A DNA stretch of 64,000 bases from an uncultured Alphaproteobacteria bacterium (GTDB lineage Bacteria; Pseudomonadota; Alphaproteobacteria; Methylaequorales; Methylaequoraceae). A model generated the notes under the pieces. That model was not told the origin of the DNA and made no database searches. It saw only the letters and a program-made list of their open reading frames with translations. Location: the NCBI GenBank assembly GCA_902550225.1, contig CACCYL010000002.1:84089-148088 (forward strand), read 5' to 3'. The translations under genes were made by a program, and so were the position numbers. Below are positions 1 through 64,000 of this stretch, one piece after another. Position 1 is the first letter of the stretch, and each line of letters begins with the position of its first letter.

Positions 1-1
1 T

Positions 2-571
2 ACTTACAGTGGAATTAGACAACTGAATAGGAATCCACTGTTATTTAACGAAATTAATGCTGACGGTTTAAAAACTGGACACACATCCTTAGGTGGCTAT
101 GGTCTAGTTGCATCTGTTTTAAAAAATAATCGAAGGTTAATTCTTATATTAAATGGTTTGAAAAGAAATAAAGATAGAAGTGAGGAGTCAGAAAGATTAG
201 TAAAAGTGGGTTTCAATCAATATAAAGTTATCGATCTTTATGACAAAAATCAAACAATTACAAATCTTCAGGTTTGGGGTGGGGGGAAAAAAAATGTCGA
301 TGTGTATTCAAAAGAGAGTGTAAACCTTACTGTGCCCAATAGAATTAAGAATGATTTAGTATTTACAATTAAACATTATAAACCATTACTCGCACCTATA
401 AAAAAAGATCAAAAAGTTGCTGATTTATTTGTAAAAAATAAAAACGCAGAGATTATAAAAAAATTCGAACTTTTTTCGAAAAATGAAATTAAAAAAATGT
501 CTTTTTTTTCTAAAGTTTATAATAACTTAAAATTTTTGTTACTTGGCGACAGTATATTTAAAACAAAATGA
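2..571 (+). CDS. D-alanyl-D-alanine carboxypeptidase (serine-type PBP5/6-like), C-terminal part; the 5' end lies upstream of the window
   Basis: The frame stays open from base 2. It contains the KTG motif (LKTGHTSLGGYG), typical of class A low-MW PBPs, followed by a PBP5-type C-terminal beta-sandwich region. Confidence 0.7.
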   Translation, partial: TYSGIRQLNRNPLLFNEINADGLKTGHTSLGGYGLVASVLKNNRRLILILNGLKRNKDRSEESERLVKVGFNQYKVIDLYDKNQTITNLQVWGGGKKNVDVYSKESVNLTVPNRIKNDLVFTIKHYKPLLAPIKKDQKVADLFVKNKNAEIIKKFELFSKNEIKKMSFFSKVYNNLKFLLLGDSIFKTK

Positions 572-1206
572 AGAAATTTATAACTTTTGAGGGTGGGGAA
601 GGAACCGGAAAATCAACCCAAGCTAAATTGTTATCAAAATCATTATCATCAATAAATGAAAATAATTTGCTCACAAGAGAGCCGGGTGGCACCAAAGTAT
701 CTGATAAGATAAGAAGAATTTTAGTAGAGGACATAAATAATAATATTTCCTCTGATGTTGAATTACTTTTAATTTATGCATCTAGACATCAGCATTTAAA
801 AGAAAAAATAATCCCATCTTTAAAAGAAAAAACAGTAATCTGTGACAGGTATATTCATTCAACAATATCGTATCAATTTGATATGAAAAATTTCTCGAAA
901 AAATTAGATTTTTTTCACCAAAATTTTGCTTTTAATTTGATGCCTGACCTAACTATACTCTTAGACTTAGCACCAGATGTTGGTTTAAAAAGAAGTCTAA
1001 AGATTAAAAATAAAGAAATTAGGTTTGAAAACAAAGATAAAATTTATCATGAAAAAATTAGAAAAAATTTTTTAAAATTAAGTAAAAAATACAAAAATAT
1101 GTATAAAATTGATGCATCTTTATCTAAAAAGGTCATCCATAAAAAAATAATTGATCACTTAAATAAATTATTATTTTTCAAACGTAAACTTCCTTGCGTA
1201 ATTTAA
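568..1206 (+). CDS. tmk: thymidylate kinase
   Basis: P-loop FEGGEGTGKSTQ and the DRY motif (CDRYIHS). It is followed by holB, the conserved tmk-holB-metG-tatD order. Confidence 0.9.
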   Translation: MKKFITFEGGEGTGKSTQAKLLSKSLSSINENNLLTREPGGTKVSDKIRRILVEDINNNISSDVELLLIYASRHQHLKEKIIPSLKEKTVICDRYIHSTISYQFDMKNFSKKLDFFHQNFAFNLMPDLTILLDLAPDVGLKRSLKIKNKEIRFENKDKIYHEKIRKNFLKLSKKYKNMYKIDASLSKKVIHKKIIDHLNKLLFFKRKLPCVI

Positions 1207-2093
1207 TTATGATACACCCAAGTAAAATTATTGGACACAACGAGCAATTAAAGATTTTAAATGAAAGCTATCATGAAAAATTTCCACATGCTTGGATTTT
1301 TAATGGAATTAAAGGAATAGGGAAGTATTCAACTGCAGTAAGTTTCATAAGATCAGTTTGTAAAATAGAAAGAGGTTACACTCAAAATCTTTTTGAAATA
1401 AATTCTGAAGAAAATCCTGTGTTGGTAGACGATATTAGATTACTTATAAATCAAATAAACTTGACCAATGCAAATGAAAATCAAAATTGTTTTATAATTA
1501 TTGATAATGCTAACAGCTTAAATTTCAATTCATACAATGCGATGTTAAAAACAATAGAGGATCCACCCTCGAATACTATCATAATAATTATTTCTCATGA
1601 AATTAAAAGAATCCCAAAAACGATATCATCTAGGTGTATTAAACTTGATTTTAAGCCTTTAAGTAAAAAAGATATGTTTGAATTTTGCAAATATAATCAA
1701 ATTGAGTGCAAGCATTTTGACCTAGAAAAAAACTACTTTTTGACAAATGGAAGTATCGAAAGACTTTTTTTTTTTATAAGTGAGGAAGGTAAAATTATTC
1801 AGGAATATTTTGATAAGTTAAATAAAAATAAAAGTTTCAAGATGTCTGAATTTGAGTTGTTTTATGACCTTATAGGTAATAATTATGATAAATCGTTTTC
1901 TTCGATAATGAATCATATATTTTTTATCCAAAAAAGGAGGTTTCTCAAATATTATAAAAATAAAACTTATATAAAAAAAATTTTAATATTTTTTTCGAAT
2001 ATTAGAATTCTTTATACTCAAAATTTAAATATTGATAAAAAAAAGGAATTATACTACTTACTTTCAGAATATATCAAAACAAATGAATATTAA
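1194..2093 (+). CDS. holB: DNA polymerase III subunit delta'
   Basis: AAA+ clamp-loader-like N-terminus (GIKGIGKYSTAVSF) and its conserved position between tmk and metG. Confidence 0.75.
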   Translation: MRNLIMIHPSKIIGHNEQLKILNESYHEKFPHAWIFNGIKGIGKYSTAVSFIRSVCKIERGYTQNLFEINSEENPVLVDDIRLLINQINLTNANENQNCFIIIDNANSLNFNSYNAMLKTIEDPPSNTIIIIISHEIKRIPKTISSRCIKLDFKPLSKKDMFEFCKYNQIECKHFDLEKNYFLTNGSIERLFFFISEEGKIIQEYFDKLNKNKSFKMSEFELFYDLIGNNYDKSFSSIMNHIFFIQKRRFLKYYKNKTYIKKILIFFSNIRILYTQNLNIDKKKELYYLLSEYIKTNEY

Positions 2094-3612
2094 AAAAACT
2101 TATATTACAACACCGATTTTCTATGTTAATGATCTCCCACATATTGGACACGCATATACTAGTATCATATGTGATACTGTTGCAAGATTTAACAAATTAG
2201 ACGGCAAAGAAATACTTTTTACAACTGGTACAGACGAACATGGAATGAAAGTTGAAAAAGCAGCTAAAAAAAAAGGTGAACAACCTCAAGATTTTGTGGA
2301 TAAAGTTTCTCAAAATTTTAAAGACCTTTCTCAAACTCTCGGAATAATAAATACTGATTTTATTAGAACCACAGAAAAAAGACATAAAAGTTCAGCTATT
2401 TATTTTTGGAACGAACTCTTAAAAAACAACCAAATATATAAAAGCAAATATAGTGGTTGGTATTCGGTTAAGGACGAATCTTATTATCAAGATAAAGAGT
2501 TGATAAAAAAAGGTAACGTCTATACAACACAAGACGGAAGTCAAGTGGACTGGATTGAGGAGGAAAGCTTTTTTTTCAAGTTATCAGAATGGCAGGAAAA
2601 ATTATTAAATTTTTATGAAGAAAATCCAGATTTTGTAATGCCTAAATCCAGAATGAATGAAGTTAAAAGCTTCGTAAAAAGCGGATTAAAAGATTTATCG
2701 ATCTCAAGAACAAGCTTTGACTGGGGAATAAAAGTTCCTGAATCGGAACATATCATGTACGTTTGGATTGATGCACTAACTAATTATTTGACTTCAATTG
2801 GTTATCCAAATATCACAGATGAAAAAATGGAGTATTGGGAAAATTGCATTCATATAATTGGAAAAGACATATTAAAATTTCATGCAATTTATTGGCCCGC
2901 TATGTTAATGGCAATAAACCATACATTGCCTAAAACTATATTTGCACATGGGTGGTGGACAAATGAAGGAAAAAAAATATCAAAGTCTTCGGGAAACACA
3001 ATTGATCCAAATCAAATGATTGAAAAATTTGGTTTGGATCAACTAAGATATTTTCTTTTAAGAGAAGTTCCATTGGGAAACGATGGTGATTTTTCTCAAT
3101 CTTCTTTAATCAATAGAATAAATTCAGATCTATCAAATAATCTAGGAAACTTAATTCAGAGAGTTGTTAAATTTATTAACAAGAATTTTAACAACTCTGT
3201 TCCAAATTCATTAAGAGAAGAAGCAGACAAAATAAAACTTATATGTCAAGGTTATGAAATGATAATAACAGTAAAAAAAAAAATGAAGGAATTTCAGATA
3301 AGCAAATGTCTTGAAGATATCTTCTTCTACATAGATGAATTAAATAAATATATGGATGAAAGTCAGCCTTGGAATAGTTTTAAAATAGATCCAAAAAAAG
3401 CAGGCAAAGATCTTTCAATTCTTATAGAATGCTTTAGGGTGATTGGAATTGTACTTCAGCCATTTATTCCAAATGCTTCAAAAAAGATTTTAGACATTTT
3501 AAATATTAATAATGAGTCAAGAGGGTTCAATAATCTCAATTCTAAAAATATACTTATGAGCAACCATGTATTGAATAAACCCTCACCAATATTTCCAAGA
3601 TATGAAAAATAA
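2083..3612 (+). CDS. metG: methionine--tRNA ligase
   Basis: HIGH motif (PHIGHAYT) and KMSKS motif (KISKSSGN). The likely start is the ATG at 2083 (MNIKKTYITT), which overlaps the end of holB. Confidence 0.92.
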   Translation: MNIKKTYITTPIFYVNDLPHIGHAYTSIICDTVARFNKLDGKEILFTTGTDEHGMKVEKAAKKKGEQPQDFVDKVSQNFKDLSQTLGIINTDFIRTTEKRHKSSAIYFWNELLKNNQIYKSKYSGWYSVKDESYYQDKELIKKGNVYTTQDGSQVDWIEEESFFFKLSEWQEKLLNFYEENPDFVMPKSRMNEVKSFVKSGLKDLSISRTSFDWGIKVPESEHIMYVWIDALTNYLTSIGYPNITDEKMEYWENCIHIIGKDILKFHAIYWPAMLMAINHTLPKTIFAHGWWTNEGKKISKSSGNTIDPNQMIEKFGLDQLRYFLLREVPLGNDGDFSQSSLINRINSDLSNNLGNLIQRVVKFINKNFNNSVPNSLREEADKIKLICQGYEMIITVKKKMKEFQISKCLEDIFFYIDELNKYMDESQPWNSFKIDPKKAGKDLSILIECFRVIGIVLQPFIPNASKKILDILNINNESRGFNNLNSKNILMSNHVLNKPSPIFPRYEK

Positions 3613-4408
3613 AATAGTCGATTCACACTGTCATTTAAATTTTGACGATTTTAAAGATGATCTTGATAATGTGATTACAAATGCGAAAGATAAAGATGTA
3701 GATTACATGTTAAGTATATCAATTAATTTAGAAAAGTTTGAGGAGATTTACAATTTAACTCAAAAATATAAAAATATTTGGTGTACTACTGGAGTTCATC
3801 CAAATAATGTTCCAAAGAAGTTAGATATTAAAAATATTATAAAACTCAAATCACAATTGTTGAAAAATTTACTGAAAAAGAAAGTTGTGGGTATTGGTGA
3901 AACCGGACTCGATTATTATAGAAGTTTAGAAAACAAGCAAAATCAAATAGATTTTTTTGAAACACACATGCAAGTCTCTGGAGAAACAAACTCTCCAACT
4001 GTAATTCATACTAGAAATGCAGATGAAGATACAATTTTCTTTTTAGATCAATTTGTAAAGAAATATAATTCTAAAGGCCTAATACATTGTTTTTCATCTG
4101 GAAAATCTCTTGCTAATTGTGCTTTAGATAACGGTTTTTACATATCATTTTCTGGGGTTATTACCTATGATAAGGCTGATGAAATTAGAAAAATTGTTAA
4201 GTATGTCCCCTTAAATAAAATTCTTGTAGAAACAGATTCACCATACCTTGCTCCTGTACCTAAAAGAGGCAAAAGAAATGAGCCTGCATTCACGAAATAT
4301 ACATTAGAGCAAATAGCAAAAATTAAGAAAATTGATATTGAGGAGGTCGCAAACGAAACTACAAAGAATTTTTTTAATTTATTTTCAAAGGCCAAAGATG
4401 CAACTTAA
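3602..4408 (+). CDS. tatD: TatD family metal-dependent DNase/hydrolase
   Basis: N-terminal DSHCHL motif and conserved His/Asp/Glu metal ligands, directly downstream of metG. Confidence 0.88.
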   Translation: MKNKIVDSHCHLNFDDFKDDLDNVITNAKDKDVDYMLSISINLEKFEEIYNLTQKYKNIWCTTGVHPNNVPKKLDIKNIIKLKSQLLKNLLKKKVVGIGETGLDYYRSLENKQNQIDFFETHMQVSGETNSPTVIHTRNADEDTIFFLDQFVKKYNSKGLIHCFSSGKSLANCALDNGFYISFSGVITYDKADEIRKIVKYVPLNKILVETDSPYLAPVPKRGKRNEPAFTKYTLEQIAKIKKIDIEEVANETTKNFFNLFSKAKDAT

Positions 4409-5174
4409 AATAACTGTTTTGGGTTGTGGAAGTTCTTCTGGTGTACCAGCAATTGGAAACAATTGGGGTGATTGTAACCCAGAGAATCCCAAGAACAGAA
4501 GACTAAGATCGTCGATTTTAATTGAATCTCCTAGCGTTTCAATATTAGTTGATGCTACTCCAGATTTGAGACAACAACTTTTGAATGCAAATGTTAAAAA
4601 TTTGGACGCAGTCTTAATTACTCATTGTCACGCAGACCATATCAATGGCATTGATGACTTTAGATTTTTAAACGTCTTAATGAAAAAGGATTTAAATTTG
4701 TATGCTACCAAAGAAAATATAGACGAAATTAGAAGAAGATTTGCATATGTTTTTGATAAACTATCTCCCAAGGCCAAAGGTTTTTACTATAAACCTTGTT
4801 TAATTCCAAATGAAATAAATGGATTATTTAAAGTTAAAAATTTAGATATTTTGAGTTTTCAGCAAGATCATGGCTTTGGATTATCAACGGGATTTAGGAT
4901 AAACAATTTTGCTTATTGTTCAGACGTTTTTGATATAAGTCCAGAGATTTTAAAAAAACTCGAAAATTTGGATTTATGGATTGTAGATTGTTTAAGATTT
5001 GAACCTCATAAATCTCATGCACATTACGATAAAGTTATGAAATGGATAGAAATTATTAAACCAAAAAAAACTATTCTAACTCACATGAACTACGAAGTTG
5101 ATTACGACCATATCAACTCGCTTTGTCCTGATAATTGTCAAGCTGCATACGATGGACTAAGGTTAATTGTCTAA
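4398..5174 (+). CDS. MBL-fold metallo-hydrolase, PhnP/PqqB-like
   Basis: HCHADH motif. The Gly-rich N-terminus (LGCGSSSGVP...RRLRSSILIES) is shared by PqqB/PhnP-type MBL proteins. The start is taken at the ATG at 4398 (MQLKITVLG). Confidence 0.75.
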   Translation: MQLKITVLGCGSSSGVPAIGNNWGDCNPENPKNRRLRSSILIESPSVSILVDATPDLRQQLLNANVKNLDAVLITHCHADHINGIDDFRFLNVLMKKDLNLYATKENIDEIRRRFAYVFDKLSPKAKGFYYKPCLIPNEINGLFKVKNLDILSFQQDHGFGLSTGFRINNFAYCSDVFDISPEILKKLENLDLWIVDCLRFEPHKSHAHYDKVMKWIEIIKPKKTILTHMNYEVDYDHINSLCPDNCQAAYDGLRLIV

Positions 5175-6061
5175 TTATTTAAAATTATTTTTTCAAGTTT
5201 TAATATCTCCCCAAGGAAAGAGGTAACTGCTTTTATTCTTTGTAAGTTGTATAAATTTTCATGAACTACTAACCAATACTCTCTCTTTATATTCACGAGA
5301 TTTGGTAGCACAGGAACCAAATCCTGATGATTTCTTGCTATAAAAGAATGCAAAAGTCCTAGCCCAACCCCTTTTTTAACAGCATGTAATTGAGAACGAA
5401 GGCTATTACTAGAAAATATCACATTAAGTTTGTTGTTAATTTCTTTAAGATAATTTAATTCAGGAAACTCTATTAATTCGTCAACATAGCTAACGAAATT
5501 ATGACTATTTAAATCTTTTATACTTTTGATACTATTAAAATCTTTCTTATAATTTTTAGAACCATATAGTTTTACGAAATAATCACACAATTTCCAAGAT
5601 AAGAGTCTTCCTTTATTAGGTCGGGACAAAGATATAAGTACATCAGCCTCGTGGTTAGATAAACTTCGTGATTTTGTGTCCGCAAGAAGTTCGATTTCAA
5701 TTTCTGGGAATCTTTCGTAGAAAAGATTTAAATTTTTACTTATTATTTCAACACCCAGTCCTTCTCCAACACTTAATCTTACTTTTCCTCTGATTTTGGG
5801 ATTTGATTTTAAAAAATTATCGTTTATTTCAAATACTTCATTTTCAATCTTTTCAACATATCTTAATAACTCAACTCCTTTTTCTGTTAAAATATATCCT
5901 TTAGGAGATTTATTGAATAGATCAGATTCAATGTTTTTTTCCAGTCTTGCAATTCTCCTTGCAATTGTGGTTGGTTCAACTTTTAATTTTTTCGACGCTA
6001 GCTTTAACTTTGAACATCTAGAAAGTGCAAGAAAAGAGCTTAAATCGTTCCAATTAAACAT
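5171..6061 (-). CDS. LysR-family transcriptional regulator
   Basis: N-terminal HTH (PTTIARRIARLE) plus a LysR substrate-binding domain. It is divergent from mmsA. Confidence 0.85.
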   Translation of the reverse strand: MFNWNDLSSFLALSRCSKLKLASKKLKVEPTTIARRIARLEKNIESDLFNKSPKGYILTEKGVELLRYVEKIENEVFEINDNFLKSNPKIRGKVRLSVGEGLGVEIISKNLNLFYERFPEIEIELLADTKSRSLSNHEADVLISLSRPNKGRLLSWKLCDYFVKLYGSKNYKKDFNSIKSIKDLNSHNFVSYVDELIEFPELNYLKEINNKLNVIFSSNSLRSQLHAVKKGVGLGLLHSFIARNHQDLVPVLPNLVNIKREYWLVVHENLYNLQRIKAVTSFLGEILKLEKIILNN

Positions 6062-6164
6062 GAGGAAATAATATATTCAAATCAATGTTTTTAAAATGCT
6101 TTTTTGCATTTTTATAATTCAAAAATTAAAATTGAAATGCAAATAGGTTAATGTACAATAATAT

Positions 6165-7673
6165 ATGATGGTAGAAAATTTAGGACATATAGTCAACGGA
6201 AAATCAATTCATGATTATGGCACTCCCATTGAAGTTTTTGATCCTTCGAATGGTAAGGTCATTTCAACTATTTCGAATGCTTCTGATAAAACAATTGAAA
6301 ACACATTGAACAACTCAACTGAAGCGTTCAATGAATGGAAAACTTTTTCAATTGCTAAACGCTCCTCCATTTTATTTGAATACAAAATCTTGCTAGAAAA
6401 AAATATACAAAAACTTGCGGAAATAATAAGTAAGGATTTAGGTAAAGTTCACGATGATGCAGTGGGCGAGATTAGAAGAGGTATTGAAAATGTAGAGTAT
6501 GCCTGCGGCATAGGAGAAATTTTAAAGGGAGAGTTTAACAAAAATATTAGTACTTCTGTAGACTCATGGAGTGAATTTTCCCCATTGGGACCCGTTTTAG
6601 GTATTACGCCATTCAACTTTCCTGCAATGGTTCCTCTTTGGATGTTTCCACTTGCGATTGCTGCTGGAAACTCTTTTATTTTAAAACCATCAGAAAAAGA
6701 TCCACTTGGTTCTATGTTTATAGTTGAGCTTTTTAATCAAACTAAAGCTCCTCGTGGACTCTTAAATTTATTAAACGGAGATAAGAGTGTAGTAAATAAG
6801 TTAATAAAAGATGACAGAATAAAAGCTGTAAGTTTTGTAGGTTCAACACCTGTTGCTAAAAATATATATGAAACCTCTGCAATTTCAGGTAAAAGATGTC
6901 AAGCTCTTGGTGGTGCTAAGAATCATGCTTTGATTTTACCTGATGCTGATATAGATTATACAACAGATCAATTGATATCTGCTGCTTACGGTTCGTCAGG
7001 TCAGCGTTGTATGGCTTTATCTGTTGCCGTAGTTTTTTCAGATATAAAGGATGAATTTATTCAAGATCTTGAAAGAAAAGTGCAGAAATTAAAATTTGGA
7101 CTAGACGATCTTCATTCTAATAGTTTTGGCCCATTAGTTTCAAAAGAGCATTTAGAATCGGTTAAAAATTATATAGACATGTCTGAAGGGGAGGGAGCCA
7201 GAGTTTTAGTTGATGGGAGAGATCTTCTCAAAAGAAATAATTCTAATGATGGTTATTTTCTTGGTCCTACTATTATTGACAATGTATCCTCTGATATGAA
7301 ATCATACCAGAATGAAATATTTGGTCCAGTTCTTCAAGTTATGGAAGTAAATAAGTTATCAGATGCAATTAAACTTATTAATAATAACAGATTTGGAAAT
7401 GGATGTTGTATTTTTACAAGAAATGGAGAACAAGCAAGGACATTTTCTGAAAATGTAGAAATTGGTATGGTAGGTGTAAATATTCCACTGCCAGTTCCGA
7501 CTTCATTTCATAGTTTTGGAGGGTGGAAGAATTCTCTATTTGGTGATCTAAATATATATGGTCCAGATGGTGTTAGATTTTACACTCAAAGAAAAACAAT
7601 TACTCAAAGATGGCCATCTTCTGGATCGTCTAAAGGAGTAGATTTATCAATGCCTAATAATTTAAAACAATAA
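6165..7673 (+). CDS. mmsA: methylmalonate-semialdehyde dehydrogenase (CoA-acylating)
   Basis: ALDH superfamily with the catalytic Cys (GQRCMA) and the Glu region. The FNFPAMVPLWMFP...ILKPSEKDP block is typical of MmsA. There is a divergent LysR regulator. Confidence 0.85.
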   Translation: MMVENLGHIVNGKSIHDYGTPIEVFDPSNGKVISTISNASDKTIENTLNNSTEAFNEWKTFSIAKRSSILFEYKILLEKNIQKLAEIISKDLGKVHDDAVGEIRRGIENVEYACGIGEILKGEFNKNISTSVDSWSEFSPLGPVLGITPFNFPAMVPLWMFPLAIAAGNSFILKPSEKDPLGSMFIVELFNQTKAPRGLLNLLNGDKSVVNKLIKDDRIKAVSFVGSTPVAKNIYETSAISGKRCQALGGAKNHALILPDADIDYTTDQLISAAYGSSGQRCMALSVAVVFSDIKDEFIQDLERKVQKLKFGLDDLHSNSFGPLVSKEHLESVKNYIDMSEGEGARVLVDGRDLLKRNNSNDGYFLGPTIIDNVSSDMKSYQNEIFGPVLQVMEVNKLSDAIKLINNNRFGNGCCIFTRNGEQARTFSENVEIGMVGVNIPLPVPTSFHSFGGWKNSLFGDLNIYGPDGVRFYTQRKTITQRWPSSGSSKGVDLSMPNNLKQ

Positions 7674-7684
7674 AAGGAGTAAAA

Positions 7685-8566
7685 ATGAAAAAGTTATTGA
7701 TGATACTTGCGATATTTTCGCTAAATTTTTTAGATAAAACTGCCCACGCTGATGGTCACGTTGAGAAAGTCTGGGAAACAGAAAAAATTTTCGAATTGCC
7801 AGAGTCTGTAATTTATGATGCAACGAATGATGTTCTCTATGTTTCAAATATTACAGACCATCCATTCAAAAAAGATGGTACTGGATACATTTCTAAAATG
7901 GGCCTCGATGGAACTATCATTAAGAAAAAATGGATTGATAAGCTTAATGCTCCTAAAGGGCTTACAATTAGTAAAGACAAATTATATATCGCTGACGTTG
8001 ACGAATTAGTAGAAGTAGACATCGCTACTGCTAAGGTTACAAACAAATATAAAGGTTACGGTTCGGTATGTATGAATGACGTAACTCACGATAAGTATGG
8101 TAATGTTTATGTGGGTGATACATATAATGACACTATATATAGGTTGAATCAATTCGGACAACTTCCTGCATGGTTTTATAGTCCTGGATTAGCGCCTAAT
8201 GGAATTCACATTGATGATGAAGAGGGTAATCTAATTGTTGGAAGCTGGGGAGCAGTTATGGAAGGCTGGGGAACTCCAGAGCTGAAAGGAAGCCTGAAAA
8301 GTATTAATATTCACACCAAGGAAATAAAGAATCTTGGTAAGAAACCTATTGGTAATTTAGACGGTATAGAGCCAGATGGTAAAGGCTCATACTTTGTTAC
8401 TGATTGGACCGGTGCAAAGCTTTATAACATTAACAAAAAGGGAAAATTTAAAGTAATAGCTGAAGTTGGTAAAGGTGCTGCTGATCATGAGGTTATTTTA
8501 GATAAGAATCTTATTATTATTCCAGTAATGGCTGAAGGAAAGGTTGTTGCCCTAAAAGTTAAATAA
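7685..8566 (+). CDS. secreted beta-propeller protein (SGL/NHL-like), function unknown
   Basis: Signal peptide MKKLLMILAIFSLNFLDKTAHA, followed by a repeated blade-like organisation. Confidence 0.5.
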   Translation: MKKLLMILAIFSLNFLDKTAHADGHVEKVWETEKIFELPESVIYDATNDVLYVSNITDHPFKKDGTGYISKMGLDGTIIKKKWIDKLNAPKGLTISKDKLYIADVDELVEVDIATAKVTNKYKGYGSVCMNDVTHDKYGNVYVGDTYNDTIYRLNQFGQLPAWFYSPGLAPNGIHIDDEEGNLIVGSWGAVMEGWGTPELKGSLKSINIHTKEIKNLGKKPIGNLDGIEPDGKGSYFVTDWTGAKLYNINKKGKFKVIAEVGKGAADHEVILDKNLIIIPVMAEGKVVALKVK

Positions 8567-8570
8567 GAAA

Positions 8571-9947
8571 ATGTCATCACAAAAACTAGGAATATTTAAT
8601 AGCTTATCAAAACCATTTGTTAAACTAGTTGAAAAATATTATCCAGATGCATTTATTTTTGTAATTGTTTTATCTGTGTTAACATTTGTTTTAGCACTTG
8701 TTAGCACAGATTCAACTCCCACTGAAGTTTTAGAAGCGTGGGGTAACGGTCTGCCAAAACTGTTTACTTTTACTGCTCAAATAACAATTATAATGATAAC
8801 AGCGCATGCTCTAGCGCATACCAAGCCCGTTGAAAATATTTTATCGAAAATAGGCTCTTATCCTAATTCGCAAATAAAAGCTTATGCCCTAGTTACGTTT
8901 ATTTCGGGCTTAGCAAGTTTATTTGCCTGGTCATTTGGATTAATTGTTGGTGGTATTATTTCAAAATTTGTGGCAATTGGATGCACAAAAAAAAGAATAA
9001 GGATTCATTATCCTCTTTTAGTTGCATCTGCTTATTCTGGTTATGTGATTTGGCATATGGGATATTCTTCTTCTGCAGCATTATTTGTATCCTCTAGTGG
9101 ACACTCTTTAGAGGAACAAATAGGAATTCTCCCTGTTACAGAAACAATATTTACTAATTTTAATATAACGTTAGCAATAATAACTCTTGCGATTATAACA
9201 ATCATAAATCCTTTAATGAGACCTACGAATAAAACAGAGATTAAAGAGATAGATCCAAATGTTTTTCGATTTAGTAAAAGTAATGACGATGAAAAAAATC
9301 TAAACCCAAACAATAGAACATTTGCACAAGTAGTTGAAAATAATAGATTAATTAGTCTGTTTGTAGGTTTTGTCTTGTTGTTTTTCATTTTTTATATTTT
9401 CCATCAAAAAGGATTTTCCTTAGATTTAAACCTGGTCAGTTGGACATTTTTAGGGCTGGGACTTATTTTATCTAGTTCGCCAATTCATTATGTGAAATTA
9501 GTAAATAATGCTGCAATAACAGTTGGACCAATTATTCTTCAATATCCGTTTTATGCTGGAATAATGGGCATGATGGCTGATACTGGTCTGATAAATGTAG
9601 TAGCAGCAAAAATTTCTCAAATTTCATCTGCTGAAACTTTAGGTTTTTATTCCTTTTTATCAGGTGGCCTGGTAAATATGTTTATTCCTTCCGGTGGAGG
9701 GCAGTGGGCAGTTCAAGGACCAGTAATGATAGAAGCTGCAAGAAACTTGAATGTGGAGCCATATGTCGTTGTTCTTGGTGTAGCTTATGGAGATCAATGG
9801 ACTAATATGATACAACCTTTTTGGACAATACCTCTTCTCGCAATAGCTGGTCTCCACATGAGACAAATTATGGGTTATACATTTGTAATATTTTTAATTA
9901 CCGGGTTTTTGTACGGAGGGGGTATGCTTTATCTAGGATCTGGATAG
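8571..9947 (+). CDS. atoE: short-chain fatty acid transporter (AtoE family)
   Basis: Polytopic membrane protein with an AtoE-like N-terminus (YYPDAFIFVIVLSVLTFVLAL...EAWGNG). Confidence 0.7.
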   Translation: MSSQKLGIFNSLSKPFVKLVEKYYPDAFIFVIVLSVLTFVLALVSTDSTPTEVLEAWGNGLPKLFTFTAQITIIMITAHALAHTKPVENILSKIGSYPNSQIKAYALVTFISGLASLFAWSFGLIVGGIISKFVAIGCTKKRIRIHYPLLVASAYSGYVIWHMGYSSSAALFVSSSGHSLEEQIGILPVTETIFTNFNITLAIITLAIITIINPLMRPTNKTEIKEIDPNVFRFSKSNDDEKNLNPNNRTFAQVVENNRLISLFVGFVLLFFIFYIFHQKGFSLDLNLVSWTFLGLGLILSSSPIHYVKLVNNAAITVGPIILQYPFYAGIMGMMADTGLINVVAAKISQISSAETLGFYSFLSGGLVNMFIPSGGGQWAVQGPVMIEAARNLNVEPYVVVLGVAYGDQWTNMIQPFWTIPLLAIAGLHMRQIMGYTFVIFLITGFLYGGGMLYLGSG

Positions 9948-10222
9948 CTATAATCTGAAAAAAAAATAAGTACGCAATAAACTAAATTCTGACAAGTTTC
10001 TAAATAAAGATATTCTTTCAGTCGTATAATATATATTATGTTAAATTATTAGTTTAAAAAATTTCACAGTTAATTGTCGTTTATTTAATTAATTTTTAGT
10101 CAGTAAAAAGTTTGGTTTACCAACATTGATTATTATAATCATAACTTTTGATGTAAAACTTTTTCTATTTGATAATTAGTGTATCTTATAATTTTTAAAA
10201 TTAATTGGATTTTAATAAAACT

Positions 10223-12061
10223 CTAAACTAGATTTTCTTTCGTCAACTTTAACTTACTGTATATAAATAAACTCCATAACAAAAGCCGAAAGTCTCCTCC
10301 TCTTTCATGATTAGCAATTATTTTCCGCAACTCTTGAAAATTAAAATTTCCGAAATTTAATGCTCTGTCATCAAAATTTAAATTTTTTAACCACTTAATA
10401 AGTGGTATGCCAAAACCTTTTTTTTGTCTAAATAATATTTTTTTAGGCAATTTTTTAGCATATGTTAGCTTTAGTAGATCTTTATTTATTTTAAATTTAC
10501 TTGGTAAATTAATCGCAAAATCTACTACCTCATTATCTAAGAAAGGTGCTCTTATTTCAAGGCTATTTAACATTGATGCTCTATCAGTTTTAACCAGGAT
10601 ATTTTCACTTAAATAAAAGTTGTTATAAAATTCACTAGTTTTTTCAATTAGATTTTTACATTTAGATTCATTCCACAATTTTACAGCGTCTTCGTAAATT
10701 TCTTCATTTGTGTATTTGCAATCAAACAGATGATTTATTTCTTTAATATATCCTGGAGCTAACCATAAAGGATTCCACAATGATTGTCCTGACCCTAACC
10801 CTCCTAAGCTTCTTTTTATTTTAAAGTCAATTCCCATATTAATATCCGATACAGGCAAGAGATCAGCAATTTTTTTAAATTTATTTAAAGTTTTATTTGA
10901 AAAAAAGTTTTCGAAAATTTGTGCATATTTTAATGCTCTGAATGTATCATAACCACCAAATAATTCGTCAGCTCCATCTCCACTTAGAGTAACTTTTACA
11001 TATTTAGAGGTAAATTTTGACAAATAATAGGTTGGTAATAGTGAAGGATCAAGAATTGGTTCATTAATTTTGTCAAAAATTTTGTCAATGTTTTTTAATA
11101 AATCATTAATACCAAAATTCTTGGTGTAATGTTGAGTATTTAAAAATTGACTGACTATTGATGCGTATTCTTTTTCATCGAATGTAATTTCTGAAAATCC
11201 AATATTGAATGTTTTTATTTTTGAATTTATTTTAATAGCTTCATATGTGATTATACTTGAGTCAATTCCACCACTTAAAAAGACCCCAACTGGAACATCT
11301 GAAATCATTGTTCTTTTCAGAGACCTAGAAAAGACCTCTGAAAATTCTTCCAATATTTCTTCCTTTTTTTTAAATTGTTTATTTTCTTTAATTCTAAATT
11401 TCCAGTAATTTGATGAGACAATTTTCTTTTTATTTATGTCAAATTCAAGATAAGAGCCGTGTTTTAGTTTAAATATATTTTTGTAAATAGTTTCAGTTCC
11501 TGGAATAAAACCGTAAGCTAAGGATTTTGCAACTGCTAGCTTATTTACATCATTTTTTACATAAAAAAATAGAGGCTTTATTTCAGATGAAAAAAAAAAA
11601 TTATTATTTTTAAATACGAAAAATAAGGGTTTTTGCCCAAACCTGTCTCTGGCAAGAAATAATTTACCTTTTTTCTTATCATAAATAGCTAAAGCAAACA
11701 TACCATTAATTTTTCTAAATAGTTTCTCTCTCCATTCACTAAAACCATTTAATAAAACTTCAGTATCAGAGTTATTGGTTTTAAACCTATATGATTTTGC
11801 CAGCAACTGTTTTTTTAATTCATTTGAGTTATAAATTTCTCCATTGAATGTTATACAAAAGTTTCCACAAACAGAAGTCATTGGTTGTTTGCCGTATTTT
11901 AGATCAATTATTGCAAGCCTTGAATGAGATATAAATATTTTATTTTTTGGACAAAAGAAATAATTATAATCATCAGGTCCCCTATGATTTAAATATTTAG
12001 AACTTTTAACTAGCAAACTTTTATTAGGATTCTCTCCATAAAAACCAAATATACCACACAT
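10223..12061 (-). CDS. asnB: asparagine synthase (glutamine-hydrolysing)-like amidotransferase
   Basis: Begins with MCGIFG (Ntn Cys2) and has the PP-loop SGGIDSS. Its position in the glycan locus suggests a WbpS-like sugar amidotransferase role. Confidence 0.85.
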   Translation of the reverse strand: MCGIFGFYGENPNKSLLVKSSKYLNHRGPDDYNYFFCPKNKIFISHSRLAIIDLKYGKQPMTSVCGNFCITFNGEIYNSNELKKQLLAKSYRFKTNNSDTEVLLNGFSEWREKLFRKINGMFALAIYDKKKGKLFLARDRFGQKPLFFVFKNNNFFFSSEIKPLFFYVKNDVNKLAVAKSLAYGFIPGTETIYKNIFKLKHGSYLEFDINKKKIVSSNYWKFRIKENKQFKKKEEILEEFSEVFSRSLKRTMISDVPVGVFLSGGIDSSIITYEAIKINSKIKTFNIGFSEITFDEKEYASIVSQFLNTQHYTKNFGINDLLKNIDKIFDKINEPILDPSLLPTYYLSKFTSKYVKVTLSGDGADELFGGYDTFRALKYAQIFENFFSNKTLNKFKKIADLLPVSDINMGIDFKIKRSLGGLGSGQSLWNPLWLAPGYIKEINHLFDCKYTNEEIYEDAVKLWNESKCKNLIEKTSEFYNNFYLSENILVKTDRASMLNSLEIRAPFLDNEVVDFAINLPSKFKINKDLLKLTYAKKLPKKILFRQKKGFGIPLIKWLKNLNFDDRALNFGNFNFQELRKIIANHERGGDFRLLLWSLFIYSKLKLTKENLV

Positions 12062-12063
12062 AT

Positions 12064-13005
12064 CTAATCAATTGACTTTATTTTATAAGACTTCTTGCTC
12101 TGACTTTCATGATAAGTTCTGGATAGAATTTCTGAAATTATACCAAAAAACAGAGACATAATAGAAGTAATGAAAAAAAAGATTATTAAAATAGGAAGTG
12201 GAGTTAGAATAAAAGAAACCCCGTCAACATACTTCAATTTAAGTGTATATATCAATGTTAGACAAGAAAAAAAAAAAAAAATGAGGCCTACTCCCCCAAA
12301 AAAATAAATAGGCTTATTAATAAATCTTCTAAAAAAAACTAATAATATAACATCAAGTAAAACTTTAAAAATTCTACTCATCCCATATTTTGACTTTCCA
12401 AATCTTCTTGCAAAGTGATTAACTTTTACTTCGCCAATTTTTGCTCCCTCAAGTTTTGCATAAAATGGAATAAGTCTATGCATTTCTCCATAAAGTTTTA
12501 TATTTTTAATTATATCTCTTTTATACGCTTTTAATGTACAACCATAATCATGAAGTTTTAAATTCAAAATAAAAGATAATAATTTGTTAGCTATTTTACT
12601 GAAAAACACTCTAAAAAAACCGTCATTTCTTTTGTATCGCCAACCTGAGACAACATCCAAACCACCATTTTTAATCATATCTAAAAGTTTAGGAATGTCT
12701 GACGGGTCATTTTGTCCGTCAGCATCCATCATAACAATTATTTCACCTTTACAATTATCAATTCCAGCCATGATTGCAGCCGTTTGTCCTAAATTTCTGA
12801 CTAAACTAATAATTTTAAAATTTTTCTGATTAAGTTTTTTTATTATATTTAATGATTTATCAGTACTTCCATCATTCACAAAAATAAATTCAAACTTACT
12901 ATCGATAGATTTTGTACTTTTTATCAACTTTTTAATCAAAATTGCTAGACTATCTTCTTCATTAAAAAGAGGTATAATTATTGAAACTAAATTTGAATTT
13001 GCCAT
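12064..13005 (-). CDS. glycosyltransferase family 2 (polyprenyl-phosphate sugar transferase, GtrB/ArnC-like)
   Basis: The DGSTD and DADGQ motifs and a C-terminal pair of TM helices. It contains the T15 tract. Confidence 0.85.
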   Translation of the reverse strand: MANSNLVSIIIPLFNEEDSLAILIKKLIKSTKSIDSKFEFIFVNDGSTDKSLNIIKKLNQKNFKIISLVRNLGQTAAIMAGIDNCKGEIIVMMDADGQNDPSDIPKLLDMIKNGGLDVVSGWRYKRNDGFFRVFFSKIANKLLSFILNLKLHDYGCTLKAYKRDIIKNIKLYGEMHRLIPFYAKLEGAKIGEVKVNHFARRFGKSKYGMSRIFKVLLDVILLVFFRRFINKPIYFFGGVGLIFFFFSCLTLIYTLKLKYVDGVSFILTPLPILIIFFFITSIMSLFFGIISEILSRTYHESQSKKSYKIKSID

Positions 13006-13018
13006 TTTTAAAAGTTAG

Positions 13019-14491
13019 GTGTTTTTGATATTATATACAAAACCTCCAATGTTAATAAGTCTAATAAAAAATAAAGTTTTCTGGTTTGTAATATTAACAA
13101 TTAAGTTTATTTTTTTATTTTTATTTGGTGTCCAGGAAATGCCTGATTCGAGTGCCTATATAGAACTTGCCGAAGAAATTGAAAATAATATAAACTCAAT
13201 TTTTGATTTTCAAAATAATTCAAGAATGATTGGATACTCATTCGTTATCTATATTATAAAATTAGTTTTTGATAAATACTGGATTGTTTCAATTGGTTTT
13301 TTTCAAATATTTTTTTCTTTTTTTACATTACTATTTATTTTTGAAACACTTAAAAAGCTAAAAATTTCGACTGTTTCGATTAAAGTACTGATTATTCTGT
13401 TTTCATTCTCAACGATTAACAAACTAGAGTTACTAATTCTAACAGATAGTATTTATGGAAACTTATTGGTTTTAATTTTTTGTAACTTTTTAAGAATTTA
13501 TGTAACAAATAATAATCTTCAAATCATAAAAAACTCTTTAATGATTAGTTTACTTCTTGTAATTTGTTTTTTGATTAAAGATACTACTCTTGTTTTCCTC
13601 CCTTTGTTATTAGTATTCTTTACAATAATAATTGTAAAACTTTTTTTAAAAGAGATTACTTTTAAAAACTTTGTAATTAACTTTATGATTATTTTTCTTC
13701 CTATTTTAAGTATCTCAGAGACTATAAAATTTCAAAATTTAAAAAAAGAAAATTACAGATATATAACATTAGGTGGATCTACAATTTATCTGTACGCTAC
13801 AGTTAAACCATTTCTTGATAGGAATTTAAAAAACTTTAATAACAATAATGAAATTGACATTACTTATAAAAAATTTGTAACAAATAATGAGTTTTCAAAT
13901 ATATATAACATGATTTCAGAGCTTAAAAGTAAAGGTTTTTCAGATGTTGAAATATTAAAATATTCAAAAGAAAAATATTTTGAAATTATTCAGAATCCAA
14001 AAAATCTGATGACTATTATTATTGGAAATTTAAAACCAACTTTTGTTTGGGGAGTGTTTCAACCATTTTTAAGTTTAAGTCAACTATATTCAATAAAGAT
14101 AAGTGATAATTCATATTGGAGAACAAGACTAATTTTAAAAAAAATTTTGAGCGAAAAAACTCTTAACTTTGATCTAATTCTGTTTGTTTTATGCTTGTTT
14201 GAAATTTTAGTTGCTTCTTCAATGTTTATTTTATTTTTATTTACCGGTATGACGAATTTAAGAAAAATATTATCAATCAAAAAGAAAAAAAAGCAGAATT
14301 TCTCTTTTATAATTTTAATATCAATAATTTTCTATTTGTTGTTTTGTTTCCTTCATTTAATTGTTCATATTGAGCCAAGATATTTGGTAGGTACCAATTT
14401 TTTGTTTATTCTATCAATAATTTTAAATTTTGAAAAAGACATATCAGTATTTTATGATAAAATTAACAATTTTACAAAAAAAGTTCTATGA
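13019..14491 (+). CDS. polytopic membrane protein of the glycan locus (possible GT-C-type glycosyltransferase or polymerase)
   Basis: About 12 predicted TM helices and no soluble motifs. It overlaps the downstream methyltransferase gene by 4 nt. Confidence 0.5.
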   Translation: MFLILYTKPPMLISLIKNKVFWFVILTIKFIFLFLFGVQEMPDSSAYIELAEEIENNINSIFDFQNNSRMIGYSFVIYIIKLVFDKYWIVSIGFFQIFFSFFTLLFIFETLKKLKISTVSIKVLIILFSFSTINKLELLILTDSIYGNLLVLIFCNFLRIYVTNNNLQIIKNSLMISLLLVICFLIKDTTLVFLPLLLVFFTIIIVKLFLKEITFKNFVINFMIIFLPILSISETIKFQNLKKENYRYITLGGSTIYLYATVKPFLDRNLKNFNNNNEIDITYKKFVTNNEFSNIYNMISELKSKGFSDVEILKYSKEKYFEIIQNPKNLMTIIIGNLKPTFVWGVFQPFLSLSQLYSIKISDNSYWRTRLILKKILSEKTLNFDLILFVLCLFEILVASSMFILFLFTGMTNLRKILSIKKKKKQNFSFIILISIIFYLLFCFLHLIVHIEPRYLVGTNFLFILSIILNFEKDISVFYDKINNFTKKVL

Positions 14492-15213
14492 AAAAATCTC
14501 ATTTTTATTATGAATCAAGTATAGAAAAATACTTTTGGTGGTTTACAGTAAGAAGATTTTTCTTCTCAAGGGAAATAATAAAATTAATTGACAAAAAAAA
14601 AAGAATTTTAGACATTGGAAGTAGTAGTGGAACTAATCTTAGAATGTTAGAAGAAATTGGTTATCACAATTATACTGGTTTAGATCCAAATGATGTAGCA
14701 ATAAACCAATGCAAAAAAAAAGGTTTTACTAAGATTATTAAAGGCAATGCCTGCAACTTACCATTTAAAAGTAATAGTATTGATCTAGTAATTGCATCAG
14801 ATGTCTTAGAGCATATTGAAAATGATAAACTTGCATTATCTGAAATTTATAGAGTTATGAAAAAAAATTCTTATGCTATTATTACTGTTCCAGCCTTTAA
14901 TTTTCTATGGAGTTTACACGACGAAAATTCAATGCATAAAAGAAGATATATAAAAAAATCATTAAAAAATTTAATAAACCATAAAAGTTTTGTAATAAAA
15001 AAAATTTATTATTTTAATTTTTTGTTATTTATACCGATTTATTTTGCCAGAATTATATTTAAACTTTTAAAACTTAATATTAAAAATGAAAATAAGGTAA
15101 ATAGTAAATACTTAAATGTTTTATTAAAAATTATTTTTAAATTTGATGTTCTAATAGCTGAAAAAATAAATCCACCTTTTGGAGTCTCGATTTTCGCTTT
15201 GATTAAAAAATAA
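14488..15213 (+). CDS. class I SAM-dependent methyltransferase
   Basis: Motif I LDIGSSSGTN and the post-I acidic residue, with a C-terminal hydrophobic tail. Confidence 0.75.
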   Translation: MKKSHFYYESSIEKYFWWFTVRRFFFSREIIKLIDKKKRILDIGSSSGTNLRMLEEIGYHNYTGLDPNDVAINQCKKKGFTKIIKGNACNLPFKSNSIDLVIASDVLEHIENDKLALSEIYRVMKKNSYAIITVPAFNFLWSLHDENSMHKRRYIKKSLKNLINHKSFVIKKIYYFNFLLFIPIYFARIIFKLLKLNIKNENKVNSKYLNVLLKIIFKFDVLIAEKINPPFGVSIFALIKK

Positions 15214-15345
15214 AAAGTATCTTATTAAAATTAAATTTTTCAAGAAATAAACAACTAAATTTCAATATAATAAAAAGATAAACATAATGTTCATATTTGC
15301 GTAAAAGAAATAAAAAAGTTTACATTATGAAAGAAGTTAATCCTT

Positions 15346-16185
15346 TTATTGTCTATTGTAAAATAAACTTATTGCATGTTCTTTTATTAAATCTAAATCA
15401 ACAGCTGAACTACTAGCAATAAAGGCTCCATTCTTAAAATTTTTTTTCCCATATAAAAATTCACATATATCGTTATTTTCAAAACCTATAAGGTTAGCAT
15501 TAGCAGTTTGAAGTATTGAATGTCCTGCTGCAATATCCCATTCCATTGTTTTGCCAAACCTAATATATAGATTAGCTTTTGAATCAGCTATCATACAAAA
15601 TTTTAAAGAAGAACCTTTTTTAATTAAATCATTCTCGTAATTAATTTTAGATAAAAAATCCTCTGTCTTTTTATCTAAATGTGATCTGCTGCAAACAATT
15701 GATAATTCAGGTGATTTCGATGAATTAATTATTTGAATCTCATTTTTGATTGATCTGAATGAATTATATCCATTTGAATAATATTGTGTTTGTAGAACAG
15801 GTATATCAATAACGCCGATTTGTGGACGGTTTTGTTGAATAAGTGCAATATTTACTGTAAATTCGCCGTTCTTATTTAAAAACTCTTTGGTACCATCTAA
15901 AGGGTCGATTAATATAAATTCATCAAAATCTGCACCATCAGGAATTTGAGACTCTTCAGAAACCCTCGTGATTGATCTTAATTCTTTTTGAAGTATTTCA
16001 ATTATTATTCTATTGGACTCAATATCCGCTTTTGTTAAAGGTGTGTTGTCCTTTTTAATTTTCTTAGATAATTCATCGCATTCATATATTTCTAAAATTT
16101 TAGTAGCAGCTTTGCTAGAGGCAAATCTAAATATTTCTGTTATTTCTGCAAAGTTATGTTTCTTTATTTTATTTTTTTTTGACAT
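15346..16185 (-). CDS. cysQ: 3'(2'),5'-bisphosphate nucleotidase / inositol monophosphatase family
   Basis: IMPase motifs (IDPLDGTKEF, WDIAAG). Confidence 0.8.
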   Translation of the reverse strand: MSKKNKIKKHNFAEITEIFRFASSKAATKILEIYECDELSKKIKKDNTPLTKADIESNRIIIEILQKELRSITRVSEESQIPDGADFDEFILIDPLDGTKEFLNKNGEFTVNIALIQQNRPQIGVIDIPVLQTQYYSNGYNSFRSIKNEIQIINSSKSPELSIVCSRSHLDKKTEDFLSKINYENDLIKKGSSLKFCMIADSKANLYIRFGKTMEWDIAAGHSILQTANANLIGFENNDICEFLYGKKNFKNGAFIASSSAVDLDLIKEHAISLFYNRQ

Positions 16186-17159
16186 TATATAACTTTTATT
16201 AAAGTCCTACCTCTTATTTGCCCCTTTAATATTTGATTAGATATGTCATGTAAATCATTAAAACTCTTACTAACTTTAATTTCTTTTAAAATTCTTTTGT
16301 CCAAGTATTTTTCTAAAAATTTCCACGCATTTACTCTTTTTGTGTAACTAGCATAAACACAATCAATTCCAGATAAAGTTATATTTCTTAATATAAAGGG
16401 ATAAACAGTCGTATTTAATGTTGCACTCTTCGCTAAACCTGTACTAACAACAATTCCATCATACATTGTTTCAGCTAGTATAGTAGATAGGATTTCTCCA
16501 CCAACAGTATCTATAGCCCCTTGCCACTTTTGTTTTGATAAAGGATTTTTTGAATAATTAAAACTATCTCTTTTAATGATACTTGTAGCACCCAATTTCG
16601 TTAAGAATTTTTCATCTTTATTTGTTAAAGCAACAACTTTATAATTTAAATTAGACAATAAATTTACTGCAATACAACCAACACCTCCTGATGCACCCGT
16701 TACTAAAATATTATTAGTTGAAGGTTTTTTTATTTTTTTTATTAATTCTTGAACGCACAATGCAGCGGTGTACCCTGCTGCGCCAATAATCATAGCTTCT
16801 TGAAGCGAAAAATTATTTGGTAAATGAATTAACCAATCACTTTTGACTTGTGCATATTCTGAGAACCCGCCAAAATGTTTTTCTCCAATACCCCATCCAT
16901 TACATAAAACTTTATCTCCCTTTTTGAATTTTTTTGAGCTTGATTTCACAACTACACCTGAGAAATCTGCTCCTGGTATCATCGGAAATCGTTTAACGAT
17001 TGGAGCTTTATTAAGAATTGCCAAACCATCTTTATAATTAAAACTTGTGTAATGAATTTTAATTAATACGTTTCCTTCCATTAATTCAGAAAAGTTCATA
17101 TTTGTTATTTTACAAGTTTTATCTTCATAAATTACAAATGCTTTAAATGTATTTTTCAT
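16185..17159 (-). CDS. MDR-family NADPH:quinone / acryloyl-CoA reductase (YhdH/AcuI-like)
   Basis: Medium-chain dehydrogenase/reductase fold with a GASGGVG nucleotide motif and a YhdH-like N-terminus. It is adjacent to cysQ with no gap. Confidence 0.75.
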   Translation of the reverse strand: MKNTFKAFVIYEDKTCKITNMNFSELMEGNVLIKIHYTSFNYKDGLAILNKAPIVKRFPMIPGADFSGVVVKSSSKKFKKGDKVLCNGWGIGEKHFGGFSEYAQVKSDWLIHLPNNFSLQEAMIIGAAGYTAALCVQELIKKIKKPSTNNILVTGASGGVGCIAVNLLSNLNYKVVALTNKDEKFLTKLGATSIIKRDSFNYSKNPLSKQKWQGAIDTVGGEILSTILAETMYDGIVVSTGLAKSATLNTTVYPFILRNITLSGIDCVYASYTKRVNAWKFLEKYLDKRILKEIKVSKSFNDLHDISNQILKGQIRGRTLIKVI

Positions 17160-17242
17160 GTTATAAATATTGATTTTTAATGAGATTTAATTATTTTTGA
17201 AATTAGATTAACAAATATTTTAAAAAACACCATTTATAATGT

Positions 17243-17416
17243 ATGTCAAGACGAACATATGAAAAAGATGCAGATTTTGTTGAAGTTGCAGACGATTTAG
17301 AAAATTTAGTTGCTGACAAAAGAATAAGTTGGAGAGCATCAGCAACGAAAGCAAGAAGAAGACAAAGAAGGTATAAAAATAGACTTACTTATGAAATCTT
17401 AAAAATATCTAGGTAA
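17243..17416 (+). CDS. small basic protein (57 aa), unknown function
   Basis: I translated this by hand from an intergenic gap: MSRRTYEKDADFVEVADDLENLVADKRISWRASATKARRRQRRYKNRLTYEILKISR. It falls below the ORF-track size threshold. Confidence 0.35.
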   Translation: MSRRTYEKDADFVEVADDLENLVADKRISWRASATKARRRQRRYKNRLTYEILKISR

Positions 17417-17432
17417 GATTCTTGTCGTTAAG

Positions 17433-18008
17433 TTAAACTGGTAAACCCTTGTAACACTGACCTTCGAAATGGAATGTTTCCTTTGGTTTTAAAGAAAATG
17501 ATTCAAGAGTCTTCAAGGATAGCCTCCCTTTTTTGTTATATAACGGAACATTTTTTGTATTGGCTTCAAGTTTACTTATAGCATTAAAAAATTTCGGATC
17601 ATTAAAACTGTAAAATGATCTTTTTGTTTCACCTGTAATTTTGTTGATTCTATATGATTCTAAATAATAAGCTTGAGAGACAAATGTATTAATAGTTATT
17701 GTATCTTTAACTGTTTTATATTCATCTAGCAGTATTCCTTGATGATTGAACCAGGAATTTCTTAACCTATATTCATTTTCACTATTAGATAAGCTGTATT
17801 GATTTACTTCAATAAAATCTTTACAACCAAGGTTTTTACAAATTTGCTGATTGTCAATCTTATCATTTTCAACAAATCCAATTTCATTTATCTCTTTTTT
17901 GATAAGGCTAGGATCAAATTCACATGTAAGTTTTAAAACGTTCTTAGGATTTGTGTATGCATTGCTTGATGCGAACAAACAGTATAAAAGGATGAGAAGC
18001 TTTTTCAT
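17433..18008 (-). CDS. secreted hypothetical protein
   Basis: Signal peptide MKKLLILLYCLFASSNA. Confidence 0.5.
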   Translation of the reverse strand: MKKLLILLYCLFASSNAYTNPKNVLKLTCEFDPSLIKKEINEIGFVENDKIDNQQICKNLGCKDFIEVNQYSLSNSENEYRLRNSWFNHQGILLDEYKTVKDTITINTFVSQAYYLESYRINKITGETKRSFYSFNDPKFFNAISKLEANTKNVPLYNKKGRLSLKTLESFSLKPKETFHFEGQCYKGLPV

Positions 18009-18456
18009 ACAATTTGTAAAATAGGCGTATAAAGGTTGTTTACATTATCTGCAATTAGCAAAAGTTGTGAGCTATAATCAGCTGTAAACTTTTCTTTTAT
18101 TTCAGGAAATTTTTTTAAAAAGAACCATAAGGTAAAAAAACATGACCAAAATATAATTAAAAATCGTCTGACAATTTTTGGTTTAACTTCAATTTTCATG
18201 GGACTTAATTACTCAGTTAGATGTTATATACATTATTTATGACTGATTATAAATAATTCAATAATTTCTTATGAGTTTTATTAAATTACTCTGTTTGAAA
18301 TAGAAACATAGTTGAAATCTTCTAAGTTTTGTAATATTTTTTGTTTAAAAATGAGTTATATTTTTATATCTGTTTTGATTTAAAAAATATAAGGTTTTAG
18401 AGTTTAGTAGTGAACATTAATTGAAAGCGCTATTATCTAAATCAAACTCGGATGAA

Positions 18457-18495
18457 GGAGAGATGGCAGAGTGGTCGAATGCACCGGTCTTGAAA
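18457..18495 (+). pseudogene. tRNA-Ser 5' half-copy (acceptor and D arm through the anticodon loop), remnant of the original target gene
   Basis: 37 of 39 positions are identical to the 5' half of the intact tRNA-Ser at 20751, and identity stops exactly at the anticodon loop. About 150 bp of upstream flank is also homologous. Confidence 0.75.
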
Positions 18496-18627
18496 GACAA
18501 CAGAGTCACTCCGAACACCCTTATTTGCTTGAGTTTTAAATAAAAATATAGTCGACAACATAGTCGACAACATATATTATCAAATATTCTGTACTAACCT
18601 TACACAGATTATTTAACTAATAGTATT

Positions 18628-19188
18628 TTGACTCGAACTTACATGGAAAACTCGCTCAAAAACATTATTAGAAACTATCAAAATTCTTTTAAAAGGAAAG
18701 TCTACACAAATGAAAATAACGATGTCGACTTATTAATGAACGTTTTTGGTATAACTCCCGATTTAAAGCGAGAAAATCGACAATATTGGGGACGAGAACT
18801 GGGAATGTGCTGGCAACTTTTAGTCATAGAATTATTCAGGAACACAAGAGATGATTTTGGTGCTGCCATAAAAATCGGTTCAGACGAACCCTGTGACCTA
18901 ACTGCCGGAACCTATGCGATTGACACAAAATATAGAATAGGGTCAGGAGACTCTGGTACGTTGAAAAAATTTAAATCTTACGGTCCTAAATTAAAAGAAA
19001 TGGGTTACTCACCAATATTTTTAATAGTTAGAGAAGATAACTTACCTGCGGCGATTACTGCTTGTCGAGTTGGTGGTTGGAGGGTATTAACCGGGAAAGA
19101 TACTTTTAAATTTATCAGAGAATTTACCAATTTTGATCTGGAGCAGTTTCTGCTCGACAATCGTGAAAATTTCAACGTTGAACGTTAA
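18628..19188 (+). CDS. type II restriction endonuclease candidate (PD-(D/E)xK fold)
   Basis: PCD-x9-DTK motif. The gene is convergent with the methyltransferase and overlaps it by 4 nt tail to tail. GC content is elevated. Confidence 0.55.
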   Translation: MTRTYMENSLKNIIRNYQNSFKRKVYTNENNDVDLLMNVFGITPDLKRENRQYWGRELGMCWQLLVIELFRNTRDDFGAAIKIGSDEPCDLTAGTYAIDTKYRIGSGDSGTLKKFKSYGPKLKEMGYSPIFLIVREDNLPAAITACRVGGWRVLTGKDTFKFIREFTNFDLEQFLLDNRENFNVER

Positions 19189-20078
19189 AAAAGAGAATAA
19201 TTGAGTCTTTCCCTGATTATCTCTACATACTTCTTTTCAATCTCAATTCCAAGATATCCTCTACCTAAATGTTTCGCAGCGAGCAGAGTTGTTCCAGAAC
19301 CAGCAAAAGGATCTATTACCACATTTTGAGTTCCTTCTGGAACAAGTATGCTTACTAATTTTTCCATTAATGATAGAGGTTTTACAGTACAATGCACATT
19401 GAACTCTTCCTTTTTGTCTCTTTGAATATTCTCTAAAATATTTGACTGAAATCCTCCATTCTTTAAAGTTGTATTGAAAACTCCAACTCCGTACTTCATT
19501 AATGTTTGTGAATAATTTTGTTCTAAAGGTTTTTGAACCAAGACAATGCCCTCCCATTCATTCCGAAAACAACTATGCCAACCCTGCCACCGATAATGTT
19601 CCTGGTAACCTTTACGTTTTAACTGAGATGCAGCGTTGTAACCCTTTGGGATGCCACTCGAACGTCGATACACAAGTATATCGCGAGCATAAAAACCTGC
19701 CTTTTCGAGGGCAACTTGGACATGCGCCAGTGTCCGGGTACTGTTAAATACAGCAACGGGACTTCCCGGTTTCAAGATTCTATAAAGTTCTTCTGACCAT
19801 TTCAGACACCACTCCTCATAATCAAGTATGTTTGACCGATTTTTATCATACCATCGCTTATTCCTTACCCCACCAGCAAGACCACTTCCGTAAGGTATGT
19901 TTTTCACTAATGTGTTACTTTTTTTGGACCTACTAATCCTTCGTTCAACTTCCTCAGTATCCCAATTTTTTCCGATAAATTCATAGTTATATGGAGGATC
20001 AGTGATACAAGCAGACACCGTATCAGGTTCAAATTGCTTCATGATCTTGATGCAATCTCCATTAAATATCTTATCCAA
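19185..20078 (-). CDS. DNA methyltransferase, beta-class N6A/N4C (DPPY ... FAGSGTT)
   Basis: Motif IV DPPY is N-terminal and motif I DPFAGSGTT is C-terminal. This is the ParB-less beta-class arrangement, as in M.RsrI and M.PvuII. GC content is markedly higher than in the surroundings. Confidence 0.85.
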   Translation of the reverse strand: MDKIFNGDCIKIMKQFEPDTVSACITDPPYNYEFIGKNWDTEEVERRISRSKKSNTLVKNIPYGSGLAGGVRNKRWYDKNRSNILDYEEWCLKWSEELYRILKPGSPVAVFNSTRTLAHVQVALEKAGFYARDILVYRRSSGIPKGYNAASQLKRKGYQEHYRWQGWHSCFRNEWEGIVLVQKPLEQNYSQTLMKYGVGVFNTTLKNGGFQSNILENIQRDKKEEFNVHCTVKPLSLMEKLVSILVPEGTQNVVIDPFAGSGTTLLAAKHLGRGYLGIEIEKKYVEIIRERLNYSLF

Positions 20079-20283
20079 ACCTAATCCTATGTATTTTTAA
20101 ATTAATTTGCTTGAACATATTTTTTCCTTCAACAGAATTGTAAACCCAATTTTAAACCAGATCTCTAAAATACAATTACCAAAATTTTATGAAAAAGTAT
20201 CCTACTTTCCATTTTTTAAAAATTGTAATCTCAAATAATCAAACTCACCATTTTTTTTTCTAAAACTTTTTAGAATTAACTTT

Positions 20284-20640
20284 TCAGTTCATTGAAGTCT
20301 TCAATTTTTTTGAAATTACACATAACCCCTTTGACTTATGAATAATTTTATAACTATCAAATCTTTTTAAACTCTTCTTGTATTTGTCTAATGTCATCCA
20401 GACCAATTTTGGAGTATACTGATTACCTGTAGGAGATTTTAAATTGGAACTATTAAGATAATCACTGATCTCAACTGATGACTTTCCCTCATCACTTAGG
20501 TACTTTATAAGTTTCAATCTATTTTCCCTTTTTGAATTTAAATTAAATATAGATAATTTTTGGGTTTCGATAACAACTCTGAATTTAATGAAAAGGGTGT
20601 TTAAACGCACCCTACCCCCCTTTTTCCTAATCACATTCAA
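20284..20640 (-). pseudogene. remnant of a large serine recombinase (recombinase domain only)
   Basis: YLSDEGKSSVEISDYLN...KSPTGNQYTPKLVWMTLDKYKK matches the HTH/recombinase-domain signature (G.S...IA..LN..G..TP.G..W....V..IL.N..Y). The N-terminal catalytic resolvase domain is missing and a G6 tract lies at the 5' end. Confidence 0.5.
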
Positions 20641-20750
20641 AATAGAATCATAGGTTGAAATCTAGGAAGATTTGTAATAGTTTCTTGATTTAAAATCTGT
20701 GATATTTTATGTCTTTTTTTTGATGTAAAATATGTGATTTTAGGGTCAAC

Positions 20751-20840
20751 GGAGAGTTGGCAGAGTGGTCGAATGCATCGGTCTTGAAAACCGACAAGGA
20801 TGCAAGTCCTTCTAGGGTTCGAATCCCTAACTCTCCGCCA
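20751..20840 (+). tRNA. tRNA-Ser (anticodon UGA)
   Basis: Cloverleaf folded by hand: acceptor GGAGAGT/ACTCTCC, anticodon stem TCGGT/ACCGA with loop CTTGAAA, a long variable arm, T arm TAGGG-TTCGAAT-CCCTA, discriminator G and an encoded CCA. Confidence 0.9.
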
Positions 20841-21172
20841 TTTTAGAGGTCATTAGTCGACAATATAGTCGACAACATTAAAAACCCTGTCCTCTGTAAC
20901 GCAGACTCACATTGACTTATAGAAGTTTTATTAGTTGAATAAACTAGTCTTGAAAACCGGCAAAGATGCAAGTCTTTCCAGGGTTCGAATCCCTGACTCT
21001 CCGCCACTTTTGGGGTCATTAGTCGACAACATAGTCGACAACACTAAAAACTCTATCCTCTGAAAGACAGACTCACATTGATTTGTAGAAAATATATTAG
21101 TTGAATAATCTGGTCTTGAAAACCGGCAAGGATGCAAGTCCTTCCAGGGTTCGAATCCCTGTCTCTCCGCCA
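20781..21172 (+). repeat. 166-bp tandem repeat (about 2.4 units). Each unit begins at the tRNA-Ser anticodon loop and contains the tRNA 3' half plus a GTCATTAGTCGACAAYATAGTCGACAACA spacer
   Basis: The period is exactly 166 bp (20781, 20947, 21113). The tRNA 3' halves recur at 20947-21006 and 21113-21172. Confidence 0.85.
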
Positions 21173-21343
21173 CTAACTCTAACCCTATTATTTCTGTGCT
21201 TCTACGGGCTTTAAATTGGCTTTTATACCTAATCATTATACCAAAACTAGATACCCCACCCCCATATATTTTTACCCGGGGGAGGAAAAATACCCCGGCT
21301 TGTTTTGATTGTTATAGTGTCTTAATAATTTTAAATTCAATAT

Positions 21344-21736
21344 TCATATTTTAAACAGTAAATCCCAACCAGTAATAAGCACCATTAAGTTTAAAAATGC
21401 TATTATAGCGGGGGCGATGTAGCCCTCAGCAGATGTCTTTACACCGTCAACAGTACCCCAATAACTATTTATAGTTTGAAAGCAAACAACTGCCCCGATA
21501 CATGCTTGCACAAAACCATAGACAAACAGTAACCAAGCGCCTTCGATAGAAGTTAGTAAAGCAATAGACAAGGTGACTGCAAAGCCGGCAGCAAAAGTGC
21601 CAACAAGTCTTGTCATAATTGCGCTACCTTCACCAAAGCCATATTTCTCAATGTACTTGCGTGTTTGGAAAATACATTGATAAGCATAAATCAAATTTCC
21701 AAATATTATTAATGCTATGAGTACAAAAATTAGCAT
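21344..21736 (-). CDS. small integral membrane protein, unknown function
   Basis: Four predicted TM segments and no recognisable motifs. Confidence 0.5.
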   Translation of the reverse strand: MLIFVLIALIIFGNLIYAYQCIFQTRKYIEKYGFGEGSAIMTRLVGTFAAGFAVTLSIALLTSIEGAWLLFVYGFVQACIGAVVCFQTINSYWGTVDGVKTSAEGYIAPAIIAFLNLMVLITGWDLLFKI

Positions 21737-22098
21737 TTCAGTAAACCTCTATAATCCTCTCAAACGGGAAACAAATTATCAATCATTTACGTATACTATT
21801 CAAAATGTAATTGAAAAAGTGTTATTTTAATAAATAATCTAACAAATTATTTTCCCAATAGAATCACTACTCTCTGGAACCTTAATTTAGAAACTTTTCC
21901 CCTAAAAAGTATGGCCTGATGGGTTAGGAAAAATATGCTAGTTTTAAATTATAAAATATTATTTGAATTTGAAACTATCATATTTTTTCACTAGTCTGAT
22001 TAACATAGAAAAAGAAAAGTTTGAATTTATAAAGTAAGAATTACTAGATAAAATTAATAATTTTTCAAAATAATCAGATTTGACCTCTGGAAGATTAT

Positions 22099-23703
22099 AT
22101 GAATTTAGAAAATCTAGACTGGTATATTATATTTGGATACTTAGTTTGTTTAATTCTTTTATCTGTTTATTTATCAAAAGATCAAAAAAACTTGAAAGAT
22201 TATTTTGTTGCATCAAGAAAACAAAAATCAAAAAAATTGGCTATTTCTATTCTAGCTACTCAATGTTCAACAAATAGTATCCTAGGTGCTCCTGCTTTTG
22301 TTGCTTTTTCTGTTGGTGGTGGCTTGGGTTGGTTGAAGTATGAATTGGCAGTGCCATTATCAATGATTGCAATCATGATTTTTATTTATCCAATTTTCTA
22401 TAAATTAAAGATAATTTCAATATACGAGTACCTTGAAAAAAGGTTTGATCTCAAAACGAGATTATTAATGAGTTCATTATTTCTTTTTGTAAGAGTTTTT
22501 GCAACTGGAGTAATTGTTTACAGTGTATCAATAGTTATTGAATTAATAACAGGTTTAAGTTTTGTATATTCCGTTCTCATACTTGGTCTTATAACAATCG
22601 TCTATGATGTTTTAGGAGGGATAAAAGCAATTATTTACAGCGATATTATTCAAATGATAATTTTGACTGTTGTACTAATCTTTATTCTTTTTTATTTAAC
22701 AAGTATTTTTGGTGGTTTTAGATCAATGTTTAATTATTTCCCAGATCAAAGAAATGTAAATTTAAATTTCTTTGAGCATGGACTTGGTGATGGAAAAGAA
22801 TTTGCTTTTTGGCCAATGTTAATTGGAGGTTTTTTTTTGTATATGTCTTATTATGGTTGTGATCAAAGTCAAATGCAAAAAGCACTATGTGCTAAAAATC
22901 AAAATGAGGGACAAAAAGTATTTTTTTTAAATGGTATTTTCAGATTTCCTCTTGTATTGCTGTACTGTTTAATTGGTGTAGGAATAGGTTCTTATTCCCA
23001 AATTAATGCTGATTTTATCTCAAGTCTTCCAAAACAAGATGGGATACCTAACTTTAATTTGGCTGTCCCTATTTTTCTAATAAATAATTTACCAATCGGA
23101 ATTGTGGGACTGACGCTAGTAGCTTTGTTTTCTGCTGCTATGTCATCGCTAGATTCAGTGTTAAATAGCTTGTCTGCAGTAACAATGGAAGATTTTGTTC
23201 AAAGAATTAAAACTTTTAGATATCTTTCAGAAAAAAATAACCTTTTCATATCAAGAGTAATAACCTTATTTTGGGGTTCATTAGCAATTATTTTGGCTTT
23301 TTATGTTGAAGACATTTCTAGCAATGTTCTTATTGCAATCAATAAAATAGGTTCTTTGATTAATGGACCAATTATTGGTGTATTTACATTAGGTATTTTA
23401 ACAAAAAAAATTAATGGTAATAGTGCTTGTATAGGAATAATTTGTGGATTTTTATTTAACCTATACTGTTGGGTTTATTTAGTTAACGTATCTTGGCTTT
23501 GGTGGAATGCAATTGGTTTTGTTGTTACTTTAAAAATTGCAATAGTGCACGACTTTTTTTTCTCCAACTTTCAAGCAAATGAAACTTTTGTTTGGTCATT
23601 AAAATCCTTCAAAAAATTGTACTTTAATAACACATGGAAAACTCGATATATTATTTTGTTTATTTGGTTTATTTTAATATTCTTTTTAATTTATTTCTTC
23701 TAG
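22099..23703 (+). CDS. sodium:solute symporter (SSS family)
   Basis: 13-TM architecture and SSS signature regions (AAMSSLDS, GPIIG). Confidence 0.8.
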   Translation: MNLENLDWYIIFGYLVCLILLSVYLSKDQKNLKDYFVASRKQKSKKLAISILATQCSTNSILGAPAFVAFSVGGGLGWLKYELAVPLSMIAIMIFIYPIFYKLKIISIYEYLEKRFDLKTRLLMSSLFLFVRVFATGVIVYSVSIVIELITGLSFVYSVLILGLITIVYDVLGGIKAIIYSDIIQMIILTVVLIFILFYLTSIFGGFRSMFNYFPDQRNVNLNFFEHGLGDGKEFAFWPMLIGGFFLYMSYYGCDQSQMQKALCAKNQNEGQKVFFLNGIFRFPLVLLYCLIGVGIGSYSQINADFISSLPKQDGIPNFNLAVPIFLINNLPIGIVGLTLVALFSAAMSSLDSVLNSLSAVTMEDFVQRIKTFRYLSEKNNLFISRVITLFWGSLAIILAFYVEDISSNVLIAINKIGSLINGPIIGVFTLGILTKKINGNSACIGIICGFLFNLYCWVYLVNVSWLWWNAIGFVVTLKIAIVHDFFFSNFQANETFVWSLKSFKKLYFNNTWKTRYIILFIWFILIFFLIYFF

Positions 23704-23951
23704 TGGTTTTTAACGGATTTATATAACATTTGGGTTAAAGATATTTCTTATCTCTTTCTCTCCTTCTCTATCTGAAATCCCTGAATTCTCATATCTTGAG
23801 CTTCTTTATTTAATAATTTTCCCTCCGAGATTACTCCCCTTAATTTTCAACTAAAAGATTAACCAAATGTGAATAACACCCTCAGAGTTGATTAAGAAAA
23901 AAATAATAATAAGGGTATAATTTTATTAACTTTTTATTTAAGGAGTAAACA

Positions 23952-24029
23952 ATGGCTTGGACAAAACCAATGATTTCTGAAATCTCTGTTGGTCTTGAAA
24001 TCAATTCTTACGCTTGCGCTGAGAAGTAA
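23952..24029 (+). CDS. PqqA-like 25-aa peptide (MAWTKPMISEISVGLEINSYACAEK), copy 1
   Basis: AAGGAG RBS 6 nt upstream. The peptide aligns to alphaproteobacterial PqqA (W..P.[IV]SEI.VG[ML]E[VI].SY..AE), including the E-x3-Y crosslink pair. It is followed by an intrinsic terminator. Confidence 0.6.
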   Translation: MAWTKPMISEISVGLEINSYACAEK

Positions 24030-24058
24030 TTTCGATCTATAAAGATGAAATTTTAAAA

Positions 24059-24087
24059 GCCTGGCTAAGAAGTCAGGTTTTTTTTTT
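24059..24087 (+). terminator. rho-independent terminator after PqqA-like copy 1
   Basis: Stem CCTGGCT/AGTCAGG (7 bp with one G-U wobble), loop AAGA, then T9. Confidence 0.75.
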
Positions 24088-24290
24088 CTTAAATTAAACC
24101 TTTCCTTACCCTTTTATCTTTAAGCCTTGTCTTTTTGCCCTCTAGAGCTGATTTCATATCTACGTATGCCCTATAATAACTATTTATTGTTATCTTTATG
24201 ATTTCTATATATACCTAAAATGATAAATAGTTTTTTATAATAAATTTCTTATTTAATTTACTCTTATTTTTGCAAATCAAACACTAAATT

Positions 24291-26102
24291 ATGTCAAAAA
24301 ATATTAGGAATGTAGCTATTATTGCTCATGTAGACCACGGCAAAACCACATTAATTGATTCAATACTTAAGCAAATTGGAATGTTTAGATCCAATGAAGA
24401 GATTGGGGAAAGAATAATGGATAGTGGCGATTTAGAAAAAGAACGTGGTATTACGATTTTGGCAAAGCCTACATCAATTAAGTGGAATGGAGTAAAAATA
24501 AATATAATAGATACACCAGGACATGCAGATTTTGGTGGAGAGGTTGAAAGGATTTTATGTATGGCTGATGGAGTAATTTTATTAACAGATGCCTCAGAAG
24601 GACCAATGCCTCAAACAAAGTTTGTTTTAGGTAAAGCATTATCGCAGGGTTTAAAGCCAATTGTAATCATTAATAAAGTTGATAAAAAAGATAGTCGTGC
24701 AGATGTCGTTTTAGACGAAGTGTTTGATCTTTTTGTTACTCTAAATGCAAATGAGGATCAGCTTGATTTTCCAATACTATACGCCTCTGGAAAAAATGGT
24801 TGGTGTGTGAATGATCTCAAAGATAAAAAAGAAAATTTGCACCCTCTTCTCAATTTAATAATAGAGCATGTGCCTCCTCCAAAAATTAATTCAGAAACAT
24901 CTTTTTCATTTCTAGCAACCCTTCTCTCTTACGATACTTATGTTGGTAGATGTTTAATAGGAAAAGTTGAAAGTGGGAATGCCGAAGTTAATAAAATTGT
25001 TAAGGCAATAAATCTAAATCAAAAACTTGTAGAAAAAGGCAAATTAACAAAATTATTTTCTTTTGAGGGAAATAAAAGAATTCCTGTTAATGAAATTGTT
25101 GCAGGTGATATAGCTTGTATTGCTGGTTTAACTAATGCTTCAGTTTCAGATACAATTTGTGATAATTTAGTCTCTAAACCCATAAAATCGTCTCCGATAG
25201 ATCCCCCAACTATGTCAATAACCATTACTGTTAATAACTCACCTTTTGCTGGGCAGGAGGGCAAAAAAGTGACTTCTAATAATATTAGAGAAAGGCTTTT
25301 GGCAGAAGCTGAAACAAATGTGGCAATTACTTTTAGTGAAAATGAAAATAAAGATGCTTTTGAAATTGGCGGTAGAGGCGAACTACAATTGGGAGTTTTG
25401 ATCGAAACTATGCGAAGAGAAGGTTTTGAATTATCAGTTTCTAGACCAAAAGTATTATTTAAAACAGAAAAAAATATCAAATTAGAACCAGTTGAAGAGG
25501 TTGTAATTGATGTTGATGAAAGTTTTTCAAGCACAGTGATTAGCTCAATGAATAATAGAAAATCAGAAATGATCGATATGAAAACTTCCTCAGCAAAGAC
25601 TCGTATTATCTTTAAGTCACCTTCAAGGGGACTAATAGGTTATCAAAGTCAATTCTTAACAGAAACAAAAGGAACAGGTATTCTGAATAGAATATTTCAT
25701 GCTTATGAACCATTTAAAGGAGAGTTTAAAGAAAAAAGAAATGGTTCCTTAATATCAACTGAGACAGGTCAAGCAGTTGCATATGCAATCTTTAATCTGC
25801 AAGATAGAGGAGTAATGTACATCAAACCGCAAACCAAAGTATACACTGGAATGGTAGTTGGTGAGCATAATAAAGAAAATGATCTTGAAATTAATGTTTT
25901 AAAAGGAAAACAACTTACTAATGTTAGAGCATCAGGTTCAGATAAAGCTGTTACTTTGGTACCACCAGTTAAGATGACATTAGAGCAGATGATTTCTTTT
26001 ATAAGAGATGATGAATTACTTGAGGTAACACCTATGAACCTAAGACTTAGAAAAAAATATCTTGATTCCAATGAAAGAAAGCGTGAAAAAAAATTAAATT
26101 AA
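24291..26102 (+). CDS. typA: translational GTPase TypA/BipA
   Basis: AHVDHGKTT G1 motif, DTPGH G3 motif and NKVD G4 motif, with EF-G-like domain organisation. Confidence 0.92.
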   Translation: MSKNIRNVAIIAHVDHGKTTLIDSILKQIGMFRSNEEIGERIMDSGDLEKERGITILAKPTSIKWNGVKINIIDTPGHADFGGEVERILCMADGVILLTDASEGPMPQTKFVLGKALSQGLKPIVIINKVDKKDSRADVVLDEVFDLFVTLNANEDQLDFPILYASGKNGWCVNDLKDKKENLHPLLNLIIEHVPPPKINSETSFSFLATLLSYDTYVGRCLIGKVESGNAEVNKIVKAINLNQKLVEKGKLTKLFSFEGNKRIPVNEIVAGDIACIAGLTNASVSDTICDNLVSKPIKSSPIDPPTMSITITVNNSPFAGQEGKKVTSNNIRERLLAEAETNVAITFSENENKDAFEIGGRGELQLGVLIETMRREGFELSVSRPKVLFKTEKNIKLEPVEEVVIDVDESFSSTVISSMNNRKSEMIDMKTSSAKTRIIFKSPSRGLIGYQSQFLTETKGTGILNRIFHAYEPFKGEFKEKRNGSLISTETGQAVAYAIFNLQDRGVMYIKPQTKVYTGMVVGEHNKENDLEINVLKGKQLTNVRASGSDKAVTLVPPVKMTLEQMISFIRDDELLEVTPMNLRLRKKYLDSNERKREKKLN

Positions 26103-26322
26103 TAAATATTTTACCAAAATAGCATAACCATCTCTATGTCATAAATAATAAAACTAAGTGGTTGTTCAGTAAAACCTATACTTTTTCCTATTACTCTGCC
26201 TGTATAAGAAAGCTTCGGATTCTTGGCTCCTTTGGATCAAAATTTGGTAGTCTTTACTTCTAATTTTATCCAAAAAAAATATCGACTTAGTATAGTTTAA
26301 TGCATCGATTTGCTCTGATTTT

Positions 26323-27357
26323 TTACACACGCCAAACTGTAACACCACCTTGTCTATCCAATCCAGCAAGTGCTTTATCATCTTGACGCCAATATAATTT
26401 TGAAACAGAATCACTTACACTAGTTTCACTTAATCCACTTTCTTCATTTTCAGATTTTAAGTCCCAAAGTACTACAACACCATCCCTTGATCCTGAAGCT
26501 AAATTCATACCACGATTTGAAAAAGCTAGTGATGTAATTGGTTTAGTGTGAAGTTTTAACGATAAAGGAGATGTACCCTCAGGCCCATTGCCTTTGAAAC
26601 TCCAAACTGTTACCTCTTCACTTCCCCCTGTGGCCAAGTAGCTTCCAGTTTCGTCAAAAGACAAAGCTGAGGGTTTTAGTGGATATCCAGACATCATTGA
26701 ATCTTGCTCTGTTGATCTGCGCCAAAAATGAATTGTATTATCTTGGCTTCCACATACGACTATGTCGCTGTTTGGGCTTAATACCATTGAAACTAAAGAC
26801 CCTTTCCATTCTAATTTCTGCTTTATTTTTCCTGAAATACCATCAAAAAAGGAAACACGCCCATAGCATGTTGTAGCTAGTTCTTTTTCGATGGACCAAG
26901 CTAAATTACTTACAGTACTATTATGACTGTCAGATTGCCACATTTCATTACCCTCTTTGGTGTATACATAAATGGTTCGAGAGCAAGAAAACGCCAGCAT
27001 TTCTCCATCTTGTGACCACGATAAATTTTCTATCCAACCATCACCCAAATCAATGACTTTTTCCTTTTTTTTTTGTTGAGCATTCCAAATAATAACCTTT
27101 CCATCCTGACCTCCTGTTGCGAACCTATCAATTAATGGATGGATTGCTGTTGAAAGAATACCACCTTCATGAACTTGTCCTTGAGACCATTTCATTTTAC
27201 CAGATGTACCATCAAAGACATATATCCCTCCAGCAGCATCACAAATTATGAGAGCCTCACCATTAAAGTTCCAACCCCCAGAAATAGCGTAATCATTTAC
27301 ATAGGCTTTCCAACCACTTCTGAGAATCTTTTGGGGTTGTGTTTCCATTATACTCAT
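26323..27357 (-). CDS. WD40-repeat beta-propeller protein
   Basis: Seven WD-like blades ending in W/D dipeptides (WNAQ, WRRS, WDLK, WRV). There is a 4-nt ATGA overlap with the upstream COG0523 gene. Confidence 0.75.
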   Translation of the reverse strand: MSIMETQPQKILRSGWKAYVNDYAISGGWNFNGEALIICDAAGGIYVFDGTSGKMKWSQGQVHEGGILSTAIHPLIDRFATGGQDGKVIIWNAQQKKKEKVIDLGDGWIENLSWSQDGEMLAFSCSRTIYVYTKEGNEMWQSDSHNSTVSNLAWSIEKELATTCYGRVSFFDGISGKIKQKLEWKGSLVSMVLSPNSDIVVCGSQDNTIHFWRRSTEQDSMMSGYPLKPSALSFDETGSYLATGGSEEVTVWSFKGNGPEGTSPLSLKLHTKPITSLAFSNRGMNLASGSRDGVVVLWDLKSENEESGLSETSVSDSVSKLYWRQDDKALAGLDRQGGVTVWRV

Positions 27358-28706
27358 ACAAGACAGTCCTCAAAATCCCTTCGCATTTCCTTTTCATCAA
27401 GGTTGCGTCCAATAAATACAAGCTGATTTCGTCGAGGTAAACTTCCCCAAGGGCGATCAGGTTTTCCACTAAAAATCATATGAACACCTTGAAAAACGAA
27501 TCTATTTGACTCTCCAGCAATACTTAGAAAACCTTTCATACGAAAAATATCTACTCCTTTGTCTCTAAGAAGTTTAGAAATCCAAGCTTGTAGTTTTTGT
27601 TCATCCAAATCACCGTCTTTTTCAATTGAAAAAGAACCAACTTCGTCATCATGTTCATGTTGTGCTACCCATGTTCTTTCTACTTCGACTGCAACTTCAT
27701 CGTTATTATTTACTTCAATTAACTTCATATTGAATTCTTCTGCTGTATGTTGAGCAAAAAGACCTAATTTTGTATCTTTCTCAATTTCAATATAAAATTC
27801 TTTTGGACCAGACGACTCAAGGTTTAAGTTGACATGTTTTCCTTTAGGAATTATTTCTTCTGGTTTGATTGATTTGGCGTCTTCAGCGTAAAGGCGAACG
27901 CAGCGCTCAGCAGAATTTCTCAAACTTACATCATCTGCATTCTGATCAGGCACAACAACAAGAGACATAGAAGGGTCAGGACCCTCAGACATAATGATTT
28001 TATATTTACCACATTTAGTTGGATAAATTCCCGTCCATTCAAATGGATATTCTGGTTCTAGAAAAGTAGGACGGCGTGTAAGAGCCTGGTCTAAATTAAA
28101 GGCACTTTTATCAAGGACAGAGTTAATTGGAACATTGGCCATTTCACTCCTAATGAATTTTGCCATTTTATTCATTTCCCGAAGACGGGCTTCTAAATTA
28201 TCAAGTTCTGAGTCTTTGACAAGATCTGTTTTGTTAAGAACAATAACGTCTGCAAATGCAATTTGTTCCGTACTTTCGTTACTTCTTCCAAGTTGTTGAT
28301 TTATATGAAATGTATCAACAAGAGTTATAATTCCATCAAGAGAAAACTCTGAACTTATCTCATCATCCATAAAAAAAGTTTGAGCCACTGGACCTGGATC
28401 TGCAAGACCAGTAGTCTCTACAACAACGTAATCAAATTTATCACGCCTTTTCATGAGGTTCCCAAGTACTCTAATTAAATCACCACGAACTGTACAACAA
28501 ATACAACCATTGGCCATCTCAAAGATTTCTTCCTCTGCATTTATTACAAGAGCTTGGTCAATACCAACCTCTCCAAATTCATTTTCAATCACAGCTATTC
28601 GTTTTCCGTGTTGCTCGCTTAAGATACGATTTAGTAAAGTGGTTTTACCTGAACCAAGAAAGCCAGTTAGAATGGTTACAGGAACCTTTTTAGATGAACT
28701 ATCCAT
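27354..28706 (-). CDS. COG0523 (CobW/ZigA/YjiA) metallochaperone GTPase, long form with an extended linker
   Basis: P-loop GFLGSGKTT, the family-defining metal-binding CxCC (GCICCT), and a CobW_C-like C-terminus. There is a Zur box upstream of the operon. Confidence 0.85.
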   Translation of the reverse strand: MDSSSKKVPVTILTGFLGSGKTTLLNRILSEQHGKRIAVIENEFGEVGIDQALVINAEEEIFEMANGCICCTVRGDLIRVLGNLMKRRDKFDYVVVETTGLADPGPVAQTFFMDDEISSEFSLDGIITLVDTFHINQQLGRSNESTEQIAFADVIVLNKTDLVKDSELDNLEARLREMNKMAKFIRSEMANVPINSVLDKSAFNLDQALTRRPTFLEPEYPFEWTGIYPTKCGKYKIIMSEGPDPSMSLVVVPDQNADDVSLRNSAERCVRLYAEDAKSIKPEEIIPKGKHVNLNLESSGPKEFYIEIEKDTKLGLFAQHTAEEFNMKLIEVNNNDEVAVEVERTWVAQHEHDDEVGSFSIEKDGDLDEQKLQAWISKLLRDKGVDIFRMKGFLSIAGESNRFVFQGVHMIFSGKPDRPWGSLPRRNQLVFIGRNLDEKEMRRDFEDCLV

Positions 28707-28887
28707 TTTCTTCTCCATTTAAAATTGTCATTCTTTTTCCTAGATCTCTGCGAAGTTTTGTAATTGCATATGGTTTCATATTTTTCCACTTTTTGCATTC
28801 CTCACGTGTTCTGCCACAACCAATACACCATGAATTTTTCCCTATAAATTTGCATATGTCAATACATGGACTTTTATTACGTTTCAT
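28699..28887 (-). CDS. DUF1289-family small Cys-rich protein (YdhL-like)
   Basis: SPCIDIC-x7-CIGCGRT-x-EE-x2-W matches the DUF1289 pattern. It is the first gene of the Zur-box operon. Confidence 0.65.
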   Translation of the reverse strand: MKRNKSPCIDICKFIGKNSWCIGCGRTREECKKWKNMKPYAITKLRRDLGKRMTILNGEENG

Positions 28888-28918
28888 ATGTAAAGTTCTA
28901 AATTTTATTTTTTATTAT

Positions 28919-28939
28919 TGTAATGTTATAACATAACAC
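28919..28939. promoter_or_regulatory. candidate Zur box (TGTAATGTTATAACATAACAC) in the divergent intergenic region
   Basis: Perfect palindrome TGTTATAACA within GTAATGTTATAACATAAC. Compare the proteobacterial Zur consensus GAAATGTTATAWTATAACATTTC. Confidence 0.55.
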
Positions 28940-28998
28940 TTTATAGTATAGTTTTATTAAATAAAAAAACATTATGTATTCAAAAACTTTATGTAAAC

Positions 28999-29355
28999 AT
29001 GGATTTAATTATTGAAAATCTTTTAGGCCAAGCAGGCGGAAATTTCAAAGGACTTATATTTGGTTTTGTTCACGTTGCGATAATGATTGTAGGTTATTAC
29101 ACTGGTTTTAGCATAAATAAATTTTTAAAGATTCTTTCCAATGGCTATGTTGCTGGGATCTTTGGCGTAGTTTTGTCTCATATCATTGCAGACATAATTG
29201 CTTGCTATTTAGATCCAGACCTTAGAAAAATGATTTTTGGAGTAGTTATTGGTGGTATAATTCCTCTTTTTTTCATACCAATATTAGAAAGATTTGTTGT
29301 AAAAAGTAAACAAAGTTTTTTAGATGAAACAAAAAAAGAGTTAAATAGATCCTGA
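28999..29355 (+). CDS. small membrane protein (3-4 TM), unknown function, downstream of a Zur box
   Basis: Hydrophobic segments, with Gly-rich GVVIGGIIP. Confidence 0.5.
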   Translation: MDLIIENLLGQAGGNFKGLIFGFVHVAIMIVGYYTGFSINKFLKILSNGYVAGIFGVVLSHIIADIIACYLDPDLRKMIFGVVIGGIIPLFFIPILERFVVKSKQSFLDETKKELNRS

Positions 29356-29484
29356 CTAAAGATCTATTATTAAAAAATTTTTTGTTGTTCTTTTCCTTGT
29401 CATTCCTCCAATATTTAGAAGCCACTGACTCTGACTATTTTGAGGCTTGATTTGATAATTTTTTACCAAAATAAATTTATTATT

Positions 29485-29506
29485 GAAATGTTATATTATA
29501 ACACTT
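29485..29506. promoter_or_regulatory. candidate Zur box (GAAATGTTATATTATAACACTT)
   Basis: It matches the Zur consensus GAAATGTTATAATATAACATTTC at 19 of 22 positions, and lies about 50 nt upstream of the second COG0523 gene. Confidence 0.65.
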
Positions 29507-29555
29507 AATATAAAATCCTTACTTTGATTTAGTTAAATTTTGTGGAGAATTTATA

Positions 29556-30770
29556 ATGAAAGTTTTAGATAAAAAACTTCCAGTCACATTATTGTCTGGA
29601 TTTCTTGGTGCTGGAAAAACAACCCTTTTAAATCACATTCTTAATAATCGACAAGGTCTAAAGGTTGCAGTTATTGTGAACGATATGAGTGAAGTAAATA
29701 TTGATGCAAATCTTGTTGAGCGTGGAGGTGGTAACTTATCTCAAACTGAAGAGAAACTTGTAGAAATGAGCAATGGATGTATTTGCTGTACTTTACGTGA
29801 AGATCTTTTAATTCAAGTTAGAGAGTTAGCAAATGAAAATAAATTTGATTACCTTCTTATAGAAAGTACTGGTATCTCTGAACCTTTGCCAGTAGCAACT
29901 ACTTTTGACTTTCGTGATGAGGATGGAGCTAGTTTATCTGACGTAGCAAAACTTGATACAATGGTGACTGTTGTGGATGCTGCAAATCTTATAAAAAATT
30001 ACAGCTCTACTGATTTTTTAAAAGATAAAGGAGAAAGTCTAGAAGATGATGAACGAACACTTGTTGATCTTCTTGTCGAACAGATTGAGTTTGCCAATGT
30101 TATTCTATTGAATAAAATTGATTTAATATCCTCTGAAGAATTAAAAACTGTTAATGCAATTATAAGTGGACTTAACACTGAGGCAAAGGTCTTTGAATGC
30201 TCTCATTCGACCGTGAATCTCAAAGAAGTTGTTGGTACTGGATTGTTTGATCTTAAAAAAGCTTACACTCATCCGTTATGGGCAAAAGAACTTTATAATT
30301 TTAAAGATCATCTTCCTGAAACAGAAGAGTATGGTATCACAAGTTTCGTATATTTAGCCCGCGAACCATTTGATCCATCAAAAATCTATAATTTCTTCAA
30401 TCAAGAATGGCCTGGTGTAATGAGATCAAAAGGCTTTTTTTGGATTTCGAGTCGACCTGAATTTATTGGTGAGGTTTCTCAGGCTGGTGCGTTTGTTCGT
30501 CATCAGGGAATTGGAAGATGGTGGACAACTGTACCGAAAGATCGTTGGCCAGAAGGACCTAATTTTGATGCTTTGATCGATAAATATTGGAATAAAGATT
30601 ATGGTGACCGTCGACAAGAAATAGTTTTTATAGGTTTAAAGTCTGAAATGAGTGAAAAGAACATTCGAGAGAGGCTAGACGCTTGTCTGATTAAGAACTA
30701 TCTTGATGATCCTAGTGCATATCATAAAGCTCTAGATCCCTTTCCAGCATGGTTTAAAAAAGTAGCTTAA
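29556..30770 (+). CDS. COG0523 (CobW/YjiA/ZigA) metallochaperone GTPase, standard length
   Basis: P-loop GFLGAGKTT, CxCC motif GCICCT and a CobW_C domain. Confidence 0.88.
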
Positions 30771-30967
30771 ATGATTGAAAGCCCTTTATTTACTCTATCT
30801 CTTGAGCATAAAGAGCATCCAAAATCTTTAATTTTTTTAGTTATACTTATTTATTGCCTAGGATCTTATATCATCTCATTTTACCGTCCACCTTTACATC
30901 ACTTTATAAAATTATATGATTAAGAGATGTATTTGATATTTAGTTTTTTTTTTTATTTTCTTCAGAT

Positions 30968-31513
30968 TTGTTTTCAAAAGAAGTAAATGTGTACGATATT
31001 ATTTCAAAAAACTCTAATTTATCTACTTTCAAAGATTATCTCGATAAAACAGGACTTGATAAAGTTTTACAAAAAAAAATTCCATATAATTGGACAATTT
31101 ATGCTCCATCAAATAATGCTTTTGAAAATACTCCAAAAGAACTGGAGAAATCAGTTTTAAAAGATACTTATTATTCAAAGAGGCTGTTCACCGACCATAT
31201 CTTAACAAAAGAAATTTTGGCTTCAGATGTAACAGATCAAATAACCACTGAACTAACAGTGAGTAATAAACCCATTAAATTATATAGAAGTGAAAATCTA
31301 TTTGTTAAAGATGTAGTTATAGTGAAGGAAGATATAATAGCAGAAAACGGAGTTGTACATATAATTGATTGTATAATGTTTATTCAACCAAGTTCACAAG
31401 ATAGTAGGTTAAGTTCAAGTCAACAAGATTCATTTCCAATAACTTCCTGTTGTATGCAAACTGAGAGTGAAATTTCATTATGGAAACAAAATACGAAAAA
31501 AATAGTTTATTGA
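30968..31513 (+). CDS. fasciclin (FAS1) domain protein
   Basis: FAS1 H1/H2 motifs (TIYAPSNNAF ... NGVVHIIDCIM). The ORF as given starts with TTG and shows no signal peptide, so the start is uncertain. Confidence 0.65.
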   Translation: MFSKEVNVYDIISKNSNLSTFKDYLDKTGLDKVLQKKIPYNWTIYAPSNNAFENTPKELEKSVLKDTYYSKRLFTDHILTKEILASDVTDQITTELTVSNKPIKLYRSENLFVKDVVIVKEDIIAENGVVHIIDCIMFIQPSSQDSRLSSSQQDSFPITSCCMQTESEISLWKQNTKKIVY

Positions 31514-31534
31514 CCTTAATTTTAAAATAAAATT

Positions 31535-31894
31535 ATGCATAATTTTTTTTTCTTTTTATTTATCCTCATGTTCTTTCACAGCAAAGCTGATTCGCTTTAT
31601 GACCCACTAGAAAAGTATCTTGGAAAGATTGAAGGTAATAGCACTATACACGACTCACTGGGAAGTTATAAAGGAAGAGTTGAAAGCAATGGAGGCATAT
31701 ATAATTCTTTGGGAAAATACTTAGGAAAAATTGAAACTAATGGGCATTCTTATGATTCACGTGGTGGATATATGGGAAGGATAGACGGTTATGGTAATAT
31801 ATACGATTCATCAGGGAAGTTTAGAGCCAAGTTAGAAAGAAATGGAATTTTTTATGATTCCCTTGGAAGATATTTAGGTAAAATAATTAAGTAA
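31535..31894 (+). CDS. secreted protein made of six tandem ~17-aa repeats (x-YDSLGKYLGKIEtNG)
   Basis: Signal peptide MHNFFFFLFILMFFHSKA, then 6 imperfect repeats. Confidence 0.55.
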   Translation: MHNFFFFLFILMFFHSKADSLYDPLEKYLGKIEGNSTIHDSLGSYKGRVESNGGIYNSLGKYLGKIETNGHSYDSRGGYMGRIDGYGNIYDSSGKFRAKLERNGIFYDSLGRYLGKIIK

Positions 31895-31904
31895 TAAGAT
31901 ATAT

Positions 31905-33053
31905 TTAGGTAATTTTTTTTAAAAATTCTCTTATGTTTTTATCGATAAAAGCTACATCTTCTTGAGATGTTAACGTAGTTGACATTCCTCCAGCTAAATG
32001 ACCATGTTTTGTTTTTATAACTTTGAGTTCAGCGTTCGGCATTCCTTTAACCTCAGGAATATTGTTACGTGCAGGAAAAGATAAATCAGTTGAACTTGGC
32101 ATAACTAGAGCTGGACAATTTATATTTGCAAGAGCTTTTTTTGTGTTGTTGTTGAATTTTTTATGTTTTCCAATATCTCCCATTTGCCAAGTATTCAACA
32201 TACCTAATAAATCATTTGCATCAATACTTCCAAAAAAACTATCCATAAAATTTAAGTATGACTCAGTATCTTCAAATCCATCAAACAAATTGAGATGTAA
32301 CCCCTCTTCATATCCTTCTTTATCAAATAAAGTTGATGTATAATTTCTAGAAAAAGCCTTTAAACCTTTTTTAGGAGGTGAACTATAATCACCGTTATTA
32401 TAATTAACATCAGATTGTAAAGCTAACTTACATCCCTCCAAAGTTATCCAATTCTGTGTTGTAGTTTTTGCAGTTCCACACAAGGGAATTATACCACCGG
32501 TTTTTTCTCCATGTAATGCACCCCAGTGAAAAGCCTGCTGAGCGCCCATAGAAAACCCCAAATACATAAGTGGGTTAGTAATGCCGAAGTACTCTGATAT
32601 AAGTTTATCTTGTGCATTGATATTGTCGTAATATGTAACAGAGGGAAATCTTGGACCATCTTGAAGGGGGCTAGTATTACTCGGAGAGGACGAATAACCA
32701 CTGCAAAATAAGTTTGGTGTTATAATGCAATATTTAAGTGGATTTAGCGCTCTATTAATTCCATATGCCATCTGATTAAATTTGTGGCTTCCTGCAAAAC
32801 AAGTAGCAAATATAATTGCGTTACTCTTTGATTGATTTAATTCACCATTAACGTTAACTAACAAAAAGGCATTGTTTAAAGTTTCTCCACTTTGAAGCTT
32901 AAAGTTCTCCAATGGAAATTTGAATGTATTACTGCTCCAAGGTAACTTTTTTTCATCTTCGGATATGTTTACTTTTGGAAAAAAATTGATAATTGGTACT
33001 GATGCCAGAGCAATTGTTTTTATTGAATATTCAATAAATTTTCTTCTATTCAT
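31905..33053 (-). CDS. Tat-exported alpha/beta-hydrolase (esterase/lipase-like)
   Basis: Twin-arginine motif NRRKFIE at the N-terminus and a nucleophile elbow GFSMG. Confidence 0.7.
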   Translation of the reverse strand: MNRRKFIEYSIKTIALASVPIINFFPKVNISEDEKKLPWSSNTFKFPLENFKLQSGETLNNAFLLVNVNGELNQSKSNAIIFATCFAGSHKFNQMAYGINRALNPLKYCIITPNLFCSGYSSSPSNTSPLQDGPRFPSVTYYDNINAQDKLISEYFGITNPLMYLGFSMGAQQAFHWGALHGEKTGGIIPLCGTAKTTTQNWITLEGCKLALQSDVNYNNGDYSSPPKKGLKAFSRNYTSTLFDKEGYEEGLHLNLFDGFEDTESYLNFMDSFFGSIDANDLLGMLNTWQMGDIGKHKKFNNNTKKALANINCPALVMPSSTDLSFPARNNIPEVKGMPNAELKVIKTKHGHLAGGMSTTLTSQEDVAFIDKNIREFLKKIT

Positions 33054-33430
33054 CTATAATCTATAAACATTTAATATTTTATTATACTAATGCCTCAAAT
33101 ACTCTCAACATAATATGTTATTTTCATTGAGTACGAATAAAAGATGAATAATTTACTGGTTTAAAAAAAAAAAGAATATAATGATATCAATGACTTAAAA
33201 AAAATAGTTTGACAAATGCATCTCAATTTAATATTCTGTAAAAATATATTCATTCGAGTTTTAGATTTTTTTGACATAGAATCAATACATCTCCTCACTG
33301 TTTCTTCATTATGAAGTTTTTACAATCACTTCATACTTGTTTAATTATATTCACCGATAGAGTTGTTTAAGGTGAAATAACAAGTTACGATCACCAATCT
33401 AGTTTAGATAAATTTAAAGGGATTTAATAG

Positions 33431-34267
33431 ATGAAAGATACATTTATGCGAAGTTGTGAACATTGGAGTGAATCAAGTCGCAATGAAATGCAGAATTTTT
33501 ATACTCTTGCCTCTGTCGATTATAAACATCTAGCAGAGAAATTTAACTGGAAAGAATGGCTTGAAGCACATCAGGCTAATATTGGCAAGCGTGGACTAAA
33601 ACTTCTAGATATTGCTTGTGGATCAGGTAAATTTCCTTCAGCACTAATTCAAAATGCTAATTTGTCAAACGCAAAAATATTACCAGTGGAATATTCACTA
33701 CTAGATCCGTCTTCATTTTCAATTGCAGAAGCACGCAAGGTTATTCAGTCACCATTTAAAACTAGTTCAGAATTTGAAACTACTTTACAGGAATTTTCTT
33801 GTGAGCGAGAAACTTATGACATTATCTGGGCAACGCACGCTCTTTACGCAATTCCAAAAAACGAACTTAAAAAGGCTTTAAAACGTTTTATTTTTGGAAT
33901 GGCTAGATCGGGTTTTATTGCTCATGCAAGTGAAAAATCTCATTACCTTCGATTTTACAGACATTATTTAAATGGTTTCAAAGGTGGTTCTGGAGAACCG
34001 TATTCAAGTGCTGAACAAATTTTACAAATACTAAAAGAGATTGATATTCCTCATAAAGTTAAGAAAATTACATACGAAAATGGTGTTTCAGAGACAGCAT
34101 CTTTGCAAGTTGAAGGATATCTGCAACGTTGTGTTTTTGATGATACAATTGACCTTGAGAAAATGCTCAAAAATTCGGTTACTGGACCTTATCTAGACAA
34201 TTGTATCAAAGATGGACAATGGTGTTTTAAGCAAGAAGTAATGATGATTTTTCTATCGAAAGATTAA
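33431..34267 (+). CDS. class I SAM-dependent methyltransferase
   Basis: Motif I LDIACGSGKF. Confidence 0.7.
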   Translation: MKDTFMRSCEHWSESSRNEMQNFYTLASVDYKHLAEKFNWKEWLEAHQANIGKRGLKLLDIACGSGKFPSALIQNANLSNAKILPVEYSLLDPSSFSIAEARKVIQSPFKTSSEFETTLQEFSCERETYDIIWATHALYAIPKNELKKALKRFIFGMARSGFIAHASEKSHYLRFYRHYLNGFKGGSGEPYSSAEQILQILKEIDIPHKVKKITYENGVSETASLQVEGYLQRCVFDDTIDLEKMLKNSVTGPYLDNCIKDGQWCFKQEVMMIFLSKD

Positions 34268-34332
34268 TTTTTATGACTAAGAGTAATTTTTCTAGATGTC
34301 GAATGTGAGAAAGCAATCATAATTTTTAATAC

Positions 34333-35559
34333 ATGTTTATAAAACGAATTTTACTCGCTACCACACCAGAACTTAGTTTAGGTTTATTTTTAATTTTTAG
34401 CTCGAGCGTTGGTCAAACTTTCTTTATTTCTCTTTTCTCTGGAGAAATAAGAAATGCGTTTAATCTCTCTCATGGAATGTTTGGAATACTTTATTCCGTT
34501 GCAACACTAACAAGTGCTACACTTTTTTTTTGGTTAGGAAAAATCACAGACCAATTTAATTTGACTGTTCTTGGATTAATAACTCTAGGAATATTAAGCG
34601 GATTTTCATTTCTTTTATCAAGTGCTGAAACACTTCTCATACTTTTCTTGTCTTTATTAGGTCTTCGCTTGTTTGGTCAAAGTATGATTAGTCATATAGC
34701 AGTAACCGCAATGGCCCGCTGGTTTTCAAAGAAAAGAGGAAGAGCTTTAAGTGTTGCACTAATAGGACACCCTATTGGAGAGGCACTATTACCCTCTCTA
34801 ATTACTTTCTTTTTATTTCAGTACACATGGCGAGAAATCTGGGTTGGAATAGGTACGTGTATAATAATTATTTTTTTACCTTTAGTTTACTGGCTTGGAA
34901 GACACATTAAATTTAATAAGCATAATAGTAAACAAAAAAAATCAAAAGAAAATTTGATTGTTTCTTGGAATCGATCACAAGTCTTAAAAGATTTAAGATT
35001 TTACCAGGTTCTTCCTGGATTACTTGCTTCTCCCTTCATAGTGACTGGAGTTTTTTTTCATCAGATTCACTTGATTGAAACTAAATCTTGGTCGATTACA
35101 CTTTTAGCATCCTCCTACCCTTTTTTTGCTTTAAGTGTGATTGGGGTAACTTTTGGGGCTGGCTGGATAATCGATAGATTCGGCACAGTGCATTTATTGC
35201 GTTTTTTTTTGTTACCGCTTGCATTTGGTTTGCTCTTAATAGTAGCTACAGACAAAGCATTTGCTATTCCTATATTTATGATCTTAATGGGAGCATCTGC
35301 TGGATCAGCAACTATTATCATAAGTACTCTGTGGGTTGAACTTTATGGAATTAATTATCTTGGTTCAATCAGATCTATGTTTTTTTCTATGGTTGTGCTT
35401 GCTACTTCAATCTCTCCAGCACTTATAGGGTTATTATTAGACACAGGTGTAACATTGGAAATCCAATTTATTATATTTACAATTTATATCTTTATTTGCT
35501 CAATTATTTTTGCAATATTAACACCTAATCTTTTAATTGCTCGATCCCCTCCTTCATAG
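34333..35559 (+). CDS. MFS transporter
   Basis: 12 TM helices arranged as two 6-TM halves with a central loop. Confidence 0.75.
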   Translation: MFIKRILLATTPELSLGLFLIFSSSVGQTFFISLFSGEIRNAFNLSHGMFGILYSVATLTSATLFFWLGKITDQFNLTVLGLITLGILSGFSFLLSSAETLLILFLSLLGLRLFGQSMISHIAVTAMARWFSKKRGRALSVALIGHPIGEALLPSLITFFLFQYTWREIWVGIGTCIIIIFLPLVYWLGRHIKFNKHNSKQKKSKENLIVSWNRSQVLKDLRFYQVLPGLLASPFIVTGVFFHQIHLIETKSWSITLLASSYPFFALSVIGVTFGAGWIIDRFGTVHLLRFFLLPLAFGLLLIVATDKAFAIPIFMILMGASAGSATIIISTLWVELYGINYLGSIRSMFFSMVVLATSISPALIGLLLDTGVTLEIQFIIFTIYIFICSIIFAILTPNLLIARSPPS

Positions 35560-35591
35560 AGCTTTTTAGGATTTAGAAGCTCGAACTGATG

Positions 35592-36989
35592 TTATTTTCT
35601 TAATAGTTTAAAAACAAAAAAAGTAAGAACTCCAGATATTATACCTGGAGCTACCTCGTAAATATAAGTATTTAGTTCGTAATGTCTCCATACCATTAAT
35701 GTTATCAAGGGTATAATCATCATCATTAATGATGAAAATTCAGAAACTTTTTGTTTTAGTGAGTTAACTATTAATAAAGGAGAAAAGCAACAAGCTAATG
35801 TTGACCATGACATTAAGACAAGGTTGAAGACGTTTTTATTATCATTTATTGCAATTGTAACAACAAAGACTGTGATAATTAAAGTTGCTAATTTATTTAT
35901 TAAATAATTGTTATTTTTATTCAATGAAAGATCGTTTGTAATTGAAGCGGTACAAGCAAGTATTTGAGAATCTGCTGTTGACATTGTGGCAGCAAAAATA
36001 CCAGCTAAGATTACTCCAACAAAAAATTCAGGTAATAAACTTTGTGCCAAAGTTGGTAAGGCTAATTCTGGGTCCAAATTGTTGGTTTCTGGGATTAGTA
36101 GTCTTGCTACAAAAGCCGCTAAAATGGAAAATAAATAGAATAAAGTATACCAAGTGTAATAATATATTCTTGTTTTTGGTATGTTTTTAGTACTATCAAT
36201 TGTCATAAATCTTACCATAACATGAGGTTGACCTATCACACCCACACCTGAGAAAAACCAACCGATAATGAACATGTATGGAGCTAATAAAAATTCTGAA
36301 AAATTTGTTGATGGAAACCATTTCATATAATCTGGAGATATTTTGTGTAATTCATCTATGAAGATAGAAACCCCACCTACTTCTTTAATTCCAAAAAAAA
36401 CCATTAAAAACATGGCAACTATCATTACAAAAGATTGAGCGGCATCCGTCCAAATAGAAGCTCTTATTCCTCCTGAAAAACAATAAAGTAATACAATAAC
36501 TCCACCGATGATGGCACCTAGTCTATAATCTAAACCAAATATAACATGCATCGACTTACTTCCAGCATTAAGCTGAGCTGCTGCATATGTAGATAAAAAA
36601 ATAAGAATGATTAATCCACCAAACAATTGTACATATTTATAATTTTTGCCATGCCATTGGCTTACCAAATTAGCAAAACTTACAACCTTTAATTCCTGTG
36701 ATTTCTTCCTTAAATTTTTATGTACAAAAAGAGATGAAATAAAATCGCCAAAAATCAATCCAAACATTAGCCAGACAGATTGCAAACCATAAACATATGT
36801 AAACCCAATCTGACCAATAAACATGTATCCACTATTTGATGTTGCGATGGCTGATATAGCTGCCAACCATGGCTTAACTTCTTGATTTGCAAGGAGATAG
36901 TCTAGAGACGTATTTTTTTTCTTAAGAACTGACAAAGATCCTATCAACGTAAATAAGAAAAGAAATAAACAAAAACTAAAAAATATCAT
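35592..36989 (-). CDS. sodium:solute symporter (SSS family)
   Basis: SSS-type N-terminus (DYLLANQEVKPWLAAISAIATSNSGYMFIGQ). Confidence 0.75.
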   Translation of the reverse strand: MIFFSFCLFLFLFTLIGSLSVLKKKNTSLDYLLANQEVKPWLAAISAIATSNSGYMFIGQIGFTYVYGLQSVWLMFGLIFGDFISSLFVHKNLRKKSQELKVVSFANLVSQWHGKNYKYVQLFGGLIILIFLSTYAAAQLNAGSKSMHVIFGLDYRLGAIIGGVIVLLYCFSGGIRASIWTDAAQSFVMIVAMFLMVFFGIKEVGGVSIFIDELHKISPDYMKWFPSTNFSEFLLAPYMFIIGWFFSGVGVIGQPHVMVRFMTIDSTKNIPKTRIYYYTWYTLFYLFSILAAFVARLLIPETNNLDPELALPTLAQSLLPEFFVGVILAGIFAATMSTADSQILACTASITNDLSLNKNNNYLINKLATLIITVFVVTIAINDNKNVFNLVLMSWSTLACCFSPLLIVNSLKQKVSEFSSLMMMIIPLITLMVWRHYELNTYIYEVAPGIISGVLTFFVFKLLRK

Positions 36990-36996
36990 GAAGATA

Positions 36997-37926
36997 TTAT
37001 TTTTTTAGAGAGCAGATTTTTGAAGTCTTCTTTACTACTAATCGATTTACTGGAAGATTAAACTCACTAAAACCATCAACTGAAGTCTTATCAAAGTAAT
37101 CTGAAAGTTCTGATACTAAAATCTCATAATGCTTGGACGATAGAACTAGTGAAGCGTAGAAAAAACCTGAAACTTCTTTAGCTAACACTTCTGGAGTTTG
37201 TTTAAAAGAAAGCACATGAGGGGTAATATTTATTTCACAGTCATAAAATATTTTTTTAACGAGTTTATCTAAAGTTTTTAAAGATCTAACCCTTGGATCA
37301 CCTAATTCTAACAATCCATAATTAGGAAATATTTTTTGAACAAATTTATATATTATGTTGTGGATTTCTAAATATCCAGTTGCAGAATGTAAATCTCCAT
37401 CAACAATTGCTGAGAAAATACCCTGATTTTTAAGTATCCTTTTAATGGTTTTTAACACTGGAACTAAAGGATCCATTAAAGTTAAAGCCCAATGACAAAA
37501 TATAACGTCTTTTGAGGCATCTTTGATAAAGTTTAATTTTTGAGCCTTTGCGTTATAAAAATCTACATCTTGATCATAAAGTCTGGTCCGTGCGAGTTTA
37601 AGTTCGTTATCATTCATATCCACTCCGGAAAGTTTGACGTTAAATGGAAAACGTTTATTACAATACTCTAAAAGAACCCCACTTCCGCATGCCAAATCAA
37701 GAATATCGATGTGAGAATTTGTATCGATAGTATCAATTAGTAATTCATAACTATTCTTTCCATTTAAATCACAACAACTGGTTGCAATCTTTTCTGTAAA
37801 ACCTGCATGTCGATTGTGGATAGTATGAAGATGATCTAGTAAATCTTGACTATTTGGGTTTTCACCTGAATCGATTTTATTCATCCATGAAGAGTTAAAG
37901 TTTTTATAATTATTTTTGAAGAGCAT
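36997..37926 (-). CDS. class I SAM-dependent methyltransferase
   Basis: Motif I LDLACGSGVLL. Confidence 0.7.
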   Translation of the reverse strand: MLFKNNYKNFNSSWMNKIDSGENPNSQDLLDHLHTIHNRHAGFTEKIATSCCDLNGKNSYELLIDTIDTNSHIDILDLACGSGVLLEYCNKRFPFNVKLSGVDMNDNELKLARTRLYDQDVDFYNAKAQKLNFIKDASKDVIFCHWALTLMDPLVPVLKTIKRILKNQGIFSAIVDGDLHSATGYLEIHNIIYKFVQKIFPNYGLLELGDPRVRSLKTLDKLVKKIFYDCEINITPHVLSFKQTPEVLAKEVSGFFYASLVLSSKHYEILVSELSDYFDKTSVDGFSEFNLPVNRLVVKKTSKICSLKK

Positions 37927-37938
37927 AAAATTTTTAGA

Positions 37939-38952
37939 CTAAACTTGATTATTTGCAGGCCAACAAATTGGGTTTAAATTACTTGAGACAATTTCACCTG
38001 GCTTAGTTTCAGGAATAAATTTTTTCCAATCTCCTGAGATCATAGTAGGATTATTTACAACACGCGCACCGTCTGCAAAATAGGTATTGGCTAAAACAAT
38101 TCGACTTTGGGTTGTTTTATTTTCAGAGGCAGTGTGGAAACTAAGATTATGATGAAAACTTACCTCACCTAATTCAAAAGGTTCTTCAACAATTGAAACT
38201 TTTTCCTTTTTAAAAATATCAATTATTTTTTTATCGTAACTAGTATCAAATTCGTTAAATTCAATATTTTCTACAAGTTTATAAATCTCTAATGGCTTTG
38301 CAAAAGTTAAAGGACCCATCTCAATCGGGATTGCTTGAGCAGGAATCCAGGCAGTTACCACATCATTTGTTTCTAATGGAAAATGATGATCATCATAATG
38401 CCAGGGTGTACGACCACAGCCTGATTCTTTAACTAAGGCGTTATCATGATAAAGACGAATTTTTTTTACTGAGAGTAATTCAGCACAAATCTTTGCAATA
38501 CGTGAACTTAAAACAAATTCTTTGATTACAGTATTTTTTAACCACATCATTTCAAGACTTAAAAAACGATCTTTTTTATTTTCGTTATAATTTTCAAATG
38601 TCTTTTTTAAAAGCGATAGGATTTCATGTCTTAAAAGTTGAATTGCAGCTGGTGTTAAAACGTTCTTTAACTTTATAAAACCGTTTTTTTGAAAATTTGA
38701 TATATCTTGTGTTGTTAGGTTGTAAGGTTTTGAGAGTTGCTGTTTTAAATCAATTTTTGATGCATCTTTTATATTTGGTGGTTCAGGCAGTTCTAACAGA
38801 ACCTCCTTGGTTTTAGAATTTGAGTTATCAGCTAGAGAAACATACCAATCCCACCAAGCCTGATTATCCTTATCCCATTGTTTATTCTCACCTGTGCTTG
38901 ATTCGCTGGATTTAAAATCAGTTTCTTTCTTTAAATTTATGTTTTCAGTCAT
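37939..38952 (-). CDS. phytanoyl-CoA dioxygenase (PhyH) family Fe(II)/2OG oxygenase
   Basis: HxD facial-triad motif (TPWHYDDHHF), a distal His and PhyH-like length. Confidence 0.7.
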   Translation of the reverse strand: MTENINLKKETDFKSSESSTGENKQWDKDNQAWWDWYVSLADNSNSKTKEVLLELPEPPNIKDASKIDLKQQLSKPYNLTTQDISNFQKNGFIKLKNVLTPAAIQLLRHEILSLLKKTFENYNENKKDRFLSLEMMWLKNTVIKEFVLSSRIAKICAELLSVKKIRLYHDNALVKESGCGRTPWHYDDHHFPLETNDVVTAWIPAQAIPIEMGPLTFAKPLEIYKLVENIEFNEFDTSYDKKIIDIFKKEKVSIVEEPFELGEVSFHHNLSFHTASENKTTQSRIVLANTYFADGARVVNNPTMISGDWKKFIPETKPGEIVSSNLNPICWPANNQV

Positions 38953-39390
38953 ATTTTAATATGTAATGAAAAGAAATCTTATTTGTATAAAATTTTAAAT
39001 AATTACTATAACTAAATCGCATTAAATAGTTTTATTAATTTATACATTGTTTCTTTTGAATTACCTTTATTTAAAATTCTTAAAACTTGCTTGCTGAATT
39101 TTTAATTTCAGACTTAAAACATTATGAATTTAAACTAAAAATAGCATAAAACATAGAACTTCTTCAAATTTTAACTATTTTTAAATATTATGGAAGTGCT
39201 TGAAAATCTAGCTTACGGTAGAGGCGTTCTATTAATAATCTTCTTCACTGGATTGATTATTTATCTAATTATAAAAAAAAATAAATAAATTCAATTGTTT
39301 ACCCGTGAATTCTAGCTATATAACTTAGATATTTTTCTTCAAAAATATTTCACCATTAATTCTAATTTAGTCTAATAAATCTTTAATATT

Positions 39391-40260
39391 TCATTTGGAA
39401 ATAGTATTAAATTCCCTTGCATAACTGCGAAGTTTATCAATCATCACATTTCGTTGTTTGTCCGACGAAATTGCTAACATTTTTATTAAAAGTATCTTGA
39501 AACGAGATATTGAAGCTTGAGAAAAATCTTCATAATTGGGATTTATAATTTCATGGCCTCTTATCAAGAGTTTGTTTAAATAAGCATTAAGCTCTGCTTC
39601 ATTTGTCTGAGATTTCATAAATCTTACGAATGCTTTTTGACGTAGTGTCCTGTTATGCAAACGAACCCTTGCGTCATTAAGTGTTTCATGCGAATGGGTT
39701 TCTAGAATTTCAATTTGAGCATTTGTTAGATCTCCAAAAAATCTTTTAAAATTTTTACTTAACTTATCAAAACGATCTTTATATCTTATTTCTCTTGGTT
39801 CCGAAAGTTTGATGATACGTTCTTGTTGACGCATCAACATTTGCTTTTTCATAAATTCGATAGCTTCATCATTATTGATGCGAGTGAGAAACCTTGATGC
39901 ATTTGGTGTTAAACCAACAATAGTATCTTCAATTAGAGTACGACCTTCATCAATAATTATAGTTATTTTGTTTGCATCATATTCTCCCATTTCTAATGTA
40001 TCTGCAATATTATCTAGGTAGGAAGCGTAACTTGGCATCATTGATGTTCTGTGCCAATTTATCATTTCTGAAACTTGCTGATTCATCAGTAATTTTTCTT
40101 CTTCATCCAAATCTAGAAAGTAATTAATCTCATCTTTAATGAATTTATCCGTAAATGAATAGATTAGTCGAGTACTTGAACAAGCCGTTACTAAAATGAT
40201 AAAAAATAACAATGATAAGGAATGATAAACCTGTTGTTTAGAAAAAATTGTCATTACCAT
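39391..40260 (-). CDS. lipoprotein, unknown function
   Basis: Lipobox LVTAC after a hydrophobic h-region. Confidence 0.5.
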   Translation of the reverse strand: MVMTIFSKQQVYHSLSLLFFIILVTACSSTRLIYSFTDKFIKDEINYFLDLDEEEKLLMNQQVSEMINWHRTSMMPSYASYLDNIADTLEMGEYDANKITIIIDEGRTLIEDTIVGLTPNASRFLTRINNDEAIEFMKKQMLMRQQERIIKLSEPREIRYKDRFDKLSKNFKRFFGDLTNAQIEILETHSHETLNDARVRLHNRTLRQKAFVRFMKSQTNEAELNAYLNKLLIRGHEIINPNYEDFSQASISRFKILLIKMLAISSDKQRNVMIDKLRSYAREFNTISK

Positions 40261-40355
40261 TTAATTTTATAGCTTGTTATAGTTGACGCAATTACGAAAA
40301 ACTTTGTGCTTTTTTTTATTCTATAAATAATTTAAATAAACCAACTCTATCGTAA

Positions 40356-40730
40356 CTAATCAAAACTAAGTGTGTTAAAATATTCATTTATGTCACCAGA
40401 ATAAAAAATGCAGTCTCCTACTTTTGAATTATTTAAATGAACGCCTATAAAGAGTTCTAAAGTTTTTCGTAAAATTTCTCTGGTAAATATATCACCCTCT
40501 ACATCAAGCTTTATAAACTTTTGAGTGATTTCATAAAGACCATTATTTTTATAATAATCGCTTTCTGAGTTTGACGATGCGTGTCTTATAACTTCATTAT
40601 TATTTAAAAACTCATATCCAAATACTTGGTATTTTCCCTCACAAATAAGATTCTTTCCAATTAAATTATCAAATGACATTACTTCAAAAGATAGAAATGA
40701 ATAAATAAATATTAGTAATAACTTTTTCAT
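40356..40730 (-). CDS. secreted hypothetical protein
   Basis: Signal peptide MKKLLLIFIYSFLSFEVMS. Confidence 0.45.
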   Translation of the reverse strand: MKKLLLIFIYSFLSFEVMSFDNLIGKNLICEGKYQVFGYEFLNNNEVIRHASSNSESDYYKNNGLYEITQKFIKLDVEGDIFTREILRKTLELFIGVHLNNSKVGDCIFYSGDINEYFNTLSFD

Positions 40731-40785
40731 TAATTTTATTTCATTGTAAATGTTTTCAAAGGAATTAATAACCGGATTAATTTAA

Positions 40786-41460
40786 TTACCTAATTCTGGA
40801 AAGGACAGTCCATATCATTCTCAAAGATATTAAATTTTTGAATACACCAACTACATAGGTAAAAGCTGCAGCTCGAAGAATAGAACGACATGAATCATGA
40901 TAAACTGCTGGAATTTTTTTTTTAATAATTGGCATAGCTTTATTAAAACTTGCATCTAATTCCACTTCAAGTGTAACAAGATGAATAACTACCCCAACAA
41001 ATAAGCTTAGTAGAATAAGTAAAATGCATACTTTAATAAGTGGAAGGTAACCTGTAGCAAATATTATTGGTAGTCCAATATAAATAACAGCAAATGCGAT
41101 TTTATTAATCCATAGAGTATTTTTAACAAGTTTTGTTCTTGTAATCAGTGGAGTGTAGTTTTCAGCGTGTTGAATTGCATGACCTATTTCATGACAAATA
41201 ATTGAAATAGATGTTAAACTTTTTTTTCTAAGTCTATCTTCTCTTACTTTGACTTTTCTCTGATCTAGATCATAGTGATCGCCTATTAAGGTTTTCTCCA
41301 AACAAACGTCTTTTAATTCCAATTCTTTAATTAGCTGATTCCCAAATTCAATGCCATTAAAGGGCATATTCGGTAAGATTTCATCATTCTTTTTAAAAAC
41401 ATAATTGATCCAAATAACCGGAAGAATTGATATTGATAAAAGAACAATTAGAAAAATCAT
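40786..41460 (-). CDS. membrane zinc metallopeptidase (YugP family)
   Basis: HEIGHAIQH (HExxH), an N-terminal TM helix and C-terminal TM helices. Confidence 0.75.
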   Translation of the reverse strand: MIFLIVLLSISILPVIWINYVFKKNDEILPNMPFNGIEFGNQLIKELELKDVCLEKTLIGDHYDLDQRKVKVREDRLRKKSLTSISIICHEIGHAIQHAENYTPLITRTKLVKNTLWINKIAFAVIYIGLPIIFATGYLPLIKVCILLILLSLFVGVVIHLVTLEVELDASFNKAMPIIKKKIPAVYHDSCRSILRAAAFTYVVGVFKNLISLRMIWTVLSRIR

Positions 41461-41731
41461 AATATTTATTTAATGTATAAATTAATATTAGCTAGATGTT
41501 TATAAATATAAATTATTTTTCTACGTAATTATCGTATGATTTTGTATTCAATGTGAATAAAAAATAACAGAAGATAATCTACATTTAAAATATTTATTAA
41601 TAATTGCTTACATAGTTTAGTAATAACATTTCTTTTCAAATACATTAACAAGATATGAATATTAGAATCAGTAAACGTTAATTTAGATTTAATATAATGA
41701 ACTTTAATATTAACTTTTTAAAGGATAAATA

Positions 41732-41809
41732 ATGGCTTGGACAAAACCTATGATTTCTGAAATCTCTGTAGGTCTTGAAATCAATTCTTACGCTTGCGCT
41801 GAGAAGTAG
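41732..41809 (+). CDS. PqqA-like 25-aa peptide, copy 2 (identical peptide)
   Basis: AAGGA RBS. The only differences from copy 1 are two synonymous substitutions (CCA/CCT, GTT/GTA) and a TAA/TAG stop. Confidence 0.6.
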   Translation: MAWTKPMISEISVGLEINSYACAEK

Positions 41810-41839
41810 TTTCAAACTATAGATTAATTTCTTTAAAAA

Positions 41840-41867
41840 GCCTGGCTAAGCAGTCAGGTTTTTTTTT
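41840..41867. terminator. rho-independent terminator after PqqA-like copy 2; probably bidirectional, since it also abuts the minus-strand gene at 41873
   Basis: Stem CCTGGCT/AGTCAGG, loop AAGC, then T10. Confidence 0.75.
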
Positions 41868-41872
41868 GTCTT

Positions 41873-42280
41873 TTAAAAATTGCAAATGAATTTAATTTTC
41901 TCGAAGTTTTCACTCATTAATTTCGGATGAATCCATTCTGAATCATCTGATTCAGTGTTTAAATTTTTTTTATATTCAAATGTTCTTCCTCTACCCATAT
42001 TAGTCTTGTAATCAATTATAGTAATAACTTTAAATCTTTTATTTTTACAATCATACTTAGTATAAAACTTTGTACTTAGTTTTTCTTTTTTTTGTGCGAT
42101 TTTGTAATCAAACATACTCCAGATGTAAATAATATCATCGATTTTTTTGATTGATTCCATTTCAAAATATTCTGTAAAAGTTTTATGCGCACGGAATACT
42201 TTCCATTTTCCGTAACAACAGGAAAACGAAAAAAAATAAAGAAATAAAAAAATAAATTTATTTTTAAGAAAAATTTGCAT
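41873..42280 (-). CDS. secreted hypothetical protein
   Basis: Signal peptide MQIFLKNKFIFLFLYFFSFSCCYG. Confidence 0.45.
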   Translation of the reverse strand: MQIFLKNKFIFLFLYFFSFSCCYGKWKVFRAHKTFTEYFEMESIKKIDDIIYIWSMFDYKIAQKKEKLSTKFYTKYDCKNKRFKVITIIDYKTNMGRGRTFEYKKNLNTESDDSEWIHPKLMSENFEKIKFICNF

Positions 42281-42377
42281 GATTCAATTATTATTTTTAA
42301 TTTCTATCCTATAAAATATAGGTTGTCTTTTTAAGACATATTAATATTACATTGATATGAGTCTGGTAATTAGATCC

Positions 42378-42998
42378 TCAAATAACATTATTGAAACTTA
42401 ATAATCGAAATTGTCCACCTTTGTGTTTATTATCCTTTTTGGAAACCATTTCAAGAACACTATAGCTTTGATATGTAACTTCCAATCCAATTGCAAATTC
42501 AGGTTTAATTTGTAAAGCATGAGATAATATTGCCCTTATTGTACCTGCGTGTGTTATGATCAAAATACTCTGCCCAGCTTTTACTTTTAATTTTTTGAGC
42601 CAAATCTCTACTCTTTTACTCTGTTCTAGAAAACTTTCTCCATTTGGCGGTGAAAATTCAGGAGAAATAAATGAAAAATTATGTTTGTCTTCATTTTTAT
42701 TTATAAGTTTCCAAATTTCAGAAATTTTTTTTCCTGACCAATCTCCGAAGCTTTGTTCAACCAGATTGTTTTCTGTAATGATTTTTGAATACTGTTTATA
42801 TCTTGATAAAGCTTCTGCTGTTTGAATTGTTCGTTTTAAAGGACTCACATACCAATCACAATTATCTGGTAAACAAGTTGCCAATTTTTTAATTTTATTA
42901 TTTTTTATAATTGCATCTGGATTATGTTCAGAAAAAAAACCCGTAATTTGTTTTACAGGTGCATGCCGTATTAAAAATAATTTCGACGGTTTAATCAA
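42378..42998 (-). CDS. cobC: alpha-ribazole phosphatase (histidine phosphatase family)
   Basis: RHG-type motif (LIRHAP) and a catalytic His (ITHAGT). It is operonic with cobS and cobT. Confidence 0.7.
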   Translation of the reverse strand: MIKPSKLFLIRHAPVKQITGFFSEHNPDAIIKNNKIKKLATCLPDNCDWYVSPLKRTIQTAEALSRYKQYSKIITENNLVEQSFGDWSGKKISEIWKLINKNEDKHNFSFISPEFSPPNGESFLEQSKRVEIWLKKLKVKAGQSILIITHAGTIRAILSHALQIKPEFAIGLEVTYQSYSVLEMVSKKDNKHKGGQFRLLSFNNVI

Positions 42999-43780
42999 TT
43001 TACAACCAGAATCATTATAATATTTCCAAATAAAAACATTATATCTGTTAAGAAAGCGATTGCTCCTAATATGTCTCCGTTAATACCTCCTATGGCCTTT
43101 TTCGATTTTTTTCCAATTAAAAGTATTGTTAAGGTCATTAAGATTATGCCGAATAATATTCCATAGATATCTAACACAAACAATGTAGGTAATATCCAAG
43201 TTAAAGTAGCTATAAATAAACACTTATTTGAAATTTTTCCAACTATACTCGCTGTTTTTGCAAACTCTGAATTATTGAATAAGTTTCTTGCTATCATAAT
43301 AGAGAGTTTGCCGGTAGCAAATCCAATGGAAAAAATAGCAACTAATGGATACCCTGACTCGAATAAAGCTAATATTATTCCTAGTTTAAGCAAAATACCT
43401 AATACTAATGACATTACTCCATAGGTTCCAAGGCGACTATCATGAATAATTTTATCAATATTTCTAGGAGAGCCTCCTGCACCGAGGCCGTCTGCAGTAT
43501 CCGCTAATCCATCTTCATGAAAAGCGCCAGTAAGGAGAACACTTAATGTGATAGCTATAACACAAGATAAATAAACAGGAAGTCCCACTTGAATTAGTAT
43601 ATCCCCTGCACCACCAGATAAAATTCCTACTAAAAAACCAACTGATGGAAAAGACCAACTAGCTCTTGTTAAATCTGGTGCTTTTTTTGAGAAATAGGAC
43701 CATTTTACCGGTATTCTAGTAAAGAACATAAGTGTTGCAAAAAAATCCATTACATATTTATTTTTAAGAAGTAAATGCAT
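42995..43780 (-). CDS. cobS: adenosylcobinamide-GDP ribazoletransferase (cobalamin synthase)
   Basis: CobS-family N-terminus (FFATLMFFTRIPV) and polytopic membrane topology. Confidence 0.8.
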   Translation of the reverse strand: MHLLLKNKYVMDFFATLMFFTRIPVKWSYFSKKAPDLTRASWSFPSVGFLVGILSGGAGDILIQVGLPVYLSCVIAITLSVLLTGAFHEDGLADTADGLGAGGSPRNIDKIIHDSRLGTYGVMSLVLGILLKLGIILALFESGYPLVAIFSIGFATGKLSIMIARNLFNNSEFAKTASIVGKISNKCLFIATLTWILPTLFVLDIYGILFGIILMTLTILLIGKKSKKAIGGINGDILGAIAFLTDIMFLFGNIIMILVVN

Positions 43781-43782
43781 AA

Positions 43783-44805
43783 TTAAATTTTTTTACTTAT
43801 CCCTGCTTCTGAAAACGTCGACATTTTGTTGTGAGTGGTCAAAGCTGCTCTTATTATCAAACTTGCTACTACTGCTCCGCTTCCCTCACCAAGTCTCATG
43901 TTTAAGTTAAGTATAGGCTTTTTTTTAAGATGAGAAATTACTCCTGAATGACCTGGTTCAGAAGATTGGTGAGAAATTAAACAATGATCCAATATATTCT
44001 TTTTAAAAAGAGTTAGAGTAGCAGCAGATACAGTTGTAATAAAACCATCCAATAAAACAGGTATACCTTTGACCCTTGCTGCGATTACTGATCCTGCAAT
44101 TGCTGCCATTTCTCTTCCACCAAATGCCTCAAAGATTTTACCAACAGTTTTAAAATTCTTACCATGTAACTTCAATCCACTCTTAATAATAGAAATTTTA
44201 TGTTTAAGTTTTTGTTTAGAAATGCCCGTACCTAAACCTGTCCATTTTTCAACAGATTCATTAAAAAGTGCGCATGAAATAGCAGTTGCTGCTGAGGTAT
44301 TAGATATACCCATTTCTCCCAATATTAACAAATCACAATCTTTTGAAACAGAATCAAATCCTAATTGCATTGCTTCAATTATCTCGCTTTGTTCCATTGC
44401 TTTTTCTTTTGAAAAATCCTTAGTAGGTGTTTCAAGCTTTATTGGAATAACTGATAATTTTACTTTAGCTAAATTACATAGTTGGTTAATTGCAGCTCCT
44501 CCATTTTTAAAGTTAGCAACCATTTGCTTTGTTACTTCTGCAGGATAAGCAGACACTTTTTTATTTGCTACACCATGATTAGCAGCATAAATGATGCATT
44601 GAAAACTATCCATTTTAGGTTTTTTTCTTTTTTGCCAACCAGCCATCCAAATAGCATAATCTTCTAATCGACCTAAACTCCCAATTGGTTTTGTAAGTTT
44701 ATTTTGATGTTTTCTAGCCAAATTAGCATAATATTCATGGAACGATTTAAGTGGGACTTTGCCATTATTATTTAGCAAAATTTTAATAATATTATCATTA
44801 GACAT
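43783..44805 (-). CDS. cobT: nicotinate-nucleotide--dimethylbenzimidazole phosphoribosyltransferase
   Basis: CobT signature (GEMGISNTSAATAI, GEGSGA). Confidence 0.85.
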   Translation of the reverse strand: MSNDNIIKILLNNNGKVPLKSFHEYYANLARKHQNKLTKPIGSLGRLEDYAIWMAGWQKRKKPKMDSFQCIIYAANHGVANKKVSAYPAEVTKQMVANFKNGGAAINQLCNLAKVKLSVIPIKLETPTKDFSKEKAMEQSEIIEAMQLGFDSVSKDCDLLILGEMGISNTSAATAISCALFNESVEKWTGLGTGISKQKLKHKISIIKSGLKLHGKNFKTVGKIFEAFGGREMAAIAGSVIAARVKGIPVLLDGFITTVSAATLTLFKKNILDHCLISHQSSEPGHSGVISHLKKKPILNLNMRLGEGSGAVVASLIIRAALTTHNKMSTFSEAGISKKI

Positions 44806-44975
44806 ATTTAAATATCAAATATACTCTTTAAAATTAAGCTATATTACTTTTGTAATTGATAGTCTAGTTTTTAATAAAAGCTGTAATAAATTAGTCCAAT
44901 ATTGGTATTCATAATTGAAAAGTATTAAAATTAACTTTTTAGTTTTTTAAATTAGTAAATATTAAAACCTTAATT

Positions 44976-46034
44976 TTGAGAGCAAAATTGCGAAGATTTT
45001 TATTTTATCCATTATTTATTATTTTTACTTATCTATTTTACGTTTATCCCTTTAGAACTCTTATTTCTATGATTACCGATGACGAAATCTTAAATTTCAA
45101 TTCGTTTGTTGTAAGTTTATTTTTTTCAGCGTTAATAATTTATAACTCAAAATTAAAAAATACTTTTTTATTTTCTAAATTGTTAATTTATGAAGGATTA
45201 GGAATTGGGTTCATAAGTTTTTGGATAGTTAATTTGGGATTATTTATTGACATTTTTAATATCATAGAATCTTACAACTTAGGTATAGTCTGCATTCTAA
45301 TTATATTGATTCTGACATTATTAAGTTTTTATAATGGTAGTAAAATTAACATTAAAAAATTAAATGTTTATTCTTCAAAATTAAAAAAACCTTTAAAATT
45401 AATTTTTCTCAGTGATATTCATTTAGGAACAAATACTATTGAGCACTTAGAGAAAATTAATAAAAAAATAATTAAGCTTGAATTTGATTTTATATTGGTG
45501 GGAGGAGATTTAATTGATTCGAGTTCATTTGAATTAAAAGATTTAAAGATTTTAAAAAATTTAAAAAAACCAATTTATTTTATAAGTGGTAATCATGAGT
45601 ATTACATCAAAAACTATCAAGAGAAACTAGGTAAGTTAAATGAATACAACATTAACTTTTTAGATAATAAATCAATAAAATATAAAAATATGAATATTAT
45701 TGGGGTTAGTGATAATCAAAGTACATTAAATCAAACTGAAACTGTTAATAAATTTTATAAGCCAAACTTATTTAATTTGGTAGTTGTGCATAAACCTACC
45801 TTATGGGAATTTATAAATAAACAGATAGATTTGACTTTATCAGGACATACACATAATGGACAAATAGTACCTTTTAACTTTTTAGTAAAACTGAGATTTA
45901 AAAATATTTATGGGTTATACGAAAAATTTCAGTCTAAACTTTATGTTTCGTGTGGCGTTGGTTGTTGGGGGCCAAGAATGAGGCTTGGAAGTACAAATGA
46001 AATTGTTTTACTATCAATTAGTAATCAAGCATAA
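44976..46034 (+). CDS. membrane-anchored metallophosphoesterase (calcineurin-like)
   Basis: LSDIHLG, GGDLID and GNHE motifs with an N-terminal TM region. The annotated start is TTG; an internal ATG start is possible. Confidence 0.7.
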   Translation: MRAKLRRFLFYPLFIIFTYLFYVYPFRTLISMITDDEILNFNSFVVSLFFSALIIYNSKLKNTFLFSKLLIYEGLGIGFISFWIVNLGLFIDIFNIIESYNLGIVCILIILILTLLSFYNGSKINIKKLNVYSSKLKKPLKLIFLSDIHLGTNTIEHLEKINKKIIKLEFDFILVGGDLIDSSSFELKDLKILKNLKKPIYFISGNHEYYIKNYQEKLGKLNEYNINFLDNKSIKYKNMNIIGVSDNQSTLNQTETVNKFYKPNLFNLVVVHKPTLWEFINKQIDLTLSGHTHNGQIVPFNFLVKLRFKNIYGLYEKFQSKLYVSCGVGCWGPRMRLGSTNEIVLLSISNQA

Positions 46035-46114
46035 CTAGATACCTTTCTATATTAAAACTTTGTCGACTAAATTTTAATAAATTAACTTTTTCTTATTTTT
46101 TAAAAGAAGACTAT

Positions 46115-46498
46115 TTAGTAAAAAATTAAGTCAGCTAAAAAAGCAAAGAAAAAACCTGTGATATAAACTACAAACGAAAAAGTCAATATAACGGAATTTG
46201 TTGACCTTAATTTCAAACATATTTTAGCTTCTGCTGGGTTTGTTGGACATGAAGCATTATTTCTTCTCCATGCCATATAACATGATAAAGCCAACATAAA
46301 ACCTGCTAATATAAAGACATATAATTTATATTTTGATAGAACAACAATCCACGGAAATATTGATACAATGCTAATTAAAGTTGTACCCAATCCAACAGTC
46401 ACAAGCAGAGCTGGTAAAGCACAACAAACTAGCGTACTTAAACTTGTAAATAAACTTAATATTGGTGCAAACAATTCTTTATAGAAATTATTTAACAT
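46115..46498 (-). CDS. MerT-like metal-transport inner membrane protein
   Basis: Three TM helices with a vicinal Cys pair in TM1 (LVCCALPALL) and a second Cys pair in the cytoplasmic loop (SCP...ICL), which is the MerT topology. Confidence 0.55.
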   Translation of the reverse strand: MLNNFYKELFAPILSLFTSLSTLVCCALPALLVTVGLGTTLISIVSIFPWIVVLSKYKLYVFILAGFMLALSCYMAWRRNNASCPTNPAEAKICLKLRSTNSVILTFSFVVYITGFFFAFLADLIFY

Positions 46499-46799
46499 TT
46501 TTTATTTCTCTGACGTCATAACCAGAATCCTTAATCATTTCAGTGATTTTTTCATAACTTAATTTTTGATTTTCTTTAAAATTAATAGTAATCAACATAT
46601 TTTGTAAATTTACTTTTATACCTGCAACTGATTTTTGTTTTGAAAATATTTTTTCAATTGAACGAGCACAAAAATCACACACAAGTCCATTAACGTATAC
46701 GTACAAAATATCACCATTGTATTGTTCATCCGATAGAATTTTACTGCTGTTAAACAATACAAATTGTAAAATAAACAAATAGATAATAATTTTTTTCAT
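46488..46799 (-). CDS. periplasmic heavy-metal-associated (HMA) domain protein, MerP/CopZ-like
   Basis: Signal peptide MKKIIIYLFILQFVLFNSS and the HMA motif GLVCDFC. The start is taken at the internal ATG at 46799. Confidence 0.6.
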   Translation of the reverse strand: MKKIIIYLFILQFVLFNSSKILSDEQYNGDILYVYVNGLVCDFCARSIEKIFSKQKSVAGIKVNLQNMLITINFKENQKLSYEKITEMIKDSGYDVREIKNVK

Positions 46800-46809
46800 T
46801 TTTGCTCCT

Positions 46810-47457
46810 CTAAAATCTTTTAATGAAGTTAAACATAAAGTCTTTGTAGTTATTAAGACCAAACTCTGCTAAATAATCTCCTTTAAAAACTCTCAACATT
46901 GGAGTAAATGTCAAGTTTTTACGACTTCCAGGCATATGATTGGCTTGAAGCATTATCCAAGTATGTAAATATCCATATTCAGCCAAATAAGGAGCCACTC
47001 CAATTCTAAATTGTTGTGAAAAAAATCTATCTATTGAAGATGCATAAGTAGCTTGATTCTGATAACTTGTAAAAAAACTTCTATCTTCCCAATCAAATAA
47101 AATGCCTGTGAAAAGGGATGGTTCAAATTTATTTTCAAAAGCTTCATAATTACTATTTGCTAAACCTATTCCGTTCTTTAAATAAAAATTTGTTTGCGAC
47201 TTAGGTTTATTTAGTCTTTTTATGAGATAATTTAATTGAAGTCCATGAAATTGCCATTCTTTTTCTCTCCAATATTCTGCTCTATAACCTATTGAATAAT
47301 CAATTGATGGACTATAATGCAAATGAAAACTATGTTTACTAAAATCATTTGCCTGCATTAATGTCCAGCCTCCAGGATATGAAATTGGTCTAGCATTAAT
47401 ATCTTTTATGACTATAAAAGTGCACAAAAGAACTATTTTGCATAAAAATATCTTCAT
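46810..47457 (-). CDS. secreted hypothetical protein, aromatic-rich (possible beta-barrel)
   Basis: Signal peptide MKIFLCKIVLLCTFIVIKDINA. Confidence 0.45.
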   Translation of the reverse strand: MKIFLCKIVLLCTFIVIKDINARPISYPGGWTLMQANDFSKHSFHLHYSPSIDYSIGYRAEYWREKEWQFHGLQLNYLIKRLNKPKSQTNFYLKNGIGLANSNYEAFENKFEPSLFTGILFDWEDRSFFTSYQNQATYASSIDRFFSQQFRIGVAPYLAEYGYLHTWIMLQANHMPGSRKNLTFTPMLRVFKGDYLAEFGLNNYKDFMFNFIKRF

Positions 47458-47520
47458 CTTTTCTCCTAATAATCAGAAATAAATTCAAGACAAACTTTGT
47501 CTCAAAACTTTGAAATAAAA

Positions 47521-47856
47521 TTAGGAAAAAAGTTTTGGCGGGGGTGGTCTTAGTAAAGGGTTTAGGGAATCAAATGTAAACGTTAAGTTATCAAAAAAAG
47601 AATTAGCGATTTGAGCATCTAAAATATAGTCAACTTGAAATGTATTTATTTGAGTATAATAACACTCACAATTAAAACATACGTCTTCAACATCATTTGA
47701 TTGAGAATGACATGATTTGTTAGAGTGAGCATTATTTGTTTCATTAAGTTGAGAATATTTTTTATCTAAACAATACGAAATAACTTTAGCTGAGATCGTC
47801 AAACTAGACAGACTAAATATTAAAACACTTAAAATAAAAAATTTTACGTGACTCAT
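47521..47856 (-). CDS. small secreted Cys/His-rich protein
   Basis: Signal peptide followed by CHSQSNDVEDVCFNCECYY and a PPPP tail. It is divergent from the Zur-box promoter. Confidence 0.45.
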   Translation of the reverse strand: MSHVKFFILSVLIFSLSSLTISAKVISYCLDKKYSQLNETNNAHSNKSCHSQSNDVEDVCFNCECYYTQINTFQVDYILDAQIANSFFDNLTFTFDSLNPLLRPPPPKLFS

Positions 47857-47909
47857 AATTACAAACTATTAAAAGTTTTAAAAAAATCAATGATTTTATT
47901 TGATTGGGG

Positions 47910-47941
47910 TTGACATAGAACAAAGTGTTATAATATAACAT
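47910..47941 (+). promoter_or_regulatory. sigma70-like promoter (TTGACA -35, TAATAT -10) overlapping a Zur box (GTGTTATAATATAACAT)
   Basis: TTGACA at 47910-47915, then a 15-nt spacer and TAATAT at 47931-47936, which lies inside the box. The palindrome TGTTATAATATAACA at 47927-47941 overlaps the -10 and sits 36 nt upstream of the TBDT start codon. Confidence 0.65.
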
Positions 47942-47976
47942 AAATTAATATCAACATCTTATTTAATGGAAAATCA

Positions 47977-49941
47977 ATGTATAAAATAGTTACCTTCGTC
48001 TTGACTGTATTACTTGTAGCTAATGTAAACGCTGAAAAGTTAGAATCTATATTTGTTGCACCTGATGTATTTATAACATCTAAAATTAAGCCGAGTACTG
48101 AATATGAAAGTGATAGGGGTAATATTTTATATGATTCTCATGAACTAGAAAAAAGCAGACAATACTCTATTGGTCAGATGCTCAAAGATTTACCAGGAAT
48201 TGCTTCACAAGGTCTTGGTAACGCTTCACGTCCAATAATCAGGGGTCTTGGTAATTCGCGAGTTAAAATTTTACAAAACAGTTCTTCACTCGGTGATGTT
48301 TCCGAATTTGGTGAGGATCATATTGTTGGATATGATCCATTATTAATTGATAAAATAGAAATTATTAAGGGGCCCGGTACGTTACTTTATGGAAACAATG
48401 GTTTTGCTGGAGTTGTAAATATTATAAACCCTTTAATTGCAGTAGATAAGCCTCTTTCTGACGAAAACGTCCAATTAGGTTTTGGATACAAGACCTCAGG
48501 TGGAGAGTTGGGAACAGCATTAAAACTTGGTAAATCTGTGGACAATTTTACTGTTAGAGGTTCTGGAAGTTTTGTAAGTGCAGGACCTTACGATTTAGCA
48601 AATGTTTCAACTAAGCAAGCAAATTCATCAAAGTTCATGACATCTGGTGGCGTTGGAATAACATACAATGATGGTCAGAACCATTTTGGAGTTTCTTTGG
48701 ACAAACTTGAAGCTGTATATCAAAATCCTGGTCCTGAAGGTGAAGAAAATATGACATCGCTTAATCCTACAAGAAATACAATAAATTTTGATTCTTCACT
48801 TGCATTAAATTATTTAATCTTTGAAAAGTTTAACCTAGAAGGCACTGTTTCTGAATATAATCATGCTGAAAGAACAGGCGATGGGAACAATCATAATATA
48901 ACATTTTTCAATGATATATATGAAATAAAAACATCACTGAATCACAAATCTCTATTCAATCAAAATGAAGAAGGATTAATAGGTTTTCATTTTATGAATA
49001 AAAATCAAGGTGCAACAGGAGCTGAGGAAGGTCATTTAACTCCAACGAAGACCAATAGTTTTGCTTTATTTGCTCTCGAAAAATTAAAATTTGATTTATT
49101 TGATTTAGATCTTGGTGGTCGAATTGAATCTGTAAATTTGAAAACAACACAGCATGAGCAAGGTTTTTTCCCTGCTGCATTTTCTTCCACTGTCAAAAGA
49201 GAAATCATTCCAAACAATAGTGTATTTTTAGGTTTTGATTTTACACAAAGAGCACCGAATGCTGTCGAACTATTCGCAGACGGTCCTCACCACGCTCTTG
49301 AAAATGTTGAGACAGGTAACGTGAACTTAGAAAAAGAGAGTTCTTACAATGTATCACTTGGATATAATTATGATGAAAATCTAAATAAATTAAAAATTGA
49401 AGCTTATTATAACTACATTAATGATTTTATTGCTGCAGATAGAAACGGTAATACTCAAAACGTTGAAGGTGAAGATTTTAATGTTGTTATTCACGATCAA
49501 TATAATGCATTATTTACTGGAGTAGAATTAACTGGTCAGTATGGCATAACGAAATTGGATGATTTTGATTTCCTTGCTAATTTTGTAGGGGAATTTTTGA
49601 AGGGTTACAGAACATCCAATGACAAGGCTATAACTAGAATTCCACAATCAAAAGTAAATGTTGGTTTACAACTCATTAATGAGGAATGGGATACTAATCT
49701 TAAATATTATCATTATTTTGATAAAGAATTCACAGGTCCCTTTTATACAAGAACAGGTGGTCACTCAAGATTAGATTTTGATCTCACAAAAGATTTCATG
49801 TACTCAGATTTATCTGGCCATGCAATGTTTAGTGTAACCAATCTTCTGAATACAGTTGGTCGTGATCATCTTGAGGCAAAAAAGGGCCAAGTTCAATTAC
49901 CCGGTAGGAGTTTTAATTTTAATTTAAAGCTATTCTATTAA
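47977..49941 (+). CDS. TonB-dependent outer-membrane receptor, candidate zinc (ZnuD-like) transporter
   Basis: Signal peptide, plug region, and a 22-strand barrel ending in aromatic residues (LKLFY). A Zur box lies in its promoter. Confidence 0.8.
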   Translation: MYKIVTFVLTVLLVANVNAEKLESIFVAPDVFITSKIKPSTEYESDRGNILYDSHELEKSRQYSIGQMLKDLPGIASQGLGNASRPIIRGLGNSRVKILQNSSSLGDVSEFGEDHIVGYDPLLIDKIEIIKGPGTLLYGNNGFAGVVNIINPLIAVDKPLSDENVQLGFGYKTSGGELGTALKLGKSVDNFTVRGSGSFVSAGPYDLANVSTKQANSSKFMTSGGVGITYNDGQNHFGVSLDKLEAVYQNPGPEGEENMTSLNPTRNTINFDSSLALNYLIFEKFNLEGTVSEYNHAERTGDGNNHNITFFNDIYEIKTSLNHKSLFNQNEEGLIGFHFMNKNQGATGAEEGHLTPTKTNSFALFALEKLKFDLFDLDLGGRIESVNLKTTQHEQGFFPAAFSSTVKREIIPNNSVFLGFDFTQRAPNAVELFADGPHHALENVETGNVNLEKESSYNVSLGYNYDENLNKLKIEAYYNYINDFIAADRNGNTQNVEGEDFNVVIHDQYNALFTGVELTGQYGITKLDDFDFLANFVGEFLKGYRTSNDKAITRIPQSKVNVGLQLINEEWDTNLKYYHYFDKEFTGPFYTRTGGHSRLDFDLTKDFMYSDLSGHAMFSVTNLLNTVGRDHLEAKKGQVQLPGRSFNFNLKLFY

Positions 49942-49947
49942 TAAAAT

Positions 49948-50313
49948 ATGTTTAAGTATTACTCTTCATACACATTGTTATGGATAGGCCTAACACATCT
50001 GTTGTGCTGTGGTTTGCCTTTGACGTTATCATTTGTTTCATTATCTTCAAATGCATTATTTTTGGACTCACTCCTTTTAAACTCTGAATTATTAGAAGCT
50101 GCTGAACCATATCTCTTTGCAATTACGACGCTTATATTTTTATTAATAATTTCTTTTGAGATCTACAATAAAAAAATAAAGTGCCAAGATGATGAATGTG
50201 ATACTGAAAAAGAATGCAGTACGACCACTAAAAAAATTAAGACCAATCTTATTCTCGCAAGTATTCTTTATACTCTCAATAGTTCAATCTTTTTATCAGA
50301 AGTTATCCTCTGA
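49948..50313 (+). CDS. second MerT-like small membrane protein
   Basis: TM1 with LLCCGLPL and a loop bearing KCQDDECDTEKEC, the same architecture as the protein at 46115. Confidence 0.5.
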   Translation: MFKYYSSYTLLWIGLTHLLCCGLPLTLSFVSLSSNALFLDSLLLNSELLEAAEPYLFAITTLIFLLIISFEIYNKKIKCQDDECDTEKECSTTTKKIKTNLILASILYTLNSSIFLSEVIL

Positions 50314-50316
50314 TTT

Positions 50317-50958
50317 ATGATTTTAAATTGTGAAAATATGAAATCCTTAATGGACTTCAAACATAATAACCATCAATTAGCAATTTTGAATCGTCAAACT
50401 CCCGAGAATTCCAATGTTTTCTTTAGTGAATTAAACATAACTTCTTTTTCAACTTCAGGTTATGTTTCATTAGAGAATAGTTTAAATGACATTAGCAAGC
50501 TTACAGAAGAAAAACTTCCATCAAAAATTAGGAAAAACTTATTTTTTGAAAAATGGTTAAATGATATGAGTGAAATTTGTAAAATGTTTTGTTTATTTCA
50601 AGAAAAAGATAAAATAAGTTTTTGGTTGGGATCCGAGAGAGGTTGTAAACGTTTTCATGTTGATATGGTCCCTTATAGATGTTTAATAACCTATTCCGGA
50701 CAAGGTACAGAATTACTACCTGATAATGCAGCAGACAGGAATGCTTTTATTAGTGGAAAACCAAATGAAAATATAATTAAAGACAGATCAGCGATAAGAT
50801 ATTTAAATAAATGGGATGTTGCAATTTTTCGTGGTGGAAAACATGGAATTTTACATCGAACTCCAGAGTCAGCACTAAATGATAGATCTTCAATTTTAAT
50901 GAGGCTTGATGATTCTTCTTTTTTAGAGCAAATAGAAAAAATAAACAATGTTAATTAA
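50317..50958 (+). CDS. hypothetical cytoplasmic protein (possibly DUF1826-like)
   Basis: No clear motif. The start codon lies 4 nt after the stop of the upstream ORF. Confidence 0.45.
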   Translation: MILNCENMKSLMDFKHNNHQLAILNRQTPENSNVFFSELNITSFSTSGYVSLENSLNDISKLTEEKLPSKIRKNLFFEKWLNDMSEICKMFCLFQEKDKISFWLGSERGCKRFHVDMVPYRCLITYSGQGTELLPDNAADRNAFISGKPNENIIKDRSAIRYLNKWDVAIFRGGKHGILHRTPESALNDRSSILMRLDDSSFLEQIEKINNVN

Positions 50959-51025
50959 ATATTTGTTAAAAGTTCCTAGTTAAATAAAGTAAATAGTTTT
51001 ACAACGAATGTTTAAAACTGAGGAT

Positions 51026-51691
51026 CTATTTCTTTGAATTATCAATAAATTTATTAGCTTTGAACATTCCTTTTTTTATTGATCCGTCTTGTAAAGTTAG
51101 CGTTCCATAACCGTCAAACAAGTTTTTTTTAAAGCTGCCAGTGTATTTATCTCCATTCGAATAAGTTATTGTCCCCTCACCGGATCTCATACCATCTACA
51201 AATTGTCCAACATAAATTGATCCATCGGAAAATGTAAGGGTTCCTTTACCGTGAGGAAGGTCGTCTACGAAATCTCCTGTATAATTCTCTCCGTCTGAAA
51301 AAGTTGAAGAACCTTTTCCATGGTAATAACCATTTTTAAACCCTCCTTCATATTTATCGCCATTTGCAAATGTAAAGGTTCCTTGACCATTTTGTAATCC
51401 ATCTTTAAACTCGCCAATATATACATTTCCGTTAATAAATAAGTATGATCCTTTTCCATTATACTTGTTATCTTTGATTTCTCCGACATATTTTTCACCA
51501 TTTTGGTGAAAGATTGTTCCATAACAATGTCTTACAAAGTTTCCATCACAAGCAGGAAGAGCAGAAATCTTTGATGAAAGAAAAAGAAGTGGTGAAATTA
51601 ATAGAATATATTTTTTTTTTAACATTTTATAAAGATAATCATTCAAAATTAATTTGCCATATCTAGTAAGTAATTCATTAAAGTTGATCAA
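51026..51691 (-). CDS. secreted MORN-repeat protein
   Basis: Signal peptide, then 7 or more MORN repeats (YxGxxxxGxxxGxGxxxxxxGxx). Confidence 0.7.
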   Translation of the reverse strand: MINFNELLTRYGKLILNDYLYKMLKKKYILLISPLLFLSSKISALPACDGNFVRHCYGTIFHQNGEKYVGEIKDNKYNGKGSYLFINGNVYIGEFKDGLQNGQGTFTFANGDKYEGGFKNGYYHGKGSSTFSDGENYTGDFVDDLPHGKGTLTFSDGSIYVGQFVDGMRSGEGTITYSNGDKYTGSFKKNLFDGYGTLTLQDGSIKKGMFKANKFIDNSKK

Positions 51692-52731
51692 CGATTTTCA
51701 TATTTGAAATTTTCTAAGCTTTGATATTGATAGTTCCCAGATAACATGTTCCAATATTCTTTATAAAATTTTTCATTAAAATCTCTTAAATTTTTAAAAT
51801 CAACATGAATTTCAGGTGTATTAGTATTTATTTCAATTCCCCATAAAGATTTATCATCATAAGGCAAAAATCCATATCTAAGATCACCAATTAAAAATTT
51901 ATTTAATGGATGAATGTATATAAAATCATTTGAAAAAAAAGAGAATCTCCGAATATCCTCTCTTTGTATTGAATTTGACTTTAACTCTGGGAAAACTGAT
52001 TCTTTATCAATAGCATTTAATATAGCTCCCGATTTAAATTTTGGTTCATCAAAAAAAGGTGCATATACAGCGTCAACGTAATATTTGTTGTTTGTTCTAT
52101 AAACACTTCTCCAAAGAATTATATTTCCAATTGTTGGTTTAACAATTAACCTTTCTATTTTGTGCCCTCTTCTCTCAGATATTTCCAAAATAAAATCTTT
52201 TACTTGTAGGTGTTTTTGATAACAGAGGAAAATATAAAAAAAACTAAACAAAATGCTTGATCTTATTAAAAATTTTGATTTTTTGAGTAATGAAAAAATT
52301 AAAAAAAATACTATTGTAAAAGTAAATATAGGATCTACAATCGAAATTAGATTCAAAGACACTCTAGATTGATCAAGAGGCCAAAAAAGAGATGTACCGT
52401 AACTTGTTAGAGAATCAAGTAAACCATGACTCAAAAATCCAATAGAAGTAAACAAATATACAAATCGTAATGACATTCTTAACTTGTAAAAACAAATAAA
52501 AATTATAAAGGAAACAAATATACTTCCAATTGGAGCAAAAAATAAAGAATGTGTAAAATGTCTATGGTATTCAATAAAAAGAAGTTGGTCATTTTCGGAT
52601 CTTATAAAAATATCTAAATCTGGCGCTAATCCTCCAATTGCACCGCACAAAGAAGCTTTTCGAATATCTTTTTTATTAGAAAAAAGTGAAGAAAAAGTTG
52701 CTCCAATCAAACCTTGAGTACATGGATCCAT
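51688..52731 (-). CDS. membrane-bound metal-dependent hydrolase (YdjM/DUF457 family) with a C-terminal extension
   Basis: MDPCTQGLIGA...APDLD...HRHFTHS motifs. Confidence 0.6.
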   Translation of the reverse strand: MDPCTQGLIGATFSSLFSNKKDIRKASLCGAIGGLAPDLDIFIRSENDQLLFIEYHRHFTHSLFFAPIGSIFVSFIIFICFYKLRMSLRFVYLFTSIGFLSHGLLDSLTSYGTSLFWPLDQSRVSLNLISIVDPIFTFTIVFFLIFSLLKKSKFLIRSSILFSFFYIFLCYQKHLQVKDFILEISERRGHKIERLIVKPTIGNIILWRSVYRTNNKYYVDAVYAPFFDEPKFKSGAILNAIDKESVFPELKSNSIQREDIRRFSFFSNDFIYIHPLNKFLIGDLRYGFLPYDDKSLWGIEINTNTPEIHVDFKNLRDFNEKFYKEYWNMLSGNYQYQSLENFKYENR

Positions 52732-52737
52732 AAATTT

Positions 52738-54588
52738 TTACTCTGATTTGCTAGCTGCGCATTCTAATTTTTGGCTCTCTAGTATTATTTTTTGTTGTCC
52801 GTCTATTGTATTGTAAATGCAGTATGTGTTATTTCCAGATTTATATGATTTTATCAACCCCATGCCCATTGGACCCGAAAATGTTTTTTCATCTGTTATT
52901 TTCATTTTACTTGAATCATCTTTTTTAAAGTGAAGAAAACAATAAGTGATAATTCCTGATAAGGTAAGATAGTAAATAGTTGGTATTAAAGTAATCCTTA
53001 AAACATTACCCTCCCTTCCAAATAAACCAACTGTAGCTGAAGCTGCTACAACATTATGAATAGCTATCATATTTCCAGCTGCTGCCCCAACACTTTGTGC
53101 AGCGACCATCAATACCCCTGAAATGTCCAAAAGATTTGCAGTTTCATATTGAAATTGACTAAGCATCAGGTTACTAACAGTATTAGAGCCAGCTAGAAAT
53201 GCTCCAATAGCACCAACGGTTGGTGCAAATATAGGATATATTTGTCCCATCAGATTCGATACACCTTGAGCCATAGAAATTGGCATACTAGCAATATCAT
53301 TATAATTAACACCAGAATTAATCATTATTCTTACCAGCGGAACTGTAAATATCAAAACAAAGCCTGCACTTAAAATAGTTTTTGAAGAATCGATTATTGA
53401 AGAACTAATTTCCTTAGAAGTCATTCTATGTAGAAAAAAAGTGATAAAACAGATAAAAATTAAAATTCCTCCAGGAAGATATAGTAATTGAAAACTTGCA
53501 CTTATATTTTCTTCATTAAAAATATTTTCAAACTTAATATTTACAGATTGTAGGAATTTTTTTAACGGTTCAAATGTTCTTGAAAATACAAGTAGTAGAG
53601 CGAGTAATAAATAAGGAAGCCACGCCATAAAACTTCCTATATTTCTTTTATTTTCTATAACTTCTTTATTTAGAGGGTTACAAATCCAGTTTAATGGCCA
53701 ATTTTTTGAAGGTTGAAAGTCCCATTCATCTTTTGGAATAAGAAATTTTCTTTTTGTAGCAATTGTTACTATAAATAATCCAGTTAATCCTCCTATTATA
53801 GATGGAAATTCTGGGCCAAGAAAGATACCTGTTAATAAATATGGTATTGTGAAGCTCAATGATGCAAAGATTGCAAAAGGAAATATTGATAAACCTTCAA
53901 ACCAAGATTTTTTTTTTCCAAAAAATCTCGTCATTATGACTACTAGTAAAATTGGCATAAGTAGTCCACAAATTGAGTGAATTATTGCAACTTTAATAAC
54001 TATAGAATCAAAGAATGAATTCCATTCCAATCCATTTTCCAATAACTTGTTTGAAATGCTTATTTTGTCTAGTCCACCCTGAACACCAACCAATAAAGGC
54101 GTTCCTACTGCTCCAAAAGAAACAGGTGTGGATTGTATCATCATACCAAAAACTACTGCAGCAATTGGAGGAAATCCAACAGCAACCATCAATGGTGCAG
54201 CTACTGCAGCAGGAGTACCAAAACCTGATGCTCCTTCAATAAAACATCCAAACAACCACGCGATTATTATAACTTGAACTCTTCTATCTTTACTTATGCC
54301 AGAAAATCCAGATCTGATAGTGTTTATTGCACCTGAATATTTTAGTGTGTTTAATAACAAAATAGCCCCAAAAATAATCCATAAAATACTTATACTTATA
54401 ATTAGACCCTGAAGAGTTGAGGCTAAAATTCTGGCTTCACTCATTCCCCAAATAAAATAAGAAATAATGCTGGTAAATATAAAAACTAGGGGCATTGCAA
54501 TTTTAGCTGCAATTCTAAAAACAATCAAAAGAATTCCAGCTAAAAAGATTGGAGAAAAAGCTAAAATGGGGAAAAAAATCTCTTTCAT
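52738..54588 (-). CDS. L-lactate/glycolate permease (LctP family)
   Basis: LctP signature [25 protein letters not shown] and its repeat in the second half. Confidence 0.8.
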
Positions 54589-54722
54589 TTCGTCAAAATT
54601 TAAAAAATTTATTTTTAATAAAAACCATTGTTGATAATATAACTTTTTAAATAATTTAATAATAAATTATTATAAAATTCATATGTTCTTTATTTATTTC
54701 TTATAATTACCACATAATTCTT

Positions 54723-55136
54723 ATGATCAAAAAATTATCAACCTTTGTCTTAGTGATTTTTATAGTTTCATGCTCAACGAATAAACTTTCGTATGAATAT
54801 TTCTCCGAATGTGAAGAATTACATAACACATTTTCAACAATTTCAAAATGTGGACTAAATAAAGTTAATGAATCCTGCATAAACGAAAACGATTGTAATT
54901 TATCAAAAGACAGATTTGTTAATATTATTGAACAATTAAACCTAATGGTAACAAAAAAGCAAATTTCAGAGGATGAAGCCTTTTTTAGATACTTAAACAT
55001 CATCAATAGTTTTGAAAATGATAAACAAAAAATGTTAAATCAAATGAAATCTTTTAGAAACGATTACAATTATATTGGCCTAGGCAACCCATTAAATTTA
55101 AATTGTAATGTAAGGTTTTTAAATGTCTGTATGTGA
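54723..55136 (+). CDS. lipoprotein, unknown function
   Basis: Lipobox IVSCS. Confidence 0.5.
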   Translation: MIKKLSTFVLVIFIVSCSTNKLSYEYFSECEELHNTFSTISKCGLNKVNESCINENDCNLSKDRFVNIIEQLNLMVTKKQISEDEAFFRYLNIINSFENDKQKMLNQMKSFRNDYNYIGLGNPLNLNCNVRFLNVCM

Positions 55137-56632
55137 GTAAAACAATGGCTTATGTAAAACTTAAAAATCTTTTTGAAGAACAAAGTCTACTAAATGATAT
55201 TAATGGTATCTTAAATTGGGATATGGCCACATATATGCCTCAAAATTCAAGAAATCAGCGTGTTAGACAAATACAAAAAATTCTTGATTACAAAAAAAGC
55301 ATTTTTGACCAAATTAAAAAAAATGAATTATTTAAAAAGATCAATGATTCCAGCCTGAGTCCGGAAGATAAATTAAACCTTAATTTAATGAGAGATAAGT
55401 TTGAATACTTTGATATCGTTCCATATGAATATATAAAAAAAAAAACTTCACTTGCAATTTTATGTGAAGGGGAATGGAGAAAAGCTAAAATAAAATCAAA
55501 TTTCAATTTAGTTAAAAAATCATTTAAAAAGCTTGTTGATGTTATAAAGATTGAGTCTGAAATACTATCTCAAAAAAAGGATAAAACAAAATATGATTGT
55601 TTATTATCTAAATACGACAGATCATTGACCTCTTCACGCGTTACAAAAATTTTTTCTAGGATAGAATTGTTTTTTAAAAAGAATATCCCGTTAATATTAG
55701 AAAAACAAAGAAGCTATAAATCAATTTCTTTTACCGAAAATCTCTCAGAATCAGAACAATTTGAACTATCAAAAGGTTTTATGAAAAAACTTGGCTTTGA
55801 TTTTTCTCGAGGTAGGATTGACAAAAGTTCACATCCTTTTTGCGGTGGGAGTTCTGAAGATATTAGAATTACTACAAGATATAATGATTCAGACTCATTC
55901 TCATGCTTTGATGCTCTAATGCACGAGACAGGTCACGCTATTTATGAACAAGGACTACCTAAAAAATGGTTGCATCAGCCATTAGGTTCATCTGGAGGAA
56001 TGTCGCTACATGAAAGCCAATCACTTTTTATTGAAATGCAAATTATTAAATCACTTCAAGTAAGTCATTTAATCGAAAAAATAATCAAGAATAATTTTGG
56101 GAAGAAAAATCCTACTTGGAATCAAGAAAATATTTATAGAAACAGAAAGCAGGTAAAAAAGAACTACATAAGAGTAGATGCAGACGAAGTCCATTATCCT
56201 CTTCATATAATGCATAGGTTCAAAATTGAAAAAAAGATTATTGAAGAAGACTTTGATGTAATGTTTCTTCCGGAACTGTGGAATCAAGAGTTTTATAATA
56301 TTTTCAATATAAAAGTTGATAGTGACCAAAACGGTTGTTTGCAGGATATTCATTGGTTTGGTGGAGATTTTGGTTATTTTCCTACTTATAGTATTGGGGC
56401 ATTTATTGCAGCTCAGATTTTTGATTCTATAAAAAAACAGAATCCTAAATTAGAAATCGATTTAAAAAATGGAAATTTTTTACCCATAATCAATTGGTTG
56501 AAAAAAAATATTCATAGCCACGGTAATTATTATAAAATTGACGAACTTTTATTAAATGTGACAGGTGAAAAGCTGAATTTAAAATACTTCGAAAAACACA
56601 TTACAGACAGATATTTAAAAGAAAAAAAATAA
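55133..56632 (+). CDS. carboxypeptidase Taq (M32) family metallopeptidase
   Basis: HETGHAIYEQG (HExxH) and the HESQS motif characteristic of M32. Confidence 0.85.
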   Translation: MSKTMAYVKLKNLFEEQSLLNDINGILNWDMATYMPQNSRNQRVRQIQKILDYKKSIFDQIKKNELFKKINDSSLSPEDKLNLNLMRDKFEYFDIVPYEYIKKKTSLAILCEGEWRKAKIKSNFNLVKKSFKKLVDVIKIESEILSQKKDKTKYDCLLSKYDRSLTSSRVTKIFSRIELFFKKNIPLILEKQRSYKSISFTENLSESEQFELSKGFMKKLGFDFSRGRIDKSSHPFCGGSSEDIRITTRYNDSDSFSCFDALMHETGHAIYEQGLPKKWLHQPLGSSGGMSLHESQSLFIEMQIIKSLQVSHLIEKIIKNNFGKKNPTWNQENIYRNRKQVKKNYIRVDADEVHYPLHIMHRFKIEKKIIEEDFDVMFLPELWNQEFYNIFNIKVDSDQNGCLQDIHWFGGDFGYFPTYSIGAFIAAQIFDSIKKQNPKLEIDLKNGNFLPIINWLKKNIHSHGNYYKIDELLLNVTGEKLNLKYFEKHITDRYLKEKK

Positions 56633-56708
56633 CGAAAATTCTCCATTGTAATTTAAGAAATTGAAAAATAATTTTGTTTTTTAATTAAATAGTGTAAGCT
56701 AATCTTAT

Positions 56709-58844
56709 GTGGAGATTTATATGGATGATTATTCCATAAAAAAACATTTTGGTGGTTGCCCTCACGACTGCCCCGATACGTGCGCAATGATTTATGAAGT
56801 TGCGGGCAACAAACTTCTTAGCGTTAGAGGAAACCCTGATCACCCTATGACTGACGGCGTACTTTGTGTCAAGCTCAAAGACTACGAAAAAAGACACTAC
56901 CATCCTGATCGTTTATTATATCCTCATAAACGTGTTGGAAAAAAGGGAAAGAAAGAATTTGAAAGAATTTCTTGGGATGAAGCACTAGAAACAATAACCT
57001 TAAAATGGAAGTCTCTAATTAATGAATATGGGCCTGAATCAATCATTCCGTATAGTTATTTGGGAAATCAAGGTTTAGTTCATGGTTTAAATGGAGGTGA
57101 TTCTTTCTTTAATGCTCTTGGCGCGACTGTTTGTGAGAGAACTTTTTGTGGGGAAGGTTCATGTACAGCTTGGTTAACCACGATAGGCCCAACAGCTGGC
57201 TTAGATCCGGAAAGTTACATCCACAGTAAATACATTGTTATTTGGGCTTGTAACAGTGTAAGTACCAATCTTCATCATTGGACAATCATTCAAGAAGCTA
57301 AAAAAAGAGGAGCCAAAGTTGTAGTAATTGATTCATATAAATCTAGAACTGCTAAACAAGCTGATTGGCATATCGAACCTATCCCTGGTTCAGACGGAGC
57401 TTTGGCAGTAGCCATGATAAATCATATTATTTATAACGATCTAACAGATATGGATTACATAAATAATCACACTAATGGATTTGAAGAGTTAAAAGAGCAT
57501 GTTAAAGATAAAGATCCTAAATGGGCGTCTAAAATAACTGGAATTAGTGAAGAAGAAATTAAAAAATTGGCTCAAGAAATTGCTACAGTTCAACCAGTTG
57601 GAATAAGAATTGGAGTTGCACTTGAGAGACATTATGGAGGTGGGCAGACGATTAGAGCTGTTACCTGCATACCTGCATTAACTGGTGCATGGAAACATGT
57701 TGGTGGAGGAATCACTCAATTTCCAGTTTGGGAACATCCGTACAAATTTGATGTTATATGCAGACCGGATTTGATACCTGAAGGTACAAGAGTTGTAAAC
57801 GCTCTTCAGATTGGAAGAGCCTTACTAGGGGAAAATATAGATAAGGACAAACCAATTATGTCCATGATGTGCTGGAACGCTAATCCTGTTACTCAAGCAG
57901 CCGAAACAGAGAAAATAATTAAAGGTTTAAAGAGAGAAGATTTATTCTTAGTTTCTGCTGAACATTTTATTTCTGACACAGCATCTTACGCAGATATTCT
58001 TCTACCCGCCACAATGGGTGCAGAACATGAAGATATGATATTATCTTGGGGTCACTTATACCTAACATACAATGAGAAATGTGTTGATGCTCCAGGAGAA
58101 GCTTTACCAAATTATGAAATATTCAGGAGGTTAGCAAAAAAGATGGATTTAAAGCAAGATCAATTCAGTTGGAGTGATGAAAAATGTTTAGAAAACTATG
58201 TAGATTGGTCAGCACCAGCATGTGAGGGAATTACTCTTGAAAAATTGAAGGAAAAAGGGTTTGCAAGATTAAATGTTGGTTGCAAAGATACACGAGCACC
58301 CCACAAAGATGGTAAGTTCCCTACAGAATCAGGTAAATGTGAGTTTATTCTAAAAGATGTGAAAAATTTTGTTGCCGGTCCGTTCAGACAAATGTACGAG
58401 GATTATCAACCAGGTCAAGACCTCCCTCCTCTTCCGGATTATGTTCCTCAACTTGAGTCAAAACAAACTAACCCGCAACTTGCCAAAAAATATCCTTTAA
58501 ACGTAATAACTCCAAAAAGTCATGCGTTTTTAAATTCGTGTTATGCAAACATGACGGATAAGCAGAGGGTTCAAGGAGACCAATTTGTTCTTATAAGCGA
58601 AATTGATTCAAAACAAAGAAATATTAAAGATGGTGATAATGTCAAAGTATTTAATGACAGAGGTTCCTATAAAGGTGTTGCTAAAATAACATCTGATGTT
58701 TCGTCAGGTATTGTCGTTTCAACGCTCGGATATTGGAGACAACTCAACGATGGAACAGTTAACAGTATAAGCTCAGCTAATTTAGCAGATATGGGAAATG
58801 CTCCAACTTTCTCAGATAATCTAGTTGAAGTAATAAAAATATAA
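56709..58844 (+). CDS. molybdopterin (bis-MGD) oxidoreductase, cytoplasmic, substrate unknown
   Basis: N-terminal Fe-S Cys cluster (CPHDCPDTC ... C) and MopB-family length and domains. No Tat signal. Confidence 0.75.
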   Translation: MEIYMDDYSIKKHFGGCPHDCPDTCAMIYEVAGNKLLSVRGNPDHPMTDGVLCVKLKDYEKRHYHPDRLLYPHKRVGKKGKKEFERISWDEALETITLKWKSLINEYGPESIIPYSYLGNQGLVHGLNGGDSFFNALGATVCERTFCGEGSCTAWLTTIGPTAGLDPESYIHSKYIVIWACNSVSTNLHHWTIIQEAKKRGAKVVVIDSYKSRTAKQADWHIEPIPGSDGALAVAMINHIIYNDLTDMDYINNHTNGFEELKEHVKDKDPKWASKITGISEEEIKKLAQEIATVQPVGIRIGVALERHYGGGQTIRAVTCIPALTGAWKHVGGGITQFPVWEHPYKFDVICRPDLIPEGTRVVNALQIGRALLGENIDKDKPIMSMMCWNANPVTQAAETEKIIKGLKREDLFLVSAEHFISDTASYADILLPATMGAEHEDMILSWGHLYLTYNEKCVDAPGEALPNYEIFRRLAKKMDLKQDQFSWSDEKCLENYVDWSAPACEGITLEKLKEKGFARLNVGCKDTRAPHKDGKFPTESGKCEFILKDVKNFVAGPFRQMYEDYQPGQDLPPLPDYVPQLESKQTNPQLAKKYPLNVITPKSHAFLNSCYANMTDKQRVQGDQFVLISEIDSKQRNIKDGDNVKVFNDRGSYKGVAKITSDVSSGIVVSTLGYWRQLNDGTVNSISSANLADMGNAPTFSDNLVEVIKI

Positions 58845-58875
58845 AAAATTTATTTTCAAAATCTCATATTATTAA

Positions 58876-59127
58876 TTAATACTTTGCAAATCTCTTACGT
58901 TTGTTTTTTTGTTTCTTTAATTTCTCACCATAAAATTTACCCCATCCTTTTGGAGCTTTTTCATTGCATACCCAACTGGGTTTGTTTATGTTAGGACCTC
59001 TCACGCATTCAAATCTGGATAATAAATTTAAATAAACAGATTCGTTATTAGTTTTATAAATTTCATTTGACGCTATTTGGGACGATATAAAGCTGGTGGT
59101 AAAAATGATTATCAAAGTTTTTTTCAT
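58876..59127 (-). CDS. small secreted protein
   Basis: Signal peptide MKKTLIIIFTTSFISSQIAS and a basic C-terminus. Confidence 0.4.
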   Translation of the reverse strand: MKKTLIIIFTTSFISSQIASNEIYKTNNESVYLNLLSRFECVRGPNINKPSWVCNEKAPKGWGKFYGEKLKKQKNKRKRFAKY

Positions 59128-59278
59128 AATTCTCCTTATGTTTTAGCCTATTAAAAATTATTATTACATATTTGTAAAATTTATTTTAAAAACAGGCTTT
59201 ATTCATATAAATAATATCATTATTAAGGTTTTATATAAAAGAATTGAATAATGTATTTAAAATAATAAATTTAACCTT

Positions 59279-59593
59279 ATGGAAACTACAACTTACATTG
59301 CAATGAATAGATTTAAAATCGTCAGAGGCAAAGAGGACGTCTTTGAAAAAATCTGGAAAGAGAGAGATTCAAAACTAGGTGAAGTCAAAGGATTCATAAA
59401 TTTTAATTTAATAAAAGGAAAAGAAAACGATGAATTCACAATTTACGCTTCACACAGTACATGGTCATCTGAAATAGACTTTATCAATTGGACTAAATCA
59501 GAATCATTTCGAGAGGCCCACAAAAACGCCGGACAAAGTAAAGAAATATATATTGGGCACCCTGAGTTTGAAGGATTTAAAGTAGTTTTGTAA
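59279..59593 (+). CDS. ABM (antibiotic biosynthesis monooxygenase/Dabb) domain protein
   Basis: About 100 aa with a ferredoxin-like ABM fold pattern (IAMNRFKI..., FEG). Confidence 0.55.
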   Translation: METTTYIAMNRFKIVRGKEDVFEKIWKERDSKLGEVKGFINFNLIKGKENDEFTIYASHSTWSSEIDFINWTKSESFREAHKNAGQSKEIYIGHPEFEGFKVVL

Positions 59594-59630
59594 AGAGCGT
59601 TTACAATTGCAAACACTCATGTATTACAAA

Positions 59631-61790
<2,160 letters not shown>

Positions 61791-61965
61791 TTAAATTAGG
61801 TGGAAAGGTGCAAATAATTTTGTACCATCTCGAATCTCCACAAACTTTATATGTTAAAAAAAATAAAAATTTCAACAAATTTATACTATTAAATTAAGCT
61901 GAATTTAATATTAATAAATTTTTGATTTTTTCTTTGTTTTGCTAAAAACTAAATAAAAAATAAAA

Positions 61966-62718
61966 TCATTTTTTTGTTATAAAAGCTATGTCTGATATAT
62001 TTGTTTTTCCTTTAAAAATTTTAATATCTTTAATATTTTTAAATAAATACTCTTGATCACTATTTGATAAAATATTGGATTTAAACTTTTTCTTTTTCAT
62101 TATATTTTTAAGTAAATTATTCATAAACAATTCTTTACCTTTAGTATCGTTTAATGCTTCAAAATAGACTGGTGCGTTAAAATCCTCAATTACAAAAATG
62201 CCGTTAGAATCTAATTGTTGAAAGAAAAATTTTAAGCTTTTTATCATGTCACTCAATATATGAGAAGCGTCATCAATTATAATCTTAAAATTAATATTAT
62301 TAAATTTCGAAGAAAATCTGTTCATGTCTTTTTTATTGTTGATATCACAATTGAAAAAAGTAATTCTTTTAGATTTAAATTTAAAACGAAAGTTTTTGTC
62401 GATGCAATAAATAGTTGCATTTGGAAAATAATTTAAAAATGCTGCAGAAGAAGCCCCCTCCCATGTTCCGATTTCTAAAATATTCAATTTTTTATTTTTA
62501 TAATGTTTAAATTCTTTTTCATAAAATTTTGCAAAACCATGACCATGGATTTCATTAGACTCTTTTGAATAAGGATTAAGAACTTCTGTTCCTTTGTCGG
62601 TTCCAAAGTGATTGAATAGCTCGTTTAAAGATTTATTATTTACATTCTCAATATCCAAATTTATCTTATTTTTAAAATTAAAAACAAATCGTTTATAAAA
62701 TTTGGTAATTTCTTTCAT
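61966..62718 (-). CDS. class I SAM-dependent methyltransferase (CmcI/TylF-like)
   Basis: LEIGTWEGASSA motif I and a downstream acidic residue. Confidence 0.5.
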   Translation of the reverse strand: MKEITKFYKRFVFNFKNKINLDIENVNNKSLNELFNHFGTDKGTEVLNPYSKESNEIHGHGFAKFYEKEFKHYKNKKLNILEIGTWEGASSAAFLNYFPNATIYCIDKNFRFKFKSKRITFFNCDINNKKDMNRFSSKFNNINFKIIIDDASHILSDMIKSLKFFFQQLDSNGIFVIEDFNAPVYFEALNDTKGKELFMNNLLKNIMKKKKFKSNILSNSDQEYLFKNIKDIKIFKGKTNISDIAFITKK

Positions 62719-62803
62719 TTTTAACTTAAAGAAAACGAATGTATGTAATTAAAACAATATAACAAGTTAGCGTAACTTGTCGAAAAAGATAATAAAATTA
62801 TGT

Positions 62804-63469
62804 TCAACTAACATCATCTGGGTCAGAAATATTATTATTATCAATGATTGTATTATCTAAAGAAGTATTTTCGTTCAAGGGATTTCTATCTATTTTATTT
62901 GATTGATCTTCCATATCAGCTTCCATTTTATCTAAGTTTTTTTCATCTTCAGAAATAATAATATCATTTACGTTATCAACGTTTTTATAATCTGCAACAT
63001 TGGGTGGTCCGTAAAGTTCCTCTGTAGGTTGATTTATTTTATTATTTGCAAACTTAATAGCCTCCTCAGTTGACATGCCCTTAGATATTGCTTCGTCAAT
63101 GAGAATGGACATTTCATTAGACATCGAGCTTGCAAAGCTTAAATCGTAACCACTGTTTTCAGTACTTAATTTTTCAACTGAAGCATCAGTTGATATTTTT
63201 GAATTAATAATTTCAGACAAAGATTCAAATGTTTCTTTAATAGAATTTTCTGGAGTCAAACCGCTTTGGATAAGTGTATTAAATTTTGTTGATAAAGATG
63301 ATGTAACTTCATCAATGATATTTTCTTTAATTCCTAACTTTTCCATACAAACCGAGATATCTGTCAAAATATTATCAAAATTATCGTGAGAGACACCCTG
63401 ATCTGAATTCAGATTTTTTTCAGCAATGTTAAGAATCTCACTATGAATATGATCTGTAAATTTAGTCAT
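62804..63469 (-). CDS. highly acidic low-complexity protein, unknown function
   Basis: Long ORF with a D/E/N/S-rich composition and no motif. Confidence 0.4.
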   Translation of the reverse strand: MTKFTDHIHSEILNIAEKNLNSDQGVSHDNFDNILTDISVCMEKLGIKENIIDEVTSSLSTKFNTLIQSGLTPENSIKETFESLSEIINSKISTDASVEKLSTENSGYDLSFASSMSNEMSILIDEAISKGMSTEEAIKFANNKINQPTEELYGPPNVADYKNVDNVNDIIISEDEKNLDKMEADMEDQSNKIDRNPLNENTSLDNTIIDNNNISDPDDVS

Positions 63470-63525
63470 TATTTGTAAACTTAATTATTTTTGCAATACT
63501 TTAAACGGGGATACTCAAATTTTCA

Positions 63526-63900
63526 TTATACACCAAATATTTTTGCCTTTTCATATAGTCTATCCGTTTCTGAAATATAAACTCCTTTACTTATATATCC
63601 ACCGACATACAACTCCCTGATAGCCGTCATTTCTTCCTCTATAGCGACAAGAACGTCTACAAATTCGTTATCATCACTTACTTTAATATCTCTTTTATCA
63701 ATAATGTCGTCTAAATTTGGTTGTTTTCTTGCGACATCATTGTTTTTCTTAATTGCATTTTTCTTTGTAAGAATTGTAATTAATATAAAAATAGTAAGAA
63801 AAATCGCGCCAAAAATAATTATCAAATATTTGGTATCACCAATATATGGAATAAAATTATTAAATTTTTCTAGATTCAGTGTATTTATTATATTATCCAT
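63526..63900 (-). CDS. membrane-anchored protein with a C-terminal SHOCT-like domain
   Basis: One TM helix, then AIRELYVGGYISKGVYISETDRLYEK, which resembles the SHOCT motif. Confidence 0.4.
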   Translation of the reverse strand: MDNIINTLNLEKFNNFIPYIGDTKYLIIIFGAIFLTIFILITILTKKNAIKKNNDVARKQPNLDDIIDKRDIKVSDDNEFVDVLVAIEEEMTAIRELYVGGYISKGVYISETDRLYEKAKIFGV

Positions 63901-64000
63901 AAATAATCAATATATAGTGTTTACTTCGTTCTAATTATACATTATATTGTAATAATGGGTATCTTTAATATTTATAATAAAGCAAAATATCATATTAACA

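Follow-up and report, generated by a model that had tools for sequence, protein, structure and literature searches.

Two separable metal-handling units, a predicted Zur-controlled zinc operon and a putative leader-headed relay cassette, lie back to back in an uncultured alphaproteobacterium

Two Units in One Locus

The locus described here lies in a stretch of 64,000 nucleotides (the window, analysed over its whole length). It is not a single system: two metal-handling units, separable from each other, stand back to back in it. The best explanation of the whole, which we hold to be somewhat probable, is a Zur-controlled zinc operon on the right and an autonomous, sensor-led relay cassette on the left. 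Their genes are:

46115-46498, minus strand: MerT-superfamily inner-membrane protein, paralogue 1, 127 aa
46488-46799, minus strand: periplasmic HMA-domain protein with signal peptide, 103 aa (Pfam HMA, 6e-9)
46810-47457, minus strand: 12-stranded outer-membrane beta-barrel, 215 aa
47521-47856, minus strand: leader ORF, first cassette gene, 111 aa, predicted CutF/CruR-like nascent-peptide metal sensor
47977-49941, plus strand: ZnuD-like TonB-dependent receptor, 654 aa (Pfam Plug and barrel)
49948-50313, plus strand: MerT-superfamily inner-membrane protein, paralogue 2, 121 aa, in the receptor operon
50317-50958, plus strand: DUF1826 protein, last gene of the Zur operon (Pfam DUF1826, 3e-24)

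With DUF1826 closing the receptor operon, the region spans 46115-50958 and not 46115-50313. The divergent intergenic region between the units measures 120 bp and holds a single palindromic operator, and 12 related loci share the back-to-back arrangement, in which the cassette diverges from the Zur box. Identity to the window in two loci (L012 and L026) is 93-97% for the cassette and just 74% for the receptor, so the units recombine independently.

All sequence elements quoted in an initial annotation were found where it had placed them. It had reported neither MerA nor MerR, and tblastn (E<=1) across the whole 64-kb window indeed returned no homologue of either. None of the MerT, MerP, ZnuD and DUF2946 families reached its curated threshold in the Pfam and NCBIfam searches. 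The left genes, which had been taken for accessories behind the receptor, instead make up a self-contained unit that brings its own outer-membrane channel.

The Zur-Controlled Receptor Operon

The regulatory elements that bear on the right unit are as follows:

47910-47915, plus strand: -35 hexamer TTGACA of the receptor promoter, read directly
47926-47940, no strand: Zur operator, 7-1-7 palindrome TGTTATAATATAACA, exact match
47934-47939, plus strand: candidate -10 hexamer TATAAC within the operator, 18-nt spacer, inferred from the distance between TTGACA and the box
28919-28938, no strand: second Zur operator, two overlapping copies, preceding a DUF1289-COG0523-WD40 operon
29489-29503, no strand: third Zur operator, 52 nt before a ZigA-like GTPase gene

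The receptor ATG (47977) follows 36 nt after the end of the palindrome. Its exact 15-mer is expected by chance 0.003 times in the window, and sites with at most one mismatch number 3 against 0.05 expected (maximum of 1 in 200 Markov simulations). Upstream of the receptor the box persists with at most one mismatch in 28 of 30 related loci while its flanks diverge, and the TGTTATAATATAACA region agrees at 18 of 20 positions with the E. coli Zur motif TRWNAYRWTATAWYRTNWCA as quoted in PMC6103462. The ZigA-like GTPase gene (29556-30770) scores 585 bits with the NCBIfam ZigA model against a cut-off of 600. In four loci (L008, L009, L021 and L016) a Zur-type Fur-family gene adjoins the receptor, scoring 82-100 bits with NCBIfam Zur and below 30 with Fur. 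Judged by its conservation and by the near-identical copies before COG0523/ZigA-type genes, the palindrome is a genuine Zur operator, as had been proposed.

The promoter suggested earlier was right in its TTGACA. The TAATAT with a 15-nt spacer can be read in the sequence, but makes the less probable -10 element. In 20 of 30 orthologous loci an exact TTGACA precedes the box by 8-11 nt; with the 9-10 nt that separate the two across orthologues, the -10 is TATAAC within the box, at a spacer of 17-18 nt. A consensus scan had missed TATAAC because it demands T at position 6. The Zur site overlaps the predicted -10 region of the promoter of the three-gene operon.

ZnuD is by far the closest family to the receptor, both in NCBIfam (218 bits, the next family 93 bits) and in the PDB (4RDR, E 1.3e-29, others about 1e-7). 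The zinc-site residues of ZnuD align with the invariant D114, H115, E298 and H438 of the receptor, which thus retains the buried zinc site. These matches support the ZnuD-like assignment already made. The receptor had been considered unusual in its genomic background; it is in fact conserved, and at least 29 species-level genomes of this uncultured alphaproteobacterial lineage, which may not be Pelagibacter proper, carry it.

Behind the receptor, gaps of only 6 and 3 nt separate paralogue 2 and DUF1826. Paralogue 2 contains LLCCGLPL and KCQDDECDTEKEC, and follows the receptor in 20 of the 27 complete orthologous loci, seven receptors having no MerT-like neighbour. Where DUF1826 has been relocated (L019 and L028) it has its own Zur box, and its Francisella homologue FTN_1758 is Zur-regulated (PMC5786701). 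Receptor, small three-helix MerT-superfamily membrane protein and DUF1826 form a tight operon with a predicted Zur control. The DUF1826 gene was absent from the initial annotation.

Both Small Membrane Proteins as Remote MerT Relatives

Both small membrane proteins had been called MerT-like, and profile comparison bears this out. Against MerT, hhalign probabilities were 83-88% (paralogue 1, 83%, E 9e-6; paralogue 2, 87.6%, E 3.5e-6), and the two paralogues match each other at 97.6% (E 3.5e-12). The Cys-Cys pair of TM1 and the Cys pair of the cytoplasmic loop align with those of MerT in both. Paralogue 2 also matches NCBIfam MerTP (E 0.0017); the TM1 pair is universal among its homologues and the loop Cys cluster occurs in most of them, having been lost in L028. 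Paralogue 1 carries LVCCALPALL, has 579 unnamed homologues, shows an invariant CC, C84-P85 and C94, and is modelled by AlphaFold2 as three long helices (pLDDT 72). A remote MerT relationship of both proteins is supported by these alignments. Among the MerT-like genes, only the right-hand one demonstrably belongs to the predicted Zur-controlled receptor operon.

To our knowledge, MerT and MerP are the sole characterised relatives, and in the mer system both import metal. Zinc uptake through the MerT-like proteins is plausible and is put forward as a proposal. When zinc is scarce, Zur would leave the operator and the receptor would bring zinc into the periplasm. The MerT-like protein would then move it over the inner membrane by thiol-ligand exchange, from the membrane Cys-Cys pair to the cytoplasmic Cys cluster, where acceptors such as DUF1826 or COG0523 GTPases could take it. 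This transfer mechanism is putative, and the MerT-like proteins could alternatively be thiol-redox or regulatory proteins and not transporters.

An Autonomous Cassette Headed by a Probable Regulatory Peptide

The composition of the left unit can be read from its genes; the function we assign to it is putative. The barrel gene, between the Cys-rich and HMA genes, had been overlooked. The HMA protein carries GLVCDFC, conserved as G(L/M)VC(D/E)FCA in 23 of 23 homologues, and its signal peptide supports the export that had been suggested. The same four genes occur in the same order in L041-43, L048-49 and L053-54; L047 has the barrel, HMA and MerT-like genes, the leader not being found there. None of these eight loci, all from other Proteobacteria, has a receptor near the cassette, and the three that were scanned (L041-43) have no Zur box near it. 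Judged by this gene order, the four-gene set is an autonomous, widespread (Gamma- and Alphaproteobacteria) and hitherto undescribed cassette.

The leader and its surroundings contain these elements:

47536-47547, minus strand: four consecutive proline codons (R-PPPP-K), candidate ribosome arrest site, read directly
47520-47532, minus strand: anti-Shine-Dalgarno arm CUUUUUUCCUAAU, the last leader codons and stop (RNA fold)
47484-47506, minus strand: inner 10-bp hairpin in the leader-barrel intergenic spacer (RNA fold)
47458-47470, minus strand: Shine-Dalgarno arm AUUAGGAGAAAAG of the barrel gene, sequestered in the fold

The small Cys/His-rich secreted protein of the initial annotation does have a signal peptide and six Cys. 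The scavenger role given to it was not supported, since the protein has the hallmarks of a leader. C49, C60 and C63/C65 are invariant, an equally invariant PP lies exactly four residues before the stop, and 40-45 residues separate the Cys motif from the PP in 12 of 12 homologues. Signal peptide, Cys motif and PP near the stop are likewise found in CutF/CruR (PMC9426467; bioRxiv 10.1101/2022.11.11.516240). Similarity to Pfam DUF2946 is weak (2 of 12 members, best E 0.005).

In the window, the fold of leader and Shine-Dalgarno region reaches -22.2 kcal/mol (z -3.9; equalled by 0 of 200 shuffles). Of the 16 orthologues folded, 15 have a minimum-energy structure in which the last leader codons pair with the barrel ribosome-binding site. 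A hairpin occupies the spacer in nearly all 16, with differing sequences (the stem of L042 has 3 bp only). The middle base of the stop codon covaries with its partner, UAA-UUA becoming UGA-UCA in L041 and L048. In 7 of 11 lineages no other leader window complements the Shine-Dalgarno sequence as well as the leader tail does, although the conserved terminal Ser codon could itself yield part of this complementarity. The first cassette gene most likely encodes a regulatory leader peptide of the CutF/CruR type, and not a scavenger. While the ribosome is on the PPPP site, the Cys motif would lie at the periplasmic side of the translocon; a stalled ribosome would cover the anti-Shine-Dalgarno sequence and free the ribosome-binding site of the barrel gene and, by tight coupling, those of the two genes behind it. 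Leader, barrel channel, HMA chaperone and MerT-like protein would together relay a thiol-loving metal across the whole envelope.

The cassette probably shares the Zur operator of the window. No Zur box was found at the cassette in L014, nor within 580 bp of it in the L001 group; together with the boxless L041-43, this confines the inference of Zur control of the left unit to the close relatives of the window, among which the minus-strand -35 element is not conserved.

Alternative Explanations and the Metal Involved

The initial annotation had pictured one integrated, wholly Zur-controlled zinc scavenging system in which the receptor passes zinc to the periplasmic HMA protein, acting as MerP, and this in turn to the pair of MerT-like proteins, with the small Cys/His protein as an additional secreted zinc binder. 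The single operator, the order preserved in 12 loci and the individual confirmation of each part agree with it. We nevertheless consider it improbable, because the left genes recur as a unit without the receptor in eight loci of other taxa (3 of 3 scanned lacking the box), bring their own outer-membrane channel, recombine independently and begin with a leader-like gene. Far less probable still is that the receptor imports a non-zinc ligand (haem or cobalamin-type) and that the palindrome serves a different Fur-family regulator. Haemoglobin/transferrin and haemin receptors are the second-best NCBIfam families, homologues are labelled "iron complex outermembrane receptor" by JGI, and cobS and cobT lie 3 kb away. 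However, the ZnuD score far exceeds every other family, none of the ZnuD zinc ligands varies, the Fur-family genes beside the receptor match Zur and not Fur, and the box stands before the canonical Zur targets ZigA-like, COG0523, DUF1826 and ABC-DUF3299.

Two separable units thus remain the preferred reading, and within it zinc and copper are both viable for the cassette. The relay had been assigned to zinc or another nutrient metal; zinc remains the probable cargo of the receptor, and for the cassette we weigh zinc (or a zinc/cadmium type) and copper about equally, each tentatively, with some other metal clearly behind. Copper is the main alternative. As a copper system, with a copper-binding leader as in CutF/CruR, the cassette would serve acquisition for cytochrome oxidase or periplasmic Cu(I) handling; its place beside the zinc receptor would be incidental, a result of gene shuffling in a small genome, and the zinc system would consist of the right operon alone. 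This is possible, though we doubt it. Both CutF and CruR are copper-responsive, most CutF-like leaders of the Cys type stand at the head of copper operons, CopZ models are the best NCBIfam matches of the HMA protein (48 bits; MerP, 19.5 bits), and the barrel resembles PcoB among others. The CopZ score and the neighbours of the cassette also point to copper: AhpC_TSA (L043 and L049) and PCuAC-like genes (L053), both among the listed CruR-operon partners, and CtaA with FTR1/cupredoxin (L042). On the other hand, copper specificity is stated not to extend to all CutF-like leaders, and a Caulobacter DUF2946 gene heads the Zur-bound czr/zntA operon. CDF or RND genes adjoin the cassette in L014, the L001 group and L054, and a paralogue of its MerT-like protein belongs to the Zur operon. 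The CDF gene directly upstream in L014 and nearby in the L001 group and L054, and the RND efflux genes of L054, would also suit a cassette for metal tolerance or export, in which a CDF transporter pumps metal out for the HMA protein to bind and the barrel to release, or for periplasmic thiol-redox maintenance, the MerT-like proteins not being importers. A MauE/glutaredoxin-like gene and peroxiredoxins adjoin the cassette in L049 and L043, and CutF-like leaders often head detoxification operons. We regard this as quite unlikely, given the importing MerT and MerP, the paralogue in a starvation-induced Zur operon and the picomolar metal levels met by open-ocean bacteria. In the lineage of the window, the autonomous cassette has probably been recruited into zinc islands. 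It is found there in three different arrangements, which argue against copper: in 12 loci it diverges from the Zur box, in L014 it follows a CDF gene beside the receptor operon, and in L016 it closes a zur-ABC-DUF3299 island.

Organization of the locus

The region contains seven genes arranged as two divergent operons with a 120-bp spacer in between, and both of its ends are bounded by convergent genes. The initial annotation had proposed a Zur-driven receptor flanked by MerP- and MerT-like genes that together form a metal relay. Every motif it quoted was found in the sequence and the genes it listed are present, although the 215-aa gene and the DUF1826 gene had been missed. Its interpretation survives in part: the Zur box and the ZnuD-like receptor hold, whereas the left-hand genes appear, as judged from sequence, to be an autonomous cassette instead.

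Genes of the two divergent operons (window coordinates)
47856-47521, minus strand: Cys-rich protein with signal peptide, 111 aa
47457-46810, minus strand: signal-peptide protein with C-terminal Phe, 215 aa
46799-46488, minus strand: HMA protein with signal peptide, 103 aa
46498-46115, minus strand: membrane protein, 127 aa
47977-49941, plus strand: TonB-dependent receptor, 654 aa
49948-50313, plus strand: membrane protein, 121 aa
50317-50958, plus strand: DUF1826 protein, 213 aa

The minus-strand genes are spaced by 63 nt, 10 nt and then an 11-nt overlap, and the plus-strand genes by 6 nt and 3 nt. MerA and MerR had been described as missing, and tblastn with both proteins indeed gave no match in the window. 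A scan of 38 window ORFs, all beyond the first 21 kb, showed no tonB or exbBD gene; absence of tonB-exbBD from 64 kb would carry little meaning.

Zur operator and receptor promoter

The 7-1-7 palindrome TGTTATAATATAACA occurs as an exact copy at 47926-47940, where about 0.003 exact copies would be expected in this AT-rich window, and sites with at most one mismatch number three against 0.05 expected. It agrees with the E. coli Zur motif (quoted in PMC6103462) at 18 of 20 positions. Further boxes in the window are placed as follows.

Further boxes in the window
29489-29503: followed 52 nt later by a gene with 585 bits on the ZigA model (cut-off 600)
28919-28938: lies ahead of genes for a DUF1289 protein, a COG0523 GTPase and a WD40 protein

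A scan of the genome collection returned 29 orthologous receptor loci, 64-98% identical and all from uncultured marine Alphaproteobacteria, so that the receptor, first regarded as an oddity of its background, is a regular feature of the lineage. The box is kept with at most one mismatch in 28 of the 30 loci having upstream sequence, while the spacer around it diverges. An exact TTGACA stands 8-11 nt 5' of the box in 20 of 30 loci (10 nt in the window), a distance that places the -10 element (TATAAC) inside the box. The same arrangement of box and promoter is found at znuK and znuL (PMC4176598), which encode the known Zur-regulated receptors ZnuK and ZnuL of Caulobacter crescentus.

In the window or in related loci, the same operator precedes ZigA/COG0523 GTPases, DUF1289, DUF1826 and ZnuGHI-type ABC-FtsX-DUF3299 genes. 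These accessory genes are ordinary members of Zur regulons and are taken here as evidence for the identity of the operator. The box before the ABC-FtsX-DUF3299 operon is seen in two comparison loci from other genomes (L001 and L016), and where DUF1826 has been relocated (L019, L028) it has a box of its own; Zur regulation of DUF1826 has been shown experimentally in Francisella (FTN_1758; PMC5786701). There is no zur gene in the window. A Fur-family gene adjoins a box in loci L008, L009, L021 and L016, with 82-100 bits on the Zur model and less than 30 on Fur models. We infer that the palindrome is a Zur operator overlapping the receptor promoter. A candidate minus-strand promoter, TTGATA-16-TATAAC, also overlaps the box in the window. 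Because its -35 element (TTGATA) is not conserved beyond the closest relatives, Zur control of the cassette is proposed with caution.

Elsewhere in the window, at 26323-28900 (minus strand), the box at 28919-28938 heads an apparent DUF1289-COG0523-WD40 operon, made up of ORFs for DUF1289 (62 aa; Pfam 3.8e-13), a COG0523 GTPase (454 aa) and a WD40 beta-propeller protein (344 aa), the last of them overlapping the stop of the GTPase gene by 4 nt. It is unusual for a bacterial zinc-starvation operon to include a WD40 protein. On the opposite side of this box, positions 28999-29355 (plus strand) encode a 118-aa membrane protein whose sole match is a weak holin-family one (E 7e-4) and whose gene is possibly a further one under divergent Zur control.

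The ZnuD-like receptor

The receptor resembles ZnuD of N. meningitidis (4RDR) in its TonB-dependent plug-and-barrel architecture, with Pfam Plug (4e-15) and TonB_dep_Rec_b-barrel (5.6e-24) domains corresponding to a plug and a 22-strand barrel, and ZnuD is by far its best match. The best PDB match is 4RDR (E 1.3e-29), with OprC and BtuB at about 1e-7. ZnuD is also the best of 23 NCBIfam families (217.7 bits; next family, 93 bits), although this score is far below the equivalog cut-off of 950 bits. The residues of the buried zinc site, a plug Asp-His and a barrel Glu and His, are also kept. When aligned to 4RDR with HMMER, using a 14-residue chain offset (+14), H100, E340 and H499 of ZnuD and the Asp before H100 correspond to H115, E298, H438 and D114 of the receptor, all four of which are invariant in 12 homologues (receptor alignment A1). 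The ZnuD site was obtained from PMC4557270, where it is printed as D90/H100/E340/H499, and D90 was taken as D99.

Unlike ZnuD, the receptor is shorter (654 aa versus 734 mature residues) and has no His/Asp-rich extracellular loop 3, the corresponding segment being about 38 residues long versus about 92 and without a His cluster. Its gene is followed by a MerT-like gene and DUF1826, whereas that of ZnuD stands alone or beside znuABC-type genes. It is a ZnuD-like receptor by these sequence comparisons, with zinc transport and TonB dependence as putative properties. Minimal metal-uptake inventories have been reported for SAR11 genomes (PMC4771312).

In two of the comparison loci, L008 and L009, the receptor has neither a MerT-like nor a DUF1826 partner and is followed by a cupredoxin-like 163-aa exported protein. 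Upstream of it lie genes for a tungstate-type binding protein, a protein of metallo-beta-lactamase fold and a second receptor-sized protein, of 768 aa and with a signal peptide. The tungstate-type binding protein adjoins the receptor in L024 too; together with low GC and contigs of about 1.1-1.5 Mb, it makes an affiliation of the lineage with HIMB59/AEGEAN-169 a speculative suggestion.

Two putative remote relatives of MerT

The 127-aa and 121-aa membrane proteins had both been called MerT-like. Neither attains the Pfam or NCBIfam MerT thresholds: Pfam PF02411 gave no match, and the NCBIfam values (E 0.02 for the 127-aa and 0.0017 for the 121-aa protein) are far under the cut-offs. In profile-profile comparisons (hhalign), the two families match each other with 97.6% probability (E 3.5e-12), and they match a profile of three authentic MerT sequences with 83% (E 9e-6; 127 aa) and 87.6% (E 3.5e-6; 121 aa), the helix-1 Cys-Cys and the loop Cys pair being in register with those of MerT. 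The Tn21 MerT sequence used proved 100% identical to an annotated merT. AlphaFold2 predicts three long helices for the 127-aa protein with moderate confidence, and C25-C26, C84 and C94 are invariant in its family. A Foldseek search of the MerT-like model against the PDB returned only meaningless helical matches (E >3).

The 121-aa family is a small one, with 42 representatives among 1.84 billion proteins. Its distant relatives carry a DCHDTGCxHxPC loop, and one of them matches Pfam MerT (PF02411) at E 0.007; their contexts (L050-L052) are uninformative and have no Zur box. In 20 of 27 complete loci, the 121-aa gene comes after that of the receptor. The two proteins are probably mutual paralogues and putative remote relatives of MerT.

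The likeness to MerT/MerP of the mer operons (Tn21/Tn501) lies in an exported CxxC HMA protein combined with an inner-membrane protein of about 120 aa and three helices, whose helix 1 carries a Cys-Cys pair and whose cytoplasmic loop, following helix 2, carries a further Cys pair. Unlike mer operons, the locus has no MerR, MerA or any other mer gene; its HMA motif is GLVCDFCA versus GMTCxxC; and both Pfam MerT and TIGR MerP scores are below threshold. In addition, the cassette has an outer-membrane barrel and a leader ORF, and a second MerT-like paralogue is attached to the zinc receptor.

An autonomous cassette on the minus strand

The cassette family is large, with 579 protein clusters for the 127-aa membrane component alone and 233 for the 215-aa family, all unnamed and without a Pfam domain, and no Pfam or NCBIfam model covers it. 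In seven of eight contexts in other Gamma- and Alphaproteobacteria, all four genes are present and identically ordered; the eighth (L047) has three cassette genes and no leader was found there. No receptor is nearby in any of the eight, and no Zur box was found in the three that were scanned (L041-43). Within the lineage, the cassettes of L012 and L026 are 93-97% identical to that of the window at the protein level, but their receptors only 73-74%, which indicates that the two units recombine and suggests that they did so recently, with a breakpoint within or close to the Zur-box spacer. Searches of 72,556 plasmids by tblastn gave no match to leader or barrel and so yielded no annotated cultured example.

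The 215-aa protein is predicted with high confidence to be a 12-stranded barrel (pLDDT 89), and the motif RPVSYPGG near its N terminus is invariant. In fold it comes closest to autotransporter beta-domains, KdgM/NanC porins, COG4313 channels and PcoB, to which it is only 5-10% identical; unlike autotransporters, it has no passenger domain. The HMA protein, whose signal peptide was read by eye, matches Pfam HMA (6e-9) and carries the motif GLVCDFCA; G(L/M)VC(D/E)FCA is found in 23 of 23 homologues. It scores only 19.5 bits on MerP (TIGR02052; threshold 92.55 bits) and 48 bits on CopZ models, above its MerP score yet below the CopZ cut-offs.

In comparison locus L043, from a 55% GC genome, the cassette leader is immediately preceded (5380-5580) by a unit of roughly 22 nt, caaYMRggtatttataatgatttt, repeated in tandem about seven times, possibly an array of binding sites for a regulator. 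The Zur box and the cassette leader of the L001 group are separated by 580 bp of non-coding DNA, in which a hairpin and then a T-run (L001 7650-7720, minus strand) may mark where a short Zur-controlled transcript ends.

A candidate metal-sensing leader peptide

The Cys-rich 111-aa protein is the first cassette gene wherever it is present (all loci except L007, L014 and L047). In 12 aligned homologues of diverse taxa, the N terminus is a hydrophobic export signal (12 of 12), a Cys usually followed by His is invariant, and so is a C-x2-3-C-x-C motif. An invariant Pro-Pro, with Arg or Lys nearby before it, has exactly four residues after it, and the gap from the Cys motif to Pro-Pro is 40-45 residues in all 12. 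Such features are the hallmarks published for DUF2946 leaders. CruR of Bordetella is encoded first in its operon and has an export signal, a CXXC motif and RAPP three residues from its end, with 45-residue spacing (PMC9426467). For cutF, a stem-loop that shields the ribosome-binding site of the next gene is described (bioRxiv 10.1101/2022.11.11.516240).

The likeness of the leader to CutF (Rhodobacter capsulatus) and CruR (Bordetella pertussis) extends to its operon-first position, the export signal, the CxxC/CxxxC-type motif with an extra upstream Cys, the proline arrest motif a few fixed residues before the stop, the fixed Cys-Pro spacing of about 40-45 and, as in cutF-cutO, a predicted stem-loop over the ribosome-binding site of the next gene. 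It differs by having (R/K)xPP plus four residues versus RAPP plus three, and the downstream 12-strand barrel, HMA and MerT-like genes are not among the partners given in those accounts. Unlike CutF and CruR, the leader family has only a sub-threshold DUF2946 signal (PF11162; threshold 23.7 bits): the window leader had no match, and two of the 12 homologues matched, at best with E 0.0052 and 18 bits.

The RNA evidence is stronger than this Pfam signal. In the window, the leader tail CUUUUUUCCUAAU (the last codons plus the stop) is predicted to pair with AUUAGGAGAAAAG of the barrel gene around an inner hairpin, with a fold of -22.2 kcal/mol (z -3.9) that none of 200 shuffles equals. When 16 orthologous spacers were folded, ranging in GC content from under 30% to 55%, the minimum-energy fold paired the tail with the barrel ribosome-binding site in 15, in most cases enclosing an inner hairpin. 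For 7 of 11 independent lineages, the tail outranks every other in-frame window of the leader as a Shine-Dalgarno complement, and the middle base of the stop codon covaries with its partner (UAA pairs with UUA, UGA with UCA). The Cys-rich protein looks like a CutF/CruR-type regulatory leader. By analogy with CutF, a ribosome that stalls at the PPPP codons (47536-47547) would mask the anti-Shine-Dalgarno segment and so leave the ribosome-binding site of the barrel gene accessible.

What looks like a second leader-plus-barrel unit is present in the same lineage, in L017 (9630-10987), L018 (9606-10976) and L024 (10647-12004). A signal-peptide protein of about 100 aa with KCDFHC and C-terminal SPPFFS is directly followed by a 340-aa outer-membrane-like protein, HGPISIMGDHIHKK..., with C-terminal GWQY. 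Pfam scans of the leader-like proteins gave no DUF2946 match, and neither they nor the 340-aa proteins belong to a Pfam or NCBIfam family.

Which metal the cassette may handle

Zinc and copper are equally plausible as the metal of the cassette, each tentatively so, and another metal is rather unlikely. For zinc speaks the location of the cassette in zinc islands, in three different arrangements within the lineage: divergent from the box in 12 loci, behind a CDF gene beside the receptor operon (L014), and at the end of a zur-ABC-DUF3299 island (L016). CDF and RND genes also adjoin the cassette in L054, and a DUF2946 gene heads the Zur-bound czr/zntA operon in Caulobacter. For copper speak the best scores of the HMA protein, which are with CopZ models, and the neighbors of the cassette elsewhere, which include AhpC, PCuAC-like and CtaA genes; AhpC and PCuAC are given as partners of CruR homologues in PMC9426467. 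The characterized leaders CutF and CruR sense copper, and CutF-like leaders are explicitly not all copper-specific.

The acidic residue of CDFC was considered as a marker for zinc and rejected. It is not diagnostic, because Atx1 of Synechocystis, a copper chaperone, has CEAC.

The island of L016 (5293-13770) is compact. The receptor gene and a TMD-only CDF gene point away from each other on either side of a Zur box, and a PepSY protein, a zur gene, a second box and then the ABC-FtsX-DUF3299 operon are also present. The permease has a long HDSHEDHDSHEE repeat and is partly masked with N, and the cassette is convergent at the island end.

A possible envelope-spanning metal relay

Taken alone, neither the Zur box nor the ZnuD-like receptor is out of the ordinary. 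The locus may nevertheless hold two things so far undescribed, a widespread envelope-spanning metal relay and a MerT-type partner of a ZnuD-type receptor, a reading that we regard as less likely than not. In the relay, the products of the four cassette genes would carry a thiol-loving metal through a 12-strand outer-membrane channel to the periplasmic HMA protein and on to the MerT-like inner-membrane protein, with translation of the cassette under the control of an exported sensor peptide while this is still nascent. On the receptor side, the MerT-type protein would be the inner-membrane partner, creating a thiolate-based zinc import route that could replace ZnuABC or ZIP transporters in streamlined ocean bacteria. 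We found no description in the literature of a MerT-like gene in a Zur operon, nor of a leader-gated barrel-HMA-MerT cassette.

Open-ocean water holds extremely little free zinc or copper, and few metal transporters are recognized in streamlined bacteria. If MerT-like proteins do import nutrient metals, a transporter class so far known from mercury resistance alone would acquire a role in normal physiology. The leader would likewise extend nascent-peptide metal sensing of the CutF/CruR type to a new operon class. A copZ metallochaperone gene is found in 54% of SAR11 genomes and copA in none (Hogle et al., PMC4771312); such orphan "copZ" genes of SAR11-type genomes might be the HMA gene of the cassette, and import of nutrient metals by MerT-like proteins, if real, might explain them.

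Other features of the window

ARAGORN called two tRNA-Ser(TGA) genes 250 nt apart, at 20751-20840 and 21085-21172, of which only the first attains the gathering score of the Rfam tRNA model. A short distance left of the cassette, at 42378-44805, lie a CobC-like phosphatase gene, cobS and cobT (lower-ligand cobalamin assembly), a combination that suggests cobalamin salvage in a streamlined genome.
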